From the NCBI GenBank assembly GCA_964511375.1, contig CAZEEW010000001.1, positions 70,512-134,511 on the forward strand: a DNA stretch of 64,000 nt, given 5' to 3'. This document shows positions 1 through 64,000 of the stretch, piece after piece. A program made the translations under genes and the position numbers. Source of the DNA: an uncultured Gammaproteobacteria bacterium (GTDB lineage Bacteria; Patescibacteriota; Patescibacteriia; Magasanikbacterales; GWA2-37-8). Positions within the stretch are counted from its first letter, which is position 1; every line of letters begins with the position of its first letter. Under the pieces are notes generated by a model. That model was not told where the DNA came from, did no database searches, and saw only the letters and a list, made by a program, of their open reading frames with translations.

Positions 1-1
1 A

Positions 2-1912
2 CCAGATTTGAAGATAGATTTAAAAGATTCAGAAATTAAAGAATTTGATCGAGAAAAAGTTGTAAAACTTTTTCAAGAATTTGAATTTACTTCTCTTTTA
101 AAACGTCTCCCAGGTTTTGGTTCCGAATCTGCGGAAGAGAAAAAAACCAGTAAGGGAAAGAAAATTAAAAAGACAGCGGCTAATTGTGAAAATATTACAG
201 ATAAAAAAGGCCTTAAAGACTTAGCAGAGCTGATCAAGAAAGAAAATCAATTTGTCGCTAAAGTTATTTTAAACAATCCAGATGTTTTTGCGCTCGACTG
301 CGGTGGAATAGTTTTTTGGGCGGGGGGTAAAGGATTTTTTGTGCCAAAAAACCTAATGGCAGACACCAAGGATATTTTTGAAGATTCCAAAACCGAACTG
401 ATTGGTTATGATTTAAAACAACTGGTTAAAGTAATGTGTCAGTTGGGTATTAAAATTAAAAACCAACTCTTTGATATCCTGATCGCCTCGTATCTGTTAT
501 CTCCGGGTAGCCGTAATAATAGTTTAGAAAGTATTATTTTAAAAGAATTGGGCGAAGAGATTAAAAATGGTAATCAAGGTGGGTTATTTGGTGTTGAGCC
601 TTTAACTGAAGTTGAGACTTTAGAGAAGATTGGTCGCGCGGCGGAGAAGTTGCGACCAGAATTAAAGTCCATTGATGATTATGGTCTGTTTCAAAAAGTA
701 GAAATGCCACTTGTTATTGTTTTAGCTGAGATTGAGCTAAATGGTATTGCTTTAGATTTTGATCTACTAAAAAAATTATCTAAAGAAGTTGCTGAGGAAA
801 TTCTAAAACTTCAAGAGACGATTTATAAACTAGCCGGACAGGAATTTAATGTTTCTTCACCACTACAACTTCGGGAAATCTTGTTTGATAAACTATCCCT
901 ACCAACCGATGGGGTAAAAAAGGGTAAAACTGGTTTGTCTACTTCAGCCGAAGAGTTAGAAAAACTTCGCCCCCTCCACCCAATTATTTCTGAAATTGAA
1001 AACTACCGGGAAACGAGCAAGTTACAGAATACCTACATCGATGTTTTACCTGCCCTGGTTAATCCAAAAACTAATCGCTTGCACACTTCCTTTAACCAAG
1101 CCGTAACTGCCACCGGTCGTCTTTCTAGTTCTGATCCAAATTTGCAAAATATTCCTATCCGTACTGCGGCAGGTAGAAAAATTCGTGCCGCCTTTGTGGC
1201 AGAAAAGGGTAATGTCTTGGTAAGTGCCGACTATTCACAGATTGAACTAAGGATCGCGGCGTCTTTGGCCGAAGATCAGAAGATGTTAGAAATCTTTTCC
1301 AAAGACGAAGACATCCATCGGGCTACCGCAGCGGCCATTAACAATGTTCCTTTAGACAAAGTAACCAAAGACATGCGCCGGGCCGCCAAAGAGGTAAACT
1401 TCGGTGTCTTGTATGGTATGGGTGCCTATGGTTTAAGTTGGCGGGCCGACATCCCCCAGTGGCAAGCCAAGGAGTTCATAGACAAATACTTCTCAGAATT
1501 TAGTGGTGTAAAAAAATATTTAGAAAGAACCCTAGAATTCACACGGAAAGAGGGATACTGCGAGACTCTCTTTGGTCGAAGAAGATATATACCCGAACTT
1601 AATTCCCACAACTTTCAATTGCGTAATGCCGCAGAACGCATGGCAATTAACCACCCCATCCAAGGCACGGCAGCTGACTTAATGAAGATGGCCATGGTTG
1701 CGGTTCAGGAAGAGTTAAAAGAAGATAAAGAAATAAAAATGTTATTGCAGGTTCACGATGAATTGGTCTTTGAAGTTAAAAAAGGTGAGGAAGTTAAGCT
1801 CGCGAAGCGACTAAAAGAAGTTATGGAAAATGTTGCTAAACTTCGAGTACCAATTAAAGTTGAGGTTAAGTTCGGCACCAATTGGGAAGAAATGGAAGGA
1901 ATTAAAATTTAA
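2..1912 (+). CDS. polA: DNA polymerase I, C-terminal part (5' end lies off-window)
   Basis: The reading frame is open to the window edge. Family-A polymerase motifs are present: DYSQIELRI, RRAAKEVNFGVLYGM and QVHDEL. Confidence 0.93.
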   Translation, partial: PDLKIDLKDSEIKEFDREKVVKLFQEFEFTSLLKRLPGFGSESAEEKKTSKGKKIKKTAANCENITDKKGLKDLAELIKKENQFVAKVILNNPDVFALDCGGIVFWAGGKGFFVPKNLMADTKDIFEDSKTELIGYDLKQLVKVMCQLGIKIKNQLFDILIASYLLSPGSRNNSLESIILKELGEEIKNGNQGGLFGVEPLTEVETLEKIGRAAEKLRPELKSIDDYGLFQKVEMPLVIVLAEIELNGIALDFDLLKKLSKEVAEEILKLQETIYKLAGQEFNVSSPLQLREILFDKLSLPTDGVKKGKTGLSTSAEELEKLRPLHPIISEIENYRETSKLQNTYIDVLPALVNPKTNRLHTSFNQAVTATGRLSSSDPNLQNIPIRTAAGRKIRAAFVAEKGNVLVSADYSQIELRIAASLAEDQKMLEIFSKDEDIHRATAAAINNVPLDKVTKDMRRAAKEVNFGVLYGMGAYGLSWRADIPQWQAKEFIDKYFSEFSGVKKYLERTLEFTRKEGYCETLFGRRRYIPELNSHNFQLRNAAERMAINHPIQGTAADLMKMAMVAVQEELKEDKEIKMLLQVHDELVFEVKKGEEVKLAKRLKEVMENVAKLRVPIKVEVKFGTNWEEMEGIKI

Positions 1913-1920
1913 ATTTTTAT

Positions 1921-2661
1921 ATGAAAAAAATATTTGCATTAACTTTGTTAATGTTATTAATCTCCGGCTGTTCCTGGAATTACGGAAACGAAAATGGCAG
2001 CATTAAGAAAAGCAATTGGCAGCTAAAGAAAGAAGCATTAGAGTACCGGGATGTGGGTACCCGGACCGATACCGCGCTATACTATCCAGTAATGACTAAT
2101 TACGAAAAGGCTGAAACAAGCTTTAATAACGATGTAAAGAATTTAGTAGTGCAAGAACGTGATGCATTTTTGGTTGAGTTGGACGGAATAGAATTGCCAC
2201 GCGTAACTGATCCGGGTAGTTATTTTAGAGCGGATTACGAAATATTGAATAGCCAAGATTTCTTAAGTATTAAATTCGTTTTTGATACCTATGTCTCTGG
2301 TGCCGCCCACCCTAATAGTTTTACTAAAGCCTATAATTTTGATTTAATTACTGGACGACCTATAAGTTGGACAGAAATATTTAAACCCGGTTCAAATTAC
2401 TTACAAGTAGTTAGCGACAAGTCTGGCCAAAAACTTCTGGCAAAAAACAACGAAGAAGAATTCACAGACATTGTTTCAATACGAGAAGGAACAAAACCAA
2501 ACCCAGAGAATTTTAAAACTGTAAACATTGCAGATAAACGGTTGATCATAACCTTCGATGCCTACCAAGTGGCTTCATATGCAGCGGGACCACAGGTAAT
2601 TGAAATACCTTTTTCTGATTTGTATGAAATTTTGAAGGATGAATATGCGACTAAAATATAG
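1921..2661 (+). CDS. Lipoprotein, DUF3298/DUF4163-like
   Basis: Signal peptide with lipobox LISGC. The central YVSGAAHPN and C-terminal YQVASYAAGPQVIEIP segments resemble the DUF3298 family (recalled similarity, not searched). Confidence 0.6.
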   Translation: MKKIFALTLLMLLISGCSWNYGNENGSIKKSNWQLKKEALEYRDVGTRTDTALYYPVMTNYEKAETSFNNDVKNLVVQERDAFLVELDGIELPRVTDPGSYFRADYEILNSQDFLSIKFVFDTYVSGAAHPNSFTKAYNFDLITGRPISWTEIFKPGSNYLQVVSDKSGQKLLAKNNEEEFTDIVSIREGTKPNPENFKTVNIADKRLIITFDAYQVASYAAGPQVIEIPFSDLYEILKDEYATKI

Positions 2662-2691
2662 TCGTAAACAAAAAATTTGTTGTGACTGATT

Positions 2692-3660
2692 ATGATAATT
2701 TTTATCAACGGCGAAGACACCTTTAGAAGTCGGCAGTATCTGCAGGAACAGGTATATAAATTTAAACAGGCACGTGACCCGGCAGGGTACAACGTTGTTT
2801 TTGTTGATGCTCTAAAAAGTGAGCCGGGGAAAATTTTAGGCGAAATTTTGTCAGCCCCTTTTCTGGCGGAAAAGAGACTTGTTGTTGTGGAAAACCTGTT
2901 GTCTCTTAGCGACAAAGATTTCCTCGCTGCGATCATTGAGCGAGTTGAAAAAAATGATTTTCCAGAAAGCAATGTCATTATTTTTTGGCAAGGTCAAAGT
3001 AAAAGCAAGGTAAAGGAAGCCGAAATCTTGGAAAAAACTTTAGCTAAAATAAAATATAGTAAAGAATTTGTTCCACTTACCGGTCAACAATTAATAACGT
3101 GGATAAAAAGCGAACTCGCTAGCCGAGGTGGAAGCATGAGCTCACCTGCCTTGTCTTACATAACAGCAAATTTCAGTGGAGACATGTGGACATTGAATTC
3201 TTTAATTGACCAACTGATCGCTTACAAATCTGGTAAAGAAATTGAAACAAAAGACGTCAGTGAGTTTTTAGATGAAAAAGTTGATGACAATGTATTCAAC
3301 ATGGTTAATGCCATAGTGACCGGCAACAAGAAATTAGCCCTTAAGCTTCTGCAAGAACAGCGCCGTTTGGGCGAGGATGATTTTAAGTTGTTTGGACTTC
3401 TAATTTGGCAGTTTCGGGCGTTATTATCTTTACGGGATCTTTACGAAACTGATGACAGAATAACGAGCGACAATGCCGCAAAAAAAACCGGACTCAACCT
3501 CTTTGTTGTGAAGAAAAATTGGCCACTTATTAAAAATTTTAGTAGCCAAAAATTAAAAGAATTATATGACGGCTTAATCCAGATGGACTTAAAAGCAAAA
3601 ACAGGTCAAGCTGACCTGTCTCTAGCGTTGGACTTATTTGTCGGAACATTAAAAGATTAA
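2692..3660 (+). CDS. holA: DNA polymerase III delta subunit-like
   Basis: 322 aa. The N-terminus (IIFINGEDTFRSRQYL) and overall length and helical C-terminus are typical of HolA. Sits next to polA. Confidence 0.6.
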   Translation: MIIFINGEDTFRSRQYLQEQVYKFKQARDPAGYNVVFVDALKSEPGKILGEILSAPFLAEKRLVVVENLLSLSDKDFLAAIIERVEKNDFPESNVIIFWQGQSKSKVKEAEILEKTLAKIKYSKEFVPLTGQQLITWIKSELASRGGSMSSPALSYITANFSGDMWTLNSLIDQLIAYKSGKEIETKDVSEFLDEKVDDNVFNMVNAIVTGNKKLALKLLQEQRRLGEDDFKLFGLLIWQFRALLSLRDLYETDDRITSDNAAKKTGLNLFVVKKNWPLIKNFSSQKLKELYDGLIQMDLKAKTGQADLSLALDLFVGTLKD

Positions 3661-4751
3661 CGGGATGTACTTTGGAAAATAAGTTTTGCTAACTCATCAA
3701 TTTTCTCGCTAATTTCTGATGGAACTGTACCGTTGTTACTTCTGGCTACATCGTCTAGCGTCCTCGCTAAAGCGCTGTTGACTATACTTTTGGCAACGTC
3801 TAAACTCTCAGCTACACTAGGCTCTTCTTTTTTAATGCCCACTAGTTTACCTGGATCTTCACTTGCGAACCGACCGTCTCTGCCTAACTTGAAAAAAAGG
3901 CCGCTGTCTTCGTTGACAAGCAGAGTTAAACCGCCTCGTCCTTGGTGTTTTGTTGTATATAAAGCTTGGTCAGCCTCTGTTTTCGTCGCTTGGAGAGTGG
4001 GCCTCCCAGCACCCTCGGGCTCAATTAGTTTTATTCCAGCACTTAAACTAATAGTAGCCTCAATTTTACCATACTGCTCTTCATTATAGCTGCTGCGTTC
4101 CACAACCTCTCTCTTGCCAGTGGTTTTATTCTTTGTGACAACATAAGAACAAGCAGCCTCTAAAATTCTTTGTGCTACAACAATAGCCTCTTCTTTGGGC
4201 AAATCATTTAACATGATCATAAATTCATCGCCGCCGAATTTACCCGCCACATCAGTTGCTCGAATAGATTGCCCTATTTTTTTACCGATGGCTGTCAGGA
4301 CATCGTCGGTTGTTGGGTGTCCAAAACGATCATTTAACTCCTTGGTTTTATCTATGTCTAAAAAAATTAAAGCTGAAACTCTATTTTTTTCGTCCCCGTT
4401 TCGTTCCTCGAGTCTTCTTATACTAGCTTCATACTTAAGGGCAAAAGCATCACGTTGAAGTAAGCCAGTGGTGGAGTCGGTGTCGGCTTTTTCTTGTAAG
4501 CGGCGATTAATTTCGGCGTTATCTCCAACCATCTCCATGACTAAGGCAAATCTCGCCTGTATTTCTGGTGATAAAGTGTGTAGAGGTTGTCCCATAGCTT
4601 CTCTTTGCAAGAAACGCGGCAAAACACGATCTAGCAGGTCTTCTACAAATGGACGATAAGCCTCTCTCTCGTTTTTTTCCCAACGAGGTAAAATATTGTC
4701 CAAAGCCTCTTTTCGGTATGCATTGATTGGATCTAGGTGTTCTGTACCCAT
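3657..4751 (-). CDS. GGDEF-domain diguanylate cyclase
   Basis: The C-terminal half contains the literal GGDEF motif (KFGGDEFMIM) with flanking LFLDIDKTKELND-type residues. Confidence 0.8.
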   Translation of the reverse strand: MGTEHLDPINAYRKEALDNILPRWEKNEREAYRPFVEDLLDRVLPRFLQREAMGQPLHTLSPEIQARFALVMEMVGDNAEINRRLQEKADTDSTTGLLQRDAFALKYEASIRRLEERNGDEKNRVSALIFLDIDKTKELNDRFGHPTTDDVLTAIGKKIGQSIRATDVAGKFGGDEFMIMLNDLPKEEAIVVAQRILEAACSYVVTKNKTTGKREVVERSSYNEEQYGKIEATISLSAGIKLIEPEGAGRPTLQATKTEADQALYTTKHQGRGGLTLLVNEDSGLFFKLGRDGRFASEDPGKLVGIKKEEPSVAESLDVAKSIVNSALARTLDDVARSNNGTVPSEISEKIDELAKLIFQSTSR

Positions 4752-4757
4752 AATTAT

Positions 4758-4791
4758 AAAAAATTAAAAACCTCGGGTAATTCCCGAGGTT
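4758..4791 (-). terminator. Intrinsic terminator after rpsT
   Basis: Hairpin AACCTCGGG-taatt-CCCGAGGTT, followed on the minus strand by a T-run. Confidence 0.6.
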
Positions 4792-4807
4792 TATTATACT
4801 TTTTAAC

Positions 4808-5068
4808 TTACTTTTTCGCAAGGCTGTTTACAGACTTCATAAGGCGAGACAACTTGCGAGCAGCGGTGTTTTTCTTAATAACACCACGCTTTGCCGCCTT
4901 GTCTAAAGCTTTTTGGGCAGTCTGAGCAAGCTTTTTAGCATCTTCTAAACTGGTGGCCTTTTTAGTGCTTTTTATAGCATCTTTAAAAGCGTCTTTTCGA
5001 ACTTTATTCCAAGCAGTACGTTTTATCGCTTGACGTAGAGCCTTTTTAGCATTTGCTTTATTTGGCAT
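4808..5068 (-). CDS. rpsT: 30S ribosomal protein S20
   Basis: 86 aa, Lys/Ala-rich, with the N-terminus MPNKANAKKALRQAIKR typical of S20. Confidence 0.85.
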   Translation of the reverse strand: MPNKANAKKALRQAIKRTAWNKVRKDAFKDAIKSTKKATSLEDAKKLAQTAQKALDKAAKRGVIKKNTAARKLSRLMKSVNSLAKK

Positions 5069-5168
5069 AGTATATTATTTTTTGTAAATTGAGAGCAATT
5101 TTTGGACTAAGTGAGTCAAGTATACTTTAAATCTCAACAAAAGTCAATAGAATAGGCTCTTTTGGTTG

Positions 5169-7271
5169 TTAGTTTGGATTATAGACTCGGGCGCCATTGT
5201 AAGCGTTAAGATATATCGCTGACATGGCGCTGACACCCTTCTTTACTTTAATGACTGCACCGTTGTATTTGCTGGCTATTAAGGGTCCAGAATAATTGGA
5301 GTAAGCAGTCCAGTCATATGTGGTGTGGTCACTGTACATCACTCTGACCTTGCCATTATTTAGTGCTGTCACACTTAAAAAGTATCTGTTAGCCAAGCTT
5401 TTATTTTTTGGATTAAGGCTCTTAAGAACCGGGTGTAGGCCGTTTTCAGCACGTGAGTTAACCTCATCAATGATGTTATCTCCATCGTTATCTATTGTGT
5501 CGCCACTTACCTCCAATCCAACCGAGGACAAGAAGTCATCAAAGTCAAAGTTATTAGTGGTGTAGTTAGTAGTATTTGGGTTCACACAAGCATTAATAAA
5601 GACGGTTTTACTCCCCAAACCATCTCGGTCATTGTCTTGGTAAAAATTTTGTGGGCCCAGTACCAAAACATTGTTGTCATCACAGTCATTAGCGGTTGTA
5701 ACACCGTCGTTATCATAGTCGTGGTCATTAAGGTCCAGACTATTTGTAACAAGACCTGGTTGGGCAGTACACATTAGAATCGGGGCACCAAATCCGAACC
5801 CGTCGCCATCAGCATCGTTATAGAAGCTTTGTTTGCCCAGGACCGCGCTATTGCGATCATCACAGTCATCAGTTAGGCTGATGCCGTCATTATCAAAGTC
5901 ATTATCATTGTGGTCAGAGTTGTTACTAACGTAGTTGTTGGGCGAGGAACAAGTTAGTACGCCGGTGCCATAACCAAGCCCGTCACCATCGTTGTCCTGG
6001 TAATATGTTTGTTTACCACGGATGTTAGTGTTGTGGTCATCACAATCGTTTGCAGTTGTTATACCGTCATTGTCAAAATCTTGGTCGTTTAAATCAGAGT
6101 TATTAGTCACATAGTTTGCCTGGGCAGAACACATTTGTGAAGCAGCTCCGGCGCCCAAACCATCACCGTCCCCATCGTAATAGAAATTTTGTGGACCTAA
6201 AATACTGGCATTGCGGTCGTCGCAATCAAGGCTAGCAATTAAATGGTCATTGTCGTAGTCGTTGTCGGCCTCTGGCCACGCGCTGTCTAAATAGTTGGAA
6301 ACGTATCCGGGTGGAGGAGTAAGAGAGGCAGAGGTAGTGGTTAAAAGAGAACCACGACCGTCTCCGTCATTATCTCGAAAATAGGTTTGTGTAAAACCGG
6401 TGTGCCAAGTTACGGTTGGTGTGTTGTCATGAGCAACGTAAGCATTTTTTCGGTTGTTGACAGTATCGGTGATTAGGGTAAAGCCTTCTCTAGCTGAACC
6501 CGGAACATTAGAATAGGTGTTAAGTAGAGTTCCGTCTGGTTTTACCTCTGCTAATAAGTTAACACTATCATCAAACAGAATAAAAAGCGTTCCAGTATCA
6601 CGATTAAAATATAAATCAGACACATCCTTCTTGGGTAGGCTTGGGTCCATCCTCATAGTACCAAGGTGGGTAACTTGTCCGGAAGTGGTTAGATTAACAT
6701 CAAAAATGTCAATCAAGTTATCGTTGGTGGTAATTCCGTCGGTTAAGTTATATTCTCTTTGAATGCCGGTGTAAAACACACCGCCAGAAGCTGAATTTGC
6801 ATACGGGTGGAAGCCGTTTGGCACAAAAGCCAGTCCTTCTAAACCAGAATTACCAAGTCCAGAGAGCCAGGTTCCAAGGCTCCAGTTTTTAGTAATACGA
6901 GGTGAACTGGAGGGAGAAGTCCAATCAAATTCTAAAATCGCTGGAGTGTTTTCAACCCCAATATAAATATAATTGCTAGCCGGATCAACAATAGTTAAGG
7001 CCTCATAGTCTCCAGTAATCTTCCACTCCACCTTATTATCCCCATTCTTGTCCATCATGGTAACGCGGTTTTTACCGTCGCTAGTTGGGTCGCTAACGGA
7101 AAACAACCTATTGGTATGCGCATTCCAAGCTAAACCACTTGGTTCATAAGGTGCGTTTAGAGAAATAGTGTTATTACCACTAGCTGGCCAGGAAAGACTG
7201 GCACTAAAAACAAAGGACGGAAACAGCAAAACGGCTAAAGTTAAGCTAAACCAAGCAGTGATTTTTTGCAT
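5169..7271 (-). CDS. Secreted repeat protein: N-terminal beta-propeller-like region plus Asp/Cys-rich metal-binding-like repeats
   Basis: Signal peptide (LLFPSFVFSAS). The C-terminal half carries about 4 repeats of roughly 62 aa with DNDGDG and DCDD(R/H/N)N motifs. Confidence 0.7.
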   Translation of the reverse strand: MQKITAWFSLTLAVLLFPSFVFSASLSWPASGNNTISLNAPYEPSGLAWNAHTNRLFSVSDPTSDGKNRVTMMDKNGDNKVEWKITGDYEALTIVDPASNYIYIGVENTPAILEFDWTSPSSSPRITKNWSLGTWLSGLGNSGLEGLAFVPNGFHPYANSASGGVFYTGIQREYNLTDGITTNDNLIDIFDVNLTTSGQVTHLGTMRMDPSLPKKDVSDLYFNRDTGTLFILFDDSVNLLAEVKPDGTLLNTYSNVPGSAREGFTLITDTVNNRKNAYVAHDNTPTVTWHTGFTQTYFRDNDGDGRGSLLTTTSASLTPPPGYVSNYLDSAWPEADNDYDNDHLIASLDCDDRNASILGPQNFYYDGDGDGLGAGAASQMCSAQANYVTNNSDLNDQDFDNDGITTANDCDDHNTNIRGKQTYYQDNDGDGLGYGTGVLTCSSPNNYVSNNSDHNDNDFDNDGISLTDDCDDRNSAVLGKQSFYNDADGDGFGFGAPILMCTAQPGLVTNSLDLNDHDYDNDGVTTANDCDDNNVLVLGPQNFYQDNDRDGLGSKTVFINACVNPNTTNYTTNNFDFDDFLSSVGLEVSGDTIDNDGDNIIDEVNSRAENGLHPVLKSLNPKNKSLANRYFLSVTALNNGKVRVMYSDHTTYDWTAYSNYSGPLIASKYNGAVIKVKKGVSAMSAIYLNAYNGARVYNPN
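5466..6385 (-). repeat. Coding tandem repeats (YxxDxDGDGxG ... NDxDxDNDG ... DCDDxN)
   Basis: The repeats are read directly from the translation of 5169..7271. The period is about 186 bp. Confidence 0.75.
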
Positions 7272-7346
7272 AAAAAATAGTTAATAAAACGAAATACTAT
7301 ACCACAAATATACGGTTTTGTCAAGCATTTCGTTACAGTAAAAAGT

Positions 7347-8429
7347 CTACACCTCTTCCATTTGTGGTTTTTCTAAAGAGAGTGGTTCAATATTTTTTTC
7401 GCCATCCGTAATGCGCATGACGTCCTTGTCTATCTTATTGAATTCTTTGTAAGCAGAGTTATAAGTATTTACTGCTGTACCGAGATTGTTTCCGAGTTTT
7501 TTTAAATACTCGTCATAGGCCAGAAGGTGTTTCCCCAGCTCCTCGACCCGTTTCCGAATTTCTTTCGCCGACTCCTCTATCTGTAAGGCGCGTAAACCCT
7601 GCAAAACAGTTTGCAAATAGGCCAAGAAAGAAGTCGGAGAAACAATAATGACATGTTTTTCTCGGAACGCGTATTCAATTAAATCATGGGTGTTGATTTT
7701 TAAAGTTCCAACTTTATTGATTAATAAGTCGTAGTAAATTCCTTCGGCCGGAATAAACATGAAAGCAAAATCCATTGTTCTTTCCTTTGGTTTAATATAT
7801 TTGCTGGTTTCATCGATGCGGTTCTTCAAATCCTGGACAAAACTTTTTTCCAAATCTTTCTTCCGATCCGGATCTTTTTCTTCGTTTAGGCGATTATAAT
7901 TCTCTAGACTAAATTTGGAGTCGATTGGTATGACTTTGTCTTTTACAAAAACTGCGGCATCAACAATGTCTCCGTCAGTAAATTTATATTGCATGGAATA
8001 ACTTCCGGGCGGCAAAACATTTTTTAAAACATTTTCTAAATAGTATTCCCCTAAGATGCCACGATGCTTTGGGTTTTGTAAAATGTTTTCTAGATTTTCT
8101 AACTGTTCAGCAAAACCAATCACTTGTTTGTTGGTTTCGTCTAATTTAGTCAGTTTTTCGGTGACGTCGGTAATAATTTTAGTGCTATTTTGGAATTGAG
8201 ACTGGATTGTCCGGTTTAAATTAGTTTGCGTATCATTTACAACGCGATGCGTTTCAGAAATTTTTTGGTCAATTTGTCGGTTTAGCTCCTGGATCTGGTT
8301 CTGTAACATCACAAACAGGTTGTTGTCAGATTCGGATTGGGGTTTTTTAAGAGAGAGTAGTAAGAAGACAATTGCGGCGAGTCCAACGCCCAAAAGAATG
8401 ATGAGCGCAATTAGTAGTGTCTCTTGCAT
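7347..8429 (-). CDS. rmuC: DNA recombination protein RmuC
   Basis: N-terminal TM helix, long coiled coil, and a C-terminal RmuC-type nuclease region (DFAFMFIPAEGIYYDL). Confidence 0.85.
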   Translation of the reverse strand: MQETLLIALIILLGVGLAAIVFLLLSLKKPQSESDNNLFVMLQNQIQELNRQIDQKISETHRVVNDTQTNLNRTIQSQFQNSTKIITDVTEKLTKLDETNKQVIGFAEQLENLENILQNPKHRGILGEYYLENVLKNVLPPGSYSMQYKFTDGDIVDAAVFVKDKVIPIDSKFSLENYNRLNEEKDPDRKKDLEKSFVQDLKNRIDETSKYIKPKERTMDFAFMFIPAEGIYYDLLINKVGTLKINTHDLIEYAFREKHVIIVSPTSFLAYLQTVLQGLRALQIEESAKEIRKRVEELGKHLLAYDEYLKKLGNNLGTAVNTYNSAYKEFNKIDKDVMRITDGEKNIEPLSLEKPQMEEV

Positions 8430-8499
8430 AAAGAGTAAAAAAATTGATAATATAACCTGGCTTTAGTTTAGCATTATTTTACTATATTTGAAAGTTGCT

Positions 8500-9846
8500 A
8501 TGGCGGATAAATTTAAACCTGTTCCGGAGGAAATGGCCGGCATGGAACAGGAATTAACTGAACAAGAATTTCAAAAATTAGAGAGACGTCACCAGAGAGT
8601 AGCGCTCACTGCTCTGTTTGAGCGACTAGCTCTGTCTTCGCGCCACTCTGAACTAACAGGCAATTTAAAGGCTGATTTCAATGTTTTGCTCGGGTCGATG
8701 TCAAAAATTTATGGAGAAAAGATCGGTGTCCTCCGACATAAAATCTTTGCAGACAGGGAATTTTTGACGAGGATGTATCATGTATATTTGGCTCTATTAA
8801 AAGAAAAAGAGTCAATTGACAAGGTCGCCTCTGATGTTTTCCACGATCATTTTAGGGAAATTCGTCATCCACCTACGCCACATGAATGGGGTAAAAAGGT
8901 CTTCGATTTATGTACTGGCAGTGAAAACAAAGGTGGGGCCACCTTAGAATTTAAGGAGGGTTTTGCTGTGTTTGCTTTATCTGATCGTGAAGACTACGAA
9001 TATTTTTTAGAAAGCATGCGCACAAGTACAGACATAGTTGAAAGAAGTTACGGCGTTTTTATTTCTAACTTTACAATTCCCGGTTATAATGAAATGAATC
9101 TTATTGTCGTAAATGGCGGCGTTTCTAGCCTTCTAAACGACACTTCTTCATTGGTATCACATGAAAAGCAGCATTTTATTAATAGGCGGCTAGTGAGCGA
9201 TGCAAACCGCCCGATGTTTGATCGGGTTGAATCGGACTATCTTAAGGCCCGCGGCGTGTCTGGTGAGACGCTTCGCAAAAGACTGTCTGAATCGGCTCTG
9301 ATGCAGCACATTAAGAATGAGGTGTTGGCTTTTTTGCGCGATGGAACTGGTGGTAGAGAGGAGGTTCGCTGGAACGAGGAGTCTGTGCCGGTGGGGATTT
9401 ACAATTATCTTCAGGGCTCTTGCTACGCACCCTTATTCGGAATGCTACCAAAAGCGCTACGTGTTAAAACAGACGAAGCTTTGCGGGAAATTGCCGTTGA
9501 AATGAATCTGCTAAAAGGATTTACTACACTGCCTGAACGCGCAGTTTTAGCAAATCATTTAATTTCCGTGCCGCTAGTTGACATGGCCGAAGAGATTAGT
9601 AGGTTTGCTAAGTTCTATACCAAGCGACTGCGAAGGTGCAATGTTATAAGGAGTTCCGTTAGAGAATACGGTCCAAAATTTAAGGACCCTGACCTTGAAA
9701 AAGAAGCCTTTAAGACCGCTAGAGCATTTGAAAGTCACATCGTTGACCCAAGAAACGTTGAGGACATTAGAGATCAGGTTGAAGGTGTGTTTAAGAAGTA
9801 CGGTGTTGCCTTCAAAGTAAGGCAACCCCTTGATTTTTCCACGTAA
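8500..9846 (+). CDS. Hypothetical protein with HExxH motif
   Basis: Long ORF. The ATG at 8500 is preferred over the TTG at 8488. Contains HEKQH (HExxH). No family recognised. Confidence 0.6.
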   Translation: MADKFKPVPEEMAGMEQELTEQEFQKLERRHQRVALTALFERLALSSRHSELTGNLKADFNVLLGSMSKIYGEKIGVLRHKIFADREFLTRMYHVYLALLKEKESIDKVASDVFHDHFREIRHPPTPHEWGKKVFDLCTGSENKGGATLEFKEGFAVFALSDREDYEYFLESMRTSTDIVERSYGVFISNFTIPGYNEMNLIVVNGGVSSLLNDTSSLVSHEKQHFINRRLVSDANRPMFDRVESDYLKARGVSGETLRKRLSESALMQHIKNEVLAFLRDGTGGREEVRWNEESVPVGIYNYLQGSCYAPLFGMLPKALRVKTDEALREIAVEMNLLKGFTTLPERAVLANHLISVPLVDMAEEISRFAKFYTKRLRRCNVIRSSVREYGPKFKDPDLEKEAFKTARAFESHIVDPRNVEDIRDQVEGVFKKYGVAFKVRQPLDFST

Positions 9847-9872
9847 ATATAATAAAATTTGTTGGTTCAGTC

Positions 9873-9944
9873 GCCCCCATAGTTCAATGGATAGAACAGG
9901 TCCGTCCTAAGGACAAAATGTGCGTTCGATTCGTGCTGGGGGCA
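9873..9944 (+). tRNA. tRNA-Arg (anticodon CCT)
   Basis: Hand-folded cloverleaf: acceptor GCCCCCA/TGGGGGC, anticodon loop GTCCTAA, T-loop TTCGATT. No CCA is encoded. Confidence 0.85.
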
Positions 9945-9950
9945 CTATAT

Positions 9951-10021
9951 GGGCCTATGGTTCAGTGGTAGAACGCGGCATTCGCATTGCTGAGACGGCA
10001 GTTCGATTCTGCCTAGGTCCA
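9951..10021 (+). tRNA. tRNA-Ala (anticodon CGC)
   Basis: Hand-folded cloverleaf: acceptor GGGCCTA/TAGGTCC with the G3:U70 Ala identity pair, anticodon loop TTCGCAT, T-loop TTCGATT. Confidence 0.9.
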
Positions 10022-10043
10022 CAAGAAAAATGTGATAAATATC

Positions 10044-10073
10044 AAATTTGTATAGACTAGTCTATACAAATTT
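10044..10073. repeat. 30-bp perfect palindrome AAATTTGTATAGACT|AGTCTATACAAATTT
   Basis: Checked base by base. Lies between tRNA-Ala and the yhhQ-like gene. Its core recurs at 10828..10851. Confidence 0.9.
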
Positions 10074-10091
10074 TGGATTATAGGCTGGATT

Positions 10092-10742
10092 ATGTTTAAT
10101 TTAAGCACGAAAGAGTTCAAGAAAGTCATAATTGCTCTAACAATATACCTCACTTCTCTTTTTGCAGCAAACACCCTTGGTTTGAAAGTAATGCCTTTTT
10201 TGTTTGGTACGCATTTATCTGTCGCCGTGTTTTACTTTCCTTTCGTTTTCTTAATGACTGACATAATTGGTGAGATTTATGGCAAGAAGATGGCAAGGTT
10301 ATTTGTTTTGGCCGGTTTTTTAAGTACAGCCATGTTTGTAATTTACTCGTTCTTGTCCTTGGCAATGCCTTGGTCGGCGGATGGACTTTGGGCCAAAGAA
10401 GGGTATAATTTAATGTTTGGTATTTCTATAAGGATGGCTATTGCCTCCCTTCTGGCCTTTGTCATAGCGGAATATCAGGATGTTTTTTCATTCTTCTTCT
10501 TTAAAGATAAGTGGGGGCAGAGGTTTTTTTGGCTAAGATCAATGCTAAGTAATCTCTGGTCTCAGCTTTTAGATACTGTAATATTTATGCTGGTGGCCTT
10601 TGCTGGCGTATATCCACCCAGGGTTTTGGTAAGCATAATAATTACGTGGTGGTTATATAAAGTAGCAATGGGCGCCCTGTATTCTCCCTTGTTGTACATT
10701 GGTTTAATGTTGTTTCGGACAAAAGAGGCCGGAACCGATTAG
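10092..10742 (+). CDS. yhhQ: Queuosine-precursor transporter, YhhQ/VUT (DUF165) family
   Basis: 216-aa polytopic membrane protein. The segment FYFPFVFLMTDIIGEIYGKK and overall topology are typical of YhhQ. Confidence 0.75.
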   Translation: MFNLSTKEFKKVIIALTIYLTSLFAANTLGLKVMPFLFGTHLSVAVFYFPFVFLMTDIIGEIYGKKMARLFVLAGFLSTAMFVIYSFLSLAMPWSADGLWAKEGYNLMFGISIRMAIASLLAFVIAEYQDVFSFFFFKDKWGQRFFWLRSMLSNLWSQLLDTVIFMLVAFAGVYPPRVLVSIIITWWLYKVAMGALYSPLLYIGLMLFRTKEAGTD

Positions 10743-10764
10743 ATGTTTCACCTGAAACAATAAA

Positions 10765-10790
10765 TACCCCAGATCTGGGGGTATTCTTGT
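10765..10790 (+). terminator. Hairpin terminator after the yhhQ-like gene
   Basis: Palindrome CCCCAGA|TCTGGGG followed by a T-rich tail (tattcttgt). Confidence 0.55.
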
Positions 10791-10827
10791 GGATAAGTGT
10801 GTGTATAAGGCAGCCTAACTGTGGATG

Positions 10828-10851
10828 TTTGTATAGACTAGTGTATACAAA
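10828..10851. repeat. Second copy of the TTTGTATAGACTAGT(G)TATACAAA palindrome
   Basis: Matches the core of 10044..10073 at 23 of 24 positions. Lies in the convergent gap between the yhhQ-like and TrmB-like genes. Confidence 0.85.
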
Positions 10852-10938
10852 TGATCAATTTTCAGACCCAGAACCTTCCGGTTCTAACCTTTCGGAAGGT
10901 GGTTTAGTCGTATACAGATAGTGTTCAACGTGAAACAA

Positions 10939-11676
10939 CTACAGTGTTTTCCACAATACACTATGGATTAGCTTAAACGATCTAGACAGAAGCTGACTAG
11001 TAATCACTGTGGCAAATACCGGCTCTTCTAAGGTAATAAGCGCTACATTGTCCCCCCAGATCAGTATGTCAGTAGGTTGATCGTTCCCATCGCTATCTGA
11101 ATCTGGTAGAAACTTCGCATCGTATAGACTGCCCAATTGTTGCTTGTTTTCTGAATAATTTGTTTCACGTGAAATAGGGGTCAGTATGTCCCTAATAACA
11201 ACATGATTCTTCTTAAACTGACTAATCAGATAATCATATGTATCCGGCATTACCTCAGACAACCGGTGCGTAGATCCAATTGCCCAAAAGCCTTCGGCTT
11301 TAGCGCATTCGTAGTAAATATTTTTTACTTCCTCAACTCCATTGTAGAACCTAATCTTTGGCTTATTTTTGTTTGCGCCAAATAAAACTCGTAGTTCTGG
11401 CACTATCTCATTTAATGAGGCTCTTCGTTTGTCGAGAGAAAGAAGTAGTGAGTTAGGGTCATTAGCATAGTAAATCCACCTACCTCCGGTGCGCTGTTTT
11501 CTAATTAGACCACTGGCCCACAAACTCTTTAGCACGTTGTATGAATTGGTTCTTGTAATCTTGGTGCCTAAGGCCACCTCGGGTGGAGTGGCTTGACCAT
11601 GTTCCACGAGAAACAAATACACCTTAATTTCTGATTTACTCAGTCCGAATTGTAATAAATTAGCCTCGAGATTCAT
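10939..11676 (-). CDS. TrmB-family transcriptional regulator
   Basis: N-terminal winged HTH (LSKSEIKVYLFLVEHGQATPPEVALGTKITRTNSYNVLKSLWASGLI) plus a TrmB-like C-terminal domain. Confidence 0.7.
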   Translation of the reverse strand: MNLEANLLQFGLSKSEIKVYLFLVEHGQATPPEVALGTKITRTNSYNVLKSLWASGLIRKQRTGGRWIYYANDPNSLLLSLDKRRASLNEIVPELRVLFGANKNKPKIRFYNGVEEVKNIYYECAKAEGFWAIGSTHRLSEVMPDTYDYLISQFKKNHVVIRDILTPISRETNYSENKQQLGSLYDAKFLPDSDSDGNDQPTDILIWGDNVALITLEEPVFATVITSQLLSRSFKLIHSVLWKTL

Positions 11677-11762
11677 ATAATATTGTCAAAAAAAATTATA
11701 CCATTTTTATAACTATATGTAAAGAAAAATATGAAAAATATATAAAAATGATATAAATATAA

Positions 11763-11935
11763 TTGACAATAATCACATCTTCCACCAGAATACATAGTTC
11801 TGTGTGGGTTATCCAGACAGCACAAAGAGAGAGCAAGGTAGAGAAACAAATCGGCATACTCGATCGATCATTAAGATCGAGAAGTGCGGAAAGATAGATA
11901 AAACCCAGTGCTTAAATGCGCTGGTTTTTTGTTTT
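11763..11935 (+). ncRNA. Candidate small transcription unit (sRNA or leader), function unknown
   Basis: TTGACA-N17-CAGAAT promoter-like element, internal hairpin CTCGATC-N9-GATCGAG, and terminator CCAGTGC-ttaaat-GCGCTGG followed by TTTTTTGTTTTT. No convincing ORF. Confidence 0.3.
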
Positions 11936-11985
11936 TAAAAAGTAAAAAATATGGTATAATGTTCAGGAAGAAACAACCAATCTAT

Positions 11986-14274
11986 ATGCACAATGACAAG
12001 ATAAAAAAAGTTATCAATTTTCTTTCGTTCTCATTGCTTTCTCTGGCTGTATTAGTAATGCCTTTTGTCGTGGATACCAGAGTGTTTAACGCTTTTAATA
12101 TTCCTAAACAAAATTTCTTTTTAGGAATGGTCTTGCTTTTGACTTTGTTGTTTCTCGTTAAATTTGCTCTAACCAAGACCATTTCTCTCCGGTTAACATT
12201 TTTAGATAAGATACTAGGAGTGTATGTTGTTCTTCTGTTGTTATCTGGAGCCTTTTCGGTCCAAAGACTAGATAGTTTTTGGGGCAGAAATGAGTATTTC
12301 ATTACCAACATCATTTTTCTGATCGGTTTGCTGTTGTATTACTATCTGTTTGTCAACACTGTTACAACCACAAAAAAATGGCATTTAATTTACGATGCAG
12401 TGGTCGTTTCTGGTGCCTTGGTCCAAATCCCTTATCTTTTTAAGGTCATATTTAAATGGTCTTTCTTACCCTTTCTAACTGAGGGAATGTGGAATTTGGT
12501 AGCAGAAAGTAATGCCGGGTTCGGTATTTTTGTAACTATAATCTTGGTTTTATCTTTAGGACAGTTGATCAAAAAGAAAACATCATACAATCGTAATCTT
12601 TTTTACATCATCGCTACTGTCTTAAGTTTGGCTACCTTGTCTACTATTAGCTTCTCGTTAATTTGGTGGTTGGTAGTAGCTGCAGTTGGATTGCTACTTT
12701 TACTCGGAATTAATTTTTTACAAGAAGCGAGGTTGGTAACCTTGACTGGCATGTTTCTGATTTTAGTTGCCGGCATCGCCACTTTAATTTTTGGTTCACC
12801 AAAGTTTCTGAAAGCCCCGTTGCCCCAAGAAGCGTTTTTAAGTCCGAGTGCCTCTTGGCAGGTGGCAGAAAACACAATGTTTAAGAATGTTAAAAACTTT
12901 GTGTTTGGTAGTGGACCAGGTACGTTTAGTGTGGATTTCTCTGAATTCCGTGAAGCAGGGTTTAATAACGATGCTCTGGCCTGGTCAGCTCGTTTCAGTA
13001 ATCCATTTAATACCATCTTTGCTTTTGTTGCCGAGAACGGTTTGGCTTTTTCCGCGCTATTTATAATTTTGACTCTTGTAATTTTAGGGTATGTTTCCGT
13101 TTACTGGATAAAGTTGCGAGGTGGGGCGTGGCATCAGAGCTTCGGAGAAGTGGTCGGCTACCGCACGGATTTACGGCTTGAACTTTTAGTTTCATCAATC
13201 GCCTGGGTTATGTTAACCACCACACTTTTCCTACATTTTTTCAAACCAGTTCTTTGGTTCTTGTGGTGGACACTTACGGCCTTGATTATAACTGGTTTAA
13301 GCTTTTATCGTGAAAATATTGTCCGCGAGAAGAAATGGGAAATTGAAAATCGTCCTGAGCACAGCTTGTCGTTTTCTTTCGCGGTCATAATCGTTGTTGC
13401 CCTAATAATTGTGACAAGTGTTTTTGGTGCCCGAATGTATAAAGGAGAACTGGTATATGCCGCTGCTTTACGCGAATCTAAAGTCAGTGAAGCTATCCAG
13501 CAATTAAATACCGCCATTAGGTTACGCCCGAGCACTGACGTGTATTATGCAGCGTTGGCACAGGCTTATTTATCCGAAGCAGTGGAAAAAGCCAAAGAAA
13601 AAGAACCACATCGTGAGGAAGTAGCGGCATCCCTCGGAAGTGCGGTCAATTCGGCGCGCGTCGCTACTGATCTTTCTCCGAAAATGGTTGGACTTTGGGA
13701 AAATTTAGGAACCATGTATGAGAACGCTGCTGTTATGGTGCCTGAGGCCTATACTTGGAGTCTAAAAGCCTGGACCTCAGCCAAGGTTCTAGAACCGACT
13801 AATCCAGTAATTGCCTGGCGACTTGGTCGGATTAATCTCGCTCTCGGTAATAACGAAGAGGCAGCCAAAAATTTTCAAGAAGCCATCAATTTAAAAGCTG
13901 ACCTGCTTGGTGCTTATCTGGGTTTAGCAATCGCCGAAGAGCGGTTAGAAAAAACTTCTGAAGCTTTGAAGACCTATGAAACTCTCCTGACCCTGAACCC
14001 ACAAAATCCCGAGGCCCTGTTTAATTATGGTCGAGTACTGTATAACCGCAACGCCAAAGGAGATCGAAAGGCGGCTGAACAAGCTTGGCTTTTAGCGATC
14101 AAGTTACAACCTAATTATTCTAATGCACTGTACAGTCTTGCTAATTACTATGAAACAAAAGGAGACAAGTCAATGGCTTTGAAATATTATTATGAGGTGC
14201 GCGATTTGAACCCAGATAATAAAGATATTCTGAAAAAGATTAAGTCATTAGCTCCTGCGCCTGAAAAAAAATAG
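11986..14274 (+). CDS. Polytopic membrane protein, O-antigen-ligase-like, with C-terminal TPR repeats
   Basis: More than 10 predicted TM helices followed by TPR-like repeats. The start is set after the TGGTATAAT extended -10 at 11952-11960; alternative starts are 11959 and 11908. Confidence 0.7.
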   Translation: MHNDKIKKVINFLSFSLLSLAVLVMPFVVDTRVFNAFNIPKQNFFLGMVLLLTLLFLVKFALTKTISLRLTFLDKILGVYVVLLLLSGAFSVQRLDSFWGRNEYFITNIIFLIGLLLYYYLFVNTVTTTKKWHLIYDAVVVSGALVQIPYLFKVIFKWSFLPFLTEGMWNLVAESNAGFGIFVTIILVLSLGQLIKKKTSYNRNLFYIIATVLSLATLSTISFSLIWWLVVAAVGLLLLLGINFLQEARLVTLTGMFLILVAGIATLIFGSPKFLKAPLPQEAFLSPSASWQVAENTMFKNVKNFVFGSGPGTFSVDFSEFREAGFNNDALAWSARFSNPFNTIFAFVAENGLAFSALFIILTLVILGYVSVYWIKLRGGAWHQSFGEVVGYRTDLRLELLVSSIAWVMLTTTLFLHFFKPVLWFLWWTLTALIITGLSFYRENIVREKKWEIENRPEHSLSFSFAVIIVVALIIVTSVFGARMYKGELVYAAALRESKVSEAIQQLNTAIRLRPSTDVYYAALAQAYLSEAVEKAKEKEPHREEVAASLGSAVNSARVATDLSPKMVGLWENLGTMYENAAVMVPEAYTWSLKAWTSAKVLEPTNPVIAWRLGRINLALGNNEEAAKNFQEAINLKADLLGAYLGLAIAEERLEKTSEALKTYETLLTLNPQNPEALFNYGRVLYNRNAKGDRKAAEQAWLLAIKLQPNYSNALYSLANYYETKGDKSMALKYYYEVRDLNPDNKDILKKIKSLAPAPEKK

Positions 14275-14275
14275 T

Positions 14276-14926
14276 ATGGTTCTAAAGAAATTTTTATTAA
14301 TATTTTTCTTAAGCACAACAACTATTTTTTGTTTTCCGGCCATTGGCAACACCACAATGACCTCGACTAATTATACAATTGAGTCAGATGTGGTTGGTTT
14401 CGGCGGTGATATTTCTAGTAGTACTGGAGATACGTATTCATTGTATGATACCGCCGGAGACAATGCTCCAGGCACTTCGACCAGCACAACTTACACTATT
14501 AATGCTGGTTTTCGGGCGATGGATGGTGGAAGTTCTATTAGTCTCACCATTGGTAACTCCTCGCTTTCTTTTGGAACTCTTTCCGCCGCCTCTGTCTCTT
14601 CAGTTTCTACAGACGTCGATGTTACTGTTACTTCAGATACTGGCTATTCTTTATCTGTTAGTAGCCAATCGGGAAGCCTTTGGACGACATTAACTGGCTC
14701 AGTTGATGCTGGGAGTCAGGAGTTCGGTGTTTTGGTAAGTGGGACTGATCAGGCGTTTGCTGGTACTGCCGCATTAAGCAATGGTTTAGTATTAGCGAGT
14801 AACAACTCGGCTATTACGAGTGAAACACGCACTACTGCTTTAAGTTTCCAGGTAGCCATGTCTAGCGCGACCGCATCAGGGTCATACACTAAAAGCATAA
14901 CTTTAACCGCCTCGGCTAATCCATAA
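14276..14926 (+). CDS. Secreted Ser/Thr-rich beta-rich protein (weakly WxL-like)
   Basis: Signal peptide and Ser/Thr-rich composition. The C-terminus YTKSITLTASANP is reminiscent of WxL-domain ends (weak, recalled). Confidence 0.6.
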   Translation: MVLKKFLLIFFLSTTTIFCFPAIGNTTMTSTNYTIESDVVGFGGDISSSTGDTYSLYDTAGDNAPGTSTSTTYTINAGFRAMDGGSSISLTIGNSSLSFGTLSAASVSSVSTDVDVTVTSDTGYSLSVSSQSGSLWTTLTGSVDAGSQEFGVLVSGTDQAFAGTAALSNGLVLASNNSAITSETRTTALSFQVAMSSATASGSYTKSITLTASANP

Positions 14927-14928
14927 AT

Positions 14929-15795
14929 ATGAAAAGGATTGGGTTAATAATTTTATTTTGCCTTTTTTTCATACCAGCCAATACTCAGGCTGTCAGTGTG
15001 AGTCCGGTTAGAACTGTTATTACAGTTGACCCCGGAGAAAGTAATACAGTGTCGATAAAGGTGGCCAATAATACTGATGCTGAGAGGAATTATGAACTCC
15101 GCACCCTGTCTTTTTCCGAGAGCGAGCAAGGGCAAGTGATTTATGGGTATGGAGTTCAGGAAGCAGAAAAATGGCTTAAACCAAGACAAGAAAAAATTGT
15201 TTTAAAAGTCAACGAGAGTAAAACGATAGACTTTTTAGTTAAGATCCCGAGCGGTGTACCCGCCGGTTCGTACTATTTAGCTTTGGCCGCTAAAGAATTG
15301 GGAAAGGAATCAGGTAATTTAGGGGTGGGGGCAGAAGTAGCGAGTCTGCTGATCCTGCAGGTTGCCGGAGAGGTTAAAGAGGAGCTGGTTGTCAAAGAAA
15401 TTAATTCTGAACGATCTATATATTTTTCTAAGCCCTGGAAATTAGAATTAAGCTTAAAAAATTTAACCCCAGTAGAAGTACCAGTTAAGGGCCGTGTGTA
15501 TTTAAAAGATCCAATGGGTGAACTGGTTGCGGCTAAAGACCTGGCCCTCGGCCGAGATATTTTGGCTAGATCGGAGCGGAGAATTCAGACTGTACTTTGG
15601 GAAAATGCTAGTCTGGTTTTACCAGGCAAATACCGTGTTAGTATTATTATTGACTACGGAAAAACCAATGGACAAATCGCTCAAGAAGTATTTGTTTGGT
15701 ATTTTCCAATATGGTTTGTCGTTGCCGGGCCAATAGTTATAATTTTACTGGTTAGTCTTACAATTTTAAAAAAGCGAAATAAAAAGAATGCGTAA
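14929..15795 (+). CDS. Cell-surface protein, DUF916/CscA-like architecture
   Basis: Signal peptide, two Ig-like-looking segments, and a C-terminal TM helix with a basic tail (LTILKKRNKKNA). Confidence 0.65.
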   Translation: MKRIGLIILFCLFFIPANTQAVSVSPVRTVITVDPGESNTVSIKVANNTDAERNYELRTLSFSESEQGQVIYGYGVQEAEKWLKPRQEKIVLKVNESKTIDFLVKIPSGVPAGSYYLALAAKELGKESGNLGVGAEVASLLILQVAGEVKEELVVKEINSERSIYFSKPWKLELSLKNLTPVEVPVKGRVYLKDPMGELVAAKDLALGRDILARSERRIQTVLWENASLVLPGKYRVSIIIDYGKTNGQIAQEVFVWYFPIWFVVAGPIVIILLVSLTILKKRNKKNA

Positions 15796-18700
15796 GTTTT
15801 GGTTAAAACTGTTTTTAGTTTTTTTAGTTGGGAGTGGAATTCTCACCGGCCTTTTATTTTTCGCCAGTACTTCTTTAAGCCAAAGTAGTGGCATTACTTT
15901 AGATGCTACTGTTCCGTCAACCGGTGGAGGAGGTGACCCGCCCAATCCAGGCGATACCACCCCGCCGACCATCTCGAACGTTGGGTCGAGTAGTATTTCT
16001 CAAACGGGCGCTGTTGTTACTTGGACAGCGACGGATAATACTTTGTTGACTGGTTGTTCGTTTGCTTATGGAGAAAGCTATGGCAGTTCGGTGACGCCAT
16101 CTAATAACGGCAGTAATTTTACGGCGTCATTATCTGGTTTGGTAGCCAATACATTATATAATTTTCGAATCACTTGCACTGATTCAAGTAGTAACTCAGC
16201 TCAACAAACTGGTAGTTTCCAAACTTTGCCGCTCCAAGACACCACCCCGCCGGTTATTTCTAACATTCTCGCCACACCAAGCGTGCGCAGCAGTGTTATA
16301 ACCTGGGACACCAACGAGGCGGCAGATAACCAGGTAGATTTTGGGCTAACCACTAGCTATGGGCAGAGCGTTAATGACGTTAATCTTCTTTTAAGCCATA
16401 GTCTAACTTTAAACGGACTCCTACCTGGTACATTGTATAATTACCGAGTGATTAGTGCTGACGCTAGTGGTAATCGGGCTACATCAGTGAACCAAACCTT
16501 CACTACTTTGAATGATACCGTCCCACCAGCTGAGGCGAGTAATTATACTTTAACCACGACCACCAACTCGATTGTATTAAATTGGACTAATCCTGTAGAT
16601 ACGGATTTTTCAAAAGTCATTTTAGTCCGGAAGATCGGCAGTCGCTCGAATACACCAACCGACGGCACAGTAATTTACGAGGGAGCGAATAGTACGAAAA
16701 CCGATACCAATATTCAAGTAAATGTAACTTATTTTTATACACTTTTCTCTTTTGACACCTCTAATAATCGTAGCAATGGTATTTTCTTGTCAGGCAAAAT
16801 TAACCCTCCGCAGAATGTTGAAGTGTGTACTAATGGCGTTGATGACGATGGTGACAACAAGATTGACTGTGCTGATTCAGATTGTTCACTTGCCGAGAAC
16901 TGTGTGCATCGGGATGAGATTTGTAATAACGGTGTAGATGATGATCGAGACACAAAAATTGATTGCGCTGACAGTGATTGCGCGAATAACATTGCCTGTC
17001 GTGTCCCTACTCCGGAAATATGTAATAACAGTGTAGACGACGATGAAGATGGAAAAGTCGATTGTGCAGATAATGATTGTTCTCAGTCTAGTTATTGCCA
17101 ACCAGCTGCAACAGAGATTTGTAATAATGGGCAAGACGACGACAATGACGGAATGATAGATTGTGCCGATAGTAATTGCAGCGCTTTTCCAGGTTGCGCT
17201 GAATCCCCGGGCGGAAGCAGTGCATGTAATAATGGAAGAGATGATGATGGGGATGCTAAAGTGGATTACCCGAATGATCCTGGCTGCACTTCAATAGATG
17301 ATAATGATGAATATAACCCGCCAGACGAAAATGTGCCATCGTCTTTAAGACTCGAGCTGTCTTCGTTGGAATTTTTTGCCGGTTTAAGAAATATTAGTAT
17401 ACCCTGGCGCAACAAAAGTATAGCTAGCCTTGCCAACTCCCGTGCTTACTTGCGTATTAACACTAATGCCTTCACAACTCGGCCAGAAAAAGTAACTTTT
17501 TATACGGCTTCGAATAAGTATGAATTGGCCCTAAGTAATAATTATTACTTGGTTGATTTTACTTTCCCCAAAGCCGGTGTCCATGACTCCTATTTAGAGT
17601 TAAATTACGGTGCTGGCCAAAACGATTCATTATCTTTTGTTTTAAACAGTTTGCCTGCTGGTCTTGTAACCGGTGATGAGAACAAACCTTTAGCTGGCGC
17701 ACGAGTTACAATAAGTCCGCGCGGTAGTGGAAGTTCATCAGCCGAAAATTATGGCCAAAACAGTCAATTAGTAACCGACGTCAATGGTCTTTATGGTTGG
17801 GTCATGCCGGTTGGTTTTTATGAACTAAAAATTACTAAAGAAGGATATTACGAAGAAACTAAAGTACTAAAAGTAGATAATAACATTGTTAATGAAAACA
17901 TTTCCTTAGTGTTGAAACCAAAAAAACTGGAAGATGTAATCGACCCCAAAGCTGGTTTAACTGAAAACATTTCAAACGTCGCAAAAAATATTGGTCAAAA
18001 AAGTAGTGCTACTCTTAAGAGAGGTATTAAATCGGCGGAAAATGTCGTTAAAGACATTGATCGAGCAAAAGAAAATCCGGAAGTGCAGAAGGTGACTAGA
18101 GAAGTGGTTGCTCCTGGTACGACGGCTGTAGTAGCAGTTGGTGCCGTACCGTTAATTTCTTGGGGAAGCATTTGGCCGTTGCTTCGCTTTATCTTTTTGC
18201 AGCCAACCCTTCTTTTGGGAAGAAAAAAACGTCAAGCTTGGGGCGTAGTTTACAATGCGTTAAACAAATTACCACTTGATCTGGTTATCGTGCGTCTTTT
18301 AGACGCACAAACTAAAAAAGTTTTGCAAACCAAAGTTACGGATAAACAAGGTCGCTTTATTTTTTGGGCTGAGCCAGGCGAATATCTGATTGAAGCGCAG
18401 AAAGGGTCGATGAAGTTTCCTTCCGCCCTTCTTAGTGGTTATGAACAAGATGGCCGGAAAGGAGATATTTACCATGGTGAGAAAATTGTGGTATCTCAAG
18501 AAGAGGCTAATATATCACCAAATATACCGCTTGATCCGGGCGGAGTGTTAAAAACCCCAACTCGTTTAAGGTGGGAAAAATTTGGTCGCGCCGTGCAAAA
18601 TATTTTGGCCTGGTTAGGTTTAATTGTAACAGCCGCATCACTATATATCACACTGGTGTGGTATATGTGGTTCCTCCTTGTTGTGCATGTGGTATTGTTC

Positions 18701-19036
18701 CTGCTCTTTAAACGTTTGGCAGTACCACCAAAACCAAGAAATTGGGGCATGGTTGCTGACGCCGACACCAAGTCACCGCTTCGGCAGGTAGTGGCGAGGC
18801 TCTTTAGCGCTCAATTTAACAAATTAGTAGCGACTGAAGTTACTGATCGTAGAGGTCGTTACAATTTCCTGGTCGGTGATGGGGAATATTATGTTACCTA
18901 TGATAAAGCTGAATACTTGCCACACAAAACTAATGTGATAGATACAAGCAGGGAAGAAGAAAAGATATTAGCTAAAAATATTGTTTTGAAAAAGAAAGAA
19001 AATACATTATCCACAATAGAAAAAACCAGCGAATAG
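15788..19036 (+). CDS. Giant surface protein: three FN3-like domains, Cys/Asp repeats, CarboxypepD_reg-like domains and TM segments
   Basis: 1082 aa with an N-terminal signal or anchor. FN3-like units begin TTPP(T/V)ISN. There are 5-6 CNNGxDDDxDxxxDCADxDC repeats and three beta-sandwich segments ending in EGYYE- or PGEY-type motifs. Confidence 0.8.
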   Translation: MRKFWLKLFLVFLVGSGILTGLLFFASTSLSQSSGITLDATVPSTGGGGDPPNPGDTTPPTISNVGSSSISQTGAVVTWTATDNTLLTGCSFAYGESYGSSVTPSNNGSNFTASLSGLVANTLYNFRITCTDSSSNSAQQTGSFQTLPLQDTTPPVISNILATPSVRSSVITWDTNEAADNQVDFGLTTSYGQSVNDVNLLLSHSLTLNGLLPGTLYNYRVISADASGNRATSVNQTFTTLNDTVPPAEASNYTLTTTTNSIVLNWTNPVDTDFSKVILVRKIGSRSNTPTDGTVIYEGANSTKTDTNIQVNVTYFYTLFSFDTSNNRSNGIFLSGKINPPQNVEVCTNGVDDDGDNKIDCADSDCSLAENCVHRDEICNNGVDDDRDTKIDCADSDCANNIACRVPTPEICNNSVDDDEDGKVDCADNDCSQSSYCQPAATEICNNGQDDDNDGMIDCADSNCSAFPGCAESPGGSSACNNGRDDDGDAKVDYPNDPGCTSIDDNDEYNPPDENVPSSLRLELSSLEFFAGLRNISIPWRNKSIASLANSRAYLRINTNAFTTRPEKVTFYTASNKYELALSNNYYLVDFTFPKAGVHDSYLELNYGAGQNDSLSFVLNSLPAGLVTGDENKPLAGARVTISPRGSGSSSAENYGQNSQLVTDVNGLYGWVMPVGFYELKITKEGYYEETKVLKVDNNIVNENISLVLKPKKLEDVIDPKAGLTENISNVAKNIGQKSSATLKRGIKSAENVVKDIDRAKENPEVQKVTREVVAPGTTAVVAVGAVPLISWGSIWPLLRFIFLQPTLLLGRKKRQAWGVVYNALNKLPLDLVIVRLLDAQTKKVLQTKVTDKQGRFIFWAEPGEYLIEAQKGSMKFPSALLSGYEQDGRKGDIYHGEKIVVSQEEANISPNIPLDPGGVLKTPTRLRWEKFGRAVQNILAWLGLIVTAASLYITLVWYMWFLLVVHVVLFLLFKRLAVPPKPRNWGMVADADTKSPLRQVVARLFSAQFNKLVATEVTDRRGRYNFLVGDGEYYVTYDKAEYLPHKTNVIDTSREEEKILAKNIVLKKKENTLSTIEKTSE
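16826..17310 (+). repeat. Coding tandem repeats CNNG(V/Q/R)DDDxDxK(I/V)DCAD(S/N)(D/N)C
   Basis: 5-6 units of about 31-33 aa are visible in the translation. Confidence 0.8.
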
Positions 19037-19065
19037 TAGTATAATAATATAGAATAGAAGAGATT

Positions 19066-22000
19066 ATGGAAGAGTTTGCGGAAAAGTTAAAAAAACAGGG
19101 AAGAACCCTATTTTTTAGCGTACTAGGGATATTTTTTGTTATGCTAACTTTTAGCATTATTTTGCAACAAGATTCAGCTGTCGAAGCAGCGACGCCCCCT
19201 ACTATTGTTTCTTACCAAGGCAAGCTCTTGGTAGGTGGGAGTTTGGCATCGAGCACTGTTAGCATGACTTTCCGTTTATATGATGATCCAACCGCTGGGA
19301 GTGAAAAATATAATTCTGGAGCGGTAAGTGTCACTCCGCAATCCGGTTTATTTTCGGTCGAACTAGGTGGTAATGATGGTGCGGTAATTGACCCAACGAT
19401 TTTTAAGGATAATGCTGCTTTGTATTTGCAGGTTACAATTGGTGCCGAAAACCTGTCGCCTAGAAAGAGGATTACCACTGCACCTTACGCTCTAAACGCT
19501 CTTTACTTGGATGGTCGAATTGCTACAAGTACACCAACCAGCACTAGTTATGTTCCGTTGGCAGATAATTCTGGAAATTTTAATTTCAACAAAGTAACCT
19601 CCACGGAGGTATATGTGAGTGCTACGAGTTCATTTAACAATGGGACAGCCTTCTTTGTTCCATTTGATGGCACCAGTATTTTGAGCCTTGGCAATATAAC
19701 ATCAAATTCAGGGCTGCTGAGTATTTTGGGTACGACTGGAGATGCTCCCACAATTTTAATGGGAACAGGTGATGTGTACGGGGATGAATTTAATGTTTCA
19801 ATCGGTGGAGGAAATAGTCCAAGTATTGCTTTAAACTATAATTCGGTCTCGAATAATGGTTTGGAAATCGGGGCTAATGCCAGCGGCGGCTACATTGAGA
19901 GTACCCCAAGTAGTACAACTCTGAAGTTTGTTTCCAATATTGCTGCAGGGCTAGATTCATACTCTGCCTTTGAATTCAGAACAAATAATACCTTGACGGG
20001 CGGTGTAAACAAATATTTAGCCGCCTGGTACAATAATACGACAAACGTTATGGTTTTAAGTCCAGAGGGTACCCTGCTTGTTAACGCCCTTGGTGTTGCG
20101 GGTGTAGGCATTGAAACCACTGCGCTTACATCTTTCGGTACTGTCTCAGTCGGGACTGATCTTACAATAGGTGGTATAAATTATACACCCTACTTTATTG
20201 ATTCAGTTGGTACAAATGGTTATTTGTGGAAGTCAGACGGTGATGGACGTGGAACTTGGGTTTCAACTTCGAGCCTTGGTATAATAGGCGACCTTCCTCC
20301 TGGATCGACTGGCCAAGTTTTTCGTTATGGCTCTTCCTCGTGGGAAGCAACTAGTAGTTTGTTTATCGCTGATTCAGGTTTTGTTGGTATAGGAACCACA
20401 ACACCTAATTTAAAATTGACCATCGCAAATGATGGTGGTATGCAAGCAATGGGAACCTATGGTAGTGGTACGCTTCTTGCGACCAGTACAGGTTCGCAAT
20501 TTATTTGGTATCCAAGAAAGAGTTCTTTAATGGCTGGTCACATGGAAAGTTCGTACGAATATTGGTCAGATGGAATGGTGGGTAGTTACACTGCTTCGTT
20601 CGGAAGAGATAACCGTACCGGTGCTGATTATGCTTTCGCAGCAGGCAGCGGCAACAACGCTAACGGAACAGCTGCGGTTGCCATTGGATACGGTAATCAG
20701 GCAAGCGCAGAGTATAGTTCTGCCTTTGGGTCAGGGAATTTAAGCTTAGGTAATTATGGTGCAACTATAGGCCGCAGTAATCGAACTGATGGTGAATATT
20801 CCATTGCTATGGGATACACTGTGCGTGCTAGTTCAACCAGCGCTTTTGCCTGGGGATACAACTATACATTAACGACAGACTACTCACTTTCTATCGGTCG
20901 TGACGATGCAGATTTTATCTTTACGCCAGGAGAAAGCACAGCAACAAATACTGTAGCATTTTCTACTGTCACTCAATTTAATAACAACGTCGCAAGTACT
21001 ACTGGTGCCCTTGCATATATTTTGAATGCACCGAATTTTGCTTCTACGAGTCCCGATCAATACATTTTGTCCTTGCGCTCCAATAACACCCCGGTCTTTT
21101 CAGTAGCTTCCAACGGCAATGTTCATGCCTTAGGTACGTTAAGTGCATCGAGCGCAACGGTTGGTACTCCAGGAACACCCGGTGACTTGGCCGAGCGCGT
21201 GGATATTGCCATAGATGATACAGCTGAAGCTGGAGACGTATTAACTGTAGATGAAATCAGTCCAGATACTTATCGTCGCACGTCTGGCTCCTATGATGCT
21301 TCCGTTTCTGGTGTTGTGTCCACAAACCCGACGATTGTTGTTGGTAATGGTAAAACAGATTACACGGCGGTAATGGCCATGGTTGGTCGTGTACCCGTTA
21401 AAGCAAGTGCTGAAAACGGGCCAATTAATCGAGGTGATTTATTAGTTAGTGCTTCCTTACCCGGTCATGCTATGCGCTATGACCCGACCAAGGATGATAC
21501 CCGTGTAGTCGGTGTGATTGGTGTGGCTCTTGATTCGCTACCTTCCGGCAGTGGTAAAATTATGGCCCTGATCCGCACGGGCTGGGTGTATAACCGCAAT
21601 CAAAGCATCCAAGAGATTAAATCTAATTTAGAAACTTTAGCTGCGGTACAAGGCTTGAGCTTGGGTAGTAACCCGAACAATTTAGAAGTGCAGAATACTG
21701 GAGGTGCTTTAAATTACACTAGTGGAAACCTAAATCTTCAAGGGTTTGCCATTTTAAATGTGGGTCGAGTTATAGGAGTAAATGGTCGGTGGATTATTGA
21801 TGGTAATGGTCGATTAATTTCTAAAGTACAAACTTCTGAAGGTGAAAAAACTCTGTATTCTGTAAATTCATATAGCGATGAATTAATTATCTCAGGTAGT
21901 GATAAATTAACTTCCGGTGAGGCGCGAATTAATTTTGACCAAGCAACCAGAGAGATAATAAATAGTGACGAAACTTTGAAAGTAAATGTTACTTTAACTT

Positions 22001-22479
22001 CCGGTGAGGCCACGGGTATATACGTAAAAGAAAAAAATGAGCAGGGCTTTGTGGTAAAAGAAACTGGTGCTGGACAGAGTAATGCCACTTTTGATTGGGT
22101 AGTAATTGCTAAGCGTAAGCCAGTACCAACTCCCGAACCTCCAGCTGAAGTGACTAACCCGCCTCCGTCTAGCGGTAATAACACAGAAACGCCAGCGAGT
22201 TCGAATGAAAGTTCTGGTGGTAACCAAGTCAACCCACCTACCACTGATCAAGGTGCTGGTGAGACTAGTGAAGCCCCACCAAGTACTGATGCCAACGCAA
22301 GTCCAGACACAAACGACAATACTTCAGACACTGCTAGCCCTACTACAGAAACAAGTTCAACTCCGCCGCCAGCGGACCCTGTTGAAACTACCCCAGCACT
22401 AACCCAAACCACAGAAGCGCCTGTCGAGACAGGTGAAACTACTCCAGGCAATGGAGGAGAAGCATTAGCCAGCCCTTGA
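19066..22479 (+). CDS. Giant fibre/adhesin-like surface protein with N-terminal anchor and Pro/Thr/Ser-rich C-terminal tail
   Basis: 1137 aa with an N-terminal TM helix (LFFSVLGIFFVMLTFSIIL). Carries YadA-head-like repeats (aa ~520-600) and a low-complexity P/T/S/E tail. Confidence 0.8.
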   Translation: MEEFAEKLKKQGRTLFFSVLGIFFVMLTFSIILQQDSAVEAATPPTIVSYQGKLLVGGSLASSTVSMTFRLYDDPTAGSEKYNSGAVSVTPQSGLFSVELGGNDGAVIDPTIFKDNAALYLQVTIGAENLSPRKRITTAPYALNALYLDGRIATSTPTSTSYVPLADNSGNFNFNKVTSTEVYVSATSSFNNGTAFFVPFDGTSILSLGNITSNSGLLSILGTTGDAPTILMGTGDVYGDEFNVSIGGGNSPSIALNYNSVSNNGLEIGANASGGYIESTPSSTTLKFVSNIAAGLDSYSAFEFRTNNTLTGGVNKYLAAWYNNTTNVMVLSPEGTLLVNALGVAGVGIETTALTSFGTVSVGTDLTIGGINYTPYFIDSVGTNGYLWKSDGDGRGTWVSTSSLGIIGDLPPGSTGQVFRYGSSSWEATSSLFIADSGFVGIGTTTPNLKLTIANDGGMQAMGTYGSGTLLATSTGSQFIWYPRKSSLMAGHMESSYEYWSDGMVGSYTASFGRDNRTGADYAFAAGSGNNANGTAAVAIGYGNQASAEYSSAFGSGNLSLGNYGATIGRSNRTDGEYSIAMGYTVRASSTSAFAWGYNYTLTTDYSLSIGRDDADFIFTPGESTATNTVAFSTVTQFNNNVASTTGALAYILNAPNFASTSPDQYILSLRSNNTPVFSVASNGNVHALGTLSASSATVGTPGTPGDLAERVDIAIDDTAEAGDVLTVDEISPDTYRRTSGSYDASVSGVVSTNPTIVVGNGKTDYTAVMAMVGRVPVKASAENGPINRGDLLVSASLPGHAMRYDPTKDDTRVVGVIGVALDSLPSGSGKIMALIRTGWVYNRNQSIQEIKSNLETLAAVQGLSLGSNPNNLEVQNTGGALNYTSGNLNLQGFAILNVGRVIGVNGRWIIDGNGRLISKVQTSEGEKTLYSVNSYSDELIISGSDKLTSGEARINFDQATREIINSDETLKVNVTLTSGEATGIYVKEKNEQGFVVKETGAGQSNATFDWVVIAKRKPVPTPEPPAEVTNPPPSSGNNTETPASSNESSGGNQVNPPTTDQGAGETSEAPPSTDANASPDTNDNTSDTASPTTETSSTPPPADPVETTPALTQTTEAPVETGETTPGNGGEALASP

Positions 22480-22516
22480 TTTTCTTCATACTCTAGGCTA
22501 TACTATCCTGACTTAG

Positions 22517-22590
22517 GGGCCCTTAGCGTAGCTGGCTAGCGCGCTTCCATGGCATGGAAGAGGTCACGAGTTCGAATCTCGTAGGGTCCA
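22517..22590 (+). tRNA. tRNA-Ala (anticodon GGC)
   Basis: Hand-folded cloverleaf: acceptor GGGCCCT/AGGGTCC with G3:U70, anticodon loop ATGGCAT, T-arm ACGAG-TTCGAAT-CTCGT. Confidence 0.9.
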
Positions 22591-22597
22591 CAAAAAT

Positions 22598-22619
22598 CCG
22601 GCACTTTGCCGGTTTTTTT
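22598..22619 (+). terminator. Intrinsic terminator after tRNA-Ala
   Basis: Hairpin CCGGCA-ctt-TGCCGG followed by T7. Confidence 0.85.
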
Positions 22620-22658
22620 CTGGACTTTTTTTAAAATTAGTCGTAGAATACTGGCACT

Positions 22659-23183
22659 ATGACAGATTTTTATCTTATTTTACAAATAATTCTACTTATA
22701 TTAGCCTTTTCAATGGTTGTTGCTACTTTGTCACTGGCGCCTTGGGTACCGACGAGAAATAGGGATTTACAAAGGGTGTTCAGATTAAGTAATCTGTCTC
22801 CGGGAGAAGTATTTTATGATCTAGGTAGCGGGACCGGGACTACGGTTTTTGCTGCGGCCAAAATCAAAGATGTAAAAGCAAGGGGTATTGAATTGGCTCT
22901 GCCGTTGTATGTATTTTCGGTAATTAAAAAGGTACTTTTAGGTAGTAAACAAGCAAGTTTCAAATGGAAATCCTTGTTTAAGGAAGATTTATCAGAAGCC
23001 GACGTTATTTACATTTTTGGTTTACCAAACAAATTAAAAGATAAATTAGTTAATAAATTTCAAAAAGAACTGAAATCTGGTAGTCGGGTGGTAAGTTACG
23101 TTTTTCCGATCAAAGGCCTCGAGCCAGTGATCGTCGATCACCCGACCGACCAAGATCTTTCTGTTTACGTATATAAATTTTAA
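22659..23183 (+). CDS. Class I SAM-dependent methyltransferase with N-terminal TM helix
   Basis: SAM-binding motif I: VFYDLGSGTGTTVF. Confidence 0.75.
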   Translation: MTDFYLILQIILLILAFSMVVATLSLAPWVPTRNRDLQRVFRLSNLSPGEVFYDLGSGTGTTVFAAAKIKDVKARGIELALPLYVFSVIKKVLLGSKQASFKWKSLFKEDLSEADVIYIFGLPNKLKDKLVNKFQKELKSGSRVVSYVFPIKGLEPVIVDHPTDQDLSVYVYKF

Positions 23184-23187
23184 TTAT

Positions 23188-24264
23188 ATGTCATTTTCTA
23201 TTGGTATTGTTGGTCTGCCAAATGTCGGTAAATCCACCTTATTTAACGCCTTAACTAGAAGTAAACAAGCTGACGCGCAAAATTACCCCTTTTGTACTAT
23301 TGATCCCAATGTAGGAGTGGTGGAGGTTCCAGATGAACGCCTGCAAAAATTATCTGATGTCTCCAAATCATTGAAAATAGTACCAACAGTAATCGAGTTT
23401 GTAGACATTGCTGGTTTGGTTAAGGGCGCATCCGAAGGAGAAGGCTTGGGCAACAAATTTCTATCCCACATCCGTGAAGTAGACGCGATCGCTCAAGTGG
23501 TTCGTAGTTTTAGTGACTCAAATGTTATTCATGTACATAACCGCGTTGACCCGAAAGATGATGCAGATATAATTAATTTAGAATTAACTTTAGCCGACCT
23601 CCAGACTGTTTCTAAAAGATTAGAAAATACAAAGAAAGCTGCGAAGGGTACTGCGGCCAAGGAAAAAGAAAAGGAATTGGAGTTTTTGGAAAAACTCAAC
23701 TCCCATTTAGAAAAAGGTCTACCCGCCCGCCTATTAGAGATTGAAGAGGATGAAAAGCCCTTACTTAAGGAACTCCAACTTATTACCTCTAAGCCCATGC
23801 TCTATGTAGTTAACTCTGACGAAGGTAAGAGTGCACCAATTGCAGAATTGTCTGGCAGCTTAACTGAGCAGATTGCATTAAGCGCAAAGTTGGAGGCAGA
23901 GTTAGCAGATCTTTCCCCAGAAGAGGGTAGAGAATATTTAAAAAGCCTGGGTTTAGAAGAGACTGGTTTGGAAAAATTGATTAGGGCGAGTTACAAGCTC
24001 TTAAATTTAGTGACATATTTTACTTCTGGTGAACCAGAAACCCGAGCTTGGACAGTAACCGAAGGCACTAAAGCTCCACAGGCAGCTGGTGTCATCCACA
24101 CGGATTTTATTAAAGGTTTCATTAAGGCCGATGTTTCCAATTGGAAAGATTTTGTTGAGTGCGGAGGTTGGGGAAAAATAAAAGAAACCGGAAAGCTCCG
24201 GTTAGAAGGAAAAGATTATGTTGTCAAAGACGGCGATGTCTGTTATTTCCATGTTAATACTTAA
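23188..24264 (+). CDS. ychF: Redox-regulated ATPase YchF
   Basis: G1 motif [18 protein letters not shown] and a conserved TGS-like C-terminus ([10 protein letters not shown]). Confidence 0.9.
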
Positions 24265-25508
24265 GCAGTTTTTCGAGAGTATCTGAAACGCCAGATTTCT
24301 CTACCTACTTGCTGTCCTGGTCTATGATAAAGAAGAAAATCTTGGTTGTTAAACATTTGTTTCACCTCAAAACCCATTTTCATAATGGGTTTTTTAATAT
24401 CTATCGTTACCCATTGGCCTTTAACCCAAAACCGTGGGATAAGAAAAACTACCGAAGCGTTTAATTCTAGCACCCTGCTAAATGAACGAAAGGCCGCCAA
24501 GTACAATTCCTTCAGTTCGTTTAATTGTAAGTCTAATTTTTGGCGATCAATTTTGCCTCGCCAGGCAATACCCAGGTAGGGCTCAGTAACGATTCCGCCA
24601 ATTGAGTTTTTGTTTATTTTTTTTTCCAAATCATGGACGTCGGCCTGAAATACGCGTGCGGAAAATTTTTGACTAATTTCACTATTATCTTTTAACCACG
24701 CAATATTCTTTTCAGAATCAGTAACGGCCTTATCATAAAGATCAGAACCAATAACACTTTGGTAGCCTAATAATAGCGCTTCGGACAAAACTGTGCCTGA
24801 GCCACAGAAAGGATCAAGTAAGGTTTTGTCCTTTGGAGTTTGGGAAAGGTTGATCATCATCATGGCTAATTTCGGCGGCAACATTCCGCTGAAGTCGTCG
24901 CGACCAGGACGATTAAAGTCTCGCTCAGAAAATTTTTCAAAGGGCTGTACGGAAAGAGTCTTGGCTACTGAATAATCGTGACCAGACTTTTCTAAAATAA
25001 GAAATTCGATTCCTTTATCTAAAAGATCATTTTTTACAACTGACACGCTAGAGAGCTCGGTTTCCGCATCAAAAATGTAGCGAGAAGACAAATTTTTATC
25101 TGCCAACCTTTTTTTGATTTTCTTCCCCAAATCATTCAGCCAGTCTGGCGTTCCGGCCCCCTCTATTGAAGAGGGGCGGTAAAGACTTAGTCCAAAATCT
25201 TTTTTTCGTGTTTTGTCGTCACTTAAGTAATCACTAATTAACCCTATAATGTCTTCTTTGGAAGAAATTTGTTTCCCAGAAAATAATCTTTCACCAATTT
25301 TGACTGTGCCACCCAACTCATTAATTATATCTGGGCTCACATTGTCCGAAACAAGGCGTAGAATCTTGTTTTCGACCTCTAAGTTTTTTGGCTCTAAGTT
25401 TAAAGAAGCCGCGATTTCAGCGGCAGAAATATTTGGTTCACGACCTAAAACAAACCAGATCTCGCTAGGTTTTTTTTGCTGTGGAAGTTGTGCTGGTTGT
25501 TTGTTCAT
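24261..25508 (-). CDS. Putative RNA methyltransferase (UPF0020/Trm11-like)
   Basis: Motif I DPFCGSGTVLSEALLLG and a TEPYLG (D/N-P-P-Y-like) motif. Confidence 0.65.
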   Translation of the reverse strand: MNKQPAQLPQQKKPSEIWFVLGREPNISAAEIAASLNLEPKNLEVENKILRLVSDNVSPDIINELGGTVKIGERLFSGKQISSKEDIIGLISDYLSDDKTRKKDFGLSLYRPSSIEGAGTPDWLNDLGKKIKKRLADKNLSSRYIFDAETELSSVSVVKNDLLDKGIEFLILEKSGHDYSVAKTLSVQPFEKFSERDFNRPGRDDFSGMLPPKLAMMMINLSQTPKDKTLLDPFCGSGTVLSEALLLGYQSVIGSDLYDKAVTDSEKNIAWLKDNSEISQKFSARVFQADVHDLEKKINKNSIGGIVTEPYLGIAWRGKIDRQKLDLQLNELKELYLAAFRSFSRVLELNASVVFLIPRFWVKGQWVTIDIKKPIMKMGFEVKQMFNNQDFLLYHRPGQQVGREIWRFRYSRKTA

Positions 25509-25821
25509 ACATGAGAATATCCTTGTTCTGGAAAAAGTCTCTGGTAGAGGTTGGAATGTTAAATTCGCTTGTTTTAGTTAACTGGAGAGCGTTTGCCTCC
25601 TCATAAGCTGCCTGGTCGATCGCTTCACCGCCAATCTGTGAGTTCAAGGCAACGACGGCATTGGCATCGGCTAAAGTCGTATAGATATTATTGTATATAA
25701 AGTAATATGTAAAGAGGGAGGCAGTAAGAAGAACCCCCATAAGGAAGATGCTTAGTAAGCGCCAACCGGCGTACTTGCCGACTGATTTAAATTCAAGTTT
25801 TATTGGTTTATTTAGAAACAT
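25465..25821 (-). CDS. Small membrane protein, last gene of the pilus operon
   Basis: 118 aa with a single TM helix. Position suggests translational coupling to the pilO-like gene. Confidence 0.5.
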   Translation of the reverse strand: MFLNKPIKLEFKSVGKYAGWRLLSIFLMGVLLTASLFTYYFIYNNIYTTLADANAVVALNSQIGGEAIDQAAYEEANALQLTKTSEFNIPTSTRDFFQNKDILMYEQTTSTTSTAKKT

Positions 25822-26344
25822 ACAAGGAGATATCTAGAACCAGACGAACGTTGCTTTCTTTATGAGAATTGATCCCTGTCGGCATCAGGCTAAGGTTTTC
25901 TAAACGTAGAAAATATGGTAAATTTTCTAATTCATTCATGTAGAATAAGACATTTTTGTAGCTGCCATTAACAATCAAATTAAATTTTAGCGACTGTTTG
26001 TTTGGGTCATCTAAGTTGCTACTATTTATTTTTTGGTCCAACTTATGTTTTAACGCGAGGTTCTCAAGCAGCGTAATAAATTTTAGTTCCTGTCCTGTTT
26101 GATATAAATGCTGGTCTAAGTTAGCAATTTGTTCACGGACGGTTTCCACCTGGTGGACAGAGCTTTTAGATTGTAATGTCCTTTGGTAGCGTTTCTCTAA
26201 GAAATTTTTGAGAGCAGCTGTCTCTTCCTTTAAATTATTAATGTCCTGGCTGGTAGGGTAAATCACCCCAAAAATTATACCCAAAGTCAGGACCATGATG
26301 GCCACAAGTAGTAAATAAACTTTCTTTTCTTGCGTTGTACGCAT
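25808..26344 (-). CDS. pilO: Type IV pilus assembly protein PilO-like
   Basis: N-terminal TM helix plus coiled coil. Called mainly from its position after pilN. Confidence 0.5.
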   Translation of the reverse strand: MRTTQEKKVYLLLVAIMVLTLGIIFGVIYPTSQDINNLKEETAALKNFLEKRYQRTLQSKSSVHQVETVREQIANLDQHLYQTGQELKFITLLENLALKHKLDQKINSSNLDDPNKQSLKFNLIVNGSYKNVLFYMNELENLPYFLRLENLSLMPTGINSHKESNVRLVLDISLYVSK

Positions 26345-26352
26345 AGGCGTTA

Positions 26353-26895
26353 TTAAAGACTGGGCCAGCCCTGGATTTTAATTTTAAACTCAAATGGTAT
26401 ATTCTCTTTTTGCAGCAGACGAGAAATTGGGGAGGAGACATTTTCTAACCAGCTAATTTCTTTAAGCTTGTCTTGGTAATCCAACAAAGCTTGACGGGTG
26501 GTGGCTGTCCCACTTAAGGACAAAGTAGAATCAGAACGGTTAACAGCAAGACTGTTTAGGGTAATATTCTGGGGCAAGTTACTGGACAGAACTAATAATT
26601 CTGGCACAATTCTTTTAAAACCTTTTCCAGCCTCATTGAATCTTTCTAGTTTACGATTTGTCTCTCTTACCTCTTGGTTATGTGCTGTAAATTCTTGGTT
26701 AACAACGATTGCGCTTTCCGACAAAGAATTAAAATCCTCTTGAAGTGTTAGCCAGCTCCAAACTAAACTAATTCCTAAGACAGCGGCAGTAATGAGCACA
26801 ATCTCCAGCATGTTTTTGACAAAGATAAAGCGCACCAGGTGTTCTAACTTAGCTTTTTTTGGGGGAGGTAATAGATTAACGGCTTGTCGAAACAT
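26353..26895 (-). CDS. pilN: Type IV pilus assembly protein PilN-like
   Basis: VNLLPPP near the N-terminus and a single TM helix. Position after pilM. Confidence 0.6.
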   Translation of the reverse strand: MFRQAVNLLPPPKKAKLEHLVRFIFVKNMLEIVLITAAVLGISLVWSWLTLQEDFNSLSESAIVVNQEFTAHNQEVRETNRKLERFNEAGKGFKRIVPELLVLSSNLPQNITLNSLAVNRSDSTLSLSGTATTRQALLDYQDKLKEISWLENVSSPISRLLQKENIPFEFKIKIQGWPSL

Positions 26896-26896
26896 A

Positions 26897-27985
26897 TTAT
26901 TCTTTACTCAAGAAAGGATTTTGTGCTGCTCGTAGCGCCAAACCAACTACCGAAGCCAAGGAAGAATCAGTGGTGTGGTTAGCAAATTCATCCGAAAATT
27001 TAAGTGTGGGCAGGAATGGTAAAATGCTTGTTTTTACCTTTAATTTTCTACCAATCGTCTCTGGCAAATTTTTTAAAGAAGCTGAACCACCACACAGGTT
27101 AACTTCTTTTATTGGATCAGTTTCAGAAAAGTGTTCTTGGTAAAAATTAACTGCCCGGCTAACCTCGGTAATTAAATTGTCAGTTAATTTTGTGACTACC
27201 TTAAGATATTTCGGATCTAGTTTAGAGTAAGTAACCCCTCGCTCAATTTTTAAATCCTCGGCTTTTTCGTAGTCAATCTTCATTTCTTGTGCAATTGCGG
27301 TTGTAAGTAATTCACCTGAGAAGTTCAGATGAGTACTAAACTTAACGCCCTCATGATCAAAAAAGATAAGGTTAGAGCGGGTGGCGCCTAAGTCTAAAAT
27401 CGCGCTCGCTTTTTGCTCGACTTGGTTATCTGGCAACAGGGCGCGGGCGATAGACAAAACCTCGATTTCTAAAGCCAGAGGGGTTAGCCCAACACTTTCT
27501 AAGAGATAAGTATATGAGTCGGCAATAATTTTAGGTACAGCACCTACCAATACTCGCGAATGGTTGTTGTTGCTGCCTCCTAACACCTTCCAATCAATAT
27601 AAGTTTCTTCGGCTTCAAATGGTAAATGCTTTTTCGCCTGGTACAAAACATCTTCTTCAGTTACCTGATCTGGGCTAGCTTCCAACGGAATGATTTTTAA
27701 AAAAGTTTTTGGTTCTGGCAGGTCAGCTACTACCCAGGGAGATTTGATTGCTTTATAACGTCCTTCCCGTCCTAGAAGGTAGAGAATTTTTTTCCGAACC
27801 ATTTCTGGCTGTTGGATCTCTCCGTTCACTATACAACCTGGGGAGAGAGGGGCGGTGCGTAGTTCTTTAACGTAATAATAATCATGGCCCCGTAAGGATT
27901 TACGTCGTTCTAATTGCATTAATTTTATTGACAGGTCACCAATGTTTAAGCCAAAGGCGCCGCAAAAAGGATTTTGCAAAAACAT
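26897..27985 (-). CDS. pilM: Type IV pilus assembly protein PilM
   Basis: Actin-like ATPase fold signature at the N-terminus (FGLNIGDLSIKLMQL), 362 aa. Confidence 0.8.
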   Translation of the reverse strand: MFLQNPFCGAFGLNIGDLSIKLMQLERRKSLRGHDYYYVKELRTAPLSPGCIVNGEIQQPEMVRKKILYLLGREGRYKAIKSPWVVADLPEPKTFLKIIPLEASPDQVTEEDVLYQAKKHLPFEAEETYIDWKVLGGSNNNHSRVLVGAVPKIIADSYTYLLESVGLTPLALEIEVLSIARALLPDNQVEQKASAILDLGATRSNLIFFDHEGVKFSTHLNFSGELLTTAIAQEMKIDYEKAEDLKIERGVTYSKLDPKYLKVVTKLTDNLITEVSRAVNFYQEHFSETDPIKEVNLCGGSASLKNLPETIGRKLKVKTSILPFLPTLKFSDEFANHTTDSSLASVVGLALRAAQNPFLSKE

Positions 27986-27987
27986 AA

Positions 27988-29136
27988 CTAGAAACTCTGA
28001 GCTAAAGAGTACATCGGCATGATAACTGCCACCGCTATGCCAGCAACTGCCAAGCCAAGTATTAAAATAATAACTGGCTCAATAATTGTAGAAAAGTTTT
28101 TCATCGTGTTATCTACTTCATTTGAATAGTAATCAGACAATTCTTTCAACATATGTTCTACCTCACCGGACTGTTCTCCAACCATGATCATTTCCGTTAC
28201 CATTGGTGGAAACGCTTTTGGGAAGGTTGCTAAGATTTCTGACAAAGCCTCACCTTTTTTAAGTTTTTCCGAAACTTCTAACAAGTTGTTTTTGTAAACT
28301 AAATTACTTTGTACTTCTGAAGTGATGCGGACAGCATCAATAATTGGAATGGAGCTCTGCATTAGAGAAGAAAGAGTCAAAGTAAAACGAGCTAAGTTAA
28401 TTTTTTTAATGATTGGTCCGGCTAAAGGTAGGTGCAAGTTCAAAACATGCAATTTTTTTCTTAAGCTTGGCACTTTAAATAACTGAATTAGGCCAATAAT
28501 TAAAGCTACCAAGCCAATTCCAATAAAGATGCCATACTTTTGTGTGCCCTCGGTAATCGCAATTAGGATTCTTGTTGGTAAAGGCAATTCCGCATCAAAG
28601 TCATTAAACATGACCATAACTTTTGGTAAAACAAATACCACTACTTCGATCGCAATCCCTACCATGGCCACCAACACTACTGCCGGGTAAACCATGGCGC
28701 CCCGCACCCGGCTTGTAAGTTCGTGGCTTTTTTTCATTTGAGTATGGATTTGGTCTAAAGCCTCCTCCATTTTGCCGGCGGCCTCACCCGCAGCGACCAT
28801 ACTTACGTAGATAGGCGGGAAGACTTTTGGGTACAAGGCCAAGACTTCGCTTAACTGCTTGCCTTTTTCAACCCCTTCTTTAATCTCACCAATTATTTTT
28901 TTAAGTCTTTTATTCTCGATTTCTTGCCCTAAGACTTGTAAAGCGTTCACAATCGGCAAACCAGCCTTAATCATGGTCTTAAGGTGGTAAATGAACAGCA
29001 TTTTGTGCACCAAAGGAATCCGAGTCAAATGATCAGTGACCCAGGCATTTAGCTTGGATTCAAAAGAAGATAGTTGCTTTTCACTCCCTTTGTCAGTTAC
29101 TTCTTCCAAGTTGGGTGCTTTGCGTGTCGCAAACAT
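27988..29136 (-). CDS. pilC: Type IV pilus platform protein PilC (T2SS F family)
   Basis: Duplicated T2SSF domains and 3-4 TM helices. Confidence 0.85.
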   Translation of the reverse strand: MFATRKAPNLEEVTDKGSEKQLSSFESKLNAWVTDHLTRIPLVHKMLFIYHLKTMIKAGLPIVNALQVLGQEIENKRLKKIIGEIKEGVEKGKQLSEVLALYPKVFPPIYVSMVAAGEAAGKMEEALDQIHTQMKKSHELTSRVRGAMVYPAVVLVAMVGIAIEVVVFVLPKVMVMFNDFDAELPLPTRILIAITEGTQKYGIFIGIGLVALIIGLIQLFKVPSLRKKLHVLNLHLPLAGPIIKKINLARFTLTLSSLMQSSIPIIDAVRITSEVQSNLVYKNNLLEVSEKLKKGEALSEILATFPKAFPPMVTEMIMVGEQSGEVEHMLKELSDYYSNEVDNTMKNFSTIIEPVIILILGLAVAGIAVAVIMPMYSLAQSF

Positions 29137-29138
29137 AA

Positions 29139-30860
29139 CTATTCTTTAGTTACACGTAGTATTTCACTAATTGTGGTAATGCCAATTTTGGCTTTAATCA
29201 AGCCATCTTCTAACATTGTCAACATGCCGTGTTCGCGGGCATAATTTTTAATTTCCTCAGCGGTGCCACGATTGTTAATGATTTGGGTTAGTTTATCGTC
29301 GATTTCCAAAACTTCGTAAATACCTTGTCGTCCCTTATACCCAGTGTCGCCGCATCTTCGGCAGCCCGTGCCTTGGTAAAAAATCATACTGGCCAGGTTT
29401 TTTTCTTTTATCTTAATATCTCCGTATTTTGTAAATAGTTCTCCCATCTTTTTAACATCGAATATCTTCAAGAGGTCAGCAATCGCGGCTTTATCTAACT
29501 TGTATTCTTTTTTACAGTGTGGACAGATTTTTCTGACTAAACGTTGAGCAATAATAATGTTAGCGGTAAAGGCGACCAAGAAAGGCGGAACACCCATGTC
29601 TGTTAGGCGAGGTAGGGCGGTCGGTGCGTCATTTGTATGCAGTGTCGACAATACCAAGTGTCCAGTCATGGCCGAATGAATAGCGATCTCAGCAGTTTCT
29701 TCATCGCGGATTTCTCCGACCATGATAACATTCGGGTCCTGACGTAATAAGGAGCGCAAGCCTGAAGCAAAGGTAAATCCTACTTTGGGATTAATTTGGC
29801 TTTGGTTTACCCCAGCAACGCGGTACTCGATCGGGTCTTCGATGGTTGAAATGTTTACACCCGGTTGGTTTAAAATACCAAGAACAGAATACAAGGTTGT
29901 GGTTTTACCAGAACCAGTCGGACCGGTAACCAAGATCATGCCGTGCGGTTTCTTAATAGCGGATTCAACAATTTCTTTAATTTTTGGTAAAAACCCAAGC
30001 TGATCCAAAGTTAATGGTTTTGTTCCTTCATGTAGCAGGCGCATAACAATCTTTTCACCATCATATACTGGTAGAATAGACACACGAAAAGCCAACTTCT
30101 CATCCTGCACTTGTATTTTAAAGCGCCCGTCCTGTGGCACCATGTGCTCATCTAGCTTTAGATTAGCCAAAATCTTGATTCTTGCAATAATACCATTTTG
30201 AATCGCTTTTGGTAGGGTCATGACAGGTTTTAAGACGCCATCAATGCGGTAACGAATAGTCACCTCTTTTTCGCCAGGCTCCATGTGAATATCTGAAGCA
30301 TTTTCGTAAACTGCGTGCTCTAAAATACTATTCACGATATTTACTACTGGCAATTCTTCCGCTGCCTTTTTTAGGTCCTTGGCGTTTATCGTCCCAGTTG
30401 GGTCAGTAACAATTTTCAAATCATCTTCCAGCTCCGCATGATAACGGCGTAGAGCATCTTTGAGATCAGACGGTGTGGTAATAAACACGTTCGGTTCTAA
30501 TCCAGTTTTACGACGCAGGAATTCGATTGTTTGAATATCGGTCGGATCAGTCATGGCCAGTTTTAGTTCAGTCGCGTCTTTGTCAAAAGCAACAACCTGG
30601 TGAGTGCCAGCCAGAGGACCAGGAATAAGATTCAAAATTTCTTTTTTAATTTCTTTTCCTTTTAAACCAATAAATGGGAAATCCAAATACTTTCCAGCCT
30701 TTTCATAAAGCTCTTCTTCAGAAATTTCTCCTTCTGCAACCAGGGCGTCTTCCAACTCCTTATTTTGTTTTTCAGCTTTAGTAGATACCGAGCGTAAAGC
30801 CGAAGTAGAAATAAGTTTATACTTTTTAATAACTTCTTTTAGTGTGTCTGTAGGTAACAT
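29139..30860 (-). CDS. pilB: Type IV pilus assembly ATPase PilB (GspE family)
   Basis: Walker A GPTGSGKTTTLY, a tetracysteine motif (CPHC...CRRC), and a T2SSE N-terminal domain. Confidence 0.9.
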   Translation of the reverse strand: MLPTDTLKEVIKKYKLISTSALRSVSTKAEKQNKELEDALVAEGEISEEELYEKAGKYLDFPFIGLKGKEIKKEILNLIPGPLAGTHQVVAFDKDATELKLAMTDPTDIQTIEFLRRKTGLEPNVFITTPSDLKDALRRYHAELEDDLKIVTDPTGTINAKDLKKAAEELPVVNIVNSILEHAVYENASDIHMEPGEKEVTIRYRIDGVLKPVMTLPKAIQNGIIARIKILANLKLDEHMVPQDGRFKIQVQDEKLAFRVSILPVYDGEKIVMRLLHEGTKPLTLDQLGFLPKIKEIVESAIKKPHGMILVTGPTGSGKTTTLYSVLGILNQPGVNISTIEDPIEYRVAGVNQSQINPKVGFTFASGLRSLLRQDPNVIMVGEIRDEETAEIAIHSAMTGHLVLSTLHTNDAPTALPRLTDMGVPPFLVAFTANIIIAQRLVRKICPHCKKEYKLDKAAIADLLKIFDVKKMGELFTKYGDIKIKEKNLASMIFYQGTGCRRCGDTGYKGRQGIYEVLEIDDKLTQIINNRGTAEEIKNYAREHGMLTMLEDGLIKAKIGITTISEILRVTKE

Positions 30861-30933
30861 AAAAATCGCAAAATTTTTGCAATTTAATTATATCACATTA
30901 TAGAGTTATGATGAAGTAAGAAAAATATATTTG

Positions 30934-30942
30934 TGGTATACT
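30934..30942 (+). promoter_or_regulatory. Extended -10 element TGGTATACT driving island 1
   Basis: Same TGGTATA(A/C)T form as host promoters at 11952 and 40757(-). It ends 9 nt before the ATG at 30952. Confidence 0.4.
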
Positions 30943-30951
30943 CTAAGTGAG

Positions 30952-31285
30952 ATGCTGGCTCGGAGAGGAGGTGAGCGATGAGCCAGTTCAAGCGAGGTCT
31001 ACCACCCGACCTCAAAGCAATGGGTGGCCAGGTTTTCTGCCGGGAGCGGTTTGGTACAATCGTCGGTTACTCAACCGACGCCGCTCGAGGCAGACGGACT
31101 CTTCTTGTTCTCCAGGTCGTTCCTGGGTTCGGGGCGCAGGTGCTCCGGATTTCGGAGAATGACCACGATCTCTCGCGTGTGAGACTGGCGACGGCTTCGC
31201 CATGCTAGCCCCACGCGATAAGAAGGAGGCCTCGTGGCCTGCCTGATTCTCTTTGGCGCCGTTAAACACCTCGCGGCGCCCCTTC
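30952..31285 (+). other. GC-rich island 1 (foreign-composition cassette)
   Basis: Abrupt AT-to-GC switch at ATGCTGGCTCG. Contains an SD, a 76-aa ORF and G/C hairpins at 31227-31240 and 31255-31280. Confidence 0.8.
30978..31208 (+). CDS. Hypothetical 76-aa protein (island 1)
   Basis: A strong SD (GGAGAGGAGG) lies 6 nt upstream of the ATG. No family recognised. Confidence 0.55.
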   Translation: MSQFKRGLPPDLKAMGGQVFCRERFGTIVGYSTDAARGRRTLLVLQVVPGFGAQVLRISENDHDLSRVRLATASPC

Positions 31286-31288
31286 ATT

Positions 31289-31325
31289 AAAAAAAATAAT
31301 TAGCCGCCCTGATTTAAGAGCGGCT
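31289..31325 (-). terminator. Intrinsic terminator of the DNPH1-like gene
   Basis: On the minus strand: AGCCGC-N12-GCGGCT followed by a T-run (aattatttttttt). Confidence 0.7.
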
Positions 31326-31736
31326 ATTGTTAAATATTTGTTCAATCAGAACGGGTAAATTGTCTGGCGTGGCGTAAGTGAAAATCTCTACTTCCGTATT
31401 GCCCTTAATCATAGCGGATAATTTGTAGGTGTCCTTGCCTTGGTAAAGACAGACAACTCGTTTTTTTTCGTTCAAAGCCTGAGCTATTTCATATCCTACA
31501 CCCAAGCTTGGTGTGGTTACTTCAGCAATTACAACATTACTATTTAAAATGTTTTTCATTTCTCTGTCATGAATTTCCTCTTTACTTAGGTCGGTTTCCC
31601 CGTATACAGTAATATTTTCGTCAGCGACCTGAGCAGATAAAACTCGGCCGTATTTTTGTAGTTCCCCAACTATTGTTGCATATATTGGCAACATGGCCCG
31701 TCCGCCCCGTATCGAACCAGTAAAGAAGATGTTCAT
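31314..31736 (-). CDS. 2'-deoxynucleoside 5'-phosphate N-hydrolase (DNPH1/Rcl-like; nucleoside 2-deoxyribosyltransferase fold)
   Basis: FTGSIRGGR, VVIAEVTTPSLGVGYEIAQA and LSAMIKG match the recalled DNPH1 motifs FCGSIRGGR, VVVAEVTQPSLGVGYELG and LSAMIRG. Confidence 0.8.
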   Translation of the reverse strand: MNIFFTGSIRGGRAMLPIYATIVGELQKYGRVLSAQVADENITVYGETDLSKEEIHDREMKNILNSNVVIAEVTTPSLGVGYEIAQALNEKKRVVCLYQGKDTYKLSAMIKGNTEVEIFTYATPDNLPVLIEQIFNNSRS

Positions 31737-31747
31737 AAAACTTAATG

Positions 31748-32539
31748 TTAATATCTTGGCGTATTGCTTAATTCCCAGATAAATTGAAATAAATTAGATT
31801 GCATTGTAATCAGGTTTTGATCTTCCAGTAAGAGTATGATGGGTTCGCGTCCATCGTGAGTAACGTAAAGCATTTTGGAATTATAAAGGTAAATGTCTTG
31901 GGTGGCAATCTTAAGGTTGTTTGGCCCGAGACGATGCCAAGTATAGTCATTAAGCGGTTGCTTTCTTATCCATTCCAAACTAGCAGTGCTATTTTCCACT
32001 AAAATATTGAGCGGCAGACGCTTATTAAGCCTTCTGACTTCAAAATCTTCTTGCACTTCTAAGCCGGGAATTTTTGGCGTACCAATATGTTTGTAATAAT
32101 AAATTATCTTAGGGTTAGAGCGCAAGATGTCTTCTAAGGCTGATTGGTAACCATGAATACCTTGAAAGATCGATGTGTCCGGTCGTTTAGACGAAAGACG
32201 GTAAGCAGCTTTTAGTTCAGGAATAATCTCCTGGATAGTTAGAGTGGTGTTTTTGAATTCCTGCCCGCGTTTGTCTAGCAATTCATATAACCGGTCGGGG
32301 TTTTCCACAATATATTCTGTTCGCCAACCCGCCTTTTCTCGTGTAACAAGGCCGGCTTCTTGTAAATTGTTTAGAACATAATACAATATGGTACGCGGGA
32401 AAGGTGTGCGTACTTGTAGTTCTTGTACTGTGCTTTTGGGATGCGTCAATAATAAAGAGTAAAGCAGGGACTCATTCTCCCCCAGCCCTAAATTCCGCAG
32501 GGCCTCTACCACCCGACTTTTTGTTTGTTTTTTAGCCAT
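31748..32539 (-). CDS. TrmB-family transcriptional regulator (second copy)
   Basis: N-terminal winged HTH (ESLLYSLLLTHPKSTVQELQVRTPFPRTILYYVLNNLQEAGLV). Architecture is paralogous to 10939..11676. Confidence 0.7.
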   Translation of the reverse strand: MAKKQTKSRVVEALRNLGLGENESLLYSLLLTHPKSTVQELQVRTPFPRTILYYVLNNLQEAGLVTREKAGWRTEYIVENPDRLYELLDKRGQEFKNTTLTIQEIIPELKAAYRLSSKRPDTSIFQGIHGYQSALEDILRSNPKIIYYYKHIGTPKIPGLEVQEDFEVRRLNKRLPLNILVENSTASLEWIRKQPLNDYTWHRLGPNNLKIATQDIYLYNSKMLYVTHDGREPIILLLEDQNLITMQSNLFQFIWELSNTPRY

Positions 32540-32822
32540 ATGCGCTAGAATAACAGCTTTTTAATTATTTGTCAAATACATATTTACAATCTCATGCCTG
32601 GACTATTGCTAGGTATCCAAAAGTCTGCTATTATAAACGATCATCTTCAAAAAAAGAAGATGTTCAAATAATATTTACAAGCTCCTTAAAATTCGCAAAA
32701 AAGGCAAATTCAATCTGGCGAACCAACATTTTCTTTTAATTTTAGAAAAAAATGCTGGCTCGCCAGAAGGTCGTTCCTCACGGTGGGGGATGACTGGAAG
32801 GTAAGTTGGAAAGGAAAAAGAG

Positions 32823-33986
32823 ATGGAGTCGGTCCGTCTCTTGTCCTGGAGCTTCGTTCACGTGCTCCAGATGATTCTCAACCTCGCCCGGCGCGGCGGG
32901 GTCGACTTCTCCAACCCCGGTCTCCTCCGTGAGGCCCTGAACATCCGGGCCTGGGAGGCCCTCGACGAGTTGGGGCGCGACCCCAAACACTTGTGGCGGC
33001 TTACGCCGCCCCTGCACCAGGTTTACTCTCGGGCCCTGGCTTACGGAGCTGGGGACAGGTGTAGCCATAATCAGGTCTACATGGCAGCCGAACAAGCCAC
33101 CAGTCTCGCCGAGGTAGCACTCGGTGAGGTGGGGTACAGTTGGCTGTCGCGGCGTCAGGTTGCTGCTCAGCTGATCTACGCACTGGCGAATGAGATCCAG
33201 GGCGATCCGCACGCCCTGGACGCAGCCGAGCGTCAGTCCCGCTCCGAGGCCTTCCTCCGGGAGTTCTACGGGTGCGGGTGGGACGACCCCGACCCCGAGC
33301 TCCAGAAGGAAGTTGAGTACTACGAGCGCCAGCTCGGGGTGCTCTACTGCCTCAGGGCGATCGCGGTGCTCACCGAGCATCCCGAGCTCGACCTCGTCGA
33401 GCTGACCCGCCAGGGCCTCATGAAGTACGGGGTCGTGGACACCCGGGGCCGCCGGGTGTGCTACTGGTGCTCCGGTGCCCCCTGCGTCTGCGGTGGGCGG
33501 AAGGGCGGGATGAAGGCCCGCCGGCCGGAGATCACCTCCGACCTCGTCTGGGCCCGGGGACTGCCGGAGATGGACCAGCACATGGTCGTCTACGGCGTGT
33601 CTCGGAACTCGGCCATCAACGCCCTCGCGGGTGTGGTTCGCTCCCTGTCGGAGGACGGTGGGGAGTACGGATGGATCAACCTCATGTCCCGCTGTGGCGG
33701 GACGAACCGGGGAATCCAAGAGAGGCTCGGCTGCCTCTACCTCGGCAGCAGCCGGCACCCCCGCATGGCGGCCAAGAAGTTCGACGCCGAGGGCGTGCCT
33801 CTCATCGAGGGGCTCTACTCGGAGGCGGCGGACGCCGTCGTCTCCTGGCCCTGCCTCGTGACACAGGCCTTCGGTCTGCAGTTCACAAGGTCGGTCTTAC
33901 TCGGTCTCCAGCACATGGCCGATGGCGCCGGGGTCACGCTCGAGACCCCAGACGATCTGACCCGGACCATCCCGGTCCGCGAGTAG
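32823..33986 (+). CDS. Hypothetical 387-aa protein with Cys cluster CYWCSGAPCVC (island 2)
   Basis: Longest ORF of the island and G/C-dominated third positions in this frame. The other long ORFs here are off-frame or antisense shadows. No family recognised. Confidence 0.7.
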   Translation: MESVRLLSWSFVHVLQMILNLARRGGVDFSNPGLLREALNIRAWEALDELGRDPKHLWRLTPPLHQVYSRALAYGAGDRCSHNQVYMAAEQATSLAEVALGEVGYSWLSRRQVAAQLIYALANEIQGDPHALDAAERQSRSEAFLREFYGCGWDDPDPELQKEVEYYERQLGVLYCLRAIAVLTEHPELDLVELTRQGLMKYGVVDTRGRRVCYWCSGAPCVCGGRKGGMKARRPEITSDLVWARGLPEMDQHMVVYGVSRNSAINALAGVVRSLSEDGGEYGWINLMSRCGGTNRGIQERLGCLYLGSSRHPRMAAKKFDAEGVPLIEGLYSEAADAVVSWPCLVTQAFGLQFTRSVLLGLQHMADGAGVTLETPDDLTRTIPVRE

Positions 33987-34187
33987 TCGCCTCGCCGGCT
34001 GTCCTTCGGGGCGGTCGGTGGGCATGGTTTAGAGGTGGGGCGTTTCTCTTAGGGGAGACGCTTGCGCCTCCCCTATCCCAGTATTTCTTAATTCAAGGAA
34101 TGTTGAGATAGGAGGCTCGTAGACCGACGTGTTTTCGTTGGGCGCTCGGTTGAGCGCACGGCGAAACACCAAACAGAGGGAGGACAA

Positions 34188-34547
34188 ATGGTCCACAAGG
34201 ATCTCAGAATCGAGCTGGTGCTCGGCGGCGTCACTTTTATCATCGTTGGCTTCCTCGAGGCAGGCGAGGAAGTGATCACCGGTGATGAAATGAAGCGTCG
34301 GCTGGCGGCCCGCTCCTTGCGGCTCATCCACGGGGCGGATTTCGAGCACTTCTCTCGCTACCGCGAGGATTTGCCGAAAGAACTCCGACCTCACCTACTG
34401 GCCACAGACCAGTGTGCTCCAGAGTGCCAGAAAGAGACGACCGTCTTCGAGTTCTTCGAAGATGTGGAAGTGTGGCACTCGTTCTGGCACAACCTTTGCG
34501 GCCCGACATGGGGCCACAACGTCTTGGCGGTGTGCTGTTGTGTGTAG
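34188..34547 (+). CDS. Hypothetical 119-aa protein ending in CCCV (island 2)
   Basis: Strong SD AGAGGGAGGACAA-ATG and GC-rich codons. No family recognised. Confidence 0.6.
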   Translation: MVHKDLRIELVLGGVTFIIVGFLEAGEEVITGDEMKRRLAARSLRLIHGADFEHFSRYREDLPKELRPHLLATDQCAPECQKETTVFEFFEDVEVWHSFWHNLCGPTWGHNVLAVCCCV

Positions 34548-34555
34548 GAGGGAGC

Positions 34556-34585
34556 GGTGCCGGCGGGGGACCCCCCGCCGGCACC
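34556..34585 (+). terminator. G/C hairpin closing island 2
   Basis: GGTGCCGGCGGGGG-a-CCCCCGCCGGCACC. The T-run begins only 9 nt later, so this is not a canonical intrinsic terminator. Confidence 0.55.
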
Positions 34586-34691
34586 CGTAGTCCCTTTTAA
34601 TTTAAATCACTAGCGTTGTTTTATTATAACTTACCTCTTGATGTACTAAATAATTATTTGTGATATACTTCATTTATTCTAATTCTTAATT

Positions 34692-35315
34692 ATGACCCCC
34701 AACAAAATACAGGAGATCATCACGTTTTTAAATCGTGCTAATGAGCTAAAAGCTGTACCACGGTTCAGTGCTTCTTTAAAAGAAGGTGGAGATACAGTTG
34801 CCGAGCATTCTTGGCGACTAGCTCTCATGACATTTATCATCGCCCAAGAATGTAATTTAGATATCAATCTTGAGAAGGCTTTAGTTTTTTCGCTTTTGCA
34901 CGACTTGGCTGAAGCCAAAACCGGAGATATCGACGGGTATTTGGTCGCCACTCAAAAAGTATCTCTGAAAGATAAAGAAGCGGCTGAAGAAAATGCCATG
35001 CATGAAATGACCGATGATCTTTCCTTTGGTGAATGGATTTACCATATTTGGGAGGAATATGAAAAACAAGAGATAATTGAAGCTAAATTGGTTAAAGCTC
35101 TCGATAAAATTGAAGCCTACTTGCATATTATGGATACAGGCGTAGAGGCTTATATACCAACAGAGTTTCATGCCGACTATGCAGATAAAGCTGTGGCTGC
35201 TTTCGACGCCGCTACTTCTCATTTCCCCGAGCTTAAGGACTTATTAGAAGCTGTAAAAATCGCTTTAAGGGAAAAACTTGAGGCCCGAGGAGTTAGTTGG
35301 GAGAGCAAAGTCTAA
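34692..35315 (+). CDS. HD-domain phosphohydrolase (YfbR-like 5'-deoxynucleotidase)
   Basis: HSWRLALM ... LLHDLAEAKTGDI, the HD motif pattern of the YfbR family. Confidence 0.8.
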   Translation: MTPNKIQEIITFLNRANELKAVPRFSASLKEGGDTVAEHSWRLALMTFIIAQECNLDINLEKALVFSLLHDLAEAKTGDIDGYLVATQKVSLKDKEAAEENAMHEMTDDLSFGEWIYHIWEEYEKQEIIEAKLVKALDKIEAYLHIMDTGVEAYIPTEFHADYADKAVAAFDAATSHFPELKDLLEAVKIALREKLEARGVSWESKV

Positions 35316-35325
35316 ATATAATTTT

Positions 35326-35901
35326 ATGGCAAATTCGGAAATAGAAATCAAAGTTAATATTGAAAACATGGATAATTTAACAAAGTTTTTAGAAGAAAAT
35401 GCCATGTTTAAATTGTCCACCCGTCAGATTGATGAATACTTTAATGCCCCAGATAGAGATTTTTTGGCTATCCGTCCGGTTACTGAATGGTTGCGTCTTC
35501 GGCAGACCAGAGAGGCGGTTCTGATAACTTACAAAAAGGCGCACTATACTACGGAGGGGAAGCTGAATTTCCGTGACGAGTTTGAAACTATAGTTGGTGA
35601 CATCGATCAAGCCAGAAAAATTCTTTTGTCTCTTGGTTATACTCCATTGGTTACAGTTAACAAAGTTCGCAAAATCTGGCGTTACCAGGAGTATGAAGTA
35701 GCCCTAGATGAAGTACAGGGATTAGGGATATTTGTAGAAATTGAGTATAAAGGTGAAGACCCAAGCAACCCAAAGTTAATCACTGACCAAATGATTGAGT
35801 TTTTACGGAAAGTTGATTGTGGAGAGATCAAACGGCACCACTCTGGTTACCCTTACATTATGCTTCTTCCTAGTGAGGCGCGTTACGATGTTATAACATA
35901 A
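35326..35901 (+). CDS. CYTH-domain protein (class IV adenylate cyclase/triphosphate tunnel enzyme)
   Basis: N-terminal EIEIKVNI (ExExK) motif and about 190 aa. The ATG at 35326 is preferred over the TTG at 35278, which overlaps the upstream gene. Confidence 0.8.
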   Translation: MANSEIEIKVNIENMDNLTKFLEENAMFKLSTRQIDEYFNAPDRDFLAIRPVTEWLRLRQTREAVLITYKKAHYTTEGKLNFRDEFETIVGDIDQARKILLSLGYTPLVTVNKVRKIWRYQEYEVALDEVQGLGIFVEIEYKGEDPSNPKLITDQMIEFLRKVDCGEIKRHHSGYPYIMLLPSEARYDVIT

Positions 35902-35913
35902 GTTTAGTAAACA

Positions 35914-35938
35914 AAATCCCGGCTATTAGCCGGGATTT
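35914..35938. terminator. Bidirectional terminator between CYTH and SOD genes
   Basis: AAATCCCGGCT-att-AGCCGGGATTT, flanked by A- and T-runs. Confidence 0.85.
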
Positions 35939-35942
35939 AAGT

Positions 35943-36524
35943 TTAAAATAACTTTAGTACTTTCCACCAGTTTTCTATATAATCTTGCCTTCGGTTTTGG
36001 TATTTTAGGTAATAGGCATGTTCCCAGAGGTCGAGTCCTATAATGGGTGTGTGGCCAAGGGAAAGAGGTGAATCCTGATTAGGCAAAGAATACATTTTTA
36101 ATTTGTCATTTTCGTCACGCACCAACCAACTCCAACCGCTGCCGAAATGAGCAAGAGAAAGTTTGTTAAACTCTTCCTTAAAATTGTCCAAAGAACCCCA
36201 AGTCTCTTCAATTTTTTTAACTAACATTTCGTCAGTTTGCTTTTCTGGCCCCATGATGAGCCAATACAGGTTGTGATTAACAAACCCACCGCCATTATTT
36301 CTTATCTTCACTCGATCTCCCTCATCGACAGAAACATTTTTAATATCTGTGAGTATTTCTTCCGCCGTTTTTTCTGTTAGTTCTGAATATTTATTAACAA
36401 GTTCTTGGAAATTATCTAAATACTTTTGATGGTGCTTGGTATAATGTACCTCCATAGTTTTAGCATCAATGTACGGCTCAAGCGCATTATAACTATATGG
36501 TAATAGTACTAAAGAGTGTTGCAT
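35943..36524 (-). CDS. sodA: Fe/Mn superoxide dismutase
   Basis: HYTKHHQKYL and DLWEHAYYLKYQNRR signatures. The metal specificity is not determinable here. Confidence 0.92.
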   Translation of the reverse strand: MQHSLVLLPYSYNALEPYIDAKTMEVHYTKHHQKYLDNFQELVNKYSELTEKTAEEILTDIKNVSVDEGDRVKIRNNGGGFVNHNLYWLIMGPEKQTDEMLVKKIEETWGSLDNFKEEFNKLSLAHFGSGWSWLVRDENDKLKMYSLPNQDSPLSLGHTPIIGLDLWEHAYYLKYQNRRQDYIENWWKVLKLF

Positions 36525-36611
36525 AAATGTATTCTTAGTAAATTTTAAATAGTATACATATTTAGTATGAATCTATCATAATGCAAAAGTGAAGCGAAGT
36601 CAAATATGTTT

Positions 36612-36645
36612 GTCATAAAGAAAACCCACGCTCTTAGCGTGGGTT
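36612..36645 (-). terminator. Intrinsic terminator after recA
   Basis: AACCCACGC-N6-GCGTGGGTT followed on the minus strand by TTTTCTTT. Confidence 0.85.
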
Positions 36646-36650
36646 AAAGT

Positions 36651-37739
36651 CTATTCTTCAGGAGGTAAGGGTACTTCTTCGTCGGTTGGTTCACCTGGGT
36701 TTCCTTCCTCTTCCTCTGGCGCCTCACCTCGTTCAACCACTTCCCATACCTTATCTCTGATTTCGTTTAATAGTTTTGGGTTATCCTTTAAATATTTTTT
36801 AGCAGTCTCGCGGCCAACACCTAATTTTTCTTCGCGGTAGTTATATGAATTTCCTTTTTTGTCTATTACTTTGTAAGTAACAGCGGTGTCTAATAAATCG
36901 CCCGACAATGAAATACCTTCATTGTACATGATATCAAATTCTGTTGTGCGGAATGGGGGCGCTACTTTGTTCTTTACTACTTTAATTTTTACGCGATTAC
37001 CAATTACTTTGTCACCCTGTTTAATCTGAGCAGCCCGGCGGATTTCAATGCGGATAGACGAATAGAATTTTAAAGCTACACCACCAGTTGTAGTTTCTGG
37101 GTTGCCAAAATATACGCCGATCTTCATACGAGTCTGGTTAATGAAGATCAAGACGGTTTTGGACTTACTAATAATCGCAGTCAGTTTACGGAGAGCCTGA
37201 CTCATGAGGCGAGCCTGTAAACCCATCTGCGCCTCGCCCATTTCTCCTTCAATTTCCGCCTTTGGCACCAGGGCCGCAACGGAGTCCACAACTACAACGT
37301 CAACAGCATTAGAGCGCACCAAAGTTTCTACGATTTCTAATGCCTGTTCACCGGTATCTGGCTGAGAAATTAAAAGTTCGTCAACCTTAATACCAATTTT
37401 ACGTGCATAATCTGGGTCAAAAGCGTGTTCGGCATCGACAAAAGCCGCAATGCCACCACGTTTTTGCACTTCCGCTACAACGTGCTGTGCTAAAGTTGTT
37501 TTACCACTAGCTTCTGGTCCATACACTTCAATAATACGACCACGTGGTACGCCTTTAACGCCAAGTGCTATGTCCAGGGACATGCAGCCAGTAGGTATTG
37601 ATTCTACCTGCATTGAAGCCTTGGCTTCGCCAAAAGTCATAATTGCCCCATCACCAAAGCGGCTCTTGATCTGCTCGATCGCGCTTTCGGCTGCTTTCAG
37701 CTTGTTCTTTACCTCCTCGTTAACTGATCCTTTAGCCAT
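36651..37739 (-). CDS. recA: Recombinase RecA
   Basis: Walker [12 protein letters not shown] and full-length RecA similarity, with an acidic C-terminal tail. Confidence 0.97.
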
Positions 37740-37764
37740 ACTAGAATAAAATTAAATACTTTTA

Positions 37765-38469
37765 TTAATTTGGTAATACGCTTATCTTTTCACCAGCGAC
37801 TGCTCCTGGCCTCGCAACGACGTGACGGGTCACAGTAGTGGTTTTGCCGTGCTTCTTTTTTACGGAAACAATAATTGTGTTAACACCGTTTTGTAAATCT
37901 AAATGTGTTTCAAATCTCCCCGCATCATTTACCCGAACCTCCTGTCCGTTAATTGTTAAAGCTGTTTCCTTTTCTGTCTCCCCTTGGATGAACGCAGAAA
38001 GCGTATTCGCGATCATACCTTCTTCTGGCGAGTAAAGAACCAGCTCGGGTGGCTCAATTACCCCTTTAACTTGCCAAGCTAGGTAGCCAAGGAAGATAAA
38101 AATAAAAACCCCAGCGACAACATAACGGAGTGTTAAAGAGAAGAAGTTAAAGCGAGAATTACGAATAGTTTGGTGTGGATGGATAGTTCGGATGTCTTTT
38201 AGACCACCTTCATTCTTAAAATCTCTGGTCAAAGATTTCGGATCAAGCCCAACCGCTTTAGCATAACCTTTAATATATGCTAGTCGGTAGGCAACGGCCT
38301 GAGGTAGACGATGGTACTCACAATCCTCAATCATCAGCAAGTGATTCTTGGCGATTAAAGAATTGCGTGAGATATTATCCAAATCCAAACCAATGCGAAT
38401 TCGAGCTTCTTTTAACTCTTCGCCAACGCGCTTTGTTTTCGCTATCTTTTTGTAGCAAAACATTGTCAT
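37765..38469 (-). CDS. HTH-domain membrane protein (RodZ-like)
   Basis: N-terminal XRE-type HTH, a central TM helix and an extracytoplasmic beta-rich C-terminus. Confidence 0.55.
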   Translation of the reverse strand: MTMFCYKKIAKTKRVGEELKEARIRIGLDLDNISRNSLIAKNHLLMIEDCEYHRLPQAVAYRLAYIKGYAKAVGLDPKSLTRDFKNEGGLKDIRTIHPHQTIRNSRFNFFSLTLRYVVAGVFIFIFLGYLAWQVKGVIEPPELVLYSPEEGMIANTLSAFIQGETEKETALTINGQEVRVNDAGRFETHLDLQNGVNTIIVSVKKKHGKTTTVTRHVVARPGAVAGEKISVLPN

Positions 38470-38472
38470 AAT

Positions 38473-40737
38473 CTACTCTTTAAACACTGTTCCGCCAGCG
38501 TCCATAGTTTGTTCATCCTCGCTCAGCTCTCCTTCTGGTTCTGGCATTAGGTGTTCACTGAAAACTTCTCTAGGTTTAGCGCCATCAGCAGGTCCTACTA
38601 TACCAGCTTCCTCTAATTCGTCAAGCAGTCTGGCCGCCCGGGCATAGCCCACTTTCATGCGGCGTTGTAATAACGAAGCACTGGCTTTGCCAGACTCCAT
38701 AACCACTCGCTTTGCTTCGTCAAAAAGCGGATCTTGGTCGTCACTTCCACCGCCAAACATATTCATCGTTCCGCCAGAAACCCCGCCGCCCTTACTAACA
38801 ATTGATTCGTTGTAATTTGGTTCAGCGTTCCCCTTCAGGAATTCAACAATCCGCTTCATTTCCTCTTCAGAAACATAGGCACCCTGGATACGTTTTGGTT
38901 TGGAGAGTTCAGCTGTTAAGAACAACATGTCGCCTCGTCCTAAAAGTTTCTCTGCACCAGGACAATCTAAGATGGTACGGGAATCGATAAGCGAAGCAAC
39001 CGAGAAAGCAATGCGAGCTGGGATGTTTGCTTTCATAAGACCGGTAATAACTTCCACACTTGGGCGTTGGGTAGCGACAATTAAGTGAATACCAACTGCC
39101 CGGGCCATCTGGGCAATGCGGATGATGCCAGCTTCCACTTCACTGGCAGCCATGGCCATAAGATCAGCGAGCTCATCAATAACGAAAACAATGTAAGGCA
39201 TTTTTTCAGTGGCTGTCTTGTTGTAAGATTGGATGTCGCGTTTTCCTGCTTGAGCGAGAACATCAAAACGGCGTTCCATTTCACCAATTGTCCATTTCAA
39301 AGCATTTACAGTTTTACTTGGGTCAGTGATAACTGGAGTCAAAAGGTGCGGAATGCCGTTATACAAAGTTAATTCGACTCTTTTTGGATCAACCATAATA
39401 AGCCGTAAGGTTTCTGGTGTGTTTTGGTATAGCAAGCTTAACAAAATGGTATTAATACAAACTGTTTTACCAGAACCAGTTGTACCAGCAATGAGTAGAT
39501 GTGGCATTTTAGCTAATTTTCCAAACCAGACTTTGCCAGCTACATCCTTACCTAACGCGATTTGCAAGCTGTCGTCACGTTCTTTAAATTCCGGGGCTTC
39601 TAACAACTCACGCAAAGTAACCATGGCCACTTTTTGGTTGGGGACCTCAATACCAACCAAAGATTGACCAGGAATTGGCGCCTCAATACGAATAGGGTGA
39701 GCAGCCATAGCCAAAGCCAGATCGTTACTTAAAGCTAAGATGCGAGTCAGTTTAATACCTTTGGCTGGCTTTAGTGAATATTGTGTAACAGTCGGACCAA
39801 CACGGACTTCGCCCATGTCTACCTCAATACCAAAGTTTTGCAAGGTATCTTTAATCACCTCGGCATTGCTTTTAATATCACCTGATGATGGTTTGCTTTT
39901 CGAAGTAAAGAGCAGGTTTGTGTCAGGTAAGGCAAAAGAACTGTAATCTGGTAGTGGTAGTTCTTCAATTTCTTCCTTATTAGTTGTTTCCTCGGTTTCT
40001 TCATCTGCTTCAGCCGAATTGCGTTCTAAGGATTTGCGTTCAAAAGCGCGTTTTTCTTCCTCTTCTTCTAGATTAACAGTTTCCCACTCTTCTTCGTTTT
40101 CTTCGCTCGGTGTTTCTTGGTAATCCCCCTTAATTTTGAATTCAACCTTCTTCTCTTTTTTGAATGAACCGAAGAAGTTTAGTAATTGTTGACCAATAAA
40201 ACCCATCATTAAGAAAAATTTCTTGTTTAAAAGCACTAACTGAGCTAAGGAAGTGTTGAAAAGGAAAATGACAGAAACAAGTAAAAGAGCGATAAAAATT
40301 ACTAGACTACCCCAATAACCGAGATAGGTACCAAGCGGCCAAGCCAACGCCAGGCCAAACAAACCACCGCCATAGCCTTGCATGGCTAGGCTAACCATTT
40401 CCTCAACTGGTTTTTGGATATGGACAAGACCATTAAAGCTTAAAAAGAAAAGTAAAGAGCCAAAAAAGTGGGTTGGCCGGTATTCGTAGCTTAAGTCTTT
40501 AATAATTAAACCAGCCACAATGGCTAGAATGATCGGGAAAACGTACCTAACTTGACCAAAGACAATAGCCAGCAAGGAGTCAATAAAGTGGCCAGCAATA
40601 CCAGCCAGATTAAAGAAACTAAGAATGGACAGGCCGGCTATGACGAAGAGGAAAATAGATAAAAGACCCCTGCCAATTTCAGGGTTCAGATTAATTCGCT
40701 CATGCAAAGGTGGCCGTCCGCGACGTGGTCGTGACAT
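38473..40737 (-). CDS. ftsK: DNA translocase FtsK/SpoIIIE
   Basis: N-terminal TM helices, an acidic linker, Walker A GTTGSGKTVCIN and a gamma-domain-like C-terminus. The start is set at 40737 because TGGTATAAT (40757-40765, minus) lies inside the longer ORF. Confidence 0.93.
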   Translation of the reverse strand: MSRPRRGRPPLHERINLNPEIGRGLLSIFLFVIAGLSILSFFNLAGIAGHFIDSLLAIVFGQVRYVFPIILAIVAGLIIKDLSYEYRPTHFFGSLLFFLSFNGLVHIQKPVEEMVSLAMQGYGGGLFGLALAWPLGTYLGYWGSLVIFIALLLVSVIFLFNTSLAQLVLLNKKFFLMMGFIGQQLLNFFGSFKKEKKVEFKIKGDYQETPSEENEEEWETVNLEEEEEKRAFERKSLERNSAEADEETEETTNKEEIEELPLPDYSSFALPDTNLLFTSKSKPSSGDIKSNAEVIKDTLQNFGIEVDMGEVRVGPTVTQYSLKPAKGIKLTRILALSNDLALAMAAHPIRIEAPIPGQSLVGIEVPNQKVAMVTLRELLEAPEFKERDDSLQIALGKDVAGKVWFGKLAKMPHLLIAGTTGSGKTVCINTILLSLLYQNTPETLRLIMVDPKRVELTLYNGIPHLLTPVITDPSKTVNALKWTIGEMERRFDVLAQAGKRDIQSYNKTATEKMPYIVFVIDELADLMAMAASEVEAGIIRIAQMARAVGIHLIVATQRPSVEVITGLMKANIPARIAFSVASLIDSRTILDCPGAEKLLGRGDMLFLTAELSKPKRIQGAYVSEEEMKRIVEFLKGNAEPNYNESIVSKGGGVSGGTMNMFGGGSDDQDPLFDEAKRVVMESGKASASLLQRRMKVGYARAARLLDELEEAGIVGPADGAKPREVFSEHLMPEPEGELSEDEQTMDAGGTVFKE

Positions 40738-40756
40738 AATTATTTTTGTTACGAAT

Positions 40757-40765
40757 ATTATACCA
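40757..40765 (-). promoter_or_regulatory. Extended -10 TGGTATAAT for ftsK
   Basis: Reverse complement of attatacca, about 20 nt upstream of the ATG at 40737. Confidence 0.45.
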
Positions 40766-40853
40766 CAGAGGAGAAAAGCGAACAAATAACGTGGGGCTTG
40801 GTCTTGCTAAAACAAGCGAACTCAGGTATACTGACTGGTCAGGAATATGGAAT

Positions 40854-41318
40854 ATGACACTGCCTTATTACAAACAAGAGACAAATTATACCTGTGGACC
40901 AGCTAGTTTGCGAATGGTCATGGCTTATTTGGGTTATAGCTATGAAGAGTCGGAACTTCGAAAAATGCTAAAGACTACCAAGGTTTGGGGTACTTTGCAC
41001 AAAAATATAGTTAAGGCTGCTGAAAAACATAAACTCAGTTACGTTGTTAAGCGAAATACCAGTATCGAGGAATTAAAAAAGTCGTTGAAAAAGAAAAAGG
41101 TCGCCATTGTCTGTTATATGATTCCGCAAGGTAATATTTATCACTATGCAGTGGTTCGGAAAATCGGTTCTAAATACATTTATCTTCATGACCCTTATCT
41201 CGGGCCAGACTGCAAATATCTAATTGAGGATTTTATAGAAGTTTGGAAAAGTGACCCTAAGCACGAGGGGGATGAAAGATGGTTTTTCGCCATTGAAACA
41301 AAAGGTCATATAAATTAA
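40854..41318 (+). CDS. Papain-like cysteine peptidase, C39-like (stand-alone)
   Basis: QETNYTCGPASLRM (catalytic Cys context) and HYAVV (His). The ATG at 40854 is preferred over 40746, which overlaps ftsK. Confidence 0.65.
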   Translation: MTLPYYKQETNYTCGPASLRMVMAYLGYSYEESELRKMLKTTKVWGTLHKNIVKAAEKHKLSYVVKRNTSIEELKKSLKKKKVAIVCYMIPQGNIYHYAVVRKIGSKYIYLHDPYLGPDCKYLIEDFIEVWKSDPKHEGDERWFFAIETKGHIN

Positions 41319-41350
41319 AACCGCTCTGTAAGCTACACAGGCGGTTTTTT
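41319..41350 (+). terminator. Intrinsic terminator
   Basis: Imperfect hairpin AACCGCTCTGT...ACAGGCGGTT followed by T6. Confidence 0.65.
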
Positions 41351-41413
41351 AGTTGTCTTGACCAGTATACATGTTGAGGCTATTATTAATTAATAAAATA
41401 ATTAAATAAGATT

Positions 41414-41833
41414 ATGCGTATAGGTATAATTGGGTCAATGCAGTTTACGGAAAAGATGTTAGAAGTAAGGGAGGCTTTAGTTGATTTAGGACACGATGCT
41501 TACGTGACAAGTTATGCCGTGGGTTTTGTTGGTAAAACAGACGAAGAAAAAGAAGTTTTAAAAATTGAACAGAAGATGGACAAAAACGAAGATGTAATCA
41601 AGGAATATTGGGACCTGATGCAAGGTGGCGATGTGGTTTTGGTTTTAAATTTGGATAAACACGGTATAAAAAATTACGTGGGAGGAAACACGCTTATGGA
41701 AATAGGGTTTGCGCACGTGCTCGGACAAAAAATATTTATGTGGAATCCTATTCCTGAACAGCCGTACTGTAAACACGAGATCGAGTCGGCTCATCCGACA
41801 ATTATTAATGGCGATTTATCTTTAATAAAATAA
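41414..41833 (+). CDS. Nucleoside 2-deoxyribosyltransferase-like protein
   Basis: N-terminal IGIIGSM and GGNTLMEIGFAHVLGQKIF (GT-x-x-E-x-G-type motif). The assignment is by recalled family pattern. Confidence 0.5.
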   Translation: MRIGIIGSMQFTEKMLEVREALVDLGHDAYVTSYAVGFVGKTDEEKEVLKIEQKMDKNEDVIKEYWDLMQGGDVVLVLNLDKHGIKNYVGGNTLMEIGFAHVLGQKIFMWNPIPEQPYCKHEIESAHPTIINGDLSLIK

Positions 41834-41834
41834 T

Positions 41835-42320
41835 ATGGAGATAATGGATATTGTAGACGGTAAAGACGAAGTCGTGGGTCAAGTAGATAAGGAAGACGTT
41901 TACAAAAAATTATTATGCCATCGTATAGTTCATGTACTAATTTTTAATGATGAGGGAAAAATGGCGCTGCAACTTCGCCACCCTAATCTTTCTTTTGCCC
42001 CAAATCATTGGTCGACCACAGTCGGTGGTCATGTCCAAAGTGGTGAAAGCTATGAAGAAGCGGCGAAACGTGAAATGATGGAAGAGATCGGGATTGAATT
42101 ACCGTTAGAATATTTTTCTAAAGATTTTTACCAAGTACCAGGGAGACCAGATAAATTTTTTGTTAGTTATAAAGCAAAATATGAGGGGCCTTTCCAACTG
42201 GAGGAAGGAGCAGTAGTAAAAGTTGACTATTTCACCATCGATCAAATTAAGAGCATGATTGATCAAGGTGAAAAATTTCATCCTGAACTTTTGTATCTTC
42301 TCAAGAAATACTTTTTGTAA
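41835..42320 (+). CDS. Nudix hydrolase
   Basis: Nudix box GGHVQSGESYEEAAKREMMEEIGI. Confidence 0.8.
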   Translation: MEIMDIVDGKDEVVGQVDKEDVYKKLLCHRIVHVLIFNDEGKMALQLRHPNLSFAPNHWSTTVGGHVQSGESYEEAAKREMMEEIGIELPLEYFSKDFYQVPGRPDKFFVSYKAKYEGPFQLEEGAVVKVDYFTIDQIKSMIDQGEKFHPELLYLLKKYFL

Positions 42321-42324
42321 AAAT

Positions 42325-42352
42325 AAACCCTCGACATAATCGAGGGTTTTTC
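42325..42352 (+). terminator. Intrinsic terminator
   Basis: AAACCCTCGA-cataa-TCGAGGGTTT followed by a T-run. Confidence 0.85.
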
Positions 42353-42630
42353 TTTCCACTAAGCTGCGTAAAGAGTTGCATGTTTTAATCACGAGTCGAA
42401 TCTAAAAAACTTCGACTATAAACAAAATAATGTTTACAGAGGAGAGAGAATTGCTTTTTATAATCCGATCCGGTTGAGACATCAACTCCACCGCAGCTCA
42501 TTGGAAAGAAAGTGAGAATATTGTAAAGTCAAATACACCTAGTGTCAAGTGTGGATAGGTATATAGGTAGGTTGTTGTTGAAAACAGATTAAGGTATACT
42601 ATATTTTGTCTATTATTTAAATTTCGGAAT

Positions 42631-43908
42631 ATGGCTGAAAGAAGTCGGGAAGTAAAAAAATATGACCGTTCGTTTTTTGATGAGCAAATCCTCAAAGCTA
42701 ATGAGGTGAGTCTTTTAGAATTATTAAGACGCGGCAACCCTGAACAAGGAGTTTTCGGTGCAGACATAGAAATGATAGAGAGAGCTATTTATGATAAGGA
42801 ATTTCGTAAAAAATTGGTGGGGCTAAACATAAAAGTAGGTTCTGATTTTGTGCCCTTATCAACCGCCAGTCGAGAGCAATTAAAAGAAGCAAAGCTTGCT
42901 CGAGTGGGGCTTTTACTAAATAAATTAGTAGAAATTGATTTAGAGAATTTGGTTTTTTTACCACCAGAAGAGCAACAGTTTTTGATCGGCTTAAAACAGA
43001 GAGCGATAAAAGGAGAAAAAATTTTGGTGAGAGAAATTATGGATTTTTTTCAAATGCACCAGCTTAATCACGAAAAAATGTCTGAAACCCAGCAACAAAG
43101 AATAGAAAAACATGCCGAGGTATTTAGTTCGCTAAGCCAAAAATTTTTGGAGCACATTGGAATGGATAGTGAAAGAGCTGCAGAAATTGTTAGTAGACTG
43201 AAAAGAGTAAGGCTGCAAGTTAAAGATCGATTAAGCTTGTTGGCTTATACACCACCAGGGAGAAAATTAGAAGAGGCCATGAATGTGGGCGGAAATTTCG
43301 ATCCTGTCCTACAAATAATATCTATTTTTCCACCCAAGTACTCGGGTTCGAGAGAGGATGCTTACGTTGGGATGGCTGTGCCTCATGAATTTTTTCACAG
43401 CGCTTCTGGTATAGCTATTAAAGAAGGACCGCTCACTTCTAGCGAAGATGGCATTAGAATCATGAAAGCTGGGATGGGTTTTGCGCTTGGCAACGGCAGA
43501 ATGTTATCGGGGCTTAATGAAGGATATACACAAATTTTAACCAAAAAATATCTGGAGTTTTTGCAAATTGAAAGACCGGAAAGCTTGACGGCAGAAGACG
43601 TTCAAGCTTCTGCCCGGATCGCTGATGATGTTTATCCAGAGGAAGCTAAATTGGTAAGAAAAATTATTGAGGCTTTAGATTTAAGAGACCCTAGTTGTGG
43701 CGCTTTTGAATTGTTTCGCAACGCTTATTTTGAAGATCTACAGACTTCTGCATCTAAGTCTGGATTTCCTGCTACTCAAGAATTAAATCGTACTTTGTAT
43801 AAGTTTTTTGGGAGGGGCTTCTTGCTCGCGATTGAAAAAATGCTCCGGAAAGGGGATATTTCCCGAGCATTGGATTTTATAGAAAGCAAATCTTCTGGAG
43901 CTGTCTAG
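42631..43908 (+). CDS. Hypothetical protein with HExxH motif
   Basis: 425-aa ORF containing VPHEFFHSASG. No family recognised. Confidence 0.6.
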   Translation: MAERSREVKKYDRSFFDEQILKANEVSLLELLRRGNPEQGVFGADIEMIERAIYDKEFRKKLVGLNIKVGSDFVPLSTASREQLKEAKLARVGLLLNKLVEIDLENLVFLPPEEQQFLIGLKQRAIKGEKILVREIMDFFQMHQLNHEKMSETQQQRIEKHAEVFSSLSQKFLEHIGMDSERAAEIVSRLKRVRLQVKDRLSLLAYTPPGRKLEEAMNVGGNFDPVLQIISIFPPKYSGSREDAYVGMAVPHEFFHSASGIAIKEGPLTSSEDGIRIMKAGMGFALGNGRMLSGLNEGYTQILTKKYLEFLQIERPESLTAEDVQASARIADDVYPEEAKLVRKIIEALDLRDPSCGAFELFRNAYFEDLQTSASKSGFPATQELNRTLYKFFGRGFLLAIEKMLRKGDISRALDFIESKSSGAV

Positions 43909-43958
43909 TTTGATTAAATGAGAATTTTTGTTCCAGTCACTTATCCACTGTTTTCAGG

Positions 43959-43987
43959 TTGACAAATCACTTGACTTTTTGTATTAT
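43959..43987 (+). promoter_or_regulatory. Sigma70-type promoter TTGACA-N17-TATTAT upstream of rpoB
   Basis: Spacing counted by hand. Implies a leader of about 260 nt before the rpoB ATG. Confidence 0.5.
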
Positions 43988-44252
43988 TCTAGTACTTTGA
44001 AAACCATAGGCGTAAACAACCATTTTTTGGCTAAATATAGCTAAAAGTTCGGTTGCGTCCAACCTCGCTTAGCGCAAGGTTTTACAAACATCGAGAATAA
44101 ATAGATGCGTACCTTGCTTTTTTTGGCTCAACTGTAAGAAAAATTGATTAAGCCCAATGCACCAGCGGCCTTTTTTGGTTTGTGGCTTTTGCCTGCTTTT
44201 TTAACAAAAAATAACCTTTTTTAAACTAAAATAACTTTAAAACGCTAAGCTT

Positions 44253-47200
44253 ATGTCCATCTACAAGCACAAGCCAGTTTCTTCTGCCCCTCGTCGTTTC
44301 TTCAACGGCCGAGAGGGTGTTATGCCGTTACCAGACCTAATTGAGCTCCAAAAGGACTCCTATGGTTGGTTTTTAAAGTTCGGTGTTAAAGAGCTTTTTG
44401 AAGAGGTTTCCCCAATCACAGACTTTACCGGTCGGGACCTTGAGTTATATCTCGAAGATTATTATTTAGATGAGCCTCGTTTTGATGAGGTGGTCTGTCG
44501 TACTCGTAACATCACTTTCGAAGCCCCGCTTCGTATTACTGCTCGCTTGGTAAACAAAAGGACTGGTCAGTCTAAGTCACAAGAAATTTATTTGGGTGAA
44601 ATCCCGGTCATGACTAACCGTGGTACTTTCATTGTTAATGGTATTGAACGTGTCGTAGTTTCTCAGCTGATTCGTAGCGCCGGTGCTTTCTTTACGGCGG
44701 AAAATGTTCGTGGTCGTCGATTCTATGGCGCGAAGATCATCCCAAACCGCGGTGCTTGGATCGAAGTGGAAACTGACATGAACAATGTGCTTTGGGTAAA
44801 AGTAGATCGCAAACGTAAAGTTGCCGCCACTTCTATTCTCCGGGCTTTTGGCTATGAGAACGATGACGAGATTAAGAAATTGTTCGAGGATGTTAATACT
44901 AACCCACACATCGATTACGTCGATGCCACGATTAAGAAAGATTTAGCCAAGAACCGCGATGAAGGTTTAATTGAAGTTTACAAAAGAATTCGTCCTGGTG
45001 ATTTAGCCACTGCTGACAACGCTAAGAGTTTAATCGAAGCCATGTTCTTTAACTTCGAGCGCTATGATCTTGGTCGCGTTGGTGTTTACAAATTCAATAC
45101 CAAGTTTGATCTCGGTTATACCGAAGGAGATTTTGATCAAAAAGATAATCGTGTTTTAAGTCCAGAAAAATTATTACTAGTTTTAAAAGAAGTTGTTCGC
45201 TTAAACGTTACTCAAGAAGAACCAGATGATGTTGATCACTTAGGTAACCGCCGTGTTCGATCAGTTGGTGAATTAGTACAAAACAGATTTCGTATCGGTT
45301 TAGCTAGAATGGAACGTATCATCAAAGATCGCATGAGTACTTATGATGTTGAGCAACTAAGTCCAAATAAACTTATCAACGCTCGTCCAGTGACTTCAGC
45401 CATCCGTGAATTTTTCATGAGTTCACAGTTGTCTCAGTTCATGGACCAAACCAATCCATTGTCTGAACTTGAGCATAAACGTCGTTTGTCCGCTCTTGGT
45501 CCAGGTGGTTTGTCTCGTGATCGCGCTGGCTTCGAAGTTCGTGACGTGCACACTACTCATTATGGTCGTATCTGTCCGATTGCTACTCCGGAAGGTCCAA
45601 ACATTGGTTTGGTTAACCATCTTTCAAGTTACGCTCGTATTAACGAATTTGGTTTTATTGAAACACCATACCGCAAAGTTTTACGTGAAGTAGAAAACGA
45701 TCCGAAACTTCTAGTGGGAGAAATTTTACGTGGTGATATTGAGGGTCTCAAAGATGGTACCAAGATTACTGAAGACGTTGCTAAAAAATTAGCAAAATCC
45801 AGTTTAAAACGTATTCCAGTAAAACCACGTTTAACAAATGAAATTGTTTATTTAAATTCCTTTAAGGAGGAGAAGGTCGTAACTGCCGCCGCCTCGACAA
45901 AAGTTGATGCTGACGGTTATTTTGTTGACGAAATGATTGCGGCTCGTGTTAACGGTAAGGCTGGTGTTGGCAGAAGTGAAGATGTTGAATATATTGACGT
46001 TGCCCCACACCAGATTGTGAGTATCGCAACAGCTTGTATTCCTTTCCTTGAACATGATGATGCGACTCGTGCTCTCATGGGTACAAACATGCAACGTCAG
46101 GCTGTTCCCTGTATTAATCCAGAACCACCATTGGTTGGTACTGGTGTTGAACGTGAAGCGGCTTTGTATACTGGCCACATTGTTGTCGCAGATGCTGATG
46201 GCGATATCACAGAAATGGATGGTAGTAAGATTGTCTTGACTACCAAGAAAGGTGAAAAGTTTACTTACAATTTAAATAAATTCGTTCGCTCTAACTCTTC
46301 AACCTGTATCAACCAACATCCTTGTGTGAATGTAGGTGACAAGGTGAAGAAGGGCGATGTTTTATCCGATGGTCCATCTGTCCGCGATGGTGAAATGGCT
46401 CTCGGAAGAAATGTTTTGGTTGGTTACATGGTCTGGGATGGTTTTAACTACGAAGACGCGGTTATCATTTCTGAACGCGTTGTGCAAAAAGATGCTTACA
46501 CTTCAATCCACATTGAAGACTACACCATTGATGTTCGTGAAACCAAACTTGGTCCAGAAGTTGTGACTTCTGACATTCCAAATGTTAGTGAAGAAAAATT
46601 AAAGAACCTAGATAGTGAAGGTATTGTACGTATTGGTGCAGAAGTAAAATCTGGCGATATCTTAGTTGGTAAGATTACACCAAAGGGTGAAACTGAACTA
46701 AGCGCGGAAGAAAGATTGCTTCGTGCCATCTTCGGTGAGAAAGCTCGTGACGTTCGTGACTCTTCTTTGTATCTTGAACATGGTGAGCATGGTAAAGTGA
46801 TTGGTATCCAAATCTTCTCTGCTGAAGCTGGTGACAAACTTGAACCAGGTGTTATTAAACAAGTTCAGGTTACAGTGGCTGACATGAGAAAAGTACAGGT
46901 TGGTGATAAAATGTCTGGTCGCCATGGTAACAAAGGTGTGATCTCCAAAGTCGTTCCGGTCGCTGACATGCCATTTATGGAAGATGGTACTCCATTAGAT
47001 ATTATTTTGTCCCCGCTTGGTGTTATCTCACGTATGAACTTGGGTCAGTTACTTGAAAACCACCTAGGTTTGGCGGCTAATGCTTTAGGCTACAAGGTTG
47101 CTACTCCAGTATTAGACGGCATGACCGAAGAACAAATTAAAGCCGAATTAAAGAAAGCTGGCTTGCCAGAAGGTGGCCAGGTTACTTTGTGTGATGGCCG

Positions 47201-47678
47201 TACTGGTGAACCTTTTGATAACCCCGTTACTATCGGTTACAACTACATGTTGAAGTTGAACCACATGGTTGAAGACAAGATCCACCAACGTTCTATTGGC
47301 CCTTACAGTTTGATCACTCAACAGCCATTGGGCGGTAAAGCACAATTCGGTGGTCAGAGATTTGGTGAAATGGAAGTTTGGGCTTTGGAAGCATATGGTG
47401 CTGCCCATACTTTACAAGAAATGTTAACCATTAAGTCCGATGATGTTCCCGGTCGCTCTAAAGCTTATGAAGCGATCATTAAGGGTGAGCAAGTATCTCG
47501 TGTTAACATCCCTGAATCATTTAACGTTTTGGTCCGCGAACTTAAAGGTCTGGGCCTGGACGTCGAGTTATTAAGCCGTAGTGAATCTGGTCAGTATTTG
47601 CCTACTGAAGAAGTAAAGCGTGAAAAGGCAGAGACTGAAGAAGCGGCTCCGGTCGAAGCGCCGGTTCAAGCCGAGTAA
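44253..47678 (+). CDS. rpoB: RNA polymerase beta subunit
   Basis: Full-length similarity; signature segments include NMQRQAVP and GRHGNKGV. Confidence 0.98.
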   Translation: MSIYKHKPVSSAPRRFFNGREGVMPLPDLIELQKDSYGWFLKFGVKELFEEVSPITDFTGRDLELYLEDYYLDEPRFDEVVCRTRNITFEAPLRITARLVNKRTGQSKSQEIYLGEIPVMTNRGTFIVNGIERVVVSQLIRSAGAFFTAENVRGRRFYGAKIIPNRGAWIEVETDMNNVLWVKVDRKRKVAATSILRAFGYENDDEIKKLFEDVNTNPHIDYVDATIKKDLAKNRDEGLIEVYKRIRPGDLATADNAKSLIEAMFFNFERYDLGRVGVYKFNTKFDLGYTEGDFDQKDNRVLSPEKLLLVLKEVVRLNVTQEEPDDVDHLGNRRVRSVGELVQNRFRIGLARMERIIKDRMSTYDVEQLSPNKLINARPVTSAIREFFMSSQLSQFMDQTNPLSELEHKRRLSALGPGGLSRDRAGFEVRDVHTTHYGRICPIATPEGPNIGLVNHLSSYARINEFGFIETPYRKVLREVENDPKLLVGEILRGDIEGLKDGTKITEDVAKKLAKSSLKRIPVKPRLTNEIVYLNSFKEEKVVTAAASTKVDADGYFVDEMIAARVNGKAGVGRSEDVEYIDVAPHQIVSIATACIPFLEHDDATRALMGTNMQRQAVPCINPEPPLVGTGVEREAALYTGHIVVADADGDITEMDGSKIVLTTKKGEKFTYNLNKFVRSNSSTCINQHPCVNVGDKVKKGDVLSDGPSVRDGEMALGRNVLVGYMVWDGFNYEDAVIISERVVQKDAYTSIHIEDYTIDVRETKLGPEVVTSDIPNVSEEKLKNLDSEGIVRIGAEVKSGDILVGKITPKGETELSAEERLLRAIFGEKARDVRDSSLYLEHGEHGKVIGIQIFSAEAGDKLEPGVIKQVQVTVADMRKVQVGDKMSGRHGNKGVISKVVPVADMPFMEDGTPLDIILSPLGVISRMNLGQLLENHLGLAANALGYKVATPVLDGMTEEQIKAELKKAGLPEGGQVTLCDGRTGEPFDNPVTIGYNYMLKLNHMVEDKIHQRSIGPYSLITQQPLGGKAQFGGQRFGEMEVWALEAYGAAHTLQEMLTIKSDDVPGRSKAYEAIIKGEQVSRVNIPESFNVLVRELKGLGLDVELLSRSESGQYLPTEEVKREKAETEEAAPVEAPVQAE

Positions 47679-47703
47679 CGGCCTTAATTCACCTTAAATA
47701 GTC

Positions 47704-50700
47704 ATGAAAAATATGTCACGCGATTCACTCCATTCAATTGACTTCGATGCCATTCGTCTTAGGCTGGCCTCTCCTGACATTATCCGCAATTGGTCATACG
47801 GTGAAGTAAACAAACCAGAAACCATTAACTACCGCACCCAGAAACCTGAGAAGGGTGGTTTGTTTGCCGAAGAAATTTTTGGTCCGACCAAAGACTGGGA
47901 ATGTTATTGTGGAAAGTATAAAAAGATTAGATATAAAGGTATTGTCTGCGACAAGTGTGGTGTAGAAGTTACTCACTCCTTAGTTCGCCGAGAACGCATG
48001 GGTCACATCGAACTGGCTGCTCCAGTCTCCCACATTTGGTTCTTACGTTCAGTCCCATCCAAAGTTGGTTTGGTTTTAGACCTTTCGGCTCAGGCTTTGG
48101 AAAAAGTTATTTACTTCGCTTCATTTGTAATAACTCAAGTCGATGAAGAAGGTAAGAAATTAGCTTCTGATCAATTACGTCAAGAATATAAGTCCAAACG
48201 CAAACAGATCGAACGTGAATTAGAACAAGCCATTCAAAAGTTGAATGATGAAAAAGCTGGGAAATCTGCTTTGGACAACGCCCAACAAGAAGCTGAGCGC
48301 AAATTAAAATCTCTAGAAAATGATTTCCAACAAGCTGACAAGGAACTAAAGGAAATCCAAGTGATGAAGATTGTTTCCGAAAATCGTTACCAGGAACTTT
48401 CTTTGCGCTATGGTCATTTATTTGAAGCTTCAATTGGTGCCGAAGCCGTCCGCAACTTACTCGAGCGCATTGATCTTGAAGAAACTATTAAACGTCTAAC
48501 TGAGGAACAACAAACTGCAAAAGGTGCAAAACGTGAAAGAATCATCCGCCGTAAGAAACTACTTAAGAGTTTGTTCATGACTGGTATCCGCCCAGAATGG
48601 ATGATCATGTTAAATATCCCGGTTATCCCACCAGACTTACGTCCAATGGTTGCTCTTGATGGTGGTCGTTTTGCAACCAGTGACTTAAATGATTTGTATC
48701 GTCGTGTTATTAACCGCAACAATCGTTTACGTCGTTTGAATGAATTGGATGCTCCGGAAGTTATCTGTCGCAACGAGAAAAGAATGCTGCAAGAAGCGGT
48801 TGATGCTTTGATCGACAATAGTGCTCGCCACTCAAAGACCGTCACTGCTTCCACTGGTCAAAAGAGACAATTGCGTTCTTTGGCCGACATCTTAAAAGGT
48901 AAACAAGGTCGTTTCCGCCAGAATCTTTTAGGTAAACGTGTTGATTATTCTGGTCGTTCGGTAATCGTCGTTGGCCCAACCCTAAATATTGATGAATGTG
49001 GTTTGCCAAAACGCATGGCTCTCGAATTATTCAAGCCATTCATTATTAGTGAGATTATTAAACGTGAATTAGCTCACAACGTTCGTAGTGCTAGCCGCTT
49101 TATTGAATCGGAGCGTGATGAGGTTTGGGATATTTTGGAAGAATTAACCAAAACCACTCGCGTGCTTTTGAACCGTGCGCCAACCCTACACCGCTTAGGT
49201 ATCCAGGCTTTCCACCCTCGTTTAATCGAAGGTAAAGCTATCCAATTACATCCCTTGGTTTGTACGGCTTTCAACGCTGACTTCGACGGTGACCAGATGG
49301 CTGTACATTTGCCTTTGACTTTAGAAGCCCGCGCTGAAGCCGATAATCTTATGGCTGCAGAAAAGAATCTTTTGAAGCCAGCGACTGGCCAACCAGTTAT
49401 TACTCCTAAGCAAGACATTGCACTTGGTTGTTTCTACCTGACTCACCACAAGACCGATGATACGGCTGAAGTTAAGAAGTTCTTCTATTCACCAAAGGAA
49501 GCCTTGCTTGCTTACAAGAGCCGCGTTGTTACTTTGCACGAACGCATTAAAGTTCGTATTTCTGAAGGTTTAGAACGACACGGCAAGAGCGAACCATTCT
49601 TGCTTGAGACTTCCATGGGTCGTCTTATCTTCAACGAAGTTGTTCCCGAAGGCTTACCATATTACAACGAAACAATTAACGTTAAAAAATTAGCCATGAT
49701 CATCCGGCTTTCTCTTGAAATGAATGGCCAAGAACGTACCGCTCATTTCTTGGATGATTTAAAGAACATGGGCTATAAGTATGTCACCAAGTCTGGTTAC
49801 TCACTTGGTATGAACAACTTCCCACGTATTGATGAAAAGCCAGCGATCTTAAAAGAAAGCGATGCTCGTGTACAAGAAGTAGAAGAACAATTCCAAGAAG
49901 GTTTGTTAACTCAAGCTGAACGTCGTGCCAAGATTTTAGAAATCTGGACTGAAGCTAAAGAAAAGATTTTGGCCAATAACCAAGCAACCTTGGATAAAAA
50001 CGGTCCAGTATTCGCCATGATTGATTCTGGTGCTCGTGGTACTTGGGGTCAGCTTGGTCAGGTTATTGGTATGAAAGGTTTGGTGGTGTCTCCTTCCGGC
50101 GATATTATCGAGCTTCCGGTTAAAGGTAACTTTAAAGAAGGTTTCGATGTACTTGAATTCTTCATCTCCTCCCACGGTACTCGTAAGGGTTTGTCCGATA
50201 CCGCTTTACGTACTGCTAACGCTGGTTACTTAACCCGTCGTTTAGTAGATGTTTCTCAAGATGTCGTAGTCTTAGAAGACGATTGTGGTGATGATATCGG
50301 TGAAACCTTTACTGAAGCTCAGTCTAAAGAAATGGGTGAGAAATTGGCTGACCGTGTCTGGGGTCGTTATGTCTTAGCGGATGTTAAGACAAACGATGGT
50401 AAGGTCATTGTTAAGGCCGGTGAAGCCATTGATGACAAAGCGGCTCGCGAAATTGAAAAGAGCGGTGTTACCTCAGTGCATGTTCGTAGCGTCTTACAAT
50501 GTCATTTGCCAAAAGGTGTTTGCCGCAAGTGTTATGGCTTTGATCTCGCCCACAACGCTCCAGCTAACATTGGTGTGGCCGTTGGTGTAATCGCTGCTCA
50601 GTCTATCGGTGAACCGGGTACTCAGCTTACACTTCGCACCTTCCACACTGGTGGTGTCATGGGTGGAGATATTACCCAAGGTTTGCCCCGCGTAGAAGAA

Positions 50701-51591
50701 CTATTTGAATGTCGTGCACCAAAGCACCAAGCTGTCTTGGCTGAAGTTGAAGGAACTGTCGAAATTGATGATGCTGACGGTAAGGTTATTACTTCCGCCT
50801 CTGGCAAGAAGATCTTTGAAGGCCGCCGTGGTCAAAAAATCATCCGCATTAAGTTTGAGGGTATGGAAGAAATGAAACTCAAATTTACTGAGGAAGACGA
50901 AGTGGAAGTAAAAGATGGTGATACAGTAAATAAAGATCAGGTTCTCATGGTTCGTGGTGGATCTGGTGAAGAAATTAAAGCTAAATACGGTGGTACTGTT
51001 AAAGTTAACAAGAACACTATTATTTTAACCTACGAAGGTCCAAAGGTTCGTGAATACATCGTCCCATTGGGTTACAAAGTCACTGTTCAAGACGGACAAA
51101 AGGTAGAAAAAGGTGACCGCCTAACTGATGGTAGTATTAACCTCCAAGACCTCTTTGATCTTAAGGGTCGCCCAGCGGTGCAAAGATACGTTTTGGAAGA
51201 AGTACAAAACATCTACTCTTCTCAAGGCCAGAAGGTTAATGATAAGCACGTAGAAATCATTATCCGCCAGATGTTTAGCCGTGTCTATGTTGAAGATGCT
51301 GGTGACACAGATTTATTACCAGGTGAAGTAGTAGAGAAAGCCCAGTTAGAGATTTCTAACCGTATGGCTAAGAAAGACGGCGGTAAGACTGCTACCTGCC
51401 GCGAACTCTTACTCGGTGTTTCTCGTGTTGCTCTTTCCACCCAGAGTTTCTTGTCTTCTGCTTCCTTCCAGGAAACAGCGAAAGTTCTTATTAACACCGC
51501 TATCACTGGTAAGATTGACTATCTTGAAGGTCTTAAAGAAAATGTTATTATCGGTCGTCTTATCCCAGCTGGTACTGGTTTCAAAGGTTAA
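47704..51591 (+). CDS. rpoC: RNA polymerase beta' subunit
   Basis: Zinc finger CYCGKYKKIRYKGIVCDKCG, catalytic NADFDGDQM, and full-length similarity. Confidence 0.98.
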   Translation: MKNMSRDSLHSIDFDAIRLRLASPDIIRNWSYGEVNKPETINYRTQKPEKGGLFAEEIFGPTKDWECYCGKYKKIRYKGIVCDKCGVEVTHSLVRRERMGHIELAAPVSHIWFLRSVPSKVGLVLDLSAQALEKVIYFASFVITQVDEEGKKLASDQLRQEYKSKRKQIERELEQAIQKLNDEKAGKSALDNAQQEAERKLKSLENDFQQADKELKEIQVMKIVSENRYQELSLRYGHLFEASIGAEAVRNLLERIDLEETIKRLTEEQQTAKGAKRERIIRRKKLLKSLFMTGIRPEWMIMLNIPVIPPDLRPMVALDGGRFATSDLNDLYRRVINRNNRLRRLNELDAPEVICRNEKRMLQEAVDALIDNSARHSKTVTASTGQKRQLRSLADILKGKQGRFRQNLLGKRVDYSGRSVIVVGPTLNIDECGLPKRMALELFKPFIISEIIKRELAHNVRSASRFIESERDEVWDILEELTKTTRVLLNRAPTLHRLGIQAFHPRLIEGKAIQLHPLVCTAFNADFDGDQMAVHLPLTLEARAEADNLMAAEKNLLKPATGQPVITPKQDIALGCFYLTHHKTDDTAEVKKFFYSPKEALLAYKSRVVTLHERIKVRISEGLERHGKSEPFLLETSMGRLIFNEVVPEGLPYYNETINVKKLAMIIRLSLEMNGQERTAHFLDDLKNMGYKYVTKSGYSLGMNNFPRIDEKPAILKESDARVQEVEEQFQEGLLTQAERRAKILEIWTEAKEKILANNQATLDKNGPVFAMIDSGARGTWGQLGQVIGMKGLVVSPSGDIIELPVKGNFKEGFDVLEFFISSHGTRKGLSDTALRTANAGYLTRRLVDVSQDVVVLEDDCGDDIGETFTEAQSKEMGEKLADRVWGRYVLADVKTNDGKVIVKAGEAIDDKAAREIEKSGVTSVHVRSVLQCHLPKGVCRKCYGFDLAHNAPANIGVAVGVIAAQSIGEPGTQLTLRTFHTGGVMGGDITQGLPRVEELFECRAPKHQAVLAEVEGTVEIDDADGKVITSASGKKIFEGRRGQKIIRIKFEGMEEMKLKFTEEDEVEVKDGDTVNKDQVLMVRGGSGEEIKAKYGGTVKVNKNTIILTYEGPKVREYIVPLGYKVTVQDGQKVEKGDRLTDGSINLQDLFDLKGRPAVQRYVLEEVQNIYSSQGQKVNDKHVEIIIRQMFSRVYVEDAGDTDLLPGEVVEKAQLEISNRMAKKDGGKTATCRELLLGVSRVALSTQSFLSSASFQETAKVLINTAITGKIDYLEGLKENVIIGRLIPAGTGFKG

Positions 51592-51602
51592 TAAAATATT
51601 TA

Positions 51603-51632
51603 AAGAGCCCCATAACTGGGGCTCTTGTTTTT
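51603..51632 (+). terminator. Intrinsic terminator after rpoC
   Basis: AAGAGCCCC-ataact-GGGGCTCTT followed by gTTTTT. Confidence 0.9.
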
Positions 51633-51659
51633 GGCTAAAATTTGAGATAGAATAACAAT

Positions 51660-51694
51660 ATAAAACAAAAATCCTACACTTTAAAGTATAGGAT
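51660..51694 (-). terminator. AT-rich intrinsic terminator downstream of the island 3 gene
   Basis: On the minus strand: ATCCTATAC-tttaaa-GTGTAGGAT followed by TTTTTGTTTT. Confidence 0.6.
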
Positions 51695-51751
51695 CTTATG
51701 TATTCCATTTAGCTTCTCTGTAGTCTTTAGCTAACAAGTGTTTGCTAGTTA

Positions 51752-52066
51752 AGGGCCGGGACAGAGAAGCTGTCCGCGGGTTAAAGAGTATGGGAACAGC
51801 TAGGTGGTTCGTCGATCACCGCCTTCGCTGTAGAACAGCGAGGGTAGCGATTGAGAAGAACACACCTCCCACAACCGTCACGCGCTTAGGTTCGCGCGCA
51901 AGATCGTGGAACAAGCCGTCCCCGGTAAGGTCACCGCTCGCGCAGGCCAGGAGTCCGCAGATGATGCTTGCGAACACGGCTCCAGCCACGAGAGCGAGGA
52001 CTAGCCGAACGATCGCTTGATCACACTGCTGGGTCATTTGACCCCTCCATGCCCCCGCAGGGGCAA
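51752..52066 (-). other. GC-rich island 3 (foreign-composition cassette)
   Basis: Abrupt composition switch on both sides. Hairpin GCCCC-tgcg-GGGGC lies upstream of the SD, and GGACAG-N5-CTGTCC lies downstream of the stop. Confidence 0.8.
51816..52037 (-). CDS. Hypothetical 73-aa two-TM membrane protein (island 3)
   Basis: SD GGAGGGGTCAA-ATG at the internal Met of the 91-aa ORF. Two hydrophobic helices (IVRLVLALVAGAVFASIICGLLA; VTVVGGVFFSIATLAVL). Confidence 0.6.
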   Translation of the reverse strand: MTQQCDQAIVRLVLALVAGAVFASIICGLLACASGDLTGDGLFHDLAREPKRVTVVGGVFFSIATLAVLQRRR

Positions 52067-52081
52067 GTTGGAATAGACAAG

Positions 52082-52110
52082 ATTTAATCACGAAAATGAG
52101 TTATAGTCAA
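52082..52110 (-). promoter_or_regulatory. TTGACT-N17-TTAAAT promoter-like element reading into island 3
   Basis: Counted on the minus strand. Lies in the AT-rich gap shared with the divergent gene at 52121. Confidence 0.4.
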
Positions 52111-52120
52111 TCACATTTTT

Positions 52121-53986
52121 ATGTATAACCGCACCAAAATTATAGTCGTAACTTCCCTAATTTTAGCTATATTTGCAGGAATTCTAGGATATTTTTATGG
52201 GCCAAAAATATCCACAGATGGCAGCGTTTTTAACAGTACTGTTGAGGCTCAAAATGATAATCCCAACACCTCAACACCGGTCGTAGGTAAAAACCATAAT
52301 CCCTATGTAAACGATTCTCGTTTGTATGATGAATTTTTTGACTACGCCAAAAAGCCTAATGCCATTAGTGATAAAATTGTCTCTGGTGTTATCCCACATC
52401 ATCTTGTCGCTGGTCACTATGTAGCTGGATTTTTCGATTCTGTACAGAACACCGATCCTGAAGTAGTAGTATTGGTTGGGCCTAATCATGGGCAGCGTGG
52501 CAATGACAATTTTGTATCCAGCTACTTAAATTGGAACACACCATATGGTGAATTAAAGACAGATGCTAAATTGGTTGGTAAATTGGAAAAAGAAGGACTG
52601 GTTAAGATTAAGCCGGAAATAATGGAGGGAGAACATAGTATTAGTTCGCTCGTACCGTTTATCAGAAAAAACTGGAAAAACACTAAAATAGTGCCAGTCA
52701 TTGTTAAAAACAACGCCACAACTTCAGAATTAGATCGATTGGTGGAGTGGATTAAAAATGAAGTAGGAGATAAGGGATTGCTTTTAACTAGTGTAGACTT
52801 TTCACACTACCTGCAAAAAGATTCGGCAGATTTTCATGATGAGTTGTCCTTAGCAGTTTTAAGATCAGGCGACTTATCTCGGGTTCGTAAGTTGGAAGTA
52901 GATAGCCCTAATAGTTTGTACTTATTACTGAAGTACAATGAACAAATGGGTGCGAAAAAGTTTGAATTTTTTTCTCATACTAATAGTGCGGACATTTTAG
53001 AAAATCCGTCCTTGCTGGAAACCACTTCTCACGTCATTGCCGGATTTAATAGAGGTGAAGCGGCAGATAAGGCTATTACAATGCAATTTTTTGGCGACAT
53101 GATGCTAGAACGCAATGTTGCTAAGGTCATGGGCGTAAAAGGACTAGATTATCTTTTTGACAAATTAAAGGCCCAAGAAAACCGCTTCTTCTATGGCATG
53201 GACTTATTAGTTGCCAACCTCGAAGGTCCGTTTGCGCCAAGTAGAGTCCCCACCACTAAGTCCATCGCTTTTCGTTTTGATCCAAAACTCGCTTCGCAAT
53301 TGTCTAAGTATGGTTTCAGCGGATTCAATATCGCCAACAACCATACCGTGGATATGGGCTGGGCGAATGTGGATTACACCAAAAAGATTTTAAAACAAAA
53401 TAATTTAAAATATTTTGGTGATCAATTACGTGAAGGGAAAGAGTATTCTTGGATTGCGGGAGAAGAAATGGGCTTACCAGAAAAAGTTGCTTTTATCGGT
53501 GTTAATAACACCGACCACGCCTTGAAGATGGCAAAGGTTAGAGAAGCGATTGAGGAAGCAAAAAAGCAGGCTAGATACATAGTTGTTAACGTCCATTGGG
53601 GAGTAGAATACCAGCGAAACTCCAGAAAGGCTGAACAAGATTTAGCGCATTGGTTTGTGGACCAAGGAGTCGATGCGGTGATTGGTCATCATCCCCATGT
53701 GATTCAAGAAATGGAAGTGTATAAAGGTGCACCAATTTTTTATTCACTTGGCAATTTCATCTTTGACCAATATTTTTCAACGGAAACACAAGAAGGTATA
53801 AGCGTTGGATTAACTTTTAGCGACGGTAAGGTGAACGACGTGTATGTCTTCCCTTTCTACGGCACGAAATCCCAGGTTCAGTTAATGACCGGTAGTCGTA
53901 AAACAAAGTTTTTTGACTGGTGGAATAAAAATAGTCGGTTGGGAGGAGAGAAATTTGAAAATGGTAAAATAACTTTAAGTGAATAA
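52121..53986 (+). CDS. Fusion protein: Memo-like (AmmeMemoRadiSam system protein B) N-domain plus CapA/PGA_cap metallophosphatase C-domain
   Basis: N-terminal TM helix. GVIPHHLVAGHY, VLVGPNHG and DFSHY are Memo-like; ANNHTVDMG, HWGVEY and GHHPHVIQE...YSLGNFIFDQ are CapA-like. Confidence 0.8.
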   Translation: MYNRTKIIVVTSLILAIFAGILGYFYGPKISTDGSVFNSTVEAQNDNPNTSTPVVGKNHNPYVNDSRLYDEFFDYAKKPNAISDKIVSGVIPHHLVAGHYVAGFFDSVQNTDPEVVVLVGPNHGQRGNDNFVSSYLNWNTPYGELKTDAKLVGKLEKEGLVKIKPEIMEGEHSISSLVPFIRKNWKNTKIVPVIVKNNATTSELDRLVEWIKNEVGDKGLLLTSVDFSHYLQKDSADFHDELSLAVLRSGDLSRVRKLEVDSPNSLYLLLKYNEQMGAKKFEFFSHTNSADILENPSLLETTSHVIAGFNRGEAADKAITMQFFGDMMLERNVAKVMGVKGLDYLFDKLKAQENRFFYGMDLLVANLEGPFAPSRVPTTKSIAFRFDPKLASQLSKYGFSGFNIANNHTVDMGWANVDYTKKILKQNNLKYFGDQLREGKEYSWIAGEEMGLPEKVAFIGVNNTDHALKMAKVREAIEEAKKQARYIVVNVHWGVEYQRNSRKAEQDLAHWFVDQGVDAVIGHHPHVIQEMEVYKGAPIFYSLGNFIFDQYFSTETQEGISVGLTFSDGKVNDVYVFPFYGTKSQVQLMTGSRKTKFFDWWNKNSRLGGEKFENGKITLSE

Positions 53987-54000
53987 CTATTAAGTTTTGT

Positions 54001-54729
54001 ATGTCAGGACATTCCAAATGGCACAATATTCAAGGACGGAAAGGTAAACAAGATGCGAAGCGTAGCAACCTATTTACTAAATTTGCTAAAGGCATTACGG
54101 TCGCGGCCCAATCTGGTGGAGGAGACCCTGAAATGAATTTCTCTTTACGCATTGCAATTGAAAAGGCTAAGGCTGTCGGTATGCCCAAAGATAATATCGA
54201 GCGGGCTATCAAACGCGGCACTGGTGAATTAAATGATGGCGTAAAAGTAGAAACAGTAATATATGAGGGATATGGACCGGGCGGTGTGGCCATACTTCTA
54301 AAAGCTTTAACTGACAATAAGAATCGAACTGTTTCAGATGTTAAACATTTGCTTTCTGAACATGGTGGCTCAATGGCTGGGCCGGGAAGCGTACTTTGGA
54401 TGTTTGAGCAGTGGGGATTAATTACTATCAGCAGATCCAGCATTACCAAAAGTCGTGATGAATTTGAATTAGAGTTAATCGAAGCTGGGGCTGAGGATAT
54501 TGCCGACGTGGAGGAAGATAAAGTTGAAATTAAAACCAAAGTAGAAAATTTACAAAAAGTTTTAGCTGCTCTTAAGACCTCTGGTATTGAACCAGAACAA
54601 TCCGGATTAGTGTGGTTGGCTAAAGACGAAGTAGATGTGACACCAGAGAATGCCGAGAAGCTGGCCGATCTCTTCGCCGAACTAGAAGACAATGATGATA
54701 TCGAAGATTATTACACCAACGCTAAATAG
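54001..54729 (+). CDS. yebC: YebC/PmpR-family transcriptional regulator
   Basis: N-terminus MSGHSKWHNIQGRKGKQDAKR and full-length family similarity. Confidence 0.9.
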   Translation: MSGHSKWHNIQGRKGKQDAKRSNLFTKFAKGITVAAQSGGGDPEMNFSLRIAIEKAKAVGMPKDNIERAIKRGTGELNDGVKVETVIYEGYGPGGVAILLKALTDNKNRTVSDVKHLLSEHGGSMAGPGSVLWMFEQWGLITISRSSITKSRDEFELELIEAGAEDIADVEEDKVEIKTKVENLQKVLAALKTSGIEPEQSGLVWLAKDEVDVTPENAEKLADLFAELEDNDDIEDYYTNAK

Positions 54730-54730
54730 C

Positions 54731-55255
54731 ATGAAAGCACTACTCGAAAAAAAGACAAGAATAATTGGTATTGACCCCGGTTTTGGTCGGGTTGGTTATG
54801 GCGTAATAGAGAAGGTAGGGAGGAGAGATTGGCAAGTAGTGGATTATGGTTGCATTGAAACCGCTAAGGGGAAAAAGTTTGTCGATCGCTTAACAGAAAT
54901 ATTTGACGAGCTAAATGTTTTAGTTAAAAAATACAAACCAGAAAGAATGGCGGTTGAAAAGCTATTCTTTTTTCGTAATGTAACAACCGCAATTGAAGTC
55001 GGGCAGGCCCGAGGGGTAATATTACTTACCGCTGTTCAGAATGGACTGGAGGTAGACGAATTTACGCCGCTTCAGGTAAAGCAAGCCATTACTGGCTACG
55101 GTAAAGCAGAGAAGCCGCAGATGCAGAAAATGGTAGCTATGATATTAGGTATCAAGGAAAAAATAAAATCCGATGATGCGGCCGACGCCCTGGCGATTGC
55201 TTTGTGTGCCGGACAGAGTCTGTGGATGAATAAACTAAAAGGAGTAAAACCGTGA
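54731..55255 (+). CDS. ruvC: Holliday junction resolvase RuvC
   Basis: IIGIDPGFGRVGYGVIE and a C-terminal DAADALAIALC. The ATG at 54731 directly follows the yebC stop. Confidence 0.9.
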   Translation: MKALLEKKTRIIGIDPGFGRVGYGVIEKVGRRDWQVVDYGCIETAKGKKFVDRLTEIFDELNVLVKKYKPERMAVEKLFFFRNVTTAIEVGQARGVILLTAVQNGLEVDEFTPLQVKQAITGYGKAEKPQMQKMVAMILGIKEKIKSDDAADALAIALCAGQSLWMNKLKGVKP

Positions 55256-55262
55256 AGCACGG

Positions 55263-55291
55263 TTGACAATTTGTCTAATTTTAGCTAAAAT
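55263..55291 (+). promoter_or_regulatory. Sigma70-type promoter TTGACA-N17-TAAAAT upstream of island 4
   Basis: Consensus -35 and 17-nt spacer counted by hand, about 60 nt before the GC switch. Confidence 0.55.
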
Positions 55292-55349
55292 CACATTCAT
55301 ACATTGGACGTGATTTGTTTTTTAATAGCGAAAATTGCTGTTAAAAAAC

Positions 55350-55988
55350 ATGTCTCGTCCAGGGCGGACGGGAGTAAACCCGCAACGGGAGAGTTCAGAT
55401 GAAGAGCCTGGTGTCGTGTTTCGTGCTGGTCGCCCTGTTCCTCAACCTGTTCGGCTGCATCGAAGCGGCCGAGTTCAACCACTCCGACGCGACGACCGTG
55501 TCGGAGGACGTGGCTAGCGTCCAAGACGTCTCCTTGCCAGAGGAGAACGACATCGCCATCAAGATTCCCCGGGCGGAGTGCCCGGAGGCAACAGCCGGAC
55601 CATACACGGTCCGAGTTGTGATCGACGCCACGACCTGGGTCAGGATCTCGTCCGAGGTAGAGCGTGTCTTCCTCAGCCGGGAGCTCGATGCAGATCGGAT
55701 GGACACGGCCGAAATTCGCGTCGAGTCCGCCGGGTGCGATTTCCAGTTCGCCATCAGCAACAACTCCACGGAGGTCGCGCACGTCTCTGTGGAAGCCCCG
55801 ACAGGGGTTTCCATCACCATCCGGTACGCCCGTGGCGGATCCGAGACCGTTCCCGCGAACGGTTTCAAGCAGGCGATCGTCTACACGGTCGGTAATGTGA
55901 AGTACTACTTCCATTACCAGCCGCCGGGCTGAGCACCAAGGGCGGCAAGTCGCCGCCCGCGAGGCTGCCGCATCGTACTGGCCCTCGT
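55350..55988 (+). other. GC-rich island 4 (foreign-composition cassette)
   Basis: The composition switch falls exactly at an ATG (55350). Contains a lipoprotein ORF, with hairpin GGGCGGC-N5-GCCGCCC (55940-55958) after the stop. Confidence 0.8.
55399..55932 (+). CDS. Hypothetical lipoprotein, 177 aa (island 4)
   Basis: Signal peptide with lipobox LFGC, very high G/C at third positions, and SD-like GGGAGAG 7 nt upstream. Confidence 0.7.
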   Translation: MKSLVSCFVLVALFLNLFGCIEAAEFNHSDATTVSEDVASVQDVSLPEENDIAIKIPRAECPEATAGPYTVRVVIDATTWVRISSEVERVFLSRELDADRMDTAEIRVESAGCDFQFAISNNSTEVAHVSVEAPTGVSITIRYARGGSETVPANGFKQAIVYTVGNVKYYFHYQPPG

Positions 55989-56052
55989 ATTCATTATTAA
56001 TCCTTTGGGGTTGGTAATGAGTACTTACTTCCAGTACGCTTGCGAATAAAAA

Positions 56053-56084
56053 TAAAGGACTTCCCAATCGGGGAGTCCTTTTGA
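56053..56084 (+). terminator. Intrinsic terminator after island 4
   Basis: AAAGGACT(T)CCC-aatcg-GGGAGTCCTTT followed by TTTTGACTTTT. Confidence 0.7.
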
Positions 56085-56122
56085 CTTTTCACACATAATT
56101 ATGCTAAAATTTGCTAAATATT

Positions 56123-56587
56123 ATGAAAAAAACCGATAGAAAATTTGTAATAGTGTTACCGAATATTCGCAGCTGCCATAATGTAGGTGCTGTTTTTCGT
56201 ACTGCCGATGGCGCCGGGGTAGATAAAATCTATCTCACTGGCTATACGCCAGACCCATCTCACCCTAAAATGGCGAAAGTGTCGCTTGGTGCAGAAAAGT
56301 CTGTGCCCTGGGAAAAACACTATCAAACAGCCAGGGTTTTAAAGCAATTAAAGGCCGAAGGATACAAAATAGTTGCCTTGGAGAAAACTAGTAAAAGTGT
56401 TAATATGTATTCATGGAAACCAGACTTCCCCCTTGCTTTGATCGTTGGAAATGAAGTAACTGGTGTCACACCAAATATCTTGAAATACTGTGATGAAATC
56501 ATTCATTTACCAATGAATGGCATTAAAGAGAGTCTGAATGTCAGTATCGCAAGCGGTATCGCCATCTATTACATTGCTAATAACTAA
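56123..56587 (+). CDS. SpoU/TrmH-family RNA 2'-O-methyltransferase
   Basis: Motifs NVGAVFRTADGAG, LIVGNEVTGV and LNVSIASGIAIY. Confidence 0.85.
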   Translation: MKKTDRKFVIVLPNIRSCHNVGAVFRTADGAGVDKIYLTGYTPDPSHPKMAKVSLGAEKSVPWEKHYQTARVLKQLKAEGYKIVALEKTSKSVNMYSWKPDFPLALIVGNEVTGVTPNILKYCDEIIHLPMNGIKESLNVSIASGIAIYYIANN

Positions 56588-56590
56588 ATT

Positions 56591-57316
56591 ATGCAATCCA
56601 CTATCTCACTTTTTCGTCACCTTTACGAAAAACTTCCTCCCTTATTTCCGGAAGAAACAAAGACCAAGATTAAACACGCCCTGGATCATTTAGAAAATGA
56701 TCCGACCGTTAGTTTAAGTGAAATTGAGGACACGATGGTGATGTTTGGTTATGAGGTGTGGCCTTGGAATCAGGCTTATCGTGAATTCTTGGCTTTAGCC
56801 GAAGGCGAAGTTGGCGAACATTTTTTACTACCCAGACTGAGCCAGGAGCTACAAACAAAATACGAAGATTATAAAGGATATGGAATGTCGCTTCGGGATT
56901 TGCATTCAGGGAATCCAGCTGAGTATTTCACGTCCGAAGAGCGAGTTGAACTCGCTACTGCCCTCGTAGATTTGCAGAATGATTTAAGAAAATATTTAGA
57001 GCACAAGATAATTAGCGAATACCAGACTAAATATTTATCTCGCGTTCAGGAATTTACTAGATTATTAGATGAGATGAGAGCCAGGATTCAAGACTTACGT
57101 AGTTTGGCAGATTCAGAACAAGATCACCCAACACTAGCTGACGAAATTCGACAGCAAATCAAAGCCTTTGAGCATGGACTATGCTTGCTCGGCCCAGAAC
57201 TACGTTATGACGCTGTTCTTGGTTCACCGGAATATTTTCATGGTCGCAAGTCCGAGCTAAACCGCATGCGAGGTATTCATGAAAGTCTGGAAATAGATTT
57301 TTATAACGAAGATTAA
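56591..57316 (+). CDS. Hypothetical protein
   Basis: 241-aa helical-looking ORF, tightly packed with its neighbours. No family recognised. Confidence 0.6.
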   Translation: MQSTISLFRHLYEKLPPLFPEETKTKIKHALDHLENDPTVSLSEIEDTMVMFGYEVWPWNQAYREFLALAEGEVGEHFLLPRLSQELQTKYEDYKGYGMSLRDLHSGNPAEYFTSEERVELATALVDLQNDLRKYLEHKIISEYQTKYLSRVQEFTRLLDEMRARIQDLRSLADSEQDHPTLADEIRQQIKAFEHGLCLLGPELRYDAVLGSPEYFHGRKSELNRMRGIHESLEIDFYNED

Positions 57317-57324
57317 TAAATTTT

Positions 57325-57762
57325 ATGGAAGAGAAGAGAGTTGGGGTGGGATTTGGTGTAATGTTATTAAAAGGAAACAAGATATTATTAGGCAAACGAC
57401 ACGAAGATCCGGTAAAGGCCAGTAGCTTATTGAATGGTGCCGGGACTTGGACCATGCCAGGGGGTAAATTGAAGTTTGGGGAAACATTTGAACAAGGATC
57501 AAAAAGAGAAGTATTAGAGGAAACCGGTATTGAATTAAACAGCGCCAAAGTAATCGCCGTTAATAATGATATTGTTGATTCCGCCCACTTTGTTACTGTC
57601 GGAGTTATGTCCAATGACTTTGTTGGTGAGCCCCAAGTTTTAGAGCCAGAACAAATTACTGAGTGGGATTGGTTTGAATTAGATAATCTACCTTCACCGT
57701 TATATTTTCCGAGTGCCAAGATTTTAGAAAATTATAAAGAAAACAAGTTCTATATCCCTTAG
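57325..57762 (+). CDS. Nudix hydrolase
   Basis: Nudix box GGKLKFGETFEQGSKREVLEETGI. Confidence 0.8.
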   Translation: MEEKRVGVGFGVMLLKGNKILLGKRHEDPVKASSLLNGAGTWTMPGGKLKFGETFEQGSKREVLEETGIELNSAKVIAVNNDIVDSAHFVTVGVMSNDFVGEPQVLEPEQITEWDWFELDNLPSPLYFPSAKILENYKENKFYIP

Positions 57763-57772
57763 ATATTAAAAT

Positions 57773-58189
57773 ATGGAAAGCCAACGACCAAAAGTAGGAG
57801 TAGGAGTCTTTGTTTTTAAAGATGGAAAAATTCTCTTTGGCCAGAGAAAAAATACCGGGCATGGAGTCGGAACATGGAGTTTGCCCGGTGGTCACCTGGA
57901 GTTTAATGAGGAAGTAGAAAAATGCGCAGAGAGAGAGGTGATGGAGGAGGCGGGTATTAAGATAAAAAATGTGCGTCTGGGTCCCTATACTAATGATATT
58001 TTTACAAATGACAACAAGCATTACATAACATTATTTGTAATGTCGGACTACGATTCGGGCGAGGTAACTAACATGGAGCCAGAGAAACTCGAAGAATGGC
58101 GGTGGGTAGAGTGGAACGACCTGCCAGAACCTCTGTTTTCACCAATAGTTAGCTTTATGAATTCTGGTTATAGCCCGTTCATGAACTAA
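57773..58189 (+). CDS. Nudix hydrolase (paralog of the preceding gene)
   Basis: Nudix box GGHLEFNEEVEKCAEREVMEEAGI. Confidence 0.85.
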   Translation: MESQRPKVGVGVFVFKDGKILFGQRKNTGHGVGTWSLPGGHLEFNEEVEKCAEREVMEEAGIKIKNVRLGPYTNDIFTNDNKHYITLFVMSDYDSGEVTNMEPEKLEEWRWVEWNDLPEPLFSPIVSFMNSGYSPFMN

Positions 58190-58200
58190 AAAGCTTAAAA

Positions 58201-58226
58201 AACTGACCATTAAGGTCAGTTTTTTG
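58201..58226. terminator. Bidirectional terminator
   Basis: AACTGACC-attaa-GGTCAGTT flanked by A6 and T5, between convergent genes. Confidence 0.8.
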
Positions 58227-58232
58227 TTTCTA

Positions 58233-59216
58233 TTAAATTCTTTTTGGTCTTACGTGGTTATATCTCTTCAACATTCTTTTAATTCCGTTTTCGTCCAAAA
58301 GACCAAAATGCGGACCGTGTTTTTGAATTACCCCCGAGCTATTAGCGATACCCCACATTAAGGCGGTATACATATTCTCGCCTTTAATTCTGGCCGCCAG
58401 ATAACCAGCAGAAAAAGCATCTCCGGCACCAGTTTTGGCTATAACCTTCACCGGCAGGCTTTCCATGTGCCAACCCTCATCTTCCTCTAGTGCAAAGACA
58501 CCATTAGCACCATCGGTAATCACAACTTCTTTGGCACCAAACATCATAAGTTGGTGCATAATTGAAGTAAGATTTTTTTCTTTCTCAAGAGTAGTATTTA
58601 GGAGCATTTCCGCCTCCTCGAGGTTGAGTATAAGAATATCTGCTCTCGCCAGTGCCTCTAGTAATTTTTTGGGAGCATATTTTAATTGGAAAGAGCCAGG
58701 GTTGATCGCGAGACGAACTGTTGGGTGTTTGCTTAAGTATTTCAGTAAACCATCCTGGATTTTTTCATAGCCATCAGATAACCCAGTGTAATAAATCCAG
58801 TTACTTGGTGGGATCTCTTTTGGCCAGACATATTTTCTCTTTTGGTGGTAAGAAAGGATCGTGCGTTCACCCTGGAAGTTAATAACCGTCGAGTATCTGG
58901 TCAAGGCTTTGTCATCGATGGTAACAAGAGTTGTATCAACTCCGGCCGCGTTTAATTCTTGAGTTACAAATTCACCATTAGGGTCGTTCCCGATGCTGGC
59001 AATAATGGCAGTGTTTAAGGCTAATTCAATTGCGCCTCGAGCGACGTTGGCCGCATTACCTCCGAGCGACTGGAAACTACCTTTAATTGGCACTTTACCA
59101 GCATAGTTAAAGCAAAGTTTTTTATGATCATGAAGTATGGCACATTCAGCGCTGGATTCATCAACGATGAGGTGGGTGTCAACTAAGACGTCACCAATGG
59201 TTATTAGCTTAAACAT
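58233..59216 (-). CDS. PfkB-family carbohydrate/nucleoside kinase
   Basis: The C-terminal GAGDAFSAGYL motif and the N-terminal GGNAANVA-type motif. Confidence 0.8.
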   Translation of the reverse strand: MFKLITIGDVLVDTHLIVDESSAECAILHDHKKLCFNYAGKVPIKGSFQSLGGNAANVARGAIELALNTAIIASIGNDPNGEFVTQELNAAGVDTTLVTIDDKALTRYSTVINFQGERTILSYHQKRKYVWPKEIPPSNWIYYTGLSDGYEKIQDGLLKYLSKHPTVRLAINPGSFQLKYAPKKLLEALARADILILNLEEAEMLLNTTLEKEKNLTSIMHQLMMFGAKEVVITDGANGVFALEEDEGWHMESLPVKVIAKTGAGDAFSAGYLAARIKGENMYTALMWGIANSSGVIQKHGPHFGLLDENGIKRMLKRYNHVRPKRI

Positions 59217-59222
59217 ATCTGT

Positions 59223-59546
59223 CTAGTTAGATTTACCACTAGGATTTTTGTAGCTCTCCACGTCCTTCAGGTTGTGTCCGTGTTTGCCTAAAATAATTTC
59301 CACCATTTCAATGAAACTACCGAGAGTAAAACCAGCCATGGCAATCGAAAATACCTTGTTACCCACCCAGAGGGCGTATATAAATAAACAGGCGCCCGCC
59401 ACAACAAATACAGCGTCTTGGCGACGCTCTGTTTCCAAAAACACCCCATAAGTTAATAAAATAGCCCCAAGACCAGCAACTACGTTCATAAGGATTGTAG
59501 TTAGCGGCCAAGGTAGGGTAGAGAAAATCTCTGGTAGTGGCGGCAT
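59223..59546 (-). CDS. Small 3-TM membrane protein
   Basis: 107 aa, paralogous to 59557..59790 (LLTYGVFLETERRQDAVFV against LLITYGIFVKKEIRQDIVFA). Confidence 0.55.
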   Translation of the reverse strand: MPPLPEIFSTLPWPLTTILMNVVAGLGAILLTYGVFLETERRQDAVFVVAGACLFIYALWVGNKVFSIAMAGFTLGSFIEMVEIILGKHGHNLKDVESYKNPSGKSN

Positions 59547-59556
59547 ATGTTTTAAG

Positions 59557-59790
59557 TTAAGAAGTAACTTTTTTATTTCGTAATTTAAATATTTCGTAGA
59601 GACTAGCGAGAGTAAAAATTATTTGCAAAGGTATGAAGATTGGATCGCGCAAGTACGAGCTGTATGCTAAGAGAAATATCCCGCCTAAAGCAAAAACAAT
59701 ATCTTGTCGTATCTCTTTTTTAACAAAAATACCGTAAGTAATGAGCAAAACTCCAATTACTCCAGAAGTTTTCGCTAAGATTTCTAGCAT
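59557..59790 (-). CDS. Small 3-TM membrane protein (tandem paralog)
   Basis: 77 aa with three hydrophobic helices. Confidence 0.55.
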   Translation of the reverse strand: MLEILAKTSGVIGVLLITYGIFVKKEIRQDIVFALGGIFLLAYSSYLRDPIFIPLQIIFTLASLYEIFKLRNKKVTS

Positions 59791-59791
59791 A

Positions 59792-60754
59792 TTAATTTTC
59801 TGTCCAACGGTTTATGTATTCAATGGCAGCAAGAGCAGCCGTAATACCTTGTCCAGCAGAAATGCCGATCTGTTTGTAAGGGATGTTGGTGACGTCACCA
59901 GCCGCAAATATTCCAGGGCAACTGGTTCGGCATTTTTGATCAACTATGATTTGGCCGTTTGCATCTTTCTCAACACAATCGGCGATGTCTGAATTCGGTG
60001 TTTGACCAATGTGGATCATAACCCCATCAAGGTTTAAGGTATTTTCCTTGCCTTGTTCATCTAAATATTTCAACCCCGTTACTTTATCTGGCCCAATTAT
60101 TTCAGCTGTTTTTACTGAGTAAAGAATCTCAATTTTTGGATTAGCTTTAATTTTATCCACTAAAATAGTTTCACCCTTAGGGAAGCCACCATTAAATTCC
60201 TTTTGGTTCGGATATTTACTTAGTACATATACCTTGCTCGCGAGTTCGCCCATCATAAGGGCAGATTCGAGAGCGGCATTACCTGAACCAATCGTTGCCG
60301 TTACCTTATTTCGGAAAAGAGGACCATCACAGACTGTACAGTAGGTAAGACCTTTGTGAAGTAATTCCTGCTCACCTGGCACCTTTAGGTGACGAGGTTT
60401 AATGCCGGTGGCAATAATTACTCCCTTAGCTTGGTAAACATCTTCCTTGCCATCAGCTTTTTTGACGTGAACGTTGTGGTGATTCATTTCTGGAACAATT
60501 TTGTAGACCCAGGTGCCTTCTTCTAAATCTACTTCTGGATAGCTCTTGGCATGTTCAATAAATTTATTAGCCAATTCATAACCCTGAATTTCAATAATAC
60601 CTGGCCAGTTGTTAACAATGCCAGATAAGGCAACTTCTCCGCCCAAACGGTCAGAGATTAGTTTAATTTTTAGTCTGCGTCTTGCCGCATACACTGCGGC
60701 AGCTGGTCCAGCCGCTGCCCCTCCGATGATAATAAGATCAAACATAACAAACAA
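59792..60754 (-). CDS. trxB: Thioredoxin-disulfide reductase
   Basis: FAD motif IIGGAAAGPAAA, redox-active CTVCDG and NADPH motif GSGNAALE. Confidence 0.92.
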   Translation of the reverse strand: MFVMFDLIIIGGAAAGPAAAVYAARRRLKIKLISDRLGGEVALSGIVNNWPGIIEIQGYELANKFIEHAKSYPEVDLEEGTWVYKIVPEMNHHNVHVKKADGKEDVYQAKGVIIATGIKPRHLKVPGEQELLHKGLTYCTVCDGPLFRNKVTATIGSGNAALESALMMGELASKVYVLSKYPNQKEFNGGFPKGETILVDKIKANPKIEILYSVKTAEIIGPDKVTGLKYLDEQGKENTLNLDGVMIHIGQTPNSDIADCVEKDANGQIIVDQKCRTSCPGIFAAGDVTNIPYKQIGISAGQGITAALAAIEYINRWTEN

Positions 60755-60756
60755 GT

Positions 60757-61410
60757 TTACAAATTGGTTAATTGTGAATAAGCTGCTTGAATATTTTCCG
60801 CCCCCATTAAGGCACTACCAACATAGGCAATATCTACACTCCAAGAACGGATCAGATCGATATTTTCTGGCTTTACCCCACCATCAATAGCTAGAACAGG
60901 GGAGTCGGTACCAAGACTGCTTTTTAAGTCTTTAATCTTGTTGCCAACAAAATCTAAAAAGTCTCCACCTTGTTTTCCGGGGTAAACGGTCATGAATAAA
61001 ATTAAGTCAATTATACCACAGAACGGTTGGATTTTCGACCAAGCCGTGTCTGGGTTAATTGCTATTCCGACTTCATGTCCCAGTTCCCTAATTTTAGCTA
61101 TCACTTCCGCTGGGTCGTCGAGAGATTCAATGTGAAAGATTATTCTTTTTAAACCGTGGACATTTGACCAAGATTTAATCTCTTCTAGTGGGTTATTAAC
61201 CATGAGATGCAATTCTAAGCCAAAAGGTAAGTTAAGGTGGTTAACTTCCTCTCTCTCAGGAAACGACTGGTTATTTACAAAAACTCCGTCCATAATGTCT
61301 AGTTGAACATAGGACGGATTCAGTAGTTTAACTTTCTCAGTCTGTATTTTGAATTTTGAAAAACTGTCTACCAAAATGGCCGGAACAATTTGCATAGTTT
61401 TAAGCTTCAA
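60757..61410 (-). CDS. rpe: Ribulose-phosphate 3-epimerase
   Basis: QLDIMDGVFVNN and the overall TIM-barrel family pattern. Confidence 0.9.
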   Translation of the reverse strand: MKLKTMQIVPAILVDSFSKFKIQTEKVKLLNPSYVQLDIMDGVFVNNQSFPEREEVNHLNLPFGLELHLMVNNPLEEIKSWSNVHGLKRIIFHIESLDDPAEVIAKIRELGHEVGIAINPDTAWSKIQPFCGIIDLILFMTVYPGKQGGDFLDFVGNKIKDLKSSLGTDSPVLAIDGGVKPENIDLIRSWSVDIAYVGSALMGAENIQAAYSQLTNL

Positions 61411-61846
61411 TTTGGCTAATCTTATCTAATCTTCTCTGGTATTTCGGGTCATCAGTTCTAAATTCTGTTTCTAGGAATTTTTTAGTGATTGCTGCAGCAT
61501 GATCATTAGAAATTATCCTGGCTGCTAAACATAATACATTCAAGTCATCGTCGCGTCGCCCTAGCTCAACCCCTTCAATGCTGTAACCAATACTAGCGCG
61601 GACTCCTTTAAACTTATTAGCTGCAACACACACACCGTGTCCGCTACCGCAAAGTAAAAGGCCCAGTGATCCCTTATCTTTTTGTACTGCCTCAGCAACT
61701 TTTTTAGCGTAATCTACATAATCATCATTCTCATCGTACTTATCTCCACCGAGATCAGTCACGTCTTTTTTGAGTTGGGTCTTAAGATAGGTGGTGAGAT
61801 ATTTCTTCATGTCGAAACCTCGGTGATCTGAGGCAATGTATATCAT
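61400..61846 (-). CDS. rpiB: Ribose-5-phosphate isomerase B
   Basis: IASDHRGFDMKKYL and LLCGSGHGVCVAANKFKGVRA. Confidence 0.9.
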   Translation of the reverse strand: MIYIASDHRGFDMKKYLTTYLKTQLKKDVTDLGGDKYDENDDYVDYAKKVAEAVQKDKGSLGLLLCGSGHGVCVAANKFKGVRASIGYSIEGVELGRRDDDLNVLCLAARIISNDHAAAITKKFLETEFRTDDPKYQRRLDKISQIEA

Positions 61847-61899
61847 AGAATATGGCTTAAATACCTCTGTATTATATAGTTTTGTAAATGGTTTGGCAA

Positions 61900-61925
61900 A
61901 TAGAAAAGCCCTGTTTTTCAGGGCT
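61900..61925 (-). terminator. Intrinsic terminator after livF
   Basis: AGCCCTG-N5-CAGGGCT followed on the minus strand by TTTTCTATTT. Confidence 0.75.
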
Positions 61926-62669
61926 CTAAATTTTTCCTATAAACACTTTCTCCAGTACGCCCGACGATATAATTTTTTGAGGTGCTCCTTCTGTCACCAC
62001 CGTGCCTTTGTCCAATACATAAGCTCGATCAACGATCTGCAGAAGGGACTTAATGTTGTGTTCAACGACCAAGATAGCAGTTTTATGCCTTAAATTTATC
62101 TCCTTTATAGTGTGAAACACCTCTTTAACTAGTTTGGGGGAAAGTCCAAGTGATGGTTCATCTAGCAACAATACCTTGGGAGCGATCATAAGACCTCTCG
62201 CCAGAGCTAACATCTGTTGTTGTCCGCCAGAAAGGGTCCCAGATTTAGATTTTAACTTTGGCTTAAGGCTAGGAAAAATTTCTATTGCTTCTTGCAGCCG
62301 GCGTTTTAGTTCCTCTTTGTTCTTTACAGCAAATCCACCCATCTCGAGATTTTCCCTTACAGTCAGGTGGGTGAAAACCCGTCGTCCCTGAGGAACAAAA
62401 GCAATACCCAGATCAGCCATTTCATAGGAAACAGGTGTGACTGATTTATCGTGCCAGAGAATTTTACCAGACTCAATCGGTGCTAGGCCGAAAATTGCTT
62501 TGAGGATCGTCGATTTGCCTGCCCCGTTAGGTCCCATCAGGGCGACAATTTCTCCTTCGTCAATTTCAATAGTGGCACCATCAAGTGCCTTTACACCTCC
62601 ATAGTGAACATGAATATCTTTAGCTTGTAAAAGCAGGTCTTTCATATTACTCACCAAGATAGGCTTCAA
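61926..62669 (-). CDS. livF: Branched-chain amino acid ABC transporter ATP-binding protein (LivF-like)
   Basis: Walker A GPNGAGKST, signature LSGGQQQ and Walker B LLLDEP. Confidence 0.85.
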   Translation of the reverse strand: MKPILVSNMKDLLLQAKDIHVHYGGVKALDGATIEIDEGEIVALMGPNGAGKSTILKAIFGLAPIESGKILWHDKSVTPVSYEMADLGIAFVPQGRRVFTHLTVRENLEMGGFAVKNKEELKRRLQEAIEIFPSLKPKLKSKSGTLSGGQQQMLALARGLMIAPKVLLLDEPSLGLSPKLVKEVFHTIKEINLRHKTAILVVEHNIKSLLQIVDRAYVLDKGTVVTEGAPQKIISSGVLEKVFIGKI

Positions 62670-63378
62670 TTACTTTTTTATCTTCCAAAACTTTATCTGG
62701 CTTTCCAAACGCGAGTAATGCTCCACTATCTAAAACTACTACTTCATCACAAAGTTCGCGGATAAGGTCCATACTGTGCTCAATTAGAATAATGGTTTTA
62801 CCGCTTTGTCTAAGTTCTTGCAGAATTTTGATGACAATCTTACGCATCTCGGGAAAAAGACCAGCAAAAGGTTCGTCGAATAGATATATTTCCGAATTCA
62901 TGGCTAAAGCACGTCCAATTTCTAATAGTTTCCTCTGACCATAAGAGAGGTTAACTGCAAGTTCGTGGCATTTTTCTTTAAGACTAAGTTTTTCTAAAAT
63001 TTCATGAGTTTTATCTAAGTGATACTTACTGTGTCGTTCAAATAAGGCACTAAAGATATTCCTTTCGGTTAGGACAACAAGCAAATTATCTTCCACTGTC
63101 ATTTGATTAAACAATCTTACTTCTTGGAAAGTGCGGGTAATTGAATATATCTGATTATCTATGGGGTTAATGTTCTTTTTACTAATACCGTTAATCACTA
63201 TTAACCCTGAATCGGGGTGAAATAAGCCGCTTAAAATGTTTACGAGAGTAGATTTACCTGATCCGTTTGGTCCAATTAGGCCTGTAATTTGTCCTTTTTT
63301 AAATGCTAAATCCAGGTTGTCGATGGCTCGAACACCATTAAATTTTTTAACTAAACTTTTTGTCGAGACCACTACCAT
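62647..63378 (-). CDS. livG: Branched-chain amino acid ABC transporter ATP-binding protein (LivG-like)
   Basis: Walker A GPNGSGKST, signature LSYGQRK and Walker B YLFDEP. The start at 63378 directly follows the livM stop. Confidence 0.85.
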   Translation of the reverse strand: MVVVSTKSLVKKFNGVRAIDNLDLAFKKGQITGLIGPNGSGKSTLVNILSGLFHPDSGLIVINGISKKNINPIDNQIYSITRTFQEVRLFNQMTVEDNLLVVLTERNIFSALFERHSKYHLDKTHEILEKLSLKEKCHELAVNLSYGQRKLLEIGRALAMNSEIYLFDEPFAGLFPEMRKIVIKILQELRQSGKTIILIEHSMDLIRELCDEVVVLDSGALLAFGKPDKVLEDKKVIEAYLGE

Positions 63379-63379
63379 A

Positions 63380-64000
63380 CTACAATTTATATTCACCCAT
63401 TATACCTTGAGGACGGAAGAGCATGAGTAAAATTAAGATTACCCCATAAATTACCTGTCGCATTTGTGCCGCGATATCATTCGGTAGACCAAGGAAACGT
63501 AGTGCTTCAGGCAACAGCACTAAAATTAAAGCACCAACAATCGAGCCTCTTAGGTTGGCAAGCCCGCCAAGGATTATAATGGCAAGGATAAAAATAGATT
63601 CATCGATTGTAAAGGTAGAAGGGTCAATGAAAGTAATGTAGCTTGCGATTAATGAGCCTGCAATCGAGGCGAACATTGCTCCGATTACAAAGATTGCCAG
63701 CTTATAAACACTAACGTTATACCCAAATATTTTGATCGCCCCCTCATCTTCTCGAATGGCCTTTAGGACTCTTCCAAAAGAAGAATGAATCAAAGAACGA
63801 GATAAATAATACACGATAATAAGAAGGACTAATGCTAAGATAAGAAACATCCAGTTTTCAGTAAAATTTAAACCCAATATATTTGGTCGGTAAATGCCTG
63901 GAATACCAAGTGGCCCGCGGGTTAATTCTTGCCAGTTTAACATAATACTGTAGACGATGATGTTAAAACCCAAGGAGGCGAGTGCGTAGTAGTCTTCTTT
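63380..64000 (-). CDS. livM: Branched-chain amino acid ABC transporter permease (LivM-like), 5' end off-window
   Basis: Polytopic membrane protein. The frame stays open to the window edge. Confidence 0.8.
   Translation of the reverse strand, partial: KEDYYALASLGFNIIVYSIMLNWQELTRGPLGIPGIYRPNILGLNFTENWMFLILALVLLIIVYYLSRSLIHSSFGRVLKAIREDEGAIKIFGYNVSVYKLAIFVIGAMFASIAGSLIASYITFIDPSTFTIDESIFILAIIILGGLANLRGSIVGALILVLLPEALRFLGLPNDIAAQMRQVIYGVILILLMLFRPQGIMGEYKL

Follow-up and report, generated by a model that had tools for sequence, protein, structure and literature searches.

The window is the whole 64-kb stretch of DNA that was analysed; its mean GC content is 41.7%. Island 1 is a GC-rich block of this window (57–60% GC), with flanks at 23–40% GC and edges that are sharp in composition. 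On one side, pilB (T2SSE, E = 1e-130) starts at 30860 and is divergent, so that the island is back-to-back with the pilB promoter, as given in a preliminary description of this DNA. On the other side is a convergent Nuc_deoxyrib_tr-like gene that ends at 31314, with a terminator of its own (31301–31326). All features of the island listed below are on the plus strand, except a single terminator-like site found by a consensus scan of the minus strand (31240–31227). The open reading frame (ORF76), the two Shine-Dalgarno (SD) sequences, the two 3′ hairpins and the GC-rich boundaries are all where the preliminary description had placed them. Two read sets assembled independently and one NCBI record all give the same island sequence, which is therefore not an assembly artefact. 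Logan contigs L001 and L002 carry exactly the sequence of the window and provide no comparative information.

ORF76 (30978–31208; ATG at 30978, TAG at 31206–31208) encodes 76 aa, with the translation already quoted in the preliminary description. Its SD, GGAGGTG (30967–30973), is located 4 nt before the ATG and is predicted to be exposed in the loop of a leader hairpin; it is unchanged in six copies and reads GGAGGCA in L020. Other long frames are present here too: one of 91 codons on the opposite strand and ORFs of 52–71 codons in the other frames. The length of ORF76 is thus unremarkable in GC-rich DNA, and its status as a gene has to be judged by comparison. A single-sequence, word-indexed protein search matched only ORF76 itself and would wrongly imply a singleton ORFan. 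An exhaustive HMMER search found three relatives of 76–77 aa (E = 1.4e-20, 2e-10 and 1.5e-7), and a profile search enlarged the family to seven members. Four other proteins that scored in the exhaustive search (P0009, P0012, P0013, P0014) were rejected: their scores are spurious sums over repeats, and they are beta/gamma-crystallin, Big_6 or CarboxypepD_reg repeat proteins or junk translation (hhalign probability 0.16%). The metagenomes scanned gave solely copies identical to known sequences and did not enlarge the comparative set.

The seven distinct homologues are all carried by CPR/Parcubacteria-type contigs. All keep a frame of 76–77 codons, which is the only one of the six frames that is stop-free throughout the seven copies; indels are exclusively multiples of three. 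Substitutions between close pairs are concentrated at the third codon position (6/6/22, 6/10/23 and 8/8/23 at positions 1/2/3). The dN/dS ratio is 0.18–0.21 for close pairs and 0.13–0.59 for all pairs; between clades, dS is 0.9–3.4, i.e. synonymous sites are saturated. The preliminary description had read the 76-aa ORF as SD-driven, a reading to be given up if homologous loci conserved neither of the two frames proposed in the island. The ORF76 frame is conserved, and frame conservation, third-position excess and the invariant SD and ATG identify a real gene. As judged from these alignments, ORF76 is a genuine protein-coding gene of a family restricted to a few CPR bacteria.

The same promoter/leader/ORF/3′ UTR module is found in two unrelated neighbourhoods: between pilB and the Nuc_deoxyrib_tr-like gene, or between genes encoding a transketolase and a methyltransferase. 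The candidate promoter is an extended −10 element, TGGTATACT (TGnTATAnT; 30934–30942), whose T, G and TATA-T are invariant in the six loci that cover the region. It is not preceded by any recognisable −35, occurs once per locus and is followed in all copies by the leader hairpin 12–15 nt downstream; transcription is predicted to start at about 30948–30951. The leader hairpin (H1, 30955–30986) pairs CTGGCTCG (30955–30962) with TGAGCCAG (30979–30986). Its 16-nt loop holds the SD; its 3′ arm includes the UG of the start codon and codons 2–3. Its sequence does not vary in 6/6 loci, even at the synonymous sites of the AGC and CAG codons, and its predicted ΔG ranges from −10.9 to −16.6 kcal/mol across copies. 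The leader motif CTGGCTC...GGAGGTG...ATGAGCCAG is invariant and found once per locus, only in leader position.

Downstream of ORF76, a second SD-like sequence, AAGGAGG (31223–31229), is followed after 4 nt by a GTG (31234). It belongs to a predicted hairpin (31224–31244) in which AGGAGGCC (31224–31231) pairs with GGCCT-g-CCT (31236–31244). The loop is TCGT, the GTG/ATG is at the loop-stem junction and the predicted fold is the same in every copy. The motif AAGGAGGCC...GGCC..CCTG is unchanged in 6/6 loci, once per locus; it occurs once in the window, where none is expected by chance. Further downstream, a terminal GC hairpin (GGCGCCG-N12-CGGCGCC, 31255–31280) pairs GGCGCCGT with GCGGCGCC and is followed by a poor U-tract, CCUUCAUU. 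All of its cells (100%) are paired over six loci, and its stem exists in three sequence forms (GGCGCCG/CGGCGCC, GACGCC/GGCGTC and TGGCGC/GCGCCA). It is presumed to be an intrinsic terminator. The two G/C hairpins that the preliminary description had drawn over a small downstream ORF, i.e. AGGCC-tcgt-GGCCT (31227–31240) and the terminal one, are both real and conserved in homologous loci.

This small ORF (mini-ORF, 31234–31290) has 18 codons, starts with the GTG mentioned above, encodes MACLILFGAVKHLAAPLH and ends with TAA (31288–31290). The preliminary description had proposed it as a hydrophobic peptide gene. Its SD-like sequence and its start codon are indeed kept in 6/6 loci, with a spacing of 4–6 nt; its peptide, length, frame and hydrophobicity are not. 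The peptides have 18, 17, 20, 36, 20 and 18 aa in the six loci, differ by frameshifts between close relatives and have a common sequence that stops at the first 3–4 codons; codons 1–4 overlap the conserved RNA hairpin. GRAVY is 1.44 in the window versus −0.56 to 0.29 elsewhere (5/6 peptides not hydrophobic). In the predicted folds of all copies, every base of the AGGAGG in the SD-like sequence is paired. On these alignments, the mini-ORF is probably not a functional peptide gene; its SD-like sequence and start would be conserved either as a 3′ RNA hairpin motif or as a site where translation itself matters. A leader-peptide transcription attenuator was considered, the mini-ORF overlapping the terminal hairpin, and rejected: the next gene is convergent in 4/5 contexts. 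In the remaining context (L013), the gene is co-oriented, yet it lies ~210 nt away, beyond an AT-rich spacer with its own TGGTATAAT.

Between H1 and the 3′ UTR, the coding sequence (CDS) is predicted to form four further hairpin domains. H2 (31001–31028, codons 8–17) pairs ACCACCCG with TGGGTGGC; 4/8 pairs show double-sided compensatory change, and the stem is found as CCACCC/GGGUGG, CCACGC/GCGUGG, CCGCGC/GCGCGG or CCCCGC/GUGCGG. H3 (31032–31095, codons 19–40) has three parts (helices 4–8), with 86–100% of cells paired and seven pairs with double-sided change; its apex, GTCGGTT/AACCGAC (31062–31079), is 98% paired, with three compensatory pairs. H4 (31115–31164, codons 46–63) is a long hairpin (helix 9, 20 pairs) with double-sided change in 10/20 pairs and 85% of cells paired; L014 and L017 preserve its inner part less well. 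H5 (31171–31218; helices 10–11) encloses the CDS end and the stop codon: TCTCG (31171–31175) pairs with CGCGA (31214–31218) around a small inner hairpin (31188–31200), with double-sided change in 5/8 pairs and 90–91% of cells paired. A single long-range 5′–3′ helix is predicted, with four invariant base pairs.

The consensus fold of the seven CDSs has an energy of −56.3 kcal/mol, versus −22.0±3.6 for column shuffles (z = −9.4) and −32.1 for the antisense strand. The z-score is −8.6 under shuffles that preserve codon position and −7.2 with four clade representatives. G·U pairs outnumber A·C pairs (60 vs 14). With synonymous-codon shuffles, 5/7 sequences have z = −2.7 to −4.6, and the L014/L017 clade shows no signal (z = +0.5 and −1.0). 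Controls were nine windows from neighbouring genes of similar divergence (DNPH1-like, TrmB-like and the GC-rich ORF387): they have −0.1 to −21 kcal/mol, z = +1.3 to −2.8 and 1–10 compensatory pairs, versus 22–24 for the ORF76 CDS. These counts, made without regard to phylogeny, come from seven distinct sequences in about four clades, so that the covariation statistics are weak. Over the full transcript, 80 pairs are predicted, with 90.8% of cells paired and double-sided change in 27 pairs (12.4±2.5 in shuffles, 0/500 of which reach 27; 2–12 in slid controls); these pairs are counted on the alignment that also predicted the structure, a circularity that calibration on ordinary genes mitigates and does not remove. 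H1 and the 3′ SD-like hairpin are invariant, so that their pairing is neither supported nor contradicted by variation. According to these comparisons, the ORF76 mRNA is an RNA with conserved secondary structure along its whole length, with compensatory changes. The preliminary description had stated that its reading would be refuted if such a structure explained the region better. The structure does exist, but as a layer added to the coding sequence, not as a substitute for it. No known family accounts for it: at gathering score, the only Rfam 15 matches in the entire window are tRNAs, its sensitive mode gives at best 14–20 bits in 30850–31400 (thresholds 50–96), which is noise, and ARAGORN does not find any tmRNA.

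The structure also bears on composition. In the CDS, 71% of paired positions and 51% of unpaired positions are G or C. Unpaired third positions have 55% GC versus about 38% in host genes, and other GC-rich islands remain GC-rich in relatives without any conserved structure; the structure therefore does not fully explain the composition. Structural selection is a major reason for the GC-richness of the block and explains it partly. A GC-rich block in an AT-rich genome is a classic signature of non-coding RNA (PMC6429828). Of the unknown GC-rich intergenic regions in the GC-IGR screen, about one third turned out to be protein genes missed by annotation, and short ORFs made up about one quarter (PMC6429828). 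Genes from this screen have the same compositional signature as island 1; the sORF/uORF class of the screen required no structure beyond a terminator, whereas island 1 combines an ORF with extensive additional structure.

The protein encoded by ORF76 was modelled with AlphaFold from the 7-sequence alignment. The model (pLDDT 82.4, pTM 0.67) is all-beta, with six strands and one short helix, and belongs to the SH3-like five-stranded barrel class (KOW/Tudor-like shape). The protein is strongly basic (pI 10.3 in the window, 9.6–11.9 across all members), with a GRAVY of −0.11 to −0.40. It has no sequence-family match in Pfam, NCBIfam, PHROGs, PADLOC or PDB sequences. Pfam at E ≤ 0.1 gives only chance-level DUF4256 and MAPEG and no KOW/Tudor model; the best match of the PDB profile search is the RimM PRC-barrel (E = 1.3). 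Searches with the model find nothing below E = 0.05 with Foldseek, where structural matches share 10–20% sequence identity, and nothing below E = 0.07 in BFVD. The small beta-rich protein without recognisable family of the preliminary description is consistent with both AlphaFold and sequence-family searches; the homology and structure search that it had suggested gives a seven-member family, an SH3-like barrel model and no known family. SH3-like small beta-barrels include NusG/Spt5 KOW, the C-terminal Tudor of PcrA/UvrD, the RNAP-interacting domains of CarD and Mfd, and eL27. Unlike KOW/Tudor barrels that are domains of larger factors, ORF76 is free-standing, with 76 aa and its own promoter. 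The protein most likely binds nucleic acid, RNA polymerase or the ribosome.

Island 1 is thus read, with reasonable but not high confidence, as an autonomous single-gene unit that encodes a real basic barrel protein and whose mRNA is under selection for a defined structure. The extended −10 promoter would drive a transcript of ~335 nt ending at the GC hairpin 31255–31280. This transcript would encode a single real protein, ORF76 (76 residues, strongly basic, putative SH3-like small-barrel class). In the invariant 5′ hairpin, the loop would present the SD and the base would hold the start codon; the four covarying domains would cover nearly the entire CDS, the invariant 3′ hairpin would mask the second SD-like sequence and the terminal hairpin would close the transcript. 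The transcript ends and the roles of the structure and of the protein are those that we infer from these features. The structure most likely acts in cis, by stabilising the mRNA and controlling how ORF76 is translated. Feedback is possible, the basic barrel protein binding the two invariant hairpins. A module in which the barrel recognises its own 5′ and 3′ invariant hairpins, or else a folded RNA with a function in trans, is a tentative extension with a rather low probability. Such a feedback module would resemble the translational operators of phage coat proteins and ribosomal proteins. If either were true, island 1 would represent a CPR-specific dual-function coding RNA not described before and would offer a selective explanation for GC-rich islands in AT-rich, reduced CPR genomes.

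Four other readings were weighed against the single-gene unit. A dual-function RNA, i.e. a structured transcript of ~335 nt with its own job in trans (base-pairing, protein sequestration or scaffolding) in addition to a small protein, is unlikely. Ordinary coding regions have far less conserved structure, two elements keep their very sequence and not just their pairing, which suggests specific recognition, and the unit is stand-alone and changes genomic context. However, the analysis revealed no target, partner or conserved unpaired 'seed', Rfam gives no match, and 231 of the ~335 nt belong to the ORF, which contains most helices, so that cis effects fit equally. RNAIII/hld (delta-haemolysin), SgrS/SgrT, SR1/SR1P and AzuCR/AzuC, as presented in PMC8915982 and PMC12310071, are short, stand-alone and structured and encode a small protein, like island 1. 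Known dual-function sRNAs mostly encode peptides of <50 aa (PMC12310071). In these sRNAs the ORF is usually a minor part of the RNA and base-pairing is demonstrated, whereas the ORF of island 1 makes up ~70% of the transcript. Island 1 has both structure and coding signatures and is predicted to be transcribed and translated. A purely non-coding structured RNA, in which ORF76 would be a chance frame of GC-rich sequence, is very improbable. The GC-rich block in an AT-rich genome (PMC6429828), the strong conserved structure and the long ORFs in other frames would fit it, but the third-position excess, dN/dS of about 0.2, the sole frame open in seven copies, indels in multiples of three only, the invariant SD and ATG, the confident globular AlphaFold model and the lack of an Rfam family all argue against it.

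A cassette of foreign DNA, GC-rich by horizontal acquisition from a GC-rich donor or mobile element and with RNA structure as a by-product of composition, is distinctly improbable. The intergenic regions of the 64-kb window contain at least four GC-rich ORFan islands, L013 carries an additional ~750-bp GC-rich insertion between the pilB and ORF76 promoters, ORF76 is found in two unrelated contexts and unpaired positions are GC-enriched too. Against this, the GC-rich ORF387 at the same loci gives z = +1.1 to −2.2, i.e. composition alone gives no such signal, and shuffles that keep composition and codon position still leave z = −8.6. The block is GC-rich in all clades despite saturated dS (0.9–3.4), which argues against recent acquisition, and the promoter has the extended −10 form used by the host itself. 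Protein and profile scans of viral contigs gave no match, nor did a leader-motif scan or blastn against phages and plasmids. The preliminary description had likened ORF76 and the mini-ORF peptide to a toxin/antitoxin or bacteriocin-like pair; this two-component module has a very small probability and is largely refuted by the unconserved peptide. The perfect AAGGAGG with a start 4–6 nt downstream in 6/6 loci and the hydrophobic peptide of the window would suit it, and a highly structured mRNA with masked SDs may recall type I toxin mRNAs. However, the peptide varies in sequence, length (17–36 aa) and frame and is hydrophobic in the window copy alone, ORF76 is modelled as a soluble basic beta-barrel and not a membrane peptide, PADLOC, Pfam and NCBIfam give no match to toxin, antitoxin or bacteriocin families, and the SD-like sequence is fully paired in its predicted hairpin. 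A type II toxin-antitoxin or bacteriocin/immunity pair was rejected, the second product being unconserved and ORF76 matching no toxin, antitoxin, bacteriocin or defence family in Pfam, NCBIfam, PHROGs or PADLOC, as was a type I toxin (hok/sok-like), ORF76 being modelled as soluble and the mini-ORF peptide being hydrophobic in the window alone.

The mRNAs of the hok family are ~350–400 nt long, with covarying helices through the CDS, SD-masking hairpins, a second frame near or over the main one and 5′–3′ pairing. Island 1 resembles hok/sok (plasmid R1 and chromosomal homologues) in its compact mRNA, covarying helices (z about −9, 27 pairs), SD masking and second frame; the 5′–3′ pairing may be a further resemblance. 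Masking concerns the second SD-like sequence, which is fully paired, whereas the first SD, that of ORF76, is in a loop. The hok product is a hydrophobic membrane peptide of about 50 aa, whereas that of island 1 is predicted to be a soluble basic beta-barrel. No gene for an antisense RNA was identified at island 1, where the consensus scan of the minus strand gave just the one terminator-like site. The loci of island 1 are chromosomal CPR loci without plasmid or phage link, unlike hok/sok of plasmid R1. To our knowledge, few bacterial coding mRNAs have covariation-supported structure over the whole CDS; hok-family mRNAs and RNA-phage genomes are examples.

CPR/Patescibacteria genomes are small and AT-rich and have many unannotated small genes. 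A GC-rich CPR island can be a protein gene and a conserved RNA structure at once; tools that sort such islands as either 'ncRNA' or 'ORF' would misclassify island 1. ORF76 represents an uncharacterised, lineage-specific family of putative basic KOW/Tudor-like barrels whose targets may be RNA polymerase, ribosomes or RNA. If its mRNA structure is regulatory, island 1 would be a compact example, amenable to experiment, from a lineage in which hardly any post-transcriptional control has been characterised; if the structure serves mRNA stability alone, the gain would be a modest improvement of annotation.

The left edges of islands 1 and 2 share an 11-mer, ATGCTGGCTCG, whose two copies are the sole exact ones in the window. 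It was considered as an insertion or regulatory signal and dropped as a probable coincidence: the island-2 copy in the orthologous L019 reads ATGTTGGCCTG and is part of a different covarying hairpin.

Island 1 (30952-31290) has 57-60% GC and sharp edges; the window overall has about 42% GC. It carries on the plus strand, as located in the preliminary description, an SD (GGAGGTG, 30967-30973), the 76-codon ORF76 (ATG 30978 to TAG 31206-31208), a second SD-like sequence (AAGGAGG, 31223-31229), an 18-codon mini-ORF (GTG 31234 to TAA 31288-31290) and two 3′ hairpins (AGGCC-tcgt-GGCCT and GGCGCCG-N12-CGGCGCC). A pilB-type ATPase gene (T2SSE, E=1e-130) starts at 30860, divergent from ORF76; a Nuc_deoxyrib_tr-like gene with its own terminator ends at 31314, convergent with it. 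The host genome is CPR/Patescibacteria; the protein of the neighbouring TrmB-like gene shares 41-47% identity with the nearest species representatives ("Patescibacteria group bacterium" and "Candidatus Peribacteria"). Island 1 is identical in an NCBI record and in two read sets assembled independently, which rules out an assembly chimera.

Long frames are expected by chance in GC-rich DNA, and the opposite strand of island 1 has a 91-codon ORF. A word-indexed protein search with ORF76 returned the query itself and no other match. Three proteins of 76-77 aa emerged from an exhaustive HMMER search (E=1.4e-20, 2e-10 and 1.5e-7), and a profile built from these relatives enlarged the family to seven distinct members in all, one of them annotated merely as "hypothetical protein" ("Candidatus Parcubacteria bacterium"). 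Large repetitive proteins (beta/gamma-crystallin, Big_6 and CarboxypepD_reg repeats) were rejected: their HMMER scores, summed over repeats, are spurious (hhalign probability 0.16%). The contigs of the homologues were retrieved and a codon alignment was made from them. The reading frame is kept in all seven members, indels are whole codons, and this frame is the sole one of six that is stop-free across all copies. Substitutions at codon positions 1/2/3 number 6/6/22, 6/10/23 and 8/8/23 in close pairs; dN/dS is 0.18-0.21 in close pairs and 0.13-0.59 overall. This comparison shows that ORF76 encodes a protein and is under purifying selection. Both its coding status and its family are firmly established, and the SD-driven 76-aa gene proposed earlier is borne out by its homologues, kept frame, third-position excess and low dN/dS.

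No meaningful match to ORF76 was found in Pfam, NCBIfam, PHROGs, PADLOC or PDB sequences. AlphaFold2, run on the seven-sequence alignment, gave a model (pLDDT 82.4, pTM 0.67) in which a short N-terminal strand is followed by a one-turn helix and five more strands. Foldseek searches with this model returned nothing below E=0.05 in PDB (best: HEX-1/eIF5A N-domain and Mfd) or in BFVD. All members are strongly basic (pI 9.6-11.9). The model supports a small basic SH3-like barrel, KOW/Tudor-like in shape, to be compared with the KOW domains of NusG and Spt5, the PcrA/UvrD Tudor, PWWP and BAH domains, and with eL27, CarD and HspQ. Since such domains usually act so, ORF76 may bind nucleic acid, RNA polymerase or the ribosome; no family is assigned. 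The small beta-rich protein of no recognisable family anticipated from the sequence thus agrees with the AlphaFold2 model and the database searches.

GC-rich blocks within AT-rich genomes are a classic signature of structured RNA (PMC6429828), and the structure of the ORF76 mRNA was tested for this reason. RNAalifold folds the seven codon-aligned coding sequences at -56.3 kcal/mol, versus -22.0±3.6 for column-shuffled alignments (z=-9.4; 0/60 as low); z is -8.6 against shuffles that keep codon position and -7.2 with the four clade representatives alone. These values, like those for the full-transcript alignment (A5), come from seven sequences in about four clades, with the structure scored on the alignment that produced it and kinship ignored. 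The antisense strand reaches a consensus fold of just -32.1 kcal/mol. The real synonymous codon order beats permutations keeping protein and codon usage in five of the seven sequences (z=-2.7 to -4.6); this signal is absent in the homologues on contigs L014 (z=+0.5) and L017 (z=-1.0). For calibration, nine 234-nt windows were taken from the DNPH1-like, TrmB-like and GC-rich ORF387 genes of the same loci, at similar divergence; they gave -0.1 to -21.3 kcal/mol (z=+1.25 to -2.8) and 11-39 predicted pairs, 1-10 of them compensatory, versus 55-63 and 22-24 for ORF76. In A5, RNAalifold predicts 13 helices with 80 pairs; 90.8% of cells are paired (83.7±0.8% shuffled), and 27 pairs have double-sided changes (12.4±2.5 shuffled; 0/500 reach 27), versus 2-12 when partners are slid by 1-3 columns. 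G·U pairs exceed A·C pairs (60 vs 14), and the structure is therefore assigned to the sense RNA. Within the coding sequence GC is 71% at paired and 51% at unpaired positions; at third positions it is 71% and 55%, versus about 38% in host genes. A conserved mRNA structure is well supported, from few sequences.

In window coordinates the predicted domains are H1 (30955-30986), H2 (31001-31028), the three-part hairpin H3 (31032-31095, apex 31062-31079), H4 (31115-31164; inner part poorly kept in L014 and L017), H5 (31171-31218, stop codon inside), a masked-SD hairpin (31224-31244) and a terminal hairpin (31255-31280). The leader hairpin H1 pairs CTGGCTCG with UGAGCCAG in an 8-bp stem (predicted dG -11 to -17 kcal/mol) lying a few nucleotides from the predicted 5′ end. 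Its 16-nt loop contains the SD, and its 3′ arm the UG of the start codon plus codons 2-3. The stem is invariant in the six of six loci covering it, synonymous positions of AGC and CAG included. Pairing in the terminal hairpin is kept through three different sequences (GGCGCCG/CGGCGCC, GACGCC/GGCGTC and TGGCGC/GCGCCA); both 3′ hairpins noted earlier are present and keep their pairing in homologous loci. The synonymous positions of codons 7-8 (CGA/AGA GGT, 30993-30998) and 12-13 (GAC CTC, 31008-31013) are frozen in all seven sequences, and neither these sites nor their partner at 31241-31244 vary. As one option, GAGGT of codons 7-8 can pair locally with ACCTC of codons 12-13; in the RNAalifold alternative, AGGT pairs with the invariant GCCT of the 3′ UTR, which also pairs with AGG of the SD-like sequence. 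These pairings could be mutually exclusive, i.e. a switch.

AAGGAGG with a start codon 4-6 nt downstream is found in the six of six loci with a 3′ UTR (GTG in the window, ATG in the five other copies). The mini-ORF peptides are MACLILFGAVKHLAAPLH, MGSPACFWRRKHLAAPF, MGLPERFWRRQTPRGAPLFV, MANLVLTPRYGSGVKFYITSKKFIKFLKNFFNFINF, MARLVLTPRRRSGVKFYTIV and MGLPALALRTPWRQSVYA; their lengths, frames and sequences vary, even relatives with 83% identical ORF76 genes differ by a frameshift, and the peptide is hydrophobic in the window copy only. By the criterion set in the preliminary description, the 18-codon peptide put forward there is refuted. In every copy AGGAGGCC is predicted to pair with GGCC-n-CCU, the A/GUG being at the loop-stem junction; the SD-like sequence would therefore be masked, and this pairing accounts for the invariant CCTG. 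The site may be a translation start whose use itself matters, or part of a recognised RNA hairpin.

ORF76 homologues occupy two unrelated neighbourhoods: pilB, ORF76, Nuc_deoxyrib_tr-TrmB (window and contig L019; L013 has pilB upstream and different downstream genes) and transketolase, ORF76, methyltransferase (L014-L018). The same promoter-leader-ORF-3′ UTR module is found in every case: an extended -10 element, TGnTATAnT; 12-15 nt past it, CTGGCTC(G/A)-N-GGAGGTG-N-ATGAGCCAG and then ORF76; 13-18 nt past the stop codon, AAGGAGGCC-loop-GGCC-nn-CCTG; and, after the masked-SD hairpin, the terminal GC hairpin. Each locus has a single copy of the leader motif and of the 3′ hairpin motif, and the window has no further copy of either. 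Module copies have 56-68% GC, their contigs 39-44%. The divergent pilB and transketolase genes likewise have extended -10 promoters, which read TGATATAAT. Promoters of this lineage appear to be of this type (TGnTATAAT), the -35 not being recognisable; beyond that of ORF76, they lie at 30886-30897 (minus strand) in the window, upstream in L014 and L017, and at about 6400 in L013. A standard -35/-10 scan missed every one.

The evidence best supports a gene that stands alone, encodes a small basic barrel protein and has an mRNA under selection for compact folding. Both the coding ORF and its proposed rival, a conserved RNA structure, hold on the same DNA; the toxin-type pairing is not supported. 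Comparison of island 1 with toxin-antitoxin, bacteriocin, attenuator and Rfam families gave no membership, their defining features being looked for and not found; this, with the non-conserved mini-ORF peptide, leaves the toxin/antitoxin or bacteriocin-like reading unsupported. Closest in organisation are structured coding RNAs, the hok-family mRNAs and dual-function sRNAs; island 1 differs in that a 76-residue soluble beta-barrel takes up about 70% of the transcript, and action of this transcript in trans as a dual-function RNA is a less likely reading. In the stand-alone gene, the 5′-proximal stem-loop would show the SD while holding the start codon, and hairpins through the coding body with a closed 3′ end would serve control of mRNA stability and translation in cis; the three features fit such control. 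The leader and 3′ hairpin are invariant in sequence, versus free covariation in the remaining helices, which suggests specific recognition of these two elements; the most evident candidate, though a speculative one, is the RNA-binding-type protein that the gene itself encodes. Many GC-rich intergenic regions of AT-rich genomes are unannotated small genes (PMC6429828), a pattern with which island 1 agrees. mRNA structure explains only part of its GC excess. The window has other GC-rich ORFan islands, and their genes remain GC-rich in relatives with no conserved structure.

Island 2 (32752-34590), a 1.8-kb block of 63-68% GC, has ORFs of 387 aa (ORF387, 32823-33986, GC3 0.86) and 119 aa (34188-34547); a perfect 14-bp hairpin (34556-34585) closes the block. 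No family matches the 387-aa protein, and its coding sequence lacks conserved RNA structure; the protein has five relatives (42-69% identity), three in the order Nuc_deoxyrib_tr-TrmB-homologue, whose genes also exceed their flanks in GC. A hairpin with 26-nt arms (TCTGGCGAACCAACATTTTCTTTTAA/TTAGAAAAAAATGCTGGCTCGCCAGA, 32714-32767) lies between the TrmB-like gene and ORF387; L019 (about 2330-2400) retains it by compensatory change (GCGAACC/GGCTCGC to GCAGGCC/GGCCTGC), and a role as regulatory RNA or operator is possible. The 11-mer ATGCTGGCTCG has two exact copies in the window (30952-30962 and 32752-32762; about 0.03 expected by chance), each at the left boundary of a GC-rich island; L019 does not conserve the island-2 copy, which makes coincidence probable.

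Three independent metagenome contigs (L007, L008 and L009) with Nuc_deoxyrib_tr, TrmB and an ORF387-like gene end 40-90 nt from the expected island 1. In L008 the remaining 91 nt code for the C-terminal end of a PilB-like ATPase whose gene converges on the Nuc_deoxyrib_tr gene; island 1 is therefore absent there, and the junction seems either to vary or to be difficult to assemble. In L013 the pilB promoter region and the ORF76 promoter are separated by an additional GC-rich cassette (about 750 bp, 5200-5950) whose minus strand encodes a 143-aa ORFan; the flanks of this cassette match the far shorter L019 spacer, and L021 has a 138-aa minus-strand ORF (293-709) at the equivalent place. This comparison suggests that GC-rich ORFan cassettes come and go as modules at the pilB-ORF76 intergenic site.

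Island 4 (51740-52087, minus strand; 58% GC) has a 91-aa ORF (51816-52091, from GTG) with no family match; an SD (GGAGGGG) precedes an internal ATG (52037), and the product from there would be 73 aa long and contain two hydrophobic segments. Island 3 (55335-56041; 60% GC) has a 177-aa ORF (55399-55932) with no significant family match. Its N-terminus, MKSLVSCFVLVALFLNLFGC, resembles a lipoprotein signal, and the ORF has GC hairpins both in its 5′ leader and past its stop codon.

Follow-up and report, generated by a model that had tools for sequence, protein, structure and literature searches.

How does a block of markedly high GC content, encoding two proteins that sequence searches do not recognise, come to lie among the deoxynucleotide genes of a Patescibacteria (CPR) genome, and what might its products do there? 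Patescibacteria have no de novo nucleotide synthesis and depend on salvage; to our knowledge, how they exclude dUTP and damaged dNTPs from their DNA is poorly charted. We examined a stretch of 64,000 nucleotides (hereafter the window), in which this block is a real two-gene operon with anomalous composition. The best explanation of its first gene, ORF A, is that it encodes a divergent all-alpha (d)NTP pyrophosphohydrolase within a single operon in a slot for deoxynucleotide genes, a reading to which we assign a probability of roughly 0.55. Its job is probably ordinary nucleotide housekeeping.

A GC-rich operon beside deoxynucleotide genes

The block (32749-34638) has a GC content of 0.629 against a window mean of 0.417 and peaks at 0.69 in 300-nt windows; five segments of the window exceed 0.56 GC, and this one is the largest. 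A preliminary description had already singled it out as the largest block of foreign composition, and its ORFs, motifs (CYWCSGAPCVC, GGRKGGMKARR, VYGVSRNSAINALAGVVRSL), both spacer palindromes and a 14-bp hairpin lie where that description had placed them. The block and its surroundings are organized as follows:

31314-31736, minus strand: DNPH1-like gene (Nuc_deoxyrib_tr), divergent from ORF A
31748-32539, minus strand: TrmB-family regulator (PF01978), divergent from ORF A
32606-32692, plus strand: AT-rich region with two sigma-70-like promoter matches (TTGCTA-17-TATTAT with TG; TTCAAA-18-TAAAAT), consensus matches only, to a consensus that may not be this lineage's
32714-32767, plus strand: imperfect 26-nt inverted repeat, 85% complementary, straddling the AT-to-GC composition boundary
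32823-33986, plus strand: ORF A, 387 aa, of a rare Patescibacteria family, with a predicted all-alpha, dimeric-dUTPase-like fold
33987-34187, plus strand: 201-nt spacer with four local hairpins, ending in the GGAGG Shine-Dalgarno sequence of ORF B
34188-34547, plus strand: ORF B, 119 aa, with a C-terminal vicinal Cys tail (ending AVCCCV)
34556-34597, plus strand: intrinsic terminator, a perfect 14-bp G/C stem (arms 34556-34569/34572-34585) with a 2-nt loop, followed by a T-rich tail
34692-35315, plus strand: HD-domain 5'-deoxynucleotidase-like gene (HD_3/YfbR-like)
35278-35901, plus strand: CYTH gene

Profile matches agree with the flanking genes proposed earlier (TrmB-like, DNPH1-like, HD and CYTH). 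GC by codon position, 0.68/0.46/0.86 in ORF A and 0.62/0.38/0.74 in ORF B, follows the pattern of real high-GC genes and supports the earlier view of one transcription-unit-like block with two real genes; the long antisense and off-frame ORFs in the block show shifted patterns and were set aside as high-GC by-products. A large structured RNA in place of genes was rejected in view of the same codon-position pattern, the conserved reading frames and zero Rfam matches. Moreover, ORF A is reproduced at 100%, with the same flanks, in two independent read-set assemblies (L012 and L013), so that an assembly artefact can be rejected. A related island is present in four further data sets.

The arrangement would read as promoter, leader, ORF A, structured spacer, ORF B and terminator, placed in a variable slot beside the TrmB-family regulator. 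A minus-strand promoter match for the TrmB gene (32575-32547) diverges from those on the ORF A side, and the inverted repeat at 32714-32767 may act as an operator or form a hairpin in the leader. Within its right arm lies the 11-mer ATGCTGGCTCG, with which the GC-rich segment at 30952 also begins. At the other end, the terminator stem is retained in the related locus L008 by a G-C to A-T double change (GGTGCCGG/CCGGCACC to GGTACCGG/CCGGTACC), and we count this compensatory change as support for the operon end.

ORF A belongs to a rare but conserved family

Neither protein was recognised in Pfam, NCBIfam, PHROGs, PADLOC or PDB sequences, as the preliminary description had anticipated, and family-level profile searches of Pfam, NCBIfam and the PDB returned nothing significant. 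ORF A is nevertheless no ORFan or one-off foreign insert, as had been supposed. It belongs to a family with 20 representatives among 1.84 billion proteins, found only in Patescibacteria/Saccharibacteria-type contigs, and its relatives, 21-69% identical, occupy the same position by TrmB, DNPH1-like and HD genes. Across six homologues pN is 0.23-0.48, while pS is saturated (0.73-0.85). ORF A is thus genuinely coding and under purifying selection. In distant relatives its identity is 55-69%, compared with 42-60% for the flanks. For ORF B, 71% identical to its one known homologue, dN/dS is 0.36.

A predicted all-alpha fold with candidate metal ligands

The ORF A model is all-helical with a conserved four-helix bundle core, the hallmark of the all-alpha NTP pyrophosphatase superfamily, and its best structural matches are enzymes; the predicted fold resembles that of dimeric dUTPases. 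The preliminary description had allowed that both proteins might fall into mundane families: for ORF A, the modelled fold indeed points to a known and rather mundane superfamily, that of the dimeric dUTPases and MazG; the sequence libraries gave no match. Three stretches of the protein stand out:

33459-33524, plus strand: Cys knuckle C213-x2-C216-x4-C221-x-C223, followed by the Gly/basic loop GGRKGGMKARR
33591-33665, plus strand: the most conserved motif, Y257..R261-N262-S-A..R273-x3-E277-x3-E281, previously described as HTH-like
33822-33848, plus strand: E334-A-A-D337-x4-W342, resembling the MazG EExGD motif, as aligned by hhalign to EEMGD of a neighbouring MazG-like protein

In all 23 sequences compared, some as little as 21% identical, residues Y257, N262, R273, E277 and E281 do not vary. 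No HTH model in Pfam or NCBIfam matches the stretch (residues 256-275), whose invariant residues suggest part of an active site and not a helix that binds DNA; E277/E281 are the candidate first acidic metal-ligand pair. E334/D337 form the candidate second pair: D337 is present in at least 90% of the sequences and E334 in most clades, with a loss in the clade of A', a deep-clade paralogue (see below). In the superfamily, the metal is held by ExxE or ExxxE plus ExxD or DxxxD on two helices (PMC2954211). The acidic pattern of ORF A resembles this at the sequence level, and spatial equivalence with the dUTPase ligands is putative; the model has low confidence around E277-E281.

The E-x-x-D motif is hit by two sequence matches that are independent of each other, though both weak. 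The Pfam MazG model (PF03819), run against 23 members, gave a best E of 0.005 and 17.5 bits (cutoff 22) in one member (P0015), covering the same region; hhalign of ORF A with the neighbouring MazG-like protein gave a probability of 0.5%, which is not significant, yet aligned the motif correctly. For that small protein, the PDB offered no relative that could have improved the profile. The dimeric-dUTPase Pfam model and NCBIfam gave no significant match in the family. A duplicated MazG-like module inside ORF A was rejected, as hhalign of the N-terminal against the C-terminal half found no internal duplication. Membership of the trimeric dUTPases was likewise dismissed, since PF00692 did not match and the model is all-helical instead of an all-beta jelly-roll. 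A GVG-like motif, together with QueF as a neighbour in L001, had prompted the idea of a TGT/DpdA-like enzyme; it was dropped because the model is all-helical and has no TIM barrel.

The Cys knuckle follows the family pattern C-x2-[CDE]-x4-C-x-[CD], in which C213 and C221 never vary and C223 is retained by at least 90% of the members; the AlphaFold model has low confidence in this part (pLDDT <50 at residues 212-234). The knuckle probably serves structural metal binding, and the GGRKGG loop may contact phosphate.

We therefore propose ORF A as a very divergent member of the dimeric dUTPase / MazG / T4 gp56 kind. Mg2+ would be held by E277/E281 and E334/D337 on separate helices, and a (deoxy)nucleoside triphosphate would be cut to monophosphate and pyrophosphate, the substrate most likely being dUTP or another pyrimidine or non-canonical dNTP. 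The product would pass to the adjacent DNPH1-like N-hydrolase and HD 5'-deoxynucleotidase, and in one relative it would supply a ThyA-like enzyme and thymidylate kinase. If ORF A is a functional dUTPase or dNTP sanitiser, an unrecognised and structurally elaborated family would join the superfamily, and an annotation gap would be closed in many CPR genomes.

Among the known enzymes closest to ORF A are the dimeric dUTPases (C. jejuni 1w2y, staphylococcal phage 5myd, Leishmania 2yay). It would share with them two conserved acidic pairs on separate helices and a genomic association with the dTTP pathway and dNMP-processing genes; moreover, a canonical dUTPase fills its slot in one relative. It differs from them in the order and spacing of the motifs (E-x3-E, ~53 residues, E-x2-D) and in the inserted Cys4-type knuckle and GGRKGG loop, and significant sequence or HMM similarity is absent. 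With house-cleaning (d)NTP pyrophosphatases of the MazG / DCTPP1 / T4 gp56 type, it shares the C-terminal E-x-x-D...W aligned with EExGD and a sanitation/salvage context, including a small MazG-like neighbour in L002 and L005. However, the family match lies far under threshold (1/23 members), and MazG domains have ~80-100 residues and build a four-helix bundle by dimerising, unlike the 387-aa ORF A. The DUF2166 NTPase YP_001813558.1 has a first pair (Glu43/Glu47) with the E-x3-E spacing of E277/E281 (PMC2954211), but comprises 170 residues without a Cys knuckle and has no detectable sequence match to ORF A.

Some observations sit uneasily with a pyrophosphatase. ORF A is about twice the size of a dimeric dUTPase, there is no sequence-level membership, E334 is lost in A', and Foldseek of the model against the PDB and against viral models returned no match.

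The slot carries different nucleotide genes in different lineages

Genes for a TrmB-like regulator, a DNPH1-like protein and an HD 5'-deoxynucleotidase adjoin the members of the ORF A family at nearly every locus. The TrmB and DNPH1-like pair adjoins the ORF A homologues in L002, L003, L004 and L032, and the HD gene lies downstream of the slot in L002, L003, L005, L007, L008, L017 and L021. Even the most distant member discussed here, P0021 (21% identical), is located between TrmB, DNPH1-like and thymidylate kinase genes on one side and a ThyA-like gene on the other. The contents of the slot vary. In L017/L018 the TrmB-adjacent slot holds a canonical dUTPase (PF00692, E 7.6e-6) and a thymidine kinase (E 1.4e-22), and in L021 a Nudix-like protein and a deoxyribosyltransferase-like Nuc_deoxyri_tr2 protein; L004 and L005 carry extra ORFans. 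In L008/L009 the HD gene is 93-98% identical, while ORF A is replaced by A', a 27%-identical paralogue of a deep clade that is 57% identical to P0019. The slot is thus a variable position within a deoxynucleotide salvage/sanitation neighbourhood. Such a fixed slot, filled by unrelated GC-rich nucleotide enzymes according to lineage, is a clean natural case for the study of non-orthologous displacement.

Could the same variability reflect conflict? In a defence island, ORF A, A' and the other cassettes would attack phages or competitors as effectors that deplete or modify nucleotides; the fast-evolving ORF B would modulate them or provide immunity, and diversifying pressure would drive the exchange of cassettes between strains. 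dNTP-depleting enzymes are an established class of anti-phage defence, and the strain-level swap in L008/L009, the differing cassettes, the additional ORFans, the anomalous composition and the divergence of ORF B are consistent with this idea. We consider it unlikely, however, as the flanking genes are of a housekeeping salvage type, the dUTPase and thymidine kinase of the alternative cassettes belong to ordinary metabolism, and ORF A is more conserved than its flanks, unlike typical defence genes. PHROGs gave no match, and PADLOC returned a sub-threshold JetD/DUF3323 match (E 0.0019, 15.7 bits); a JetD/DUF3323 identity was rejected on this score and because other family members (A', P0021) do not share the match.

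The spacer and ORF B occur at few loci

The 201-nt spacer is highly structured, as described before, with a folding energy of -99.8 kcal/mol (z -6.5) and two palindromes, AGGGGAG-N10-CTCCCCT at 34051-34074 and GCGCTC-GGTT-GAGCGC at 34142-34157. At 90.5% identity to the related island it is the best-conserved segment of the block. No Rfam covariance model reached its gathering score on the spacer, the best being the gyrA RNA at 16.2 bits versus 45. Across all retrieved loci there are two distinct spacer sequences. Their RNAalifold consensus shows seven one-sided changes and no broken pairs, the consensus being fitted to these same two sequences. When scored on the minimum free energy fold of the window sequence alone, 7 of the 13 substitutions in stems disrupt pairing, which is no better than chance (P 0.24). 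We also rejected an RNA-guided element (TnpB, IS110 or another) that would exploit the spacer, as no transposase or RuvC model matched and no element ends were found.

ORF B had been taken for the conserved partner of ORF A. Instead, the other ORF A loci all lack it, and nearly all ORF A loci lack both it and the spacer, which indicates that ORF A works without either. As judged from its sequence, ORF B is lineage-specific and fast-evolving, and only C80 and the terminal CC are kept among its cysteines in the homologue. A CaaX-type lipidation was rejected, as CCCV here corresponds to VCCV in the homologue and the register is lost. The conserved vicinal cysteines at the C-terminus suggest metal or thiol chemistry, and ORF B may act as an accessory protein; its AlphaFold model (pLDDT 41) is unusable.

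The position of the spacer directly 3' of ORF A raises another possibility, namely that ORF A is a helical regulator or scaffold, for instance one that senses metal or redox state, binds DNA or RNA and works together with the spacer RNA and ORF B. The Cys knuckle followed by a basic patch, the predicted all-helical architecture and the lack of a catalytic family in sequence searches would suit such a protein. We regard this as improbable: neither HTH nor other nucleic-acid-binding models match, the putative HTH holds invariant residues typical of a ligand or metal site, the best matches of the structural model are enzymes, and both proposed partners are missing at nearly all ORF A loci.

The high GC content recurs in the slot

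The composition puzzle is real, and broader than the preliminary description had recognised. The alternative cassettes in relatives are also GC-rich, with GC3 up to +0.5 over their genomes. Local alignment among the GC-rich segments of the window gave no score above chance, and the segment 30933-31325 matched none of the cassette proteins of relatives. The pyrophosphohydrolase reading leaves the high GC of the slot unaccounted for, and the slot offers a test case for what maintains local composition in streamlined genomes. A speculative proposal, which we hold to be just as improbable as a regulator, is that the TrmB-adjacent slot is a dedicated site in Patescibacteria where deoxynucleotide cassettes are repeatedly captured or exchanged and are kept GC-rich by a local process. 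GC-biased gene conversion, with the slot as a recombination hotspot, or repeated import from host cells of high GC content might maintain the composition. In this proposal ORF A, the spacer RNA and ORF B make up a new system of three parts, in which a nucleotide pyrophosphatase with a metal knuckle is joined by a structured RNA that senses nucleotides and by a partner protein with vicinal thiols.

Least probable of all is a mobile cassette, integron-like or site-specific, from a recent GC-rich donor with the spacer and boundary repeats as recombination sites. In its favour, the sharp composition boundaries coincide with the unit ends, homology with L008/L009 breaks exactly at the ORF A stop codon and the spacer is conserved downstream of it, and the 11-mer recurs at 30952. 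Against it, when one mismatch is allowed, 2 of 100 shuffles contain as many matches to the 11-mer or more, and no integrase, transposase, other recombinase or repeated structured (attC-like) site lies among the neighbours or bounds the block. Zero matches in IMG/VR viral contigs, INPHARED phages, PLSDB plasmids, PHROGs and BFVD speak against a phage or plasmid origin, and no GC-rich donor lineage carrying the family was found among 15 billion proteins. Furthermore, synteny of the family extends across deep clades, and its homologues show saturation at synonymous sites; therefore, a single ancestral import cannot explain the present GC3 of 0.86 in ORF A. Horizontal transfer of nucleotide-metabolism genes into Patescibacteria has been reported, and their atypical islands resemble the present block as small regions of deviating GC with nucleotide-metabolism functions in CPR genomes (PMC12455944). 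In contrast to those islands, no donor is identifiable here, the ORF A family is syntenic and old at its position, and the GC excess recurs in the slot with unrelated genes.

A GC-rich two-gene block

The segment at 32749-34638 has a GC content of 0.629 against a window mean of 0.417 and is the largest of five window segments above 0.56 GC. The preliminary description had reported here a two-gene operon with structured elements, all of which are borne out:

32823-33986: ORF A, 387 aa
34051-34074 and 34142-34157: the two spacer hairpins
34188-34547: ORF B, 119 aa, C-terminus CCCV
34556-34585: perfect G/C hairpin, 14 bp

Long spurious ORFs also occur in the block (326 aa antisense, 217 aa off-frame) because of its high GC. 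The coding signature GC3 > GC1 > GC2 is confined to the frames of ORF A (GC1/GC2/GC3 of 0.68/0.46/0.86) and ORF B (0.62/0.38/0.74), while the adjoining genes have a GC3 of 0.37-0.39. ORF A recurs at 100% identity, between the same flanks, in independent assemblies made from two other read sets. A chimeric assembly is therefore excluded.

ORF A belongs to a rare family in deoxynucleotide neighbourhoods

When 5.8 billion clusters were searched by word index, five homologues of ORF A turned up (42-69% identity); scanning 1.84 billion representatives in full with an HMM yielded only 20, the lowest at ~21% identity. ORF A is a member of a conserved yet extremely rare family, which record titles assign to Saccharibacteria/Patescibacteria MAGs. 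Pairwise comparison of the homologues gave saturated pS (0.73-0.85) at a pN of 0.23-0.48; the frame is thus under purifying selection.

Ten residues are invariant in 23 family sequences (R52, K201, Y202, C213, C221, Y257, N262, R273, E277 and E281), and C223, D337 and W342 are kept in at least 90%. The cysteine cluster follows the pattern C-x2-[C/D/E]-x4-C-x-[C/D], with four potential metal ligands in every sequence, which fits a predicted small metal knuckle. A stretch initially taken for HTH-like matches no HTH model and is instead the strongest-conserved motif of the family, Y257...RN...R273-x3-E277-x3-E281.

All retrieved ORF A loci are deoxynucleotide neighbourhoods. We refer to the position of the block, between the TrmB-like and DNPH1-like genes and the HD gene, as the slot.

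Genes neighbouring ORF A homologues in retrieved contigs
L002, L003, L004: TrmB-like regulator and DNPH1-like (Nuc_deoxyrib_tr), upstream of slot, divergent
L002, L003, L005, L007: HD 5'-deoxynucleotidase-like gene, downstream of slot
L002/L005: small MazG-like protein, near slot
L032 (family protein P0021, 21% identical to ORF A): TrmB, DNPH1-like and thymidylate kinase upstream; ThyA-like gene and weak DUF1599/Nmad1-like protein downstream
L001 (Saccharibacteria MAG): QueF and isochorismatase, upstream

The earlier view of two exotic ORFans inserted from a foreign source is only partly supported: the composition is anomalous, but ORF A belongs to a conserved syntenic family. In lineages without ORF A (L016-L018; e.g., L017 5509-6594), the DNPH1-like gene lies directly upstream of HD on the same strand, so that the two genes, separated by the slot in the window, seem to be functionally linked as a pair.

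Downstream of P0021, at L032 7355-9080, the thymidylate-synthase-like protein is long (366 aa) and a second protein weakly matches DUF1599, 'nucleotide modification associated domain 1'. This pair could serve pyrimidine hydroxymethylation or base modification instead of plain dTMP synthesis.

ORF A resembles all-alpha NTP pyrophosphatases

In relatives without ORF A, the TrmB-adjacent slot of L017/L018 holds a canonical beta-fold dUTPase (PF00692, E 7.6e-6) and a thymidine kinase (E 1.4e-22), with an ITPase-type NTPase across TrmB, and that of L021 holds a Nudix-like protein (weak, E 0.04) and Nuc_deoxyri_tr2 (E 8e-8). This is non-orthologous displacement at a single position and the strongest indirect argument for a dUTPase-like or dNTP-pyrophosphatase role of ORF A.

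Members of the all-alpha NTP pyrophosphatase superfamily share a defining four-helix bundle with two acidic pairs, ExxE (ExxxE in DUF2166) and ExxD or DxxxD (PMC2954211). The candidate pairs of ORF A, E277-x3-E281 and E334-x2-D337, fall on two different predicted helices. AlphaFold, given the six closest sequences, produced a wholly helical model (pTM 0.81, mean pLDDT 74.5), with low confidence at the Cys/basic loop and residues 256-279; Foldseek searches with it against the PDB and viral models gave no match. Two independent weak matches fall on the second acidic pair, both below family-level significance: hhalign aligned EAAD...W of ORF A with EEMGD of the small MazG-like neighbour in L005, and Pfam MazG matched the equivalent region of family member P0015 (E 0.005). 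The model and motifs suggest a fold-level resemblance, short of established membership. We consider it somewhat better than even (roughly 55%) that ORF A represents a far-diverged all-alpha (d)NTP pyrophosphatase to which a metal knuckle has been added, acting in deoxynucleotide sanitation and salvage under a TrmB-like regulator.

Turnover and GC content of the slot

Turnover of the slot can be seen directly in a close relative, represented by L008-L011 and L022. Identity to the window is 93-98% for its HD protein (dS 1.04, dN/dS 0.04), 71% for its ORF B (dS 0.50, dN/dS 0.36) and 90.5% at the nucleotide level for its spacer; L009 includes 30 nt of leader, which are similar too. In place of ORF A stands A', which shares 27% identity with ORF A and 57% with P0019, the latter from another deep clade of the family. 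Homology with the window picks up again precisely where the stop codon of ORF A lies. Replacement by a distant-clade member in an otherwise closely related genome is unusual.

Several independent assemblies end within or at the very edge of the ORF A/A'/ORF B island (L009/L010/L022 and L015 at position 1, L012 at its end), as might be expected if strains differ or coverage falls there. One lineage carries extra ORFans either side of its ORF A homologue (L004 1495-1848, 117 aa; L005 1854-2369, 171 aa); they match no family and are further evidence of slot plasticity.

GC3 of slot genes and their neighbours
Window, ORF A: 0.86; neighbours 0.38
L009, A': 0.92; 0.44
L017, dUTPase: 0.91; 0.39-0.54
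L007, ORF A homologue: 0.69; 0.40
L021, Nudix-like: 0.65; 0.40-0.51
L002, ORF A homologue: 0.61; 0.44
L003, ORF A homologue: 0.68; 0.54
L004/L005, ORF A homologue: 0.56; 0.43
L001, ORF A homologue: 0.50; 0.50
L032, ORF A homologue: 0.56; 0.56

It is unusual for one slot to be GC-rich time and again in lineages whose slot genes are unrelated. Synonymous sites are saturated in every comparison among ORF A homologues, so one ancient import that later ameliorated cannot account for the present GC3 of 0.86. Either the slot is recently re-acquired per lineage from unsampled GC-rich sources, or a local process holds its GC high; searches of the slot for integrases, repeat boundaries and phage, plasmid or defence-model signals were negative.

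ORF B, spacer and terminator

ORF B, previously proposed as the partner of ORF A, has homologues in one of 5.8 billion clusters, and no other ORF A locus carries it; it is therefore accessory rather than an obligate partner. Of its cysteines, C80 and the vicinal pair at the C-terminus alone are conserved, the CaaX register is not kept in the homologue, and its AlphaFold model was unusable.

The spacer had been described as highly structured, and its sense strand indeed folds at -99.8 kcal/mol (z -6.5; antisense -65.5 kcal/mol, z -2.3), with no Rfam match. It is the best-conserved island segment; the promoter-bearing intergenic region downstream is also 88% identical, so spacer conservation alone is no proof of RNA function. 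Between the two distinct spacer sequences that exist, substitutions fit the window-only MFE no better than random (P 0.24); a consensus fold fitted to both keeps all pairs. In the close relative, a G-C pair of the terminator stem has become A-T, both positions having changed, and the stem is thereby preserved.

Other GC-rich segments

Between the pilB-like ATPase and DNPH1-like genes, ~390 nt at 30933-31325 (0.57 GC) follow a promoter-like box, TGgTATACT. The segment folds at z -3.6, contains no ORF whose GC pattern looks coding, matches nothing in Rfam, and could be an uncharacterised small RNA or a decayed cassette. The 11-mer ATGCTGGCTCG starts both this segment (30952) and the ORF A/ORF B block (32752). 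AT-rich promoter-like boxes at 30912-30942 (TGAAGTAAGAAAAATATATTTGTGGTATACT) and 34639-34669 (TGATGTACTAAATAATTATTTGTGATATACT) are 77% identical; the first precedes the GC-rich segment at 30950, the second the HD gene.

A third island (55336-56023, 0.60 GC) encodes 177 aa at 55399-55932 (GC3 0.82; sub-threshold DUF6694 match only), followed by a GC-rich hairpin; the N-terminus, MKSLVSCFVLVALFLNLFGC, looks like a lipoprotein type. The fourth segment (51747-52095, 0.58 GC) separates two large genes on the plus strand and shares no sequence similarity with the other islands; its minus strand encodes a candidate small protein, MTQQCDQAIVRLVLALVAGAVFASIICGLLAC..., apparently with two hydrophobic segments. 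L032 (contig ~51% GC) has its own single-gene island at 601-1563 (320 aa, GC 0.71, GC3 0.89, weak acyltransferase match). Because this island is outside the TrmB slot, small GC-rich islands may characterise these genomes in general.

Follow-up and report, generated by a model that had tools for sequence, protein, structure and literature searches.

Morons are single-gene accretion units known from HK97 and other lambdoid phages. The insert analysed here lies between rpoC and the Memo-CapA gene in a 64,000-nucleotide stretch of Patescibacteria DNA (the window), and it shows the marks of an accretion unit: a single gene placed between two neighbours and equipped with a promoter and a terminator of its own, a composition deviating from that of the flanks, and presence in one genome together with absence from a close relative. 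Its predicted product is likewise a small envelope protein. Unlike a moron, the insert is situated in the core chromosomal rpoBC region and not in a phage or prophage, and neither phage genes nor PHROG matches were found near it. It also keeps a non-coding frame and exchanges the coding part, which is foreign to the moron concept.

Class II holins have two transmembrane domains in an N-in/C-in arrangement, a length of about 65-95 aa, a charged C-terminus and extreme sequence diversity. The protein of 73 aa predicted for the insert resembles them in size, in its basic RRR tail and in its extreme sequence diversity, and hydropathy, AlphaFold2 and charge distribution together predict the two-helix hairpin architecture of this class. 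Its context is unlike that of a holin, with rpoC and Memo-CapA as neighbours, no PHROG or phage DNA match, and no endolysin, spanin, phage neighbourhood, dual-start motif or family match. With integron cassettes, the locus has in common a promoter-proximal slot whose small ORFs are interchangeable, deviant in composition and in many cases orphans, with a structured, imperfectly palindromic sequence behind each of them. It differs from them in that the unit carries its own promoter and occupies a single slot with no array. A Pfam scan of the ORFs near the islands revealed no integrase close to the insert. We rejected an integron cassette on inspection of the sequence: the boundaries defined by aligning the window with its sister lineage L003 have no R''/R' core sites (RYYYAAC/GTTRRRY).

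The mRNAs of type I toxins are short and highly structured, with long-distance interactions between their ends and sequestered Shine-Dalgarno sites (PMC8594479, PMC6733600). By definition, the toxin mRNA measures 150-400 nt, the protein 20-60 aa and the antisense RNA 60-200 nt, and the toxins usually form a single helix (PMC8594479). Models for the folding are hok/Sok and aapA/IsoA, while txpA/RatA, bsrG/SR4 and yonT/SR6 exemplify antisense RNAs that overlap the 3' end (PMC8594479, PMC6733600, PMC5848175). The unit described here would resemble these systems in its short, structured mRNA (predicted, about 415 nt), its small hydrophobic protein, the predicted pairing of its 5' and 3' ends and of most of its Shine-Dalgarno site, and its intergenic, strain-variable location. 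In addition, transcription from a putative convergent promoter would produce the complement of the conserved 3' UTR. It is unlike them in that the proteins have two helices and 73 aa (99 aa in L003) compared with 20-60 aa, and in that the promoter proposed for the antisense RNA belongs to the neighbouring gene and is followed by no terminator. No homology to toxin or antitoxin families was detected with Pfam, NCBIfam and PADLOC for the protein or with Rfam for the RNA. Membership in type I fails on size and on homology, and the antitoxin RNA is a candidate one.

Anatomy of the insert

The initial annotation had described a 315-bp GC-rich block of foreign composition behind rpoC. All of its sequence features were found again, some with coordinates corrected by 1 nt. 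Direct measurement placed the block, a feature without strand, at 51750-52064 with 60.6% GC, against 27-30% in the flanks (30.4% in 51592-51749 and 26.8% in 52065-52120). The genome as a whole has 41.7% GC, and 315-bp stretches of the window that avoid its four GC islands averaged 40.8% (s.d. 3.7, maximum 53%). On one side of the block lies the Memo-CapA gene, on the other the rpoC terminator. This intrinsic terminator (51603-51626, plus strand; 10-bp stem and T-run in the terminator scan) forms the left border of the intergenic region, and the sequence of its stem differs lineage by lineage. Pfam identified the left neighbours as rpoB and rpoC, on the Logan copy, and the Memo-CapA neighbour as Memo plus PGA_cap. 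The host region, rpoBC/Memo-CapA/yebC/ruvC, is chromosomal, and its synteny is kept across the clade. An identical region was present in the Logan assembly of SRR5011273, which was made with a different assembler, possibly from the same reads. We rejected an assembly chimera, since a second assembler and the sister lineage, from other samples, give the same arrangement at the same site. No similarity was detected among the window's four GC islands, or between the insert and the flanks of the other islands.

On the minus strand of the block, an ORF running from 52037 to 51816 (stop codon included) translates into exactly the 73-aa protein first reported. Its two hydrophobic helices were recovered by Kyte-Doolittle hydropathy as two segments, with 19-residue peaks of 2.71 and 1.65. 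AlphaFold2 placed helices at residues 3-37, 42-48 and 50-72, with a mean pLDDT of 70. The two methods agree in predicting a helical hairpin, and we predict that it would lie in the inner membrane, N-in/C-in, with an acidic loop and the RRR tail. We then generated 20,000 random sequences of matched dinucleotide content and scored M-start ORFs of at least 70 aa with at least two hydrophobic segments. By chance, the composition of the window yields such an ORF with a frequency of 1e-4 and that of L003 with a frequency of 3.5e-3; ORFs of at least 70 aa, whatever their hydropathy, were contained in about 20% of the random sequences of window composition. Codon usage gave the ORF marginal support (+2 bits, equal to the in-phase antisense frame), and its GC3 of 0.65 is below its GC1 of 0.69. 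No gene is called at the ORF in the NCBI or Logan records. A word-indexed search of 5.8 billion proteins returned no homologues. HMMER searches of 1.84 billion representatives gave two matches, to proteins of 2070 and 1323 aa, both of which we discarded as spurious because they are short-motif similarities to tandem repeats. Pfam, PHROGs, PADLOC and NCBIfam had no match to the protein, nor had phage and plasmid DNA or viral contigs.

The start of the ORF is preceded, at a distance of 6 nt from the ATG, by the GGAGG Shine-Dalgarno site already reported (52044-52048, minus strand), which is mostly base-paired in the predicted folds of the window and L003 transcripts alike. Also present as described are an out-of-frame uORF of 9 codons, MEGSNDPAV (52021-52050, minus strand), and the hairpin GCCCC-UGCG-GGGGC (52051-52064, minus strand; sequence and folds). 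The ATG of the uORF overlaps the Shine-Dalgarno site; the uORF has no comparative support and may have arisen by chance. The hairpin abuts the same site and is not conserved in L003.

The transcription signals had been taken to be host-like. A TTGACT promoter and a terminator are indeed present; they belong to the inserted unit and not to the host flank. The promoter, TTGACT-N17-TTAAAT (52082-52110, minus strand), comprises a -35 box at 52110-52105, a 17-nt spacer and a -10 box at 52087-52082. A strict promoter scan omits it because position 2 of the -10 box is T, and the same scan lists the orthologous promoter of L003, TTGACT-N18-TACATT. The intrinsic terminator (51658-51697, minus strand; terminator scan) consists of a 13-bp hairpin at 51697-51668 and a U-tract. 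The sequence contains every part of the proposed minus-strand unit, from a promoter of its own through the Shine-Dalgarno site and the ORF for two helices to the terminator, and the predicted ends of the unit delimit about 415 nt.

Folding of the minus strand of 51660-52085 gave z = -8.2. The GC core alone folds at z = -5.2, which is atypical for coding sequence, and in neither case was any shuffle as stable. The strong structure of the core is not a shared feature, because the L003 core folds at z = -0.95. Rfam 15 at gathering level matched three tRNAs only in the window, and the best matches of an E-value scan were terminator-like ones of at most 28 bits, compared with gathering scores of 60-90. 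These scans ruled out a known non-coding RNA. The identity of the insert as a tRNA or tmRNA was considered and rejected, as was a retron, there being no reverse transcriptase nearby.

A non-coding frame shared with a sister lineage

The nearest relatives show the locus in three states: free of an insert (the P0004 lineage), with the insert of the window, and with a different GC-rich insert (the L003 lineage). An empty site between rpoC and Memo-CapA, which the initial annotation had suggested looking for, occurs in L002 and L015-L019, where only 25 nt separate a conserved promoter block from the Memo-CapA ATG downstream of it. Compared with the insert-free L016, the insert extends exactly from the terminator stem to the -35 box. 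An insert is present in the window and in L003 and missing from the closer relative of L003, a pattern that takes either two gains or one gain and one loss. More distant relatives carry different GC-rich genes upstream of Memo-CapA, some of them encoding membrane proteins.

The window and L003 share a non-coding frame made up of promoter, end-to-end helix, nested 3' hairpin and terminator, with 78% identity over 114 nt in its 3' part. Third codon positions of the same two lineages are 44% identical in Memo-CapA and 59% identical in rpoC. The frame is shared despite near-saturated synonymous sites, and this comparison argues that it is under selection. It also means that the insert can no longer be regarded as a private, recent island.

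Between the two lineages only the GC-rich coding core differs. The core of the window, at about 51776-52066, has no counterpart in L003 by nucleotide or protein comparison; the two cores are unalignable as nucleotides (local p = 0.30), and their proteins showed no homology (local z = 1.85, with a nearly equal reversed control). Located at the same place between promoter and terminator, and on the same strand, L003 has an ORF of 99 aa that encodes a two-helix membrane protein according to hydropathy and is clearly coding (GC3 0.76, codon LLR +24 bits). This gives frame conservation in the homologous region, the lack of which had been named in the initial annotation as an argument against a gene. 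What is conserved is 'a small two-helix membrane protein from this frame' and not a sequence, because the 99-aa protein of L003 is unrelated and has the same architecture. A protein search with it returned only itself, and viral contigs gave no match.

The ends of the transcript are joined in both lineages by a predicted helix of 7-8 bp. Its 5' arm, UAUUCCA (52069-52075, minus strand), lies at or near the predicted transcript start, and its 3' arm, UGGAAUA (51701-51707, minus strand), belongs to I3, a 15-nt inverted repeat of 87% complementarity that brackets the core. The pairing probability of this helix is 0.82-0.88 in the window and 0.96-1.0 in L003, despite their unrelated interiors, and an A-U pair in the window is G-C in L003. 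The Shine-Dalgarno site is not within the helix. The 5' arm overlaps the complement of an outward TTGGAA box, which could equally explain the conservation of the arm. This box is part of a weak promoter-like site that faces Memo-CapA, TTGGAA-N18-GAAAAT (52068-52097, plus strand), whose counterpart in L003, TTGGAA-N16-TATAAT, scores 10/12.

Further elements of the frame lie downstream of the ORF. A nested hairpin in the 3' UTR (51711-51771, minus strand) has an 11-bp outer stem, AGCUUCUCUGU/ACAGAGAAGCU, around an inner stem of 13-14 bp. The outer stem is invariant between the window and L003, and the hairpin shows one compensatory change of a C-G to a U-A pair. The terminator hairpin of L003 is orthologous to that of the window, with two compensatory pairs, and its G-U pairs fit the minus strand only. 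The RNAalifold consensus of the 3' frame reached -36.5 kcal/mol on the minus strand versus -28.4 kcal/mol on the plus strand, with 3 compensatory pairs; across the frame, the comparison of just two sequences, window and L003, gave four. The palindrome GACAGCTTCTCTGTC is found at the boundary of core and frame. The frame is single-copy, with no further copies in the window, in the 27 loci, in about 163 kb or in the collections. A covariance model of the 3' frame returned only generic hairpin-plus-terminator matches in the 163 kb, a 20-mer of the frame had 11 matches in the metagenome collection, all of them chance matches in GC-rich contigs, and two conserved-frame patterns had no match in viral contigs.

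The promoter block of the insert-free relatives, TTGTTT-N17-TAGAAT, is retained in the window at 51625-51653 (plus strand, exact pattern match) as the putative ancestral promoter of Memo-CapA. It is exact in every locus of the clade and occurs in 0 of the more distant loci. Its direction is antisense into the insert, an arrangement that the initial annotation did not mention. A terminator scan found no plus-strand terminator between this promoter and Memo-CapA. Its conservation may reflect the continued drive of Memo-CapA alone.

Proposed regulation and competing explanations

We propose that about 51658-52110 forms one complete minus-strand transcription unit, placed between the ancestral Memo-CapA promoter and the start codon. 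It would be built of two layers, a selected AT-rich non-coding frame and a GC-rich core headed by the Shine-Dalgarno site. From its anatomy we infer that the unit is transcribed and translated, and we consider it likely that this is a real, translated gene for a small membrane protein in an autonomous unit. The protein would be a dose-sensitive, membrane-active peptide, akin to a toxin or a holin. Two mechanisms could repress its synthesis. One is the predicted compact fold of the mRNA, in which the ends pair with each other and most of the Shine-Dalgarno site is base-paired; the other is the retained ancestral promoter, which would transcribe convergently across the conserved 3' UTR. This transcription probably continues through the whole gene into Memo-CapA, since no plus-strand terminator follows the promoter, and such read-through would give a fully complementary antisense RNA. 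The unit would then follow the logic of type I toxin-antitoxin modules in which the two RNAs overlap at their 3' ends. We put forward this antisense-controlled, toxin-like logic as a whole only tentatively, as possible rather than probable. For the broader reading, an autonomous moron-like cassette that encodes a small membrane protein under RNA-level control and is possibly type I toxin-like, we see about even chances.

The insert might instead encode an ordinary, non-toxic accessory envelope protein, a small one of the inner membrane, horizontally acquired as a moron-like gene and acting in phage or superinfection exclusion, immunity or host-cell interaction. The coding part would then evolve or be replaced rapidly in an arms race, the RNA structures would do no more than stabilize and terminate the mRNA, and the plus-strand promoter would have been kept only to drive Memo-CapA. 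This fits the moron anatomy (own promoter and terminator, deviant composition, absence from a relative), the changing GC-rich genes in the slot upstream of Memo-CapA in more distant relatives, and the full exchange of the coding part, which is consistent with diversifying selection; among the other GC-rich islands of the same genome there is also a conserved, fast-evolving lipoprotein in three lineages. Small two-helix membrane proteins, T4 Imm for example, act in exclusion. We nevertheless regard an accessory protein as somewhat unlikely: it would go unexplained why the end-to-end helix is so strongly conserved, and the invariant 11-bp stem with it, a sequence-specific interaction fits awkwardly with two unrelated sequences in one frame, and phage or defence context and PHROG or PADLOC matches are lacking. 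Less probable again is a non-functional relic, that is, a captured foreign fragment or decaying gene whose ORF is not or never was expressed, with a function left to the flanking frame alone, for instance as a terminator, as promoters or as the 5' UTR of Memo-CapA. A relic would without a product leave the promoter and terminator of the frame purposeless, and it is hard to reconcile with an intact two-helix ORF expected by chance at only 1e-4, with the ideal spacing of the Shine-Dalgarno site, with the analogue that L003 has in this frame, which is intact and clearly coding, and with a GC content that, for all the age of the frame, has not drifted towards that of the host. It would accommodate the marginal codon signal of the 73-aa ORF, the lack of homologues in 5.8 billion or 1.84 billion proteins and of a gene call, Shine-Dalgarno sites that host genes do not use, and the frequency of long ORFs in GC-rich DNA (at least 70 aa in about 20% of random sequences).

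The exceptional stability of the fold (z = -8.2 for 51660-52085, z = -5.2 for the core) also brings to mind a structured non-coding RNA, a minus-strand transcript of about 415 nt whose ends are closed, whose helices are GC-rich and whose centre varies, and in which the ORF would be incidental. A GC-rich intergenic block in an AT-rich genome is a classic sign of such RNAs, and compensatory changes accompany the conservation of the end-to-end helix and of the 3' hairpins. We consider this very unlikely, given that the core has no Rfam match up to E = 10 and is not conserved in L003, whose own core (z = -0.95) is clearly coding, and that two-helix ORFs are non-random at both loci. Complementary Ala, Gly, Val and Leu codons (GCC, GGC) may also inflate the fold scores of GC-rich membrane-protein genes. 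Independent insertion of a mobile element at the same site in two lineages, as a MITE-like or site-specific cassette with the inverted repeat or the 3' hairpin as recombination site, seems extremely improbable. It could draw on the 15-nt inverted repeat around the core (87% complementary), on the palindrome at the boundary of core and frame, and on a presence pattern that demands two gains or a gain and a loss. At both insertion boundaries, however, the repeat is set back by about 35-45 nt into the insert, there is no visible duplication of a target site, and inspection of the boundaries revealed no GTTRRRY core sites. Nor does the distribution suggest mobility, as only one copy of the frame occurs in about 163 kb, its 20-mer had only chance matches in metagenomes and 0 in viral contigs, and the flanks of the other islands are dissimilar. 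We rejected a MITE or transposon on these grounds (internal inverted repeats, no target-site duplication, single copy).

The cassette reading could be carried further. The AT-rich frame, with its promoter, end-to-end helix, invariant 11-bp stem, terminator and convergent promoter, might serve as an 'expression socket' for interchangeable foreign ORFs, which would be GC-rich, led by a Shine-Dalgarno site, encode membrane-active peptides and be silenced by antisense RNA and mRNA folding. We think such a socket unlikely. If it were true, it would represent either a type I toxin-antitoxin system like hok or a system of cassette exchange, linked to a separate class of Shine-Dalgarno-dependent translation in a host whose own genes have no such sites. 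To our knowledge, it would be the first system of either kind described in the Candidate Phyla Radiation, and we know of no RNA-regulated toxin-like modules described in Patescibacteria. If our interpretation of the insert is right, streamlined Patescibacteria harbour orphan genes for small membrane proteins that every gene caller has overlooked and that can be recognized from composition and Shine-Dalgarno site. A non-coding expression frame could then outlast its coding content, which would imply selection for 'some small membrane hairpin peptide under tight RNA control'. If it fails, the insert is another lineage-specific orphan gene at a variable site.

Shine-Dalgarno sites in host and island genes

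Strong Shine-Dalgarno sites were found in 0 of about 44 host genes, and every ORF of the GC-rich islands has a Shine-Dalgarno site. This separation of island from host genes had not been noted in the initial annotation. The orthologues of the 55-kb island keep their site across three lineages, so the host is probably able to use it. The anti-Shine-Dalgarno sequence is reported to be missing from some Parcubacteria (PMC9297842); the 16S rRNA of the genome studied here lies outside the window. The split offers a handle on translation start in Parcubacteria-like lineages, and on the expression of foreign genes there. Another GC-rich island of the same genome carries a lipoprotein gene that is conserved yet fast-evolving in three lineages.

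The insert between rpoC and the Memo-CapA gene

The initial annotation had placed a GC-rich block with an antisense gene for a two-helix mini-protein between rpoC and the Memo-CapA gene. This block spans 51750-52064 (315 bp). Its GC content is 60.6%, against 30% and 27% in the flanks and 41.7% in the window, and outside the four GC islands of the window no 315-bp stretch exceeds 53%. The 73-aa ORF is present as quoted, on the minus strand from 52037 down to 51816, with GGAGG 6 nt 5' of the ATG, a GCCCC-UGCG-GGGGC hairpin, an out-of-frame uORF of nine codons and the promoter sequence TTGACT-N17-TTAAAT upstream. Its proposed terminator, a 13-bp hairpin with a U-tract, was recovered in the terminator scan, and the neighbours are those named, rpoC with its own terminator (51603-51626) on one side and a Memo/PGA_cap fusion gene on the other.

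Hydropathy analysis bore out two hydrophobic segments, located around residues 12-30 and 52-70. AlphaFold2 run without an alignment gave helices at 3-37, 42-48 and 50-72 (mean pLDDT 70), and the charge distribution is compatible with an N-in/C-in arrangement and an acidic loop. An ORF of at least 70 aa arises in about 20% of random sequences of the same composition, and one with two hydrophobic segments in 1e-4 of them. GC1/2/3 of the ORF is 0.69/0.47/0.65. A codon model trained on other GC-rich genes scored it at +2 bits; of the six frames it ranks first and it alone is free of stops, but the in-phase antisense frame is barely behind, so the codon evidence is weak. The deposited NCBI and Logan records carry no gene call at the ORF. 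The insert region is identical in the Logan assembly of run SRR5011273, made by a second assembler but possibly from the same reads; independent support comes from a sister lineage.

By Memo-CapA comparison, the window organism is a Patescibacteria MAG near Magasanikbacteria-like lineages, and only two lineages are close. The P0004 lineage (L002, L015-L019; Memo-CapA 77% identical in amino acids) shows an insert-free state like the empty site that the initial annotation had suggested looking for: TTGTTT-N17-TAGAAT lies 25 nt 5' of the Memo-CapA ATG, with no insert between. The gene upstream encodes a 1260-aa radical-SAM protein instead of rpoC, so this region is also rearranged, right at the terminator/promoter junction. 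The protein (L002, L015 and L016; L016 positions 1-2896) has B12-binding, radical-SAM and aminotransferase domains, and the 30-nt promoter block before Memo-CapA is kept despite the changed upstream gene. In the P0005 lineage (L003, L020 and L021, from other samples; Memo-CapA 75% identical), 583 nt with a different GC-rich insert separate rpoC from Memo-CapA. The L003 contig (CAZRZQ010000038.1) is deposited as 'uncultured Gammaproteobacteria bacterium', but it shares the Memo-CapA/yebC/ruvC synteny of the Patescibacteria MAGs, the last 800 residues (C-terminal) of its rpoC product are 93% identical in amino acids to the window's, and it is probably mis-binned. P0004 and P0005 are 91% identical in Memo-CapA, giving the tree (window, (P0004, P0005)), on which the inserts imply either a gain plus a loss, or that the same site gained an insert twice.

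The feature is real, and the gene-level reading of it was largely right. The comparisons add a conserved frame with an exchanged core, an ancestral promoter in antisense orientation, and a split in Shine-Dalgarno use between island and host genes.

A shared frame around two unrelated cores

We aligned the window and L003 inserts on the minus strand. Both have the promoter (window TTGACT-N17-TTAAAT, L003 TTGACT-N18-TACATT, the latter also in the promoter-scan list), the first transcribed bases (UAUUCCAAC vs UGUUCCAAAC) and about 115 nt at the 3' end, where an invariant 11-bp stem encloses an inner stem of 13-14 bp, followed by UGGAAUA or UUGGAACA and then the terminator. The middle, about 290-334 nt with the Shine-Dalgarno site, coding sequence and short trailer, did not align at either the nucleotide or the protein level. 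On the same strand, the L003 core encodes a 99-aa protein that agrees with the 73-aa one in predicted topology, likewise has two hydrophobic segments, and was also an orphan in the homologue search. Its ORF has a clear coding signature (GC1/2/3 0.51/0.39/0.76; codon model +24 bits), and the chance expectation for this two-helix ORF in random sequences is 3.5e-3. The L003 core ends in its own small GC hairpin and U-run overlapping the stop codon (1444-1457, minus strand), and looks as if it had brought along its own terminator, which precedes the 3' hairpins of the frame.

Between the window and the L003 lineage, third codon positions are only 44% identical in Memo-CapA and 59% in rpoC; over 114 nt of the 3' frame the identity is 78%. 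RNAalifold gave a consensus of -36.5 kcal/mol with 41 pairs for the minus strand vs -28.4 kcal/mol with 31 pairs for the plus strand. The minus-strand consensus contains three compensatory pairs (from two sequences only), and several of its G-U pairs, read from the plus strand, would turn into A-C mismatches. The invariant outer 11-bp stem is uninformative as to whether structure or sequence is conserved. Partition-function folding of the full-length transcripts, as predicted, gave a 7-bp helix between the 5' end and the stretch that precedes the terminator (p 0.82-0.88 in the window, 0.96-1.0 in L003) despite unrelated interiors, with one A-U to G-C double change between the lineages; in either transcript the Shine-Dalgarno site is largely base-paired. 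Conservation of the 5' arm of this helix could be explained by an outward TTGGAA box (TTGGAA-N16-TATAAT in L003), whose complement the arm overlaps. The best-supported statement is that the non-coding frame is under selection and has carried two unrelated coding cores.

Candidate functions of the unit

Compared with insert-free loci, the additional DNA is exactly one transcription unit, from terminator stem to -35 box. The region is best described as an autonomous, moron-like unit for a small predicted helical-hairpin membrane protein. We consider a mobile element highly improbable: the inverted repeat is internal, some 35-45 nt from each boundary, there is no target-site duplication, the frame is single-copy in the 163 kb of DNA of the window and related loci, and exact-pattern searches of viral and metagenome collections did not recover it. 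A non-coding RNA would account for the striking folds of the minus-strand RNA (z = -8.2 against shuffles for 51660-52085, -5.2 for the GC core alone, 51745-52065; plus strand -6.8 and -4.4). It is nevertheless very unlikely, since the L003 core folds at z = -0.95, Rfam gave no family match and the two-helix ORFs are not explained by chance. Part of the strong folding of the window core may stem from Ala, Gly, Val and Leu codons that are complementary to one another.

We tentatively propose, as a possible reading, that the product is a membrane-active, dose-sensitive peptide. Folding of its mRNA would hold it down, and the retained Memo-CapA promoter, by driving convergent transcription antisense to it, would be a second restraint. 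TTGTTT-N17-TAGAAT is exact in every clade locus and missing from more distant ones; in insert-bearing genomes it is directed antisense into the unit, and the terminator scan found no plus-strand terminator between it and Memo-CapA. The mechanism resembles type I toxin-antitoxin modules, which have mRNAs of 150-400 nt with end-to-end long-distance interactions and sequestered Shine-Dalgarno sites, toxins of 20-60 aa and antisense RNAs of 60-200 nt (PMC8594479, PMC6733600); yonT/SR6 is a known case of a 3'-overlapping antitoxin (PMC5848175). As this family is defined, the unit is not a member of it: unlike those toxins, its protein is longer, has two helices and lacks homology, and toxicity and antitoxin RNA are hypothetical. 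The main rival to a dose-sensitive peptide, an accessory envelope protein that is not toxic and would act in exclusion, immunity or host interaction, is plausible though doubtful, and a relic is unlikely.

Shine-Dalgarno sites and other GC-rich islands

Of the host ORFs in the window that reach 150 aa (about 44), none has a strong Shine-Dalgarno site, whereas all GC-rich island ORFs (at 31 kb, two at 33-34 kb, at 52 kb and 55 kb, and the L003 core) are preceded by a properly spaced GGAGG-like site. The contrast points to two kinds of translation start within the same genome. The island at 55336-56040, between ruvC and a SpoU methylase gene, carries a lipoprotein ORF (55399-55932, plus strand; lipobox LTGC or LFGC) found in all three close lineages (L016 6298-6813; L020 6278-6793). 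Its GC3 has stayed at 0.77-0.82 across them, although the neighbours' synonymous sites are near saturation, and its GGGAGA or GGGAGG site is kept amid diverged flanks. This conservation makes Shine-Dalgarno-led GC-rich genes a persistent class in the clade, which the host can probably read; that is of note because some Parcubacteria reportedly have no anti-Shine-Dalgarno motif (PMC9297842). The gene is absent from the more distant L023 and L026, where ruvC adjoins SpoU, and deposited gene calls differ on its strand.

The island at 30932-31298 is flanked by pilB and a 140-aa gene. In it, TGgTATACT, which resembles an extended -10 site, is followed by GGAGAGGAGG and a 76-aa ORF (30978-31208, plus strand) whose protein is not hydrophobic; Pfam and Rfam searches gave no match. 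The largest (32753-34628, 1.9 kb, 63% GC) holds plus-strand ORFs of 387 aa (32823-33986, GC3 0.86) and 119 aa (34188-34547, with a GGGAGG site), and its sole match was a weak JetD-like PADLOC hit (E = 0.002).

Horizontal transfer is reported to account for up to 13% of Patescibacteria genome length (PMC12455944). Relatives whose Memo-CapA is 53-55% identical include L023, where a multi-pass membrane protein of 236 aa is encoded between rpoC and Memo-CapA (1712-2422), and L026 (703-2400) and L027 (1-2422), which have other lineage-specific genes upstream of Memo-CapA. These genes are mostly GC-rich across the three loci and mark the site as a gene-accretion hotspot.
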